DNA of 64,000 bases from contig OZ024765.1 of the NCBI GenBank assembly GCA_964016885.1, positions 9,734,001-9,798,000 on the forward strand, given 5' to 3'. Source of the stretch: Eledone cirrhosa. Lineage: Eukaryota. The notes beneath the pieces were generated by a model. That model ran no database searches. It had not been told where the DNA came from and saw only the letters and a list, made by a program, of their open reading frames with translations. A program made the translations under genes and the position numbers. Shown here piece after piece: positions 1 through 64,000 of this stretch; position 1 is the first letter of the stretch, and every line of letters begins with the position of its first letter.

Positions 1-24
1 GTATGGTTAGGTAAGAGAGTGTGG

Positions 25-75
25 GTGTATGTATGTATGTATGTATGTATGTATATATATATATATATGTATATG

Positions 76-127
<52 letters not shown>

Positions 128-177
128 TACACACAAACACACACATATATATCCATATAAACTCACACACACATATT

Positions 178-211
<34 letters not shown>

Positions 212-236
212 CATATGCATATATACATATATATAC

Positions 237-268
<32 letters not shown>

Positions 269-310
269 TGTATATATATATATATACACTTATATATATA
301 TATATACACT

Positions 311-352
<42 letters not shown>

Positions 353-367
353 CATATATATATATAC

Positions 368-450
<83 letters not shown>

Positions 451-460
451 CATATATATA
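25..460. repeat. (TA)n/(CA)n microsatellite block; similar blocks throughout, e.g. 61160-61695 and 63470-64000
   Basis: Read directly from the sequence. Confidence 0.97.
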
Positions 461-590
461 GGTAGGTGATGTGGTTCAGTAGCTCTGTAGTAGATCTGTG
501 GTTTACTAAGGACCAGTACCAGTACCAGTACCAGTACCAGCACTCTATGCTATAGCAGAGTGTATATATTAAGAAGAAAAAAACAATGTC

Positions 591-795
591 TCACATTGAG
601 GCTTAGCTATTAGCCTCAGTTACACATGCTTCACAGATGGGCGGCTCAAGAGATGAGATTTTGGTTTAGCCTGATTAACAAGTCTGACAAGCAGATTGAG
701 GCTGGAGTTGTGTCTACAACACAAATATGGATCCTGAGCCACTCATCTGTGAAAGTTTCGTAACTGTGCTTTAATCAATAAAAACCTCAATGTGA
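591..795. mobile_element. Decayed MITE or fold-back element
   Basis: tcacattgagg / cctcaatgtga termini, plus the internal inverted pair ttcacagatgggcggctca / tgagccactcatctgtgaa. Confidence 0.5.
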
Positions 796-1020
796 AATCT
801 CATTTTGTTCTTTAACCCTTTAGCATTTAAACCGGCCATATCCAGCCAGAATTCCCTCATTTCTTTCTGTTCAAACCGGCTGTAACTGGCTATTCATCCA
901 ACATTAAGGTATTGTTCTCAAAATAAATGATATAAAAATCTCATAGATTCAATATTATGTAAGATAATTATGTGAGATAAAGCCTTAACTGTTAAAATAT
1001 AATAGTATATATAAAGTAAT

Positions 1021-1420
1021 CATCATCATCATCACCGTTTTACGTCCGTTCTTCCACGCTAGCATGGGTTAGACCGGGTTGTCCTGTTGTGGGCAGTGTC
1101 TGGTCGGCTGACCATGCCTTGCTCATTCAGGAACTGATTTGGCTTGATTTCTACAGCTGGATGCCCTTCCTAACACCAACCTCATTTACAGTGAGTGCTG
1201 GGTGCTTTTTCGTGGCGCCTACACGTCCACTTTACAGTGTGGGCTGGGTGCTTTTTTGCCGTGGCACCTCCACGACCACCTTGCAGTGGGGGGTGTGGGG
1301 GCATATTGTCTATATGCTTCAGCTTGTACCCATGGGAGGTCGGGTACTCTGTATTACTGCATGATGCCAGAGGTCACGGTCGTGTGTCATTGCCTGTGAG
1401 AGGTGTAATTGGGTAAGTGA
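1021..1420 (-). mobile_element. RTE 3' end fragment
   Basis: Near-identical to 3205-3600. Confidence 0.8.
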
Positions 1421-1673
1421 GTGGTAAAGGGTTAACCCTTTAGCATTTACATAACTTTATTTATACTATTATATTTTAACAGTTAAGGCTTTATCTTACA
1501 TAATATTCAATCTATGAGATTTTGATATCATTTATTTTGAGAACAATACCTTAACATCAGTATGAGTGGTCAATCACAGCCAGTTTGAACAGAGAGAGGT
1601 GAGAGAATTGTGACCGGATATGGCTGGTTTAAATGCTAAAGGGTTATATATATATATACACACACACACACAC

Positions 1674-1722
<49 letters not shown>

Positions 1723-1977
1723 CACACATTATATATATATCAAATTGGATGCAGTAAAAACCTGTTTGACCATTACTCACCAGAGTACTCGATACTTTGG
1801 GTAGTTGAGTATGGTAATATGAAAGGTCGGGACCCCGACGGCTGAGCTCTTGCCATTTCAACAGTCAGTTCCAGAGTTTGGAACTGACTGTGGAAACAGC
1901 AACAGTTAAGCCGACTCTTTCATATATATATATACAATATATTAACTAATGGAAACTATATTTCTAAAACCATATTT

Positions 1978-2041
1978 ATTTTATTATACATATTTCAAGG
2001 GCAACCAAGGCAAATTATGGTGCGCTTTCATCAGATAAAAT
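1978..2041 (-). ncRNA. Minimal type I hammerhead ribozyme motif (family A, inverted copy)
   Basis: Exact reverse complement of 2195-2258. Confidence 0.75.
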
Positions 2042-2194
2042 ACAGATTCGTTTTATAAATAAATATTGACATACCCGGAAAAAAGACAACCTTCATGGTT
2101 GGAGCTTCCTGGGTAGTCAGAACCGAGGAAGCTCCAACCATGAAGGTTGTCTTTTTTCCGGGTATGTCAATATTTATTTATAAAACGAATCTGT

Positions 2195-2258
2195 ATTTTA
2201 TCTGATGAAAGCGCACCATAATTTGCCTTGGTTGCCCTTGAAATATGTATAATAAAAT
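2195..2258 (+). ncRNA. Minimal type I hammerhead ribozyme motif (family A)
   Basis: attttat-CTGATGA-aagcgcacca taatttgcct tggttgccctt-GAAA-tatgta-TA-ataaaat. Stem I is a perfect 7 bp, stem II pairs, stem III is short and near-palindromic. Predicted cleavage after 2251. Confidence 0.75.
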
Positions 2259-3204
2259 AAATATGGTTTTAGAAATATAGTTTCCATTTGTTAATATATG
2301 TATATTTACTCCACTAATCTGTTATATTTAATTTGGTGGATTGGCAGAATCGGTAGAGCATTGGGTAAAATGCTTTGTGGCATTTGTTTGGGCTCTTTAT
2401 ATTCTGAGTTCAAATCCTGCCAAGTTTAGCTTTGCCTTTCATCCTTACAGGGTCGATAAAATATAAGTACCAGTAACATACTGGGGAGAGGGGTCAATTT
2501 AATCGACCTCTCCCGTCCCTATCAGAAATAGTAAAAAAATTGCTGGCCTTGTGCCTAAATTAGAAACCATTATTATTATTATTTTAAGGGCGGTGGATTG
2601 GCAGTGTCGGCAGAGAGTCAGACACCATGCTTTGCAGCATAGAGTTGTGGCCCTTTACGGCCTGGGCTGAAGTCCCACCAAGGTTAGCTTTGCCTTTCAT
2701 CCTTACGGGGGTCGATAAAATCAAGTACCAGTAATACACTGAGGTAATTGCTGGCCTTGTGCCAAAAGTTGAAACAATTTTTTTTTTTTTTAATTTCAAA
2801 ACAGTTCCATGCAAGTTCCTGCTGCAAAACTGGGTGCAACACTGCTGCACATCTGTAAAACATTGCAGGTGTACACCAATATATCATCATCACCGTAATC
2901 ATTATTTGCTGCTTTTCCTTGTTTTTTTGTTGTTGTTTCTTCAATGTTCTTCTTGTACAATAATATTTACTTGTTTTACTTCATTATAGTTGTTGTTGTT
3001 GTTTTATTTAATTCTTCTCCCCACCCCACAGAAACATCTTTTTTTCTTGACCCTTTCCATTACCATATCTCAAATGAAAGACACTGCTATATATATATAT
3101 GTCTATCTCTCTCTCTCTCTATATATATAAATATATGTATGTATATATATATATATATCTCTCTATATATATATATATGTGTCTATATCTCTCTCTATAT
3201 ATCA

Positions 3205-4190
3205 TCATCATCACCGTTTTACGTCCGTTCTTCCACGCTAGCATGGGTTAGACGGGTTGTCCTGTTGTGGGCAGTGTCTGGTCGGCTGACCATGCCTTGC
3301 TCATACAGGAACTGATCTGGCTTGATTTCTACAGCTGGATGCCCTTCCTAACACCAACCTCATTTACAGTGAGTGCTGGGTGCTTTTTCGTGGCGCCTAC
3401 ACGTCCACTTTACAGTGTGGGCTGGGTGCTTTTTTGCCGTGGCACCTCCACGGCCACCTTGCGGTGGAGGGGGGGGGGGGGGCATATTGTTTATATGCTT
3501 CAGCATGTACCCATGGGAGGTCGGGTACCCTGTATTACTGCGTGACGCCAGAAGTCACGGTCGTGTGTCATTGACTTTGAGAGGTGTAGTTGGGTAAGGT
3601 CGGCTTTTATCACCTCATCCCAAGTCATCTTGGGTCTCCCCACTCCGCGGTTTCCATCAACTTCTAGTGCTCTGCACCTTTTTATGCAGCTGTCATCCTT
3701 CATACGCATCACATGTCCATACCAGCGTAACCGCCTCTCCTGCACGCAGCATTTGATTCCTCTTATGCTCAGTCTCTCTCTCAATTCCTTTATGCTTTGT
3801 CGTTCACGTATATTACTGTTACACATCCATCGGAGCATGCAGGCTTCGTTTCTCTCTAATCTACGTAAGTCTTCCACCTTCAGCGCCCAGGTCTCACTAC
3901 CATGCAACATCGCTGTTCGGATACACGCATCATACAGTCTGCCTTTCATTCTGAGGGAGAAGCCTTTTGCAGCTAGCAGTGGTAGTAGTTCCCTAAACTT
4001 CTTCCATCCCGTTCTTACCCTAGTTATTGTACTTTCTGAGCACCCACCTCCGTTGCTAATTCGGTCACCTAGGTAGCAGAAGCTGTCTACTGTTTCTACA
4101 GGGCCCTCCCAGAGATTGGTGGTACTTGTTTCCTGTGGCTGTTTGCCTGCTGTTTCAGCACAGCTGCTGCATGTGAATCCTACATTCTTA
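3205..4190 (-). mobile_element. RTE-clade LINE, 5'-truncated (RT C-terminus, 3' UTR and (ATG)n tail)
   Basis: ORF 3500-3949 GRLYDACIRTAMLHGSETW...RRLRWYGHVMRM...GRPKMTW is typical of RTE. Confidence 0.9.
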
Positions 4191-5509
4191 ATTAAGCTTC
4201 CTATATATATATATGTGTATATATATATAATGAGGCCGTGTAGGTGTCACGACAAAAAACACATGGTCCACGCTGTAATGTGGCTGTGTAGGTAACACGG
4301 TAAAAACCTCCCAGTCCACACTGTAAACGTGGTTGGTGTTAGGAAGGGCATCCAGCCGTAGAAAACCCACCAGACAGTCCTATATGAGCAGGACAACCAC
4401 TCTTGCCTCAAGTGGGAAAATTCCCGTCCAAAGCTATGCTAGCGTGGAAGATGGACGTTAAACGATGATGATGATATATGTCTATATCTATAAATATATA
4501 AATAAAATAAGAAAATGCGAAGTAGTTTCAGATGTTAAAGTCCTTTATTGATAACGGTGTGATACATATTCCAATGACGACAGTGGTCACACGATTCCAC
4601 CTAACCAGTGCCGTGATCTCATCAGACAGCTTCTTACATAGTAAGGTGACATTCTCGAGGCAATCCAATATATATAATTGTTTCTACGTTAGGTACAAGG
4701 CTAGCAAATTACCCAGTGCATTACTGGTACTTTATTTTATCGACCCCGTAAGGATGAAAGGCAAAGTTAACCTTGGCGGGATTTGAACTCATAAATCCAA
4801 TATATATATAATGTTCTCTAAAAGTTCCTGAAACTCTGAAGAAGGGAATTTTCGGTCCTGAAATATCAAGACAGAAGAAACAACAGCAACAGCAAAAAAC
4901 AAGACAAAGATTACCAGGTAACTTACTTTTTCTTTCCCTCATCTTACAGTCCATTTTGCATTAGTTAACCTTCTATCTCTTTCCACATTATATATATATA
5001 TCATCATCATCATCATTTTACGTCCACTTTTCCCTGCTTGCAAGGGTGGGACGGGAACTGATACTGGCTTGATTTCTACAGCTGGATGCCCTTCCTAACA
5101 CCAACCTCATTTACAGTGAGTGCTGGGTGCTTTTTTGCCGTGGCACCTCCACGACCACTTTGCAGTGGAATGATAGGGACCTCATTCCCTATCATCTCAT
5201 TTCTACAGCTGAGTAAACTGGAGCAATGTGAAATAAAGTCTCTTGCTCAAGGAAACAACACATCACCCGGTCCGAGAATTGAACTCACAACCTTTCGATT
5301 GCAAGGCCAATGCTCTAACCAGTAAGCCATATGCCTACATATATATTTATATCATCATCATCGTTTAACATCCATCTTCCATGCTAGCATAGGTTAGACG
5401 GTTTTGTTCCATCTGATGCAGGAACGGTCGGGAGACTGTGTCTCGCTCGCACGGAAGCATCTCTGGAAGGTTTTTTACAGCTGGATGCCCTTCTTAACAC
5501 CAACCTCAT

Positions 5510-6648
5510 TTACAGTGTTGACTGGGAGCCTTTTTACCGTGTCTCCTACACGGCCACCTTACAGTGTGGACTGGGAGCCTTTTTACAGTGTCTCCTACAT
5601 GGCCACCTTACAGTGTGGACTGGGAGCCTTTTTACCGTGTCTCCTACACGGCCACCTTACAGTGTGGACTGGGAGCCTTTTTACAGTGTCTCCTACATGG
5701 CCACCTTACAGTGTGGACTGGGAGCCTTTTTACTGTGTCTCCTACATGGCCACCTTACAGTGTGGACTGGGAGCCTTTTTACCGTATCTCCTACACGGCC
5801 ACCTTACAGTGTGGACTGGGAGCCTTTTTACAGTGTCTCCTACATGGCCACCTTACAGTGTGGACTGGGAGCCTTTTTACTGTGTCTCCTACATGGCCAC
5901 CTTACAGTGTGGACTAGGAGCCTTTTTACTGTGTCTCCTACATGGCCACCTTACAGTGTGGACTAGGAGCCTTTTTACTGTGTCTCCTACATGGCCACCT
6001 TACAGTGTGGACTAGGAGCCTTTTTACCGTGTCTCCTACATGGCCACCTTACAGTGTGGACTAGGAGCCTTTTTACTGTGTCTCCTACATGGCCACCTTA
6101 CAGTGTGGACTGGGAGCCTTTTTACCGTGTCTCCTACATGGCCACCTTACAGTGTGGACTAGGAGCCTTTTTACCGTGTCTCCTACATGGCCACCTTACA
6201 GTGTGGACTGGGAGCCTTTTTACTGTGTCTCCTACATGGCCACCTTACAGTGTGGACTAGGAGCCTTTTTACCGTGTCTCCTACATGGCCACCTTACAGT
6301 GTGGACTAGGAGCCTTTTTACTGTGTCTCCTACATGGCCACCTTACAGTGTGGACTGGGAGCCTTTTTACCGTGTCTCCTACATGGCCACCTTACAGTGT
6401 GGACTAGGAGCCTTTTTACCGTGTCTCCTACATGGCCACCTTACAGTGTGGACTGGGAGCCTTTTTACTGTCTCCTACACGGCCACCTTACAGTGTGGAC
6501 TGGGAGCCTTTTTACTGTGTCTCCTACACAACCACCTTACAGTGTGGACTGGGAGCCTTTTTACTGTGTCTCCTACACGGCCACCTTACAGTGTGGACTG
6601 GGAGCCTTTTTACCGTGTCTCCTACACGGCCACCTTACAGTGTGGACT
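5510..6648. repeat. 49-bp minisatellite, about 23 copies
   Basis: Unit ttacagtgtggactgggagcctttttaccgtgtctcctacacggccacc. Confidence 0.95.
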
Positions 6649-6792
6649 GTTGTGTCATCGACACAGTGGATGGAACGGGAGAGGGAGGGTGGGGTAGGAT
6701 GTGTGGGGTGTACATTGGGTTATAATATATAAAATTAGAATTTTATTTCTCGCCCTAGCACAGTTGATACATAAATGTAAGTATGCATACGT

Positions 6793-6827
<35 letters not shown>

Positions 6828-8842
6828 CACACACACACATATATACGGGTTATATCGAATATTAATAATAATATTCGATTCGTTTGTAAACAAACGGCCC
6901 CGTTAAAGCTGTGCTGTGCCGATGACAAATCGTCATCCGTTTGTTCAACACTGGCATTGAGGAACAATCAACATATTTCTGGGTCATTACCCTTCATCAG
7001 GACTGTATATCTCTGCCAATCTGTTGAATTGAATATTATATGGTAGACTACTTTTTGTCATGACACCAGCCACTACAAGCTTACAGGTTGAACTGGGTGC
7101 TTTTTGTCATACCTATTCTAAGAACTGATATACACACAGCCCAATATACATACACACACATGATCATCGTTATGTCCACTCTTCCATGGTTGGATGTGTC
7201 CTTCTCAGTACGGGCATCTCTCTACTTGTTGCGTTCCGTCATCTCCTCTGCCACTCTTAGAGATTTGAGGTCAGCTCTCACTACCTCTGCCCAGGTCTTT
7301 CTTGGTCATCCTCTATTGCAGCTTCCTTCCACTGTGATTTACTGGCATTTCTTCAGCTGAGTGAACTGGAGCAACGTGAAATAAAATGTTTTGCTCAAGA
7401 ACACAATACAAAGCCTAGTCTGAGAATCAAACTCACAACCTCACGATTGTAAACCCAAAGCTCTAACCACTAAACCATGAGCCTTCACACACATATACAT
7501 CATCATCGTTTCATTTTACGTCTGCTTTTCCCTGCTTGCAAGGGTGGGACGGGAACTGATTCTGGTATGATTTCTACAGCTGGATGCCCTTCCTAACACC
7601 AACCTCATTTACAGTGAGTGCTGGGTGCTTTTTTGCCGTGGCACCTCCACGACCACTTTGCAGTGGAATGATAGAGACCCCAGTCCCTATCATCTCATTG
7701 GTAAAAAACCTCCCAGTCCACACTGTAAATGTGGTTGGTGTTAGGAAGGGCATCCAGCCGTAGAAAACCTGCCAGATAGTCCTATACAAGCGAGACATGG
7801 TCATCTGACCAATCTTACCTCAAATTGGAGAATTCCTGTCTAACCCATGCTAGCGTGGAAGATGGATGTTATACAATGATGATAATGTGTGTGTGTGTCT
7901 GTGTTTAACCCTTTAATGTTCAAACCAGCCAGAATTCTCTATCTCTTTCTGTTGAAACTGGCTGTAACCGGTCGTTCAAACTGATGTTAAGGTATTGTTC
8001 TCAAAATAAATACTTTCAAAATCTCATAGATTCGATATTATGTGATGTAAAGCCTTTCCCATGAAAATACAATAGTATATATAGAGTAATGTAAATGTTA
8101 TGTGAGATATTATGTGAGGTAAAGCCTTTCCCATGAAAATATAATAGTATCATCATCATCATCAGGTTTAGCGTCCGTGTTCCACGCTTGCATGGGTTTG
8201 GACGGGGGTTTTCCCACTTGAGGCAAGAGTGGTGGTCTTGCTCGCATAGGACTGTCTGGCGGGTTTTCTACAGTTGGATGCCCTTCCTAACACCAACCAC
8301 ATTTACAGTGTGGGGCTGGGAGGTTTTTACCGTGTTGCCTACACGGCCACATTACAGCGTGGACTGTCTGGCGGGTTTTCTACAGCTGGATGCCCTTCCT
8401 AACACCAACCACATTTACAGTATATATAGAGTAATGTAAATGTTATGTGAGATATTATGTGAGGTAAAGCCTTTACTGTGAAAATACAATAGTATATATA
8501 GAGTAATATGAATACTAAAGGGTTAAGGTGTTTTCTTGAACTTATCAGGTCAACAAGAAAAAGAGATCGATAAAATATATACCCGACTTGAAAAAAAACC
8601 CCAAAATTATTACTGGGTCAATACTATTAACTAACTCCCTTCAAGATGGTGCCCCAGCATGGTAGCAGTCTAATGACTGAAACCAATAAAAGAATCAAGG
8701 AACAACAATACAGATGATTATACCAATAATTGATTATTGATTATTTAATGATAAAGAGGATTTAAAGATATTTTAATAATGTTTTTTAATGTGAAAAACT
8801 TTACAAATGTTATTTTGCATTGCTGACACACATCAGCAAATG

Positions 8843-8879
<37 letters not shown>

Positions 8880-8919
8880 AGCAAATGGTGTATATATATA
8901 TGCTATACATCACCAAATG

Positions 8920-8955
<36 letters not shown>

Positions 8956-10085
8956 GCTATACAATCAGCAAATGGTATATATATATATATACTATTTGCT
9001 GATTGTATAGCATATATATATATATATATATATACCATTTGCTTGCTGATTGTATAGCATATATATACACACCATTTGGTGATGTATAGCATATATATAC
9101 ACACCATTTGGTGATGTATAGCATATATATACACACCATTTGCTGATGTATAGCATATATATACACACCATTTGCTGATGTATAGCATATATATACACAC
9201 CATTTGGTGATGTATAGCATATATATACACACCATTTGGTGATGTATATCATATATATATATACACCATTTGCTGATGTATAGCATATATATATATACAC
9301 CATTTGCTGATGTATAACATATATATATATATATATACACCATTTGTTGATATATACCATATAAATATATATATATATATATATATATCTGCTATACATC
9401 AGCAATATATATATATGTATACATACATTTCTCTGCTATATATCAAGAAATGATATATAGTGTAGCAGAGAAGACACCACAGCAAGGTGGTGCTATGTAC
9501 CTTACCACGCCACACACATGTACCATGTCTTCTTATCACCTGACTCTTTCTTTCCTCTGCCTACACTTACTCCCCATCCATTACCTGATCACATATATAT
9601 ATATATACACCCTGTCAACATACCCTGACTCTTTTCCTTCCTGTCTATACCCACTCCACACAGTCAACACATTAAACCCCTCTCACCTGCCACATTCTTC
9701 TTTCAGCTATATCCATCCCATTTATTACCTTACCACACATACAACCTCCACCCCTTCTCATCCACCTCATACCCTCAACACACTCCAAACCTTCTTTCTG
9801 TCCTCTACCCACCCCAACATATACTTTATCTTGCCACACATACATATATACACCAGCAACACCCCTTCCTCATGGCCCTTGCATACCCCTACATTTTCTT
9901 TCTTGTTTATACTTACCCCAACACATTAACCCCTTCACTTGCCTCAAACCTTCTTGTCTATACCCATCCCTCACACATACACCCTGCCAACAAAGTAACC
10001 CCCCTCACACCAAACCTTCTATACTGGCTATACCCCCCCTCCCCTGTCAACACAGTAACCATTCTCCATACCCACTCCGCATCCA

Positions 10086-10321
10086 TTATTTGAGGTTTGG
10101 CAGTGGAATTGTATAGATGGATTCATTGTCTCCCCCACACAGCAAAGTTTCTTCCTCAACGTCCAGCGAGTTTATTGACAGGCAGTGGCTACCCCCTTCC
10201 AGGAGTGATGTGATCTCTATCTTGTGTCGATCAGAAGCACTGAGTCCCCAGGGGTTGTTGGTGTTTAGCATGCCGGACAGACCCAAGTTACTGTTGTCCA
10301 GCAGCTTCTGGCTGGTTCCAA
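10086..10321 (-). CDS. NUP43: Nup43 coding exon 8, terminal (236 nt including stop)
   Basis: ttttag|(V)GTSQKLLD...LSINSLDVEEETLLCGGDNESIYTIPLPNLK-TAA. Confidence 0.9.
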
Positions 10322-13300
10322 CTAAAATATTACAAAAAAAAATATATATATATATATACATACATACATTTATCTTTTAACCCTTTAGCATTTACATCAT
10401 TCTATATATACGAGGACAATCCCAAAAGTAAGGTCTCCTTCCGATATTGCAACTTTTCCGTTAAAATCCTGTGGATGGTGCTTCGGGAAACGTCAGGAAC
10501 CAAAATACAGAGAGCATCCAGAGTGATCTGCCGATCTTTACGCATGTTTTCCTCGGAAGGAGACCTTATTTTTGGGATTGCCTTCGTATATAATAACTGC
10601 ACGAAATTCGCACTTGGCGGTAGCATTCAACGAGAGCTCCATTTTCAACGGCTGCCAAGCAAAGCGCGCGCATGCTTGTTTGGGAGTGAAGGAAGCACCA
10701 ATCACAACAGTGTTGCCAACAGCCGTATGAACAGTTTCTTTGGAGACCTTACTTTTGGGATTACCCTCGTACTATTATATCTTCACAGTAAAGAGCTCAG
10801 AGAGTAGAGAACCAGAATAAATCCCACTAAGCATTCTATCTGATGTTCTAACAACTCTGCCAATTTACCAGCCATAGTTTCATGCAGTACAGGATGTTAA
10901 AATTTAAGCATAAGGCTAGCTTTCACTGAAGAGGACTATTAAAAGTTAAGCATAAGAAAGGGGAAAAAAGGTATTTACCTAGACTAGCTTTCACTGAAGG
11001 GGACTGTAGGTAAGGGTAAGCTGATGCTGCTGTAGAATTATCCCAGTGCCACAAAGATCCATCTTCAGAACATGTGAACAAATGATTAGGGTAGGCAGAA
11101 TGAAACTTCACTTCCCACACTGAAAAAAAAACAAGAAACAAAATAATTGATATGAGTTATTAAGAAGATTATAATTGGTCTCTGATAAATTAAAACAATT
11201 GATATAGAAGCAATCTTTAATTCGGTATTTGTGCCAACCCTTACCTATGGTCATGAATCTTGGGTAATGACCGAAAGAATATGATTGCGAATACAAATGG
11301 CTGAAATAGGATTCCTCCGAAGTAACGTTTCTTGATAGTGTAGCTCAGAGATCAGAGAATCACTCCAGGTAGAGCCGCTACTTCTCCAAATTGAGGGATC
11401 ACATTTACATGATAGGGGTAGGACCTCTATCATTAAAAAACACCCAGGAAATTTCCTGAGTTGCCACCTTGTATGAAGCCTGCTAGACCTTAAACTTACA
11501 TAGGTGTGAGTTGTAAAAGACATTGTCATATATATATATATATATATATGAATGAAAAATGGCGTGCTGCGTTGTTGCGAATGTGATACAAGTGAAATAA
11601 AAAATAGAGCAAGAAACCAGGACTATCCATCATCAGTGATCTTCTGGCTATCATCAATATTTCTTCGCATATATATATATATGGAGGCACATGGCTTAGT
11701 GGTTAGAGCATTGGCCTTGCAATCGAAAGTTTGTGGGTTCAATTCTCAGACCGGGTGATGTGTTGTTTCCTTGAGCAAGACACTTTATTTCACATTGCTC
11801 CAGTTTACTCAGCTGTAGAAATGAGATGATAGGGACTGGGGTCCCTATCATTCCGCTGTAAAGTGGTCGTGGAAGTGCCAAGGCAAAAAAGCACCCAGCA
11901 CTCACTGTAAATGAGGTTGGTGTTAGGAAGGGCATCCAGCTGTAGAAATCAAGCCAGAATCTGTTCCCGTCCCACCCTTGCAAGCAGGGAAAAGCAGACG
12001 TAAAATGAAATGATGACAGGGACAGGGGAACCCTATCATTAAAACACCCAGGAAACCTATGAGTTGTCACCTTGTATGAGGCCAGCTAAAACTTAAGCCT
12101 ACATAGGTGTAAGCTGTAAAAAAACACAAATAGAAAAAAAAAAAACTATTGTTACTTACATGGTCCAGTGTGACCTCCTAACAATGTGACAGGGTTTGTT
12201 TTCTGCCTAAGATCCCAGAGACAAAGGCTTCCATCAACAGTCCCAGTGGCTACCAGATGCTGCTGGCTTGGATGTTTTGCTGCACACATTAATGAAACAT
12301 GTTCTCCAGACCTGACATATTATCGGATAATAGAACGAAAAAAATTTGTTACCATATTTCTACTGGATAATCACTCCATATAATGTTCAAATAAGCAAGA
12401 ATTTGGAAGGATTTAGTAATATAACTAACAATTTCATTATTAAGCTGGAGTTTGGAACAGAGAATGCGTTGTGTCCTTGAGTAAGACACTTTATTTTACG
12501 TTGCTCAGTTCACTCAGTTGTAGAAATGTATTGTGATGTCACAGGTGCCAAGTTGGATCAGCTTTTGCCTTTTCCATGGACATCATATACAGTGTATATA
12601 TAATTGTTTCTACTTTTGGCACAAGGCCAGCAATTACCCAGTACATTACTGGTACTTTATTTTATCAACCCCGTAAGGATGAAAGGCAGTTAACCTCGAC
12701 GGGATTTGAACTCAGACCATAAAGGGACGTAACTATGCTGGAAAGCATAGTGTCCAACCCTCTACCGATACTGCCATATGAGTTGCGACATCACTGGTGC
12801 CAAGCTGTAACAGCCTTTGCCTTTCCCTTGGACAAGATCATATATAGTGGGAGCATGTGGCCTAGTGGTAAGGGTGTTGGACTTACGATCATAATGTCGT
12901 AGGTTCGATTCCTGGGTTGTGTGTTGCTCCAGTATACTCAGCTGAAAATGAGTACCAGCAATAGCTGGGCGTTTAACCCTGCGATGGACTGGCGTCCTGT
13001 CCAGGAGGAAGTCTTCTACTCTCAGTCGCTTCATGCCACGAAACTGGGATAAGCACCAGCCAAATGAGCCTTCTGACTTAAGACAGACTTTAGATACCGT
13101 ATATATATATATTTGTTTCTACTTTAGGCACAAGGCCAGCAATTAACCAGTGCATTACTGGTACTTTATTTTATCGACCCCGTAAGGATGAAAGGCAATG
13201 TCAACCTCGGCGGGATTTGAACTCAGATCGTGGGGGCATGTGGCCGAGTGGTAAGGGTGTATATATATATATTGTGTATGAATTGTGACATCACTGGTGC

Positions 13301-16300
13301 CAAGCTGTATTGGCCTTTGGTTAGACAGGTTTGTCCCATCAGGTGACCATGTCTTGCTCATATAGGACTGTTTCTGGCTGGTTTTCTATAGCTGGATGCC
13401 CTTCCTAACACCAACCTTATTTACAGTGAGTACCGGGAGCTTTTTGTCGTGACACCTACACGACCACTTTACAGTGTGGACTGGGTGCTATTTGTCACGA
13501 CACCTACACAACCATTTAATAGAGTGGTCTGGGTGCTTTTTGTTGTGACACCTGCACAACCACTTTACAGTGTGGACTGGGTGCTATTTGTCACGACACC
13601 TACACGACCATTTAATAGTGGTCTGGGAGCTTTTTGTTGTGACACCTACACAACCACTTTACAGTGTGGACTGGGTGCTATTTGTCACGACACCTACACA
13701 ACCATTTAATAGAGTGGTCTGGGTGCTTTTTGTTGTGACACCTACACGACCACTTTACAGTGTGGACTGGGTGCTATTTGTCACGACACCTACATGACCA
13801 CTTTACAGTGTGGACTGGGTGCTATTTGTCACGACACCTACACGACCACTTTACAGTGTGGACTGGGTGCTATTTGTCACGACACCTACATGACCACTTT
13901 ACAGTGTGGACTGGGTGCTATTTGTCACGACACCTACACGACCACTTTACAGTGTGGACTGGGTGCTATTTGTCACGACACCTACACGACCACTTTACAG
14001 TGTGGACTGGGTGCTATTTGTCACGACACCTACATGACCACTTTACAGTGTGGACTGGGTGCTATTTGTCACGACACCTACACGACCACTTTACAGTGTG
14101 GACTGGGTGCTATTTGTCACGACACCTACACGACCACTTTACAGTGTGGACTGGGTGCTATTTGTCACGACACCTACATGACCACTTTACAGTGTGGACT
14201 GGGTGCTATTTGTCACGACACCTACACGACCACTTTACAGTGTGGACTGGGTGCTATTTGTCACGACACCTACACGACCACTTTACAGTGTGGACTGGGT
14301 GCTATTTGTCACGACACCTACACGACCACTTTACAGTGTGGACTGGGTGCTTTTTGTCACGACACCTACACGACCACTTTACAGTGTGGACTGGGTGCTA
14401 TTTGTCACGACACCTACACGACCACTTTACAGTGTGGACTGGGTGCTATTTGTCACGACACCTACACGACCACTTTACAGTGTGGACTGGGTGCTTTTTG
14501 TCACGACACCTACACGACCACTTTACAGTGTGGACTGGGTGCTATTTGTCACGACACCTACACGACCACTTTACAGTGTGGACTGGGTGCTATTTGTCAC
14601 GACACCTACACGACCACTTTACAGTGTGGACTGGGTGCTATTTGTCACGACACCTACACGACCACTTTACAGTGTGGACTGGGTGCTATTTGTCACGACA
14701 CCTACACGACCACTTTACAGTGTGGACTGGGTGCTATTTGTCACGACACCTACACGACCACTTTACAGTGTGGACTGGGTGCTATTTGTCACGACACCTA
14801 CACGACCACTTTACAGTGTGGACTGGGTGCTATTTGTCACGACACCTACACGACCACTTTACAGTGTGGACTGGGTGCTATTTGTCACGACACCTACACG
14901 ACCACTTTACAGTGTGGACTGGGTGCTATTTGTCACGACACCTACACGACCACTTTACAGTGTGGACTGGGTGCTTTTTGTCACGACACCTACACGACCA
15001 CTTTACAGTGTGGACTGGGTGCTATTTGTCACGACACCTACACGACCACTTTACAGTGTGGACTGGGTGCTATTTGTCACGACACCTACACGACCACTTT
15101 ACAGTGTGGACTGGGTGCTATTTGTCACGACACCTACACGACCACTTTACAGTGTGGACTGGGTGCTATTTGTCGTGCTACCATCACGACAACAAGAATA
15201 AAAGAAATGAAATAAGGGACAAACAAGAAATAAAGACTATTTACAGGAACAGAGTCTGTGGGGTTTCTGAGGGGTTTGCTCTCAAGTCGAAAATCTTCAG
15301 CTGACCTGTGGAGTTTGTTATAAGGATTTCGTTCTGTCGCAGGAATGTGATGCTGTTGATGGTACAGCTGTCTGCTTTGTCTGGAACACAAGAAGGATTC
15401 ATCATCATCACCACCACTACCATTATCATCAACACCACCACCACTACCATCATCATTACCACTACCACAATCATCATCACCATCACTACTACTACCATCA
15501 TCAACACCACTACCATCATCATTACTACTACCACAATCATCAACACCACTACCACAATCATCATCACCACCACCACCACCACTACCATCATCATTACTAC
15601 TACCACAATCATCAACACCACTACCACAATCATCATCACCACCACCACCACCACTACCATCATCATTACTACTACCACAATCATCAACACCACTACCACA
15701 ATCATCATCACCACCACTACCATTATCATCAACACCACCACCACTACCATTATCATTACTACTACCACAATCATCATCACCATCACTACTACTACCATCA
15801 TCAACACCACTACCACAATCATCATCACCATCACTACTACTACCATTATCATCAACACCACTACCATCATCACCACCACCATCACCACCACCACCACCGT
15901 CATTATCATCATCACCATTTAACATCTATTTTCTATGCCAATGGGTTGTCACATTCTGAGGCTAGACTAGTCTGGTGACCATGTCTTGCTATGTTCCATT
16001 TTGGGCTTGGTTTCTACAGCTGGATGCCCTTCCTAACACCAACCACCTTACATGTACTGGGAGCATGGTTTCTATGGCTTGATGCCCTTCCTAACACCAA
16101 CCACCTTACATGTACTGGGAGCATGGTTTCTACAGCTGGATGCCCTTCCTAACACCAACCACCTTACATGTACTGGGAGCATGGTTTCTACAGCTGGATG
16201 CCCTTCCTAACACCAACCACTTTACATGTACTGGGAGCATGGTTTCTATGGCTTGATGCCCTTCCTAACACCAACCACCTTACATGTACTGGGTGCATGG

Positions 16301-19300
16301 TTTCCACAGCTGGATGCCCTTCCTAACACCAACCACCTTACATGTACTGGGAGCATGGTTTCTATGGCTTGATGCCCTTCCTAACACCAACCACCTTACA
16401 TGTACTGGGAGCATGGTTTCTATGGCTTGATGCCCTTCCTAACACCAACCACCTTACATGTACTGGGAGCATGGTTTCTACAGCTGGATGCCCTTCCTAA
16501 CACCAACCACCTTACATGTACTGGGAGCATGGTTTCTACAGCTGGATGCCCTTCCTAACACCAACCACCTTACATGTACTGGGAGCATGGTTTCTATGGC
16601 TTGATGCCCTTCCTAACACCAACCACCTTACATGTACTGGGTGCATGGTTTCCACAGCTGGATGCCCTTCCTAACACCAACCACCTTACATGTACTGGGA
16701 GCATGGTTTCTATGGCTTGATGCCCTTCCTAACACCAACCACCTTACATGTACTGGGAGCATGGTTTCTATGGCTTGATGCCCTTCCTAACACCAACCAC
16801 CTTACATGTACTGGGTGCATGGTTTCTACAGCTGGATGCCCTTCCTAACACCAACCACCTTACATGTACTGGGAGCATGGTTTCTATGGCTTGATGCCCT
16901 TCCTAACACCAACCACTTTACATGTACTCGGAGCATGGTTTCTATGGCTTGATGCCCTTCCTAACACCAACCACTTTACATGTACTGGGAACATGGTTTC
17001 TATTGTTGGATGTCCTTTCTAATGCCAACCACTTTACATGTACTGGGAACATGGTTTCTATTGTTGGATGTCCTTTCTAATGCCAACCACTTTAGTGTTT
17101 AAAAGAAGCCTGGTTTCAATAGCTGGATGCCCTTCCCAATGCCAACCACTTTACAGCATGTACTGGGAGTTTGGTTTATACAGCTGGATACCTTTCCTAA
17201 TGCCAACCACTTTACAATGTGTACTGGGAACATTTTATTGTGACTCTGGCACTACCAACATAGTGTGGGTTGGGTGCAGAACTTTACAGAGTATCATCTT
17301 CATCATTTAAGATCGGTTTTCCCCGCTAGCAAGGGTTGGGCAGGACTATGTTGCTGGTATTGACATCATAATAATATCTACCCAGTACACTCTGTAAAAT
17401 TGTAGTGCTGGTGTATGTAATGTATATATGGATCATAACACCTGATGGAGTCGTAGGGGTGCTGTAGTGACATAGAAGGGTCAGTTGAAATGTTCATAGG
17501 CTGACCCAAATGAGGTTTATTTTTCAACAACCCTAACATCTCTCCTTCATAGTCAACCTATGAACTTTTCAGGCGACCCTTGTGAGGTGTGTCTTGGGTC
17601 ATTTTTTTAAACCTAGCAGAGTAAGCCCATTTCTCCCAGAGAGAGTGAGAGAGAAAGAATGAGAGAGAGCTAAGTAAGAAAGAGATATAGAAGATGAATC
17701 AACCTCGGAAAGATTTGAACCCAGAATGCAGAAAACCCCAAAAATTACAACAAAAACATTTTCTCTGACATTCTAATGACTCTGTAAATGCCCTGCCCTG
17801 CCTTGATGATGATGATGATGACAAAAAGAAAACACACACACACCAAGGCAAGTACTTACCAATACATTTTGTGATATTCTTTTTCTCTATGTTCAGGACA
17901 CAAATTTTACCGTCTTGACCACCGGTCACTAACAGATCTTCCCTGTGTCCGATACATGTACAAGGACCAGATATCAAATTATATCCATGGAGATTCTTCC
18001 AGGTATAGACACATTCTACATCCTAGAGAGAGAAAAACAAAACAAAAATAATCAAATGAAAGATTAGAAAAAACTTGATTGTCTTGCCTAACATGTGACA
18101 AACTTTCTAGTGCTGGTGTCATGATAAAATACACCCAGTACACCCTGTAATGTGGTAGTGCTGGTATAATAATAAAATGCACCCAACACCCTGTAAAGTA
18201 TTAGTGCTAGTGTCACGATAAAATGGACCTAGTACACTCTGTAAAGTGGTAGTGCTGGTGTCATAATATACTGCACCCTGTACACCCTGTAAAGTGGTAG
18301 TGTTGGTGTCATAATATACTGCACCCAGTATCCTCTGTAAAGTGTTAGTGCTGGTGCCACAATAAAATACACCCAGTACACTCTATAAAATGATGCTGCT
18401 GGTGCCATAATAAAATACTCCCAGTACTTTCTATAAAGTGATAGTGCTGTTGCCATAAGAAAATGCACCCAGTACACCCTGTAAAGTGTTTGCTGGTGCC
18501 ATGATAAAATGCACCCAGTACAGTCTGTAAAGTGGTGTTGTGATAAAATGCACCCAATACACTCGATAAAGTGGTAGTGATGGTGTTGTAATATACTGCA
18601 CCCAGTTCACTCTGTAAACTGGTAGTACTGGTGTCACAAAACACCTAAACAACCAATAGATAACAATGATATAAAACAAAGACTAATGAAGCTACCATAC
18701 CTGTGTGTTTTGGTTATGTTTGAAGATTCCAACAGATCCTGTTGAAGAGGAAGCTGCGACTAATTGCTGATCAAGATACTGGAATTAAATATAAAATATA
18801 ATAATTAACAGACAAAGAACGCTCAGTAGTGGGATGGGGGTGTAATTTTTGGTTAGGAGGTGCCTACTGACTGTAGGTTTCGCTTTGTACTTAGGCAAGG
18901 CGGCTCTTCTGTATTACTGTGTAGCGCCAAAGATCTCGGTCCAGTGACATTGTCTTGGAGAGGTTGTAGTGAAAATTTGCAGTATTAGGGTAAAAAGTTT
19001 AATACAGCTGTCCCCCAGTATTCATGGGTGTTATGTTCCTAGAGCACTCATGAAGAGTGAAAAACCATGAGTATTGGACGTGGTACATAAAAATGCCTAT
19101 AAATGTCAAAATATAACGTAAAATATAACAAAAAACGAGAGAGTCTCTCATCCGAAGGGGCGTCCATTAGGCAGGCAAATATGGCATCATCATCATCATT
19201 TTACGTCCGCTTTTCCCTGCTTCCAAGGGTGGGACGGGAACTGATTCTGGCTTGATTTCTACAGCTGGATGCCCTTCCTAACACCAACCTCATTTACAGT

Positions 19301-22300
19301 GAGTGCTGGGTGCTTTTTTTCTGTGGCGCCTACACATCCATTTGACAGTGTGGGCTGGGTGCTTTTTTGCTGTGGGACCTCCACGACCACTTTGCAGTGG
19401 AATGATAGGGACCCCAGTCCTATCATCTCATTTCTACAGCTGAGTAAACTGGAGCAATGTGAAATAAAGTATCTTGCTCAAGGAAACAACACATCACCCG
19501 GTCTGAGAATTGAACTCACGACCTTTCGATTGCAAGGCCAATGCTCTAACCACTAAGCCATGTGCCTCCATATTGTTATTAATAATTTAGCGTTAAAAAT
19601 ATATATATTGCCACCAAATAAAGCCATAAAAAAGGTGTGGAAGATATTTACGATTCCACGAATATGTGGTGGTTCCCACAAACAATTATAGTTGGGTTTC
19701 TATGGAAAATTCAACGAATAACCAGGACCACAAATGCCAGGGGTACAGTGAATATATTGTGGCAGTCATAGTGCTGTACTTTTCAAGAATGTCTTGCTGT
19801 GGTTTCATGCATTACAGAGGATGGGAGAGACTTAATGTCTACACATGTAGAAATATTGTAGTGGTTCTACTTACTTTTAGATCTGTCACATCACCAACAT
19901 GTGGAATGTCAGCCAGCAGTTTGGGTTCCATGTCCTGTGGAGCAGCTTCATTGTCCAAAGTGTAGAGGTCATAATCGATATCATGTTGACCAAATGTCCA
20001 AAACGACAGCTTACATTGCTGCAATGATACAATAGCTACAATAATAATTGTTTCTACTTTCGGCACAAAGCCAGCAATTACCCCAGTGCATTACTGGTAC
20101 ATTATTTCATTGACTCCGTAAGGATGAAAAGCAAAGTTAACCTCGGCGGGATTTGGACTCAGAACGTAAAGGGCCATAACTCTATGCTGTAAAGCATGGT
20201 GTCTGACGCTCTGCCAATTCACTGCCCAAATAGCTACAGTAATAATGGTTTCTTATATAGGCACAAGGCCAGCAATTTTGGGGGAGGGGGGAAAATCGAT
20301 TAAATCGACCTCAGTACATTACTGGTACTTTATTTTATCGACCCCCCGTAAAGACGACGGGCAAAGTTAATCCCAGCAGGATTTGAACCCAGACCGCAAA
20401 GGGTCGCAACTCTGTGCTGCAAAGCATGGCGTCCAACCTTCTACCGATGCTGTCAAATCTTTTTTATTGGCTCTCCGTGGCCCAAGTCCGGGCAAGGTGT
20501 CTTTGTCGCCCATGCATACCAGTCTCCCTTCGCTACACCACCAATGTTGTCCAAAGGAAAGGCATGGGCCGACACAGCATGGCACCAGGGATGTCGCGAC
20601 TCATACACACTATATATACACTATATATATGATGTTCAAGGCATGGGCCGACACAGCATGGCACCAGTGATGTCGCGACTCATACACAATATATATGATG
20701 TTCAAGGGCTGATACAGCTTGGCACCAGTGATGTCGCGACTCATACACGATATATATATATATACACCATATATATGATGTTCAAGTCAAGGGCCGACAC
20801 AGCATGGCACCAGTGATGTCGCGACTCATACACTATATATATGATGTTCAAGGCAAGGGCCGACACAGCATGGCACCAGTGATGTCGCGACTCATACACG
20901 ATATATATATATACACTATATATATGATGTTCAAGGCAAGGGCCGACACAGCATGGCACCAGTGATGTCGCGACTCATACACGATATATATATACACTAT
21001 ATATATGATGTTCAAGGCAAGGGCCGACACAGCATGGCACCAGTGATGTCGCGACTCATACACGATATATATATACACTATATATATGATGTTCAAGGCA
21101 AGGGCCGACACAGCATGGCACCAGTGATGTCGCGACTCATACACGATATATATATACACTATATATATGATGTTCAAGGCAAGGGCCGACACAGCATGGC
21201 ACCAGTGATGTCGCGACTCATACACGATATATATATATACACTATATATATGATGTTCAAGGCAAGGGCCGACACAGCATGGCACCAGTGATGTCGCGAC
21301 TCATACACGATATATATATACACTATATATATGATGTTCAAGGCAAGGGCCGACACAGCATGGCACCAGTGATGTCGCGACTCATACACGATATATATAT
21401 ACACTATATATATGATGTTCAAGGCAAGGGCCGACACAGCATGGCACCAGTGATGTCGCGACTCATACACTATATATATGATGTTCAAGGCAAGGGCCGA
21501 CACAGCATGGCACCAGTGATGTCGCGACTCATACACGATATATATATACACTATATATATGATGTTCAAGGCAAGGGCCGACACAGCATGGCACCAGTGA
21601 TGTCGCGACTCATACACGATATATATATATACACTATATATATGATGTTCAAGGCAAGGGCCGACACAGCATGGCACCAGTGATGTCGCGACTCATACAC
21701 GATATATATATACACTATATATATGATGTTCAAGGCAAGGGCCGACACAGCATGGCACCAGTGATGTCGCGACTCATACACGATATATATATATACACTA
21801 TATATATGATGTTCAAGGCAAGGGCCGACACAGCATGGCACCAGTGATGTCGCGACTCATACACGATATATATATACACCATATATATGATGTTCAAGGC
21901 AAGGGCCGACACAGCATGGCACCAGTGATGTCGCGACTCATACACGATATATATATACACCATATATATGATGTTCTAGGCAAGGGCTGATACAGCATGG
22001 CACCAGTGATGTTACACCTCGTTTCCACAGCTGAGTAAACTGGAGCAACGTGAAATAAAGTGTCTTGCTCAAGGACACAACGTTTAGCCCGGTTCAGGAA
22101 ATTGAACTCACCTCACGATTGCAAAACAACTCTCTAACCACTGAGCCACTCGCCTTCACGTTAGAATGTTGGTATTGCTTTCATTCGAACTATCGGTCTT
22201 GAGACATATATAAAACTTTATCCATTTCTGACACACACATTCAGACATTTCACTCAAGCTATAATCACCCCACACAATGAAAATGAACGGTACCCGTTGG

Positions 22301-22896
22301 TCTGTATATAAATAAATACTTGATTCATTGGTAAATTTTTATTATTATATTGTTCTTGGAGACGAATGCAATCATAATTTTAAAAAAATGTTAATGATAA
22401 TCGGTTGATAATTTGTGTTAAAGTGTATGTTTTTCCTTTCGATTTTTGATGTCTTTTGAACGAATATAACCTGCAAAACAGTCGTAAATTCACCATCTAT
22501 CGTAGTTCTCCCACCCGAGAACTTCATACCGATTTATTAATAAAAGAAAAGGAAACATCGCAACATTCACAAACATCACTTTATCTCTTTTTACGTATCT
22601 GCAGGAAAGCCATCTATTTAATACGAAAGATCGCCAAGAAATACACATTATTAATGCAGCTGTAAGGAAACGAAGTCGTGGTGGTAGCATAAACTTTAGT
22701 TATGATCAGACCATCCATCGCCCGGCATCAGAAAACACAACTACTGTGGCAGTAATAACAATAATAGGCATCTTACCTCATCATCCCAACTGCCTGTGGC
22801 AAACAGGCTTGGTTTCTGTAGCGATGAAACACCCGTTGGCTTCCATCTAATCTTGCTTATTTTCTGTGAAATGAATTTCACATTCATATCAGCCAT
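10086..22896 (-). CDS. NUP43: Nucleoporin Nup43 (WD40 Y-complex subunit), spliced gene with 8 coding exons, 389 aa
   Basis: Exons read by hand: 22896-22777, 20018-19875, 18778-18701, 18022-17860, 15380-15245, 12311-12160, 11119-10979, 10321-10086. Total 1170 nt, all GT-AG, phases compatible. Diagnostic peptides MADMNVKFISQKISKIRWKP..FATGSWDDE, HPSQQHLVATG..DGSLCLWDLRQ, WEVKFH..PNHLFTCSEDGSLWHWD and LSINSLDV..LLCGGDNESIY match the Nup43 family as I recall it. Confidence 0.96.
10411..10769 (-). mobile_element. Internally deleted mariner element in Nup43 intron 7
   Basis: TA-flanked 28-bp TIRs cgaggacaatcccaaaagtaaggtctcc / ggagaccttacttttgggattaccctcg; transposase HTH remnant MRKDRQITLDAL..VSRSTIHRILTEKLQYRK. 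Confidence 0.8.
10979..11119 (-). CDS. NUP43: Nup43 coding exon 7 (141 nt)
   Basis: tttcag|WEVKFHSAYPNHLFTCSEDGSLWHWDNSTAASAYPYLQSPSVKASL|gtaaat. Confidence 0.92.
11683..12016 (+). mobile_element. tRNA-derived SINE (CORE-like body, RTE-type tail). Near-identical copies at 5001-5338(-), 19185-19569(-), 30687-31025(+); partial at 38941-39192(+)
   Basis: A box TGGCTTAGTGG, B box GGTTCAATTC, tccttgagcaagacacttta core and (ATG)n tail. Confidence 0.85.
12160..12311 (-). CDS. NUP43: Nup43 coding exon 6 (152 nt)
   Basis: gtcag|SGEHVSLMCAAKHPSQQHLVATGTVDGSLCLWDLRQKTNPVTLLGGHTGP|gtaagt. Confidence 0.92.
13420..15180. repeat. 48-bp minisatellite, about 36 copies (Nup43 intron 5)
   Basis: Unit ttacagtgtggactgggtgctatttgtcacgacacctacacgaccact. 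Confidence 0.97.
15245..15380 (-). CDS. NUP43: Nup43 coding exon 5 (136 nt)
   Basis: ttccag|(D)KADSCTINSITFLRQNEILITNSTGQLKIFDLRANPSETPQTLF|gtaaat. Confidence 0.92.
15400..15918. repeat. Mixed CAT/CAC/TAC trinucleotide repeat
   Basis: Read directly from the sequence. Confidence 0.95.
16008..17230. repeat. 58-bp minisatellite, about 20 copies
   Basis: Unit catggtttctacagctggatgcccttcctaacaccaaccaccttacatgtactgggag. Confidence 0.95.
17860..18022 (-). CDS. NUP43: Nup43 coding exon 4 (163 nt)
   Basis: ctctag|DVECVYTWKNLHG...PCTCIGHREDLLVTGGQDGKICVLNIEKKNITKCI|gtaagt. Confidence 0.9.
18100..18645. repeat. Degenerate ~48-bp minisatellite
   Basis: Variants of cacccagtacaccctgtaaagtggtagtgctggtgtcataataaaatg. 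Confidence 0.85.
18701..18778 (-). CDS. NUP43: Nup43 coding exon 3 (78 nt)
   Basis: ttccag|YLDQQLVAASSSTGSVGIFKHNQNTQ|gtatgg; absent from the ORF track. Confidence 0.9.
19875..20018 (-). CDS. NUP43: Nup43 coding exon 2 (144 nt)
   Basis: ttgcag|QCKLSFWTFG...IPHVGDVTDLK|gtaagt. Confidence 0.9.
20560..22010. repeat. ~80-bp minisatellite (units about 66-82 bp), about 18 copies, fused to a SINE head at 22010-22160
   Basis: Unit gttcaaggcaagggccgacacagcatggcaccagtgatgtcgcgactcatacacg(at)n.. Confidence 0.93.
22777..22896 (-). CDS. NUP43: Nup43 coding exon 1 (120 nt)
   Basis: ATG GCT GAT ATG... MADMNVKFISQKISKIRWKPTGVSSLQKPSLFATGSWDDE, followed by donor GTAAGA. Confidence 0.93.
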
Positions 22897-23854
22897 GCTG
22901 TAATCATTTACTAATGGCGCCAACCTCGGCCGTACATTTCATCAGGGGAGACTACTCTCGTCCTTTATGTGGTCTGCTAGATACAGCAGCCAAGTCACCC
23001 TCAAATGAGACCCCCTATAACGTATTTTGTTTATTTTAGTCAGAAAGGGTATATTAGATAATGTGGTAAATTATTATAATTATTATTATACCCGTCTGTA
23101 ATGTTTGTTTCTACTTTGGGAACAAGGCCTGCAATTATCCCAGTGCATTACTGGTGCTTTATTTTATCGACCCCGTAAGGCTGAAAGGCAAGGTTAGAAG
23201 TTGCATGGCACAATGTCGTGGGTTCGATTTCTGGACTACGATGTGTGCAAAACATCTCATTTCACGTAGATTCAGTATACTCAACAGAAAATGCGATGGA
23301 CTGGTGTCCTGTGCAGGGGCGAGTCTTTTACTCTCAGTCGTTCTACCTCACGGCCTGACGAACCTCTGGACTCGAGACAGACTTCAGGCACCTGACTCGG
23401 AGACAAGGGCTATGGATTTCTCGTGGTGGAGGAACCACAGAAAACGACTAATTTATGATAGTTTTAAAGTTCCTATTCGTTGAAAATACATTAAAAAATC
23501 TTTATTTAAATGCTTTATTTTATCGACTCCGTAAGAATAAGAGACAAAGCTAACCTCGACGGGATTTGAACTCATTTTTTTTTTTTACATATGGACTGTT
23601 TTCTAAATATGTGGGTGCAACAAGGAAAACTAGAGAAGCAGTTCCATCCAGTGTACCACACCATTTTGGCGACGGCCCGTCTCGGGTGGGGGAACCACAG
23701 AAAACAAGTCATTTACGATGGTTTTGAAGGCAATATTAGATCAAAACACAAATTTCACCTTCAAAATTCTAACCCCATTTATCAACTAACTACCTATAAA
23801 ATTATCATTACCCCAGTTGGGTGTAATACTAAAAATTTACTCCAAAAAAACACC

Positions 23855-24200
23855 AATAAATAAACTCTCCAAATATCGATCGCTCTCCGACAGGTTTGTA
23901 GTCGAGCCCGTAGTAGTGGAGACTTCTGGTTTCCTTGGCCTTAGAGTCACCTCCCTACGCACCATCACGGGTGCAGAGCTGGCTAACCGCAGGTGCTCGC
24001 GAGCTGAATGGCTCATCCAGCGCATCTCCCTCATCATCCACCGCGGAAACGCCTTCTCTATTCTGTCCGCTGGGGCCGCCGGGTGGCCAGCGCGTGGGAC
24101 CCCAGTTGTTCATAACAGTGAGAGATGGGGAGGCCTGGAGATATGGAGGCGATGACAGTGGGAGTTCGGTTCCTCTATGTGCAGACCTGGTGTTCATTTT
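23855..24200 (+). mobile_element. CRE-clade non-LTR retrotransposon 3' fragment (restriction-like endonuclease C-terminus)
   Basis: KLSKYRSLSDRFVVEPVVVETSGFLG...EWLIQRISLIIHRGNAFSILS. Confidence 0.75.
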
Positions 24201-24339
24201 TACACTTATTTTCGGGTTTTACAGCTACTGTTATAAAACCCAATTATGCTATGAAAAGAAACCATTGGACTAATAATAAATACACTAGATAAATAAAAAC
24301 TCTAATAAATAAATAAATACACTAGATAAACGTAAAACA

Positions 24340-24450
24340 AACGTCGACAGAAAACGTGAGTGACATTAGAAAGCGACGTTAAATTAAATTAACGTTTGAC
24401 GTAAAGACGGAAGTGACGTCATGAAAGCGACATTTTCCGGTTCCGGTTTC
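24340..24450. promoter_or_regulatory. CpG-enriched promoter with an overlapping ETS/CRE motif and tandem ETS cores
   Basis: CGGAAGTGACGTCA at 24408-24421, TTCCGGTTCCGG at 24435-24446 and several ACGT motifs. Lies about 350 bp upstream of the ARPC2 ATG, between the divergent genes. Confidence 0.7.
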
Positions 24451-24559
24451 TAATCTAGGAGACTGTCTTTCTTCTGTCAGTCTGTTAGGTGGGACGTCAA
24501 ATTATATTTTGTATTATTAGGAAACACCCCCCTTGCTTTTCGGGGCTAATTAATTGTGT

Positions 24560-24590
<31 letters not shown>

Positions 24591-24793
24591 CACATAAATA
24601 CATATAAACATTTATATATTATATTTGTATAGTTGTTATTGTGTGGGAAGTTTATTCGAGGAAGAGAGATCAAAGAAAAGTTTAAAGGAGCAGAAAGTTT
24701 CCGTGTATTTAGGAAGGCCATTTGTTAGATAATAATTTACAACAGATCACGACAATACACTACGGCCATCTCACAACACAATAAACAACAGTG

Positions 24794-58736
<33,943 letters not shown>

Positions 58737-58875
58737 AAGTTGACGTGATGGCGTTAGAAGAAATGTGAAGAACCCAAATATTGCTACCTTGCTTGCATGT
58801 ATGGACAAGCTCTCTCTCCCCCACCTTACTCGCTTCCAATCTTTCTAATCCCACCCTTTCACCTCCTTCTCTCTT

Positions 58876-58917
<42 letters not shown>

Positions 58918-59696
58918 TTGCCCTACAGGGTTCAGCATTTCTATAAAGATTTATGGTTTCTTTTGTCTAGACAGCCCTTAATTTGAGGGGTGTGTATATA
59001 TGTATATGTGTGTGTGTATTAATATACATAAACATATATACACATACATACATACACACATGTATATGTATAAATATATATATATATACACACACACTCA
59101 TGCATATATTTATATATATATATATGTATACACACATGCATATATTTATATATATATATATGTCTACGCACACACATACATACATATATATTAACTGATG
59201 TCTATTCTCTGATCAGTTCTTTTTACAAGACAATACAATAGAATCGATATTTTGTGTATTGATCAATATTATTCTATACATATGTATGTATGTATGTGTA
59301 TATATATATATACACACACACTCCAGTAATAGAGAAAATGAAGAAATAAATATATATATACAGACACATACATACATCTATTATTAGCGCAGATTAAGTT
59401 TAAACAAATAATTTTTGCTTTCACCCTAAGCAGGGTTATCTGAAATATATATATATATATATAATAGTAGAACACTGGAAGGTTATATCCGTAGTAGTAA
59501 AGCACTCGGTCCATGGAACAAGTTTGGTAGAAGTAGTTCCACAATAGTTAGTTGAAACATTTGTTCTCGGTATGGTGAACTAACTGTTGTGATACTACTT
59601 CTATATATATATATATATAAATATATAGTAATAATAGTAATAATAATAAATTTGAAGACTAAAATCCAAAGAGAGCTCGATAAGGATAAATATATA

Positions 59697-59736
59697 TCTC
59701 ATTCATTTCCCGAGCAACGCCGGGTACATCTGCTAG
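59697..59736 (+). mobile_element. 40-bp mini-Helitron
   Basis: TC...cccg agcaacgc cggg..CTAG between A and T; the empty site is visible in the paralogue at 31081-31110. Confidence 0.65.
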
Positions 59737-60162
59737 TCAAATACATAAGAACCGTAGAGCAAATATTTATTAAAATAACAGATTAAAGTTTAAGCAAAGA
59801 ATCGCTGCTTTCACCCTTAACGGGATCTTCTGAAACTAACAAAGCGATTCTTTGCTTAAACTTTAATCTGTTATTTTAATAAATATATATATATATTTAA
59901 TATAGAAATGGCTTCTACAGGACAAGAACTGTTTCATTCGGGAGAAATCATATATATTAGAGAGAGTCAGCTCAACAGATGAGCTTTTGCTAGTTCCAGG
60001 CTGTTAACAAAGCAGACTTATTGTCAACTGGCCATTTCAGAGCTCAGCCATCAGGCCCCAACTCTACTATCCCAAATATCGAATATTCTGTTGAATAAGG
60101 GTCTTACTAGTTTAACACTGATATATATATATATATATATATATATGTAAAAGATATATATT

Positions 60163-60224
<62 letters not shown>

Positions 60225-60308
60225 AAAGGCAAACAGAAATTACAAAGCAAGCAACTCAGAACAATAAAGTAATATATTAGTTTTATGCTTGATATAGTAG
60301 GAAAAGCG

Positions 60309-60344
60309 TCTTAACGTTTCGGACGCTAGTCTTTCATCAGAAAA
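60309..60344 (-). ncRNA. Ultra-minimal hammerhead motif (family C)
   Basis: Minus strand reads tttt-CTGATGA-aagac tagc gtcc-GAAA-cgTT-aaga; flanks are homologous to the 28080 copy. Confidence 0.5.
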
Positions 60345-60445
60345 TAGAATGAGAAATTAAAGAAGAAATAGAAAGGTAGAGAAGCCTGGGCTGTGGCAGA
60401 AATGAAAAAAAAAATTCCTAGGGGGAAAAAAGGTCCATTCACGTC

Positions 60446-60486
<41 letters not shown>

Positions 60487-60979
60487 ATCTGTGTTTACTG
60501 TTTGTGCCCCATGTCATAATGGTTCTACATGAAGGGATTGATAAAGTAAGTACCGCACTTGGAGACTAACAAAAAAGTACTGGTGTTTGATATGCTCAAC
60601 TAAATCCCTTCAATGCATTGCTCCAGCTTGGCTGGCAGGCATGTCTTTCTTTGATCATGGGATCCCTCTTTGCTCAAACAGGGCTGACCTGGGGCTAAAC
60701 AGCTAAGCAACTAACCAACCAAACCGAGCAACTAGTTAATCCCCCCCCCCTCTCTCCCTCTTTCCTTCCCTCCCTGCACCCATTCAAGCTGTCTGTTCCA
60801 GCTTATGGACTATGGCCCTGCTGGGGCAGCATGCTGTATCAATCTGAAATTTAAAAAAAAATTTTTTTTTAAAATAAATTTTAAAAAGAATATATAAAAT
60901 ATGAAAAAAAAATGTAAAAAACGCAATTCCAGCTACAAAAAAAGCCAGCGAAATCTACCTAGAAATATAGGTGTGTGTG

Positions 60980-61028
<49 letters not shown>

Positions 61029-61160
61029 CATTGGGAAGGGCCATAGAAAACCGGCCAGAAACACCCCTATTTGAGCAAGACACGGTCACTCAACACAACT
61101 TGCCTCAAAATAGGACCCATCTAACCCTTGCTAGCGTGGAAGATGGACGTTTATCGTTGA

Positions 61161-61225
<65 letters not shown>

Positions 61226-61259
61226 TATATATATATATATATATGTGTCTGTGTCTGTA

Positions 61260-61292
<33 letters not shown>

Positions 61293-61459
61293 GTATATAT
61301 ATATACACACACACACATATATATATATGTCTGTATGTGTGTGTATATATATATGTGTCTGTATGTGTGTGTGTGTGTATATATATATATACACACACAC
61401 ACACATATATATATATGTCTGTCTGTCTGTGGATGTGTGTATATATATATGTGTCTGTA

Positions 61460-61517
<58 letters not shown>

Positions 61518-61661
61518 TATATATATATGTCTGTCTGTATGTGTGTGTGTGTATATATATATATGCACACACACACACACACACACAGACAGACATATAT
61601 ATATATGTGTGTGTGTGTATATATATATATATACACACACACATATATATATATGTCTGTC

Positions 61662-61697
<36 letters not shown>

Positions 61698-61857
61698 GTG
61701 TTATCATCATCATCGTTTAACGTCCATCTTCCACACTAGCATGGGTTAGACGCTTTTGTTCCATTTGTTGCGGGATTGGTCGGGAGAGTGTCTCGCTCGT
61801 ACGGAAGTGTCTCTGGCAGGTTTTCTACGGCTGGATGCCCTTCCTAACACCAACCAC

Positions 61858-61911
<54 letters not shown>

Positions 61912-61951
61912 TTATATATAATTAGAAAGTGAACAACATAAAATATAACTA

Positions 61952-62019
61952 CTCCATTACCAAAGGTTTCAGGGTCCCAGACAATATTAATATATGCCTG
62001 GATCAGTCATCAGACAGAG
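61952..62019 (-). ncRNA. Hammerhead ribozyme motif (family B)
   Basis: Minus strand reads ctctgt-CTGATGA-ctgatccaggca tatattaatat tgtctgggaccct-GAAA-cctttgg-TA-atggag. Stem I has 6 bp with 2 GU pairs and stem III is ACC/GGT; the base of stem II is imperfect. Confidence 0.55.
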
Positions 62020-62040
62020 ATGTTAACATCAGATAAACCC

Positions 62041-62108
62041 CTCTGCCTGATGACTGATGCAGACATATATTAATATTGTCTGGGATCCAGAAACCTTTAG
62101 TAATGGAG
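62041..62108 (+). ncRNA. Hammerhead ribozyme motif (family B, inverted and more decayed copy)
   Basis: ctctgc-CTGATGA-...-GAAA-cctttag-TA-atggag, with mismatches in stems I and III. Confidence 0.45.
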
Positions 62109-62201
62109 TTGTTATACTTTATGTTGTTTACTTTCTAACTAAATAGCTCTGTTTTATACATAGAGCATTCTTTTTTCCTTTGCTTTTTCTTCGGAATTAC
62201 C

Positions 62202-62250
<49 letters not shown>

Positions 62251-62685
62251 GCAAACACACACATAAACATATATAGGACAAGTATAGGAAGTATTAAGCC
62301 TCCAGGAGTCATTAAGCTCCACCATATTACAAATTTTGGCAGAAACTGTAACAATTTATTGGTCTCCATATAACTTCCTCTTTAAGAAAAACACATTCTC
62401 GTTCATTCTTGGCATTATATCTATGAGCAGAAAAACCACCCTTTAGTGGTTTTTTCTGCTAGCATGTGTAGTGTGTATATTGATATTATACGCAGGTATA
62501 TATACATGTAGATATGATACATCAAATAAAATCGTAATTGACAATATACACAGAAATTGAAGGAAGACTGTGTTACACTGTCTTATGTAATCAGTAACGT
62601 AATCCATGATACATTAAAAAAAGATGATATTATATATAAACTGCATTAGGAGAAAATTAGTGACGGAAATATATGAATGTTTATT

Positions 62686-62712
62686 TAAGCGATCGCTAAC
62701 CGGAAGTGTTGA
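62686..62712. promoter_or_regulatory. Possible ETS-type promoter element of a neighbouring gene
   Basis: GCGATCGC followed by AACCGGAAGTG in non-repetitive AT-rich sequence; no linked exon found. Confidence 0.25.
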
Positions 62713-62831
62713 CATTTGAAAATTTTAAAGAAGTGAATCTTAAAATAAATAATAAAATATATTTAATGAACAGCCACAAAATTTAGTTGATAAATTATGT
62801 AATATTCATTCATTATTTATTCAAAGTATAT

Positions 62832-63222
62832 GGCGGTGGATTGGCAGTATCGGTAGAGGGTCGGACGCCATGCTTTCCAGAATAGTTACGTCCCTCTCCG
62901 ATCTGAGTTCAAATCCTGCCGAGGTTGACTTTGCCTTTCATCCTTACGGGGTCGATAAAATAAAGTACCAGAAATGCACTGGGTAATTGCTGGCCTTGTG
63001 CCTAAAGTAGAAACAATTATTTATTCAAAGTAAATAAAACAAAGTCGATAAAATAAAGTACCAGTAATGCACTGGGGTAATTGCTGGCCTTGTGCCTAAA
63101 GTAGAAACAATTATTTATTCAAAGTAAATAAAACAAAGTCGATAAAATAAAGTACCAGTAATGCACTGGGGTAATTGCTGGCCTTGTGCCAAAAGTAGAA
63201 ACAATTATTTATTCAAAGTAAT
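62832..63222 (+). mobile_element. Second tRNA-derived SINE family (Meta-domain-like) with a triplicated 93-94-bp tail. Other copies at about 2335-2776, 4677-4790, 12604-12775, 13113-13230, 20045-20455, 28385-28575, 48195-48600
   Basis: gagttcaaatcc B box followed by gcctttcatccttacggggtcgataaaataaagtaccag. Confidence 0.75.
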
Positions 63223-63468
63223 CCAACTTATTTTACAAAGGGGGTAAACAAATATATACCGTACGCAGTCCCGCAGACCTTCCTTTATTATAGTTTAGAT
63301 ACTTGGCTGATGTGCCAAGTATAAATATAATGCATTTGTGGTGTGCTGGAGCTTAATGAGCTCCTGTGGCTTAAAACCCCTGTTTGCCCTACACTAGACC
63401 TTTGATGGGTATAATGTTTCTTTTATCAATTTTACTCTTTTTATTAATTTTGATTCGACATTTTAAAA

Positions 63469-63522
<54 letters not shown>

Positions 63523-63649
63523 GTGTATGTCTGTCTGAATGTATATGTATATATAGCTATATATATATAGATATGTATGTGTGTGTATATATATATATAT
63601 GTATATAGGTATGTGTGTGTATATATATATATATATATGTATATAGGTA

Positions 63650-63697
<48 letters not shown>

Positions 63698-63837
63698 GGT
63701 ATGTATATATATATTTGTATGTGTATAGGTATGTATATATATATTTGTATGTGTATAGGTATGTATATATATATTTGTATGTGTATAGGTATGTATATAT
63801 ATATTTGTATGTGTATAGGTATGTATATATATATTTG

Positions 63838-63877
<40 letters not shown>

Positions 63878-63945
63878 TATGTACATATATATATTTGTAT
63901 GTGTATATATATATATATATTTGTATGTGTATATATATATATTTG

Positions 63946-63987
<42 letters not shown>

Positions 63988-64000
63988 TATGTACATATAT

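What the first reader, a model, noticed from the sequence alone, without database searches (positions are those of the whole stretch)
1937..2299. Near-perfect 363-bp palindrome made of two back-to-back hammerhead ribozymes
Seen: 174-bp arms (one mismatch, 15-bp spacer) next to a TA run. Each arm holds a complete type I hammerhead: a 7-bp perfect stem I (attttat/ataaaat), CUGAUGA, a paired stem II, GAAA, a tiny near-palindromic stem III (AUAUGUAU) and a UA cleavage site. Established: minimal hammerheads with self-complementary stem III occur in Penelope-like element (PLE) terminal repeats and retrozymes and are thought to act as dimers, and PLE insertions often carry inverted terminal copies. 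Inference: this is a young, non-coding, self-cleaving fold-back retroelement. Either strand's transcript contains one ribozyme plus its perfect antisense, so it could switch between self-cleavage and a long dsRNA hairpin (an ADAR or Dicer substrate).
Basis: partly seen in the sequence, partly recalled or inferred. Interest (0 to 1): 0.85.

Follow-up and report, generated by a model that had tools for sequence, protein, structure and literature searches.

The report
Twin-cDNA footprint of a Penelope retrotransposon
The palindrome is one of at least 151 short head-to-head copies of the start of a Penelope-like retrotransposon, each arm carrying a hammerhead ribozyme motif, and it was likely made when two reverse transcripts of one capped RNA were inserted back to back, which would explain how these elements get their inverted ends.

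Summary
The palindrome (1937-2299) and both type I hammerhead motifs are real, but this is not a stand-alone fold-back element. It is one of at least 151 dispersed head-to-head pairs of the 5' end (pLTR) of an autonomous Penelope-like element (PLE) found in this genome, whose ORF has the Hydra-clade motifs. Most copies read (TA)n, antisense +183..+1, junction, sense +1..+276, (TA)n. Junctions differ between copies (42 kinds in 68) but all lie within +1..+9. There a G often replaces the genomic C (152 sites; 0 of 30 sampled keep upstream sequence), the usual mark of a copied 5' cap. The two outer ends each lie 20 nt before a repeated motif, 93 nt apart. Best reading: two cDNAs are primed from opposite target strands on one capped sense RNA, run to the cap and join end to end. 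The ribozyme is a passenger: antisense precedes it on both strands and the hairpin is about 100 kcal/mol more stable, so a switch is unlikely. Inverted pLTRs, tails and PLE hammerheads are known. The cap footprint, bearing on the open sense-versus-antisense template question, was not found in ten literature searches.

The parts
1923..1934 (.). (TA)n target microsatellite at the left end
   Evidence: sequence; both flanks TA-rich in 52 of 66 complete copies
1935..2117 (-). left arm: antisense copy of pLTR +183..+1, ending at the proximal end site (inferred RT start site 1)
   Evidence: parent L165
1977..2042 (-). type I hammerhead motif of the left arm
   Evidence: descriptor scan
2118..2118 (-). 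extra G on - in place of the genomic C at -1; inferred copy of the 5' cap
2119..2125 (.). 7-nt junction insert shared only with sister copy L002, 175 kb away, where the centre is flipped relative to the tail
2126..2300 (+). right arm: sense pLTR from +8
2194..2259 (+). type I hammerhead motif, predicted cleavage after A2251, self-complementary stem III
2301..2323 (+). start of the one-sided PLE tail, cut short here (it runs to +276 in most copies)
2321..2335 (-). 15-nt match to the distal tail in inverted orientation, followed by an abundant SINE-like repeat (SINE label recalled, not tested)
   Evidence: repeat depth

Best explanation
The palindrome is an ORF-less insertion made of two head-to-head copies of the 5' end of a Penelope-like element with Hydra-clade motifs, likely formed when two reverse transcripts, primed from opposite strands of a cut (TA)n site, each ran to the capped 5' end of one sense RNA and were joined end to end. 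Shown: family structure, parent element, fixed outer ends (+183, +276), junctions confined to +1..+9, extra G in place of genomic C, arm concordance. Inferred: +1 is the Pol II start (TCCA+1CT, Inr-like); the G is the reverse-transcribed cap; two RT subunits bind two repeated motifs (+203, +296) and each starts 20 nt upstream of its motif, so the 93-nt tail equals the repeat period. Because both start sites lie in the 5' leader of the mRNA, priming there gives only short strong-stop-like cDNAs, joined by 0-3 nt microhomology or short inserts. The hammerhead (+76..+141 region) rides along and is predicted to be buried in duplex in any read-through transcript.
For: Parent L165: upstream pLTR, +1, hammerhead, ATG at +328, RT, CxCx5C linker, GIY-YIG, 3' UTR, second pLTR. 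66 of 87 palindromes have site 2 at one end and site 1 at the other. 42 distinct junctions in 68 parsed; tail arm longer in 33, other arm in 26, equal in 9; some junctions have a 0-1 nt loop, which simple fold-back priming cannot make. Base at -1: G at 152 sites; 0 of 30 sampled G sites keep upstream pLTR versus 21 of 23 C sites; 20 of 27 palindrome arms that reach +1 carry G; G at +1 occurs in copies of several subfamilies whose long copies have C; L003 has G on both arms. 83 loci abut (AT)3 at +1, 22 of them with a G that neither flank nor template supplies, versus 0 at a control position +28 (counted by hand from the listing). Arms share 212 variants versus a permuted mean of 39, maximum 75; 53 of 62 pairs are identical at three diagnostic sites. 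Repeat motif score was reached by 2 of 5000 shuffles; offsets are 20 and 20 nt. Literature: purified Anolis PLE protein cuts and extends both strands, starts RT at two internal sites that bound the tail, is predicted to be a dimer and does not need hammerhead cleavage (PMC11167929, parts 1-2 read); untemplated 5' G marks capped templates in L1 and SVA (PMC4859970, passages).
Against: No direct map of the start site or cap. Some G junctions can come from GAC microhomology with the other arm (L181, L182, L185, L187). Among TA-abutting ends 39 of 83 have no extra base and 11 have C, so the G is not obligatory. Only one control position was tested. Three insertions among 30 tail-end loci (L144, L157/158, L162/163) have site 2 at both ends, and L063 and probably L025 have arms of two subfamilies, so a single RNA with one site per arm is not universal. 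Arm concordance and junction symmetry could also come from later recombination or conversion between arms. The junction parser stops at the first mismatch, so the 33/26/9 split is rough. The window copy shares a rare junction with L002, which independent events would not give.
Confidence: 0.68

Rival explanations
1. One cDNA, primed at the distal site, runs to the cap, folds back on its own 3' end and copies itself as the second arm, ending at site 1.
For: Arms nearly always share subfamily and private variants (212 shared, 47 private). The first 16 nt of the RNA are partly self-complementary, and 21 of 68 junctions have 1-3 nt overlap.
Against: Junctions with a 0-1 nt loop, both polarities of the same junction, G on both arms in L003, two-subfamily arms in L063. 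It also needs exact termination at +183, where in vitro data point to priming (PMC11167929).
Confidence: 0.14
2. The palindrome is a non-autonomous fold-back element that moves as a unit, as RNA or as a MITE-like DNA transposon. At least the window copy or L002 may be a secondary copy made from a read-through transcript of a palindrome.
For: The window copy and L002 share a 7-nt insert found nowhere else, with different flanks and a flipped centre, which is what priming at sites 1 and 2 on a read-through palindromic RNA would give. Short junction types recur.
Against: 42 junction kinds in 68, a one-sided tail and ends fixed at PLE sites. The pair lies 175 kb apart, so ectopic gene conversion explains it as well. 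The same +1 stop occurs in non-palindromic insertions.
Confidence: 0.1
3. Self-priming on an antisense RNA template makes the head-to-head junction (model proposed in PMC3846280).
For: Published reading of head-to-head PLE palindromes, and compatible with intron retention (PMC3846280, Discussion read).
Against: Junctions pile up at the sense Inr-like position and carry an extra G there, which an antisense template does not predict.
Confidence: 0.05
4. The palindrome is a functional RNA switch between self-cleavage and dsRNA.
For: Intact hammerhead motifs on both arms; stems covary across families.
Against: Antisense comes first on both strands, with a 103 kcal/mol penalty. Private variants shared by both arms hit the core as often as elsewhere (6 in 12 core sites vs 28 in 93 non-ribozyme sites). 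Single PLE minimal hammerheads were inactive in vitro (PMC4209133, passages).
Confidence: 0.03

Closest known systems
Hydra clade of C-terminal EN+ Penelope-like elements (Craig et al. 2021, PMC8557442; includes Hydra-1_Obim)
   Same: RT then GIY-YIG, RW[K/R], DKT, CxCx5C linker, no CCHH, CxxC and CxH around E/N, (TA)n target, hammerhead in the pLTR
   Different: The unit here is about 4.4 kb with a long 3' UTR (listed Hydra families are mostly <3 kb). The hammerhead differs from that listed for Hydra-1_oBim. The tail is 93 nt rather than the 30-40 bp given for PLEs. No tree was built.
Head-to-head inverted pLTRs with junction palindromes and one-sided tail (Adineta vaga Penelope, PMC3846280; D. 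virilis Penelope, PMC2377424)
   Same: inverted 5' copy abutting a direct pLTR, tail on one side, Inr-like TCACT in the pLTR
   Different: Here at least 151 ORF-less copies have both arms ending at one position with an extra G. That paper proposed antisense self-priming and left sense versus antisense open.
Poseidon_Ac in vitro mechanism (Frangieh et al. 2024, PMC11167929)
   Same: two internal RT start sites bounding the tail, both strands extended, hammerhead near the ORF start and dispensable
   Different: Start sites here lie before the ATG and have TA microhomology to the target, and each precedes a repeated motif by 20 nt. The parts read do not address inverted-copy formation.
L1 twin priming and untemplated cap G (PMC4859970, passages)
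   Same: two primed cDNAs joined to give an inversion; extra G at full-length 5' ends
   Different: In L1 the two cDNAs cover different parts of the RNA. Here they overlap and both run to the cap, giving a palindrome.
Non-LTR retrozymes (PMC7229834, passages; bioRxiv 10.64898/2026.07.22.740005, first fifth read)
   Same: short, non-coding, PLE-derived, type I hammerhead
   Different: Retrozymes are head-to-tail tandems processed to circles. These are head-to-head pairs whose ends do not match the cleavage site.

Membership tests
Penelope-like element (EN+), parent | single ORF with RT and C-terminal GIY-YIG | tested here: met
   YRDD-type RT motif and GIY-YIG in order in L165, L167, L172. Pfam GIY-YIG E=2.7e-4 and 5e-3, below the curated cut-off. 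All copies seen are broken by frameshifts or stops.
Penelope-like element (EN+), parent | pLTR from partial tandem, inverted 5' copies, one-sided tail | tested here: met
Penelope-like element (EN+), parent | RT phylogeny within PLEs | not tested
   no reference RT set; 267 homologues at 32-41% identity (120 listed), including Hydra vulgaris and Octopus bimaculoides proteins
Hydra clade | RWK-type and DKT motifs | tested here: met
   RWR (R for K) and DKT in L165, L167, L172; definition in PMC8557442 section 11
Hydra clade | CxCx5C linker; no CCHH; CxxC and CxH around E/N | tested here: met
   the one CCHH-type hit in L166 lies in another frame and a different sequence
Hydra clade | (TA)n insertion and hammerhead present | tested here: met
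Neptune/Nematis/Poseidon clades | CCHH motif with two Cys between GIY and YIG | tested here: not met
   only one Cys in that stretch
type I hammerhead ribozyme | core CUGANGA/GAAA/UH with three stems | tested here: met
   12 hand-picked motifs give 95.6% paired cells and 10 of 15 pairs with two-sided change (partly circular, as rows came from a pairing descriptor)
type I hammerhead ribozyme | match to Rfam hammerhead models | tested here: not met
   none at E<=1
type I hammerhead ribozyme | self-cleavage | not testable with these tools
   needs an assay
non-LTR retrozyme | head-to-tail tandem units, each with a hammerhead | tested here: not met
   head-to-head pair
MITE / fold-back DNA transposon | symmetric termini and uniform internal structure among copies | tested here: not met
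   one-sided tail, 42 junction kinds in 68
MITE / fold-back DNA transposon | target-site duplication | tested here: inconclusive
   flanks are (TA)n, so a duplication cannot be read

The most novel reading that the evidence does not exclude
These palindromes are a genome-wide fossil record of the PLE integration step: a protein dimer sits on two repeated RNA motifs of one capped sense mRNA, primes both target strands, and the two cDNAs join 3' to 3'. This one mechanism would account for the inverted pLTR, the tail (whose length equals the motif period) and the excess of ORF-less pLTR copies, and would settle the sense-versus-antisense template question. Some palindromes may then be re-mobilised as units that flip their centre each round.
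Probability: 0.5. Interest if true: 0.7.

Novelty: new variant of a known kind. Interest (0 to 1): 0.5.

Why it matters
How PLEs make their inverted repeats and tails is stated as unresolved in PMC3846280, PMC8557442 and PMC11167929. This family gives countable footprints (a cap-like G at one position, two fixed start sites in register with a repeated motif, concordant arms) and a 330-nt RNA on which each step can be tested in vitro. It also leaves at least 151 long near-perfect hairpin templates in the genome, a possible dsRNA source (untested). The ribozyme-switch idea is probably wrong.

Tried and rejected
Rfam: no hammerhead match, only low-complexity miRNA hits. A pattern with the sister subfamily's upstream bases found nothing. 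One search was meant to find the tail's continuation but admitted the TA-ended form; it was used instead as a count (2,886 tail ends) and a 30-locus sample. Sequencing runs: no RNA holder listed. Contigs of three runs from one sample cover all bins of the window stretch, but no listed piece spans it, so they say nothing on the junction, start site or cleavage. PDB sequence search of an RT piece: 0 hits at E<=1. Pfam did not recognise the RT pieces. A-to-I editing signature in shared variants: none. Segmental duplication between the window copy and L002: rejected, as only dispersed repeats match in 22 kb versus 30 kb of flank; the third, one-mismatch junction hit L208 is unrelated. Neptune assignment considered and dropped. 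Whether shared private variants come from the source RNA or later arm-to-arm conversion could not be separated; their negative correlation with one-arm variants (rho -0.33, p 0.008) fits both. Earlier findings: none. Ten paper searches showed no report of a cap G or twin priming in PLEs. Subscription papers and bioRxiv supplements were not visible and may hold such a model.

Full report
Observation. The inverted repeat is as described: one arm mismatch (1947/2289) and a partly paired 15-nt centre. Each arm holds a type I hammerhead motif with an 8-bp stem I, CUGAUGA, a paired stem II, GAAA, AUAUGUAU and A17 at 2251. Rfam does not score it. Across all loci fetched, 233 of 246 descriptor hits (overlapping loci included) have one of three self-complementary stem III octamers, a property the descriptor did not demand. 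Twelve hand-picked motifs from several families covary in all three stems, including the inner stem III pairs (partly circular). This matches the dimer-type PLE hammerheads of PMC4209133 (passages read). The host is probably a cephalopod; this is an inference from the repeat landscape (recalled) and one homologue name, and no call names it.

A family, not a single oddity. A genome search gave 883 candidates; 35 of the 40 scored loci are near full length. An exact pattern across the centre matches 151 sites, with 0 in the control. In 87 fetched loci (one duplicate dropped) the usual form is (TA)n, antisense arm, junction, sense arm with an extra 93-nt tail, (TA)n. 66 of 87 have the distal end on one side and the proximal end on the other, and 52 of those 66 have TA runs at both flanks. 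The window copy's tail is cut at 2323. Junctions vary: 42 kinds among 68 that could be parsed, all within +1..+9 of the unit; the tail arm is longer in 33, the other arm in 26, and they are equal in 9 (the parser stops at the first mismatch). This rules out an assembly chimera as the general cause and argues against one mobile palindromic unit.

The parent. Loci with two pLTRs several kb apart contain the autonomous element. In L165 the order is upstream pLTR, +1, hammerhead, proximal site (+183), distal site (+276), ATG (+328), RT, linker, GIY-YIG, long 3' UTR, second pLTR ending at the proximal site. The ORF pieces show RWR, DKT, YRDD, CxCx5C, no CCHH, and CxxC/CxH around E/N. This is the definition of the Hydra clade in PMC8557442 (section 11 and supplement rows read). 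No tree was built. The arms are thus the first 183 and 276 nt of the presumed mRNA leader.

The stop at +1 and the extra G. The 21-mer starting at +1 occurs at 994 sites: 842 preceded by A, C or T and 152 by G; 562 have the genomic TCC. In samples of 30 and 30 (the first listed), 21 of 23 C sites keep upstream pLTR, against 0 of 30 G sites and 0 of 7 A sites. Of 27 palindrome arms that reach +1, 20 carry G. G at +1 also appears in copies of other subfamilies (L026, L030, L035, L036) whose long copies have C. Where +1 directly follows (AT)3 there are 83 loci: 39 with no extra base, 22 G, 11 C, 8 A, 3 T (hand count, 17 overlapping duplicates removed). The same pattern at +28 gives 0 (one control only). 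Untemplated G at 5' ends is read as a copied cap in L1 and SVA (PMC4859970, passages). Against this: some G junctions can be GAC microhomology with the other arm, and no start-site data were available. The window copy has this G at 2118 on the - strand.

Two start sites. Non-tail arms end mostly at TTG|TATA and tail arms at CTGC|ATAT, both with TA microhomology to the target. In the parent each end lies 20 nt before an imperfect repeat (TGTTGAGYGCTTTA at +203 and +296; 2 of 5000 shuffles reach the score), and the repeat is present in three more parent copies. The tail length equals the repeat period. PMC11167929 (parts 1-2 of 4 read) showed for an Anolis PLE two internal RT starts bounding the tail, extension of both strands, a predicted dimer and no need for hammerhead cleavage. 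In 30 loci sampled by tail end, 12 have an inverted arm ending at the proximal site and only 2 tail arms run upstream of +1. Three insertions have the distal site at both ends, an exception to the rule.

One RNA or two. In 62 loci with both arms intact, arms share 212 variants against 39 expected from permuted partners (maximum 75). 53 pairs are identical at three diagnostic sites, 3 are uninformative and 6 differ; L063 clearly and L025 probably carry arms of two subfamilies. So mostly one template, or later conversion, and sometimes two. Recurrent shared alleles largely avoid the hammerhead core (1 in 12 sites vs 13 in 31 stem II/loop sites), and the stem III change keeps its palindrome. Private shared alleles do not avoid the core (6 in 12 sites), so the ribozyme is conserved in the parent lineage and not demonstrably in the palindromes.

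Mechanism. Shown: anatomy, parent, fixed ends, junction cluster, extra G. Inferred: the protein binds the two motifs in the mRNA leader, nicks both strands of (TA)n, primes one cDNA at +183 and one at +276, both run to the cap, and their 3' ends join by 0-3 nt microhomology or short inserts. Fold-back of one cDNA is the main rival. It explains arm identity but not 0-1 nt loops, both junction polarities, G on both arms (L003) or two-subfamily arms. The antisense-template model of PMC3846280 (Discussion and passages read) does not predict a G at the sense start. The switch idea fails on folding: the antisense arm is 5' of the ribozyme on both strands, and forcing the hammerhead raises the energy from -291.1 to -188.4 kcal/mol.

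Unexplained. The window copy's 7-nt junction insert occurs in only one other family copy, L002, 175 kb away on the same contig, with different flanks and the centre flipped relative to the tail. Secondary retrotransposition from a read-through palindromic RNA predicts this flip; local ectopic conversion also fits. Both arms of the window copy differ from L002 and from the column majority at the same five sites, so arm identity does not prove youth.

Verdict. A new variant of a known kind. Head-to-head pLTRs, tails (also PMC2377424, passages) and PLE hammerheads (PMC7229834, passages) are published, and an octopus repeat survey (PMC13282606, passages) does not mention hammerheads or palindromes. 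The cap footprint, the motif register and the twin-cDNA reading were not seen in ten searches (listings only for papers not named above). Interest 0.5.

Noticed in passing
window 46452-46959: Sister-subfamily insertion: tail arm on - running about 130 nt upstream of +1, joined inside the hammerhead to a short sense arm; ends in TA runs.
   Followed up: partly
window 26870-26936 (+): Diverged hammerhead of a related PLE subfamily, with tail; no inverted arm found within 26500-27200.
   Followed up: partly
L202:1875-1949, L010:2877-2951, L179:1057-1115, L184:2275-2339, L200:1884-1949, L165:1455-1519: At least three further hammerhead families in this genome, one with stem III AUGCGCAU; some lie next to insertions of this family.
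   Followed up: partly
L176, 110 nt upstream of the G site: Junction holds several tandem re-copies of the first bases of the RNA, suggesting repeated template jumps at the 5' end, telomerase-like.
   Followed up: no
window 5363-6787: 49-bp minisatellite (about 24 copies) derived from a unit of a dispersed repeat also at 1186, 3364 and 5111.
   Followed up: no
window 764-1010 and 1432-1645: Diverged inverted pair of a repeat seen by eye, flanking another dispersed repeat (1022-1417); possibly a MITE-like element.
   Followed up: no
window 1855-1890: Short perfect hairpin-forming palindrome upstream of the insertion.
   Followed up: no
L062: Both flanks of this palindrome continue as an inverted match for about 20 nt beyond the TA runs.
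   Followed up: no
L165:2240-2660: The parent's 3' UTR contains an expanded T-rich 7-nt microsatellite.
   Followed up: no
L208: Unrelated hairpin-forming repeat next to a TA/TG run.
   Followed up: no
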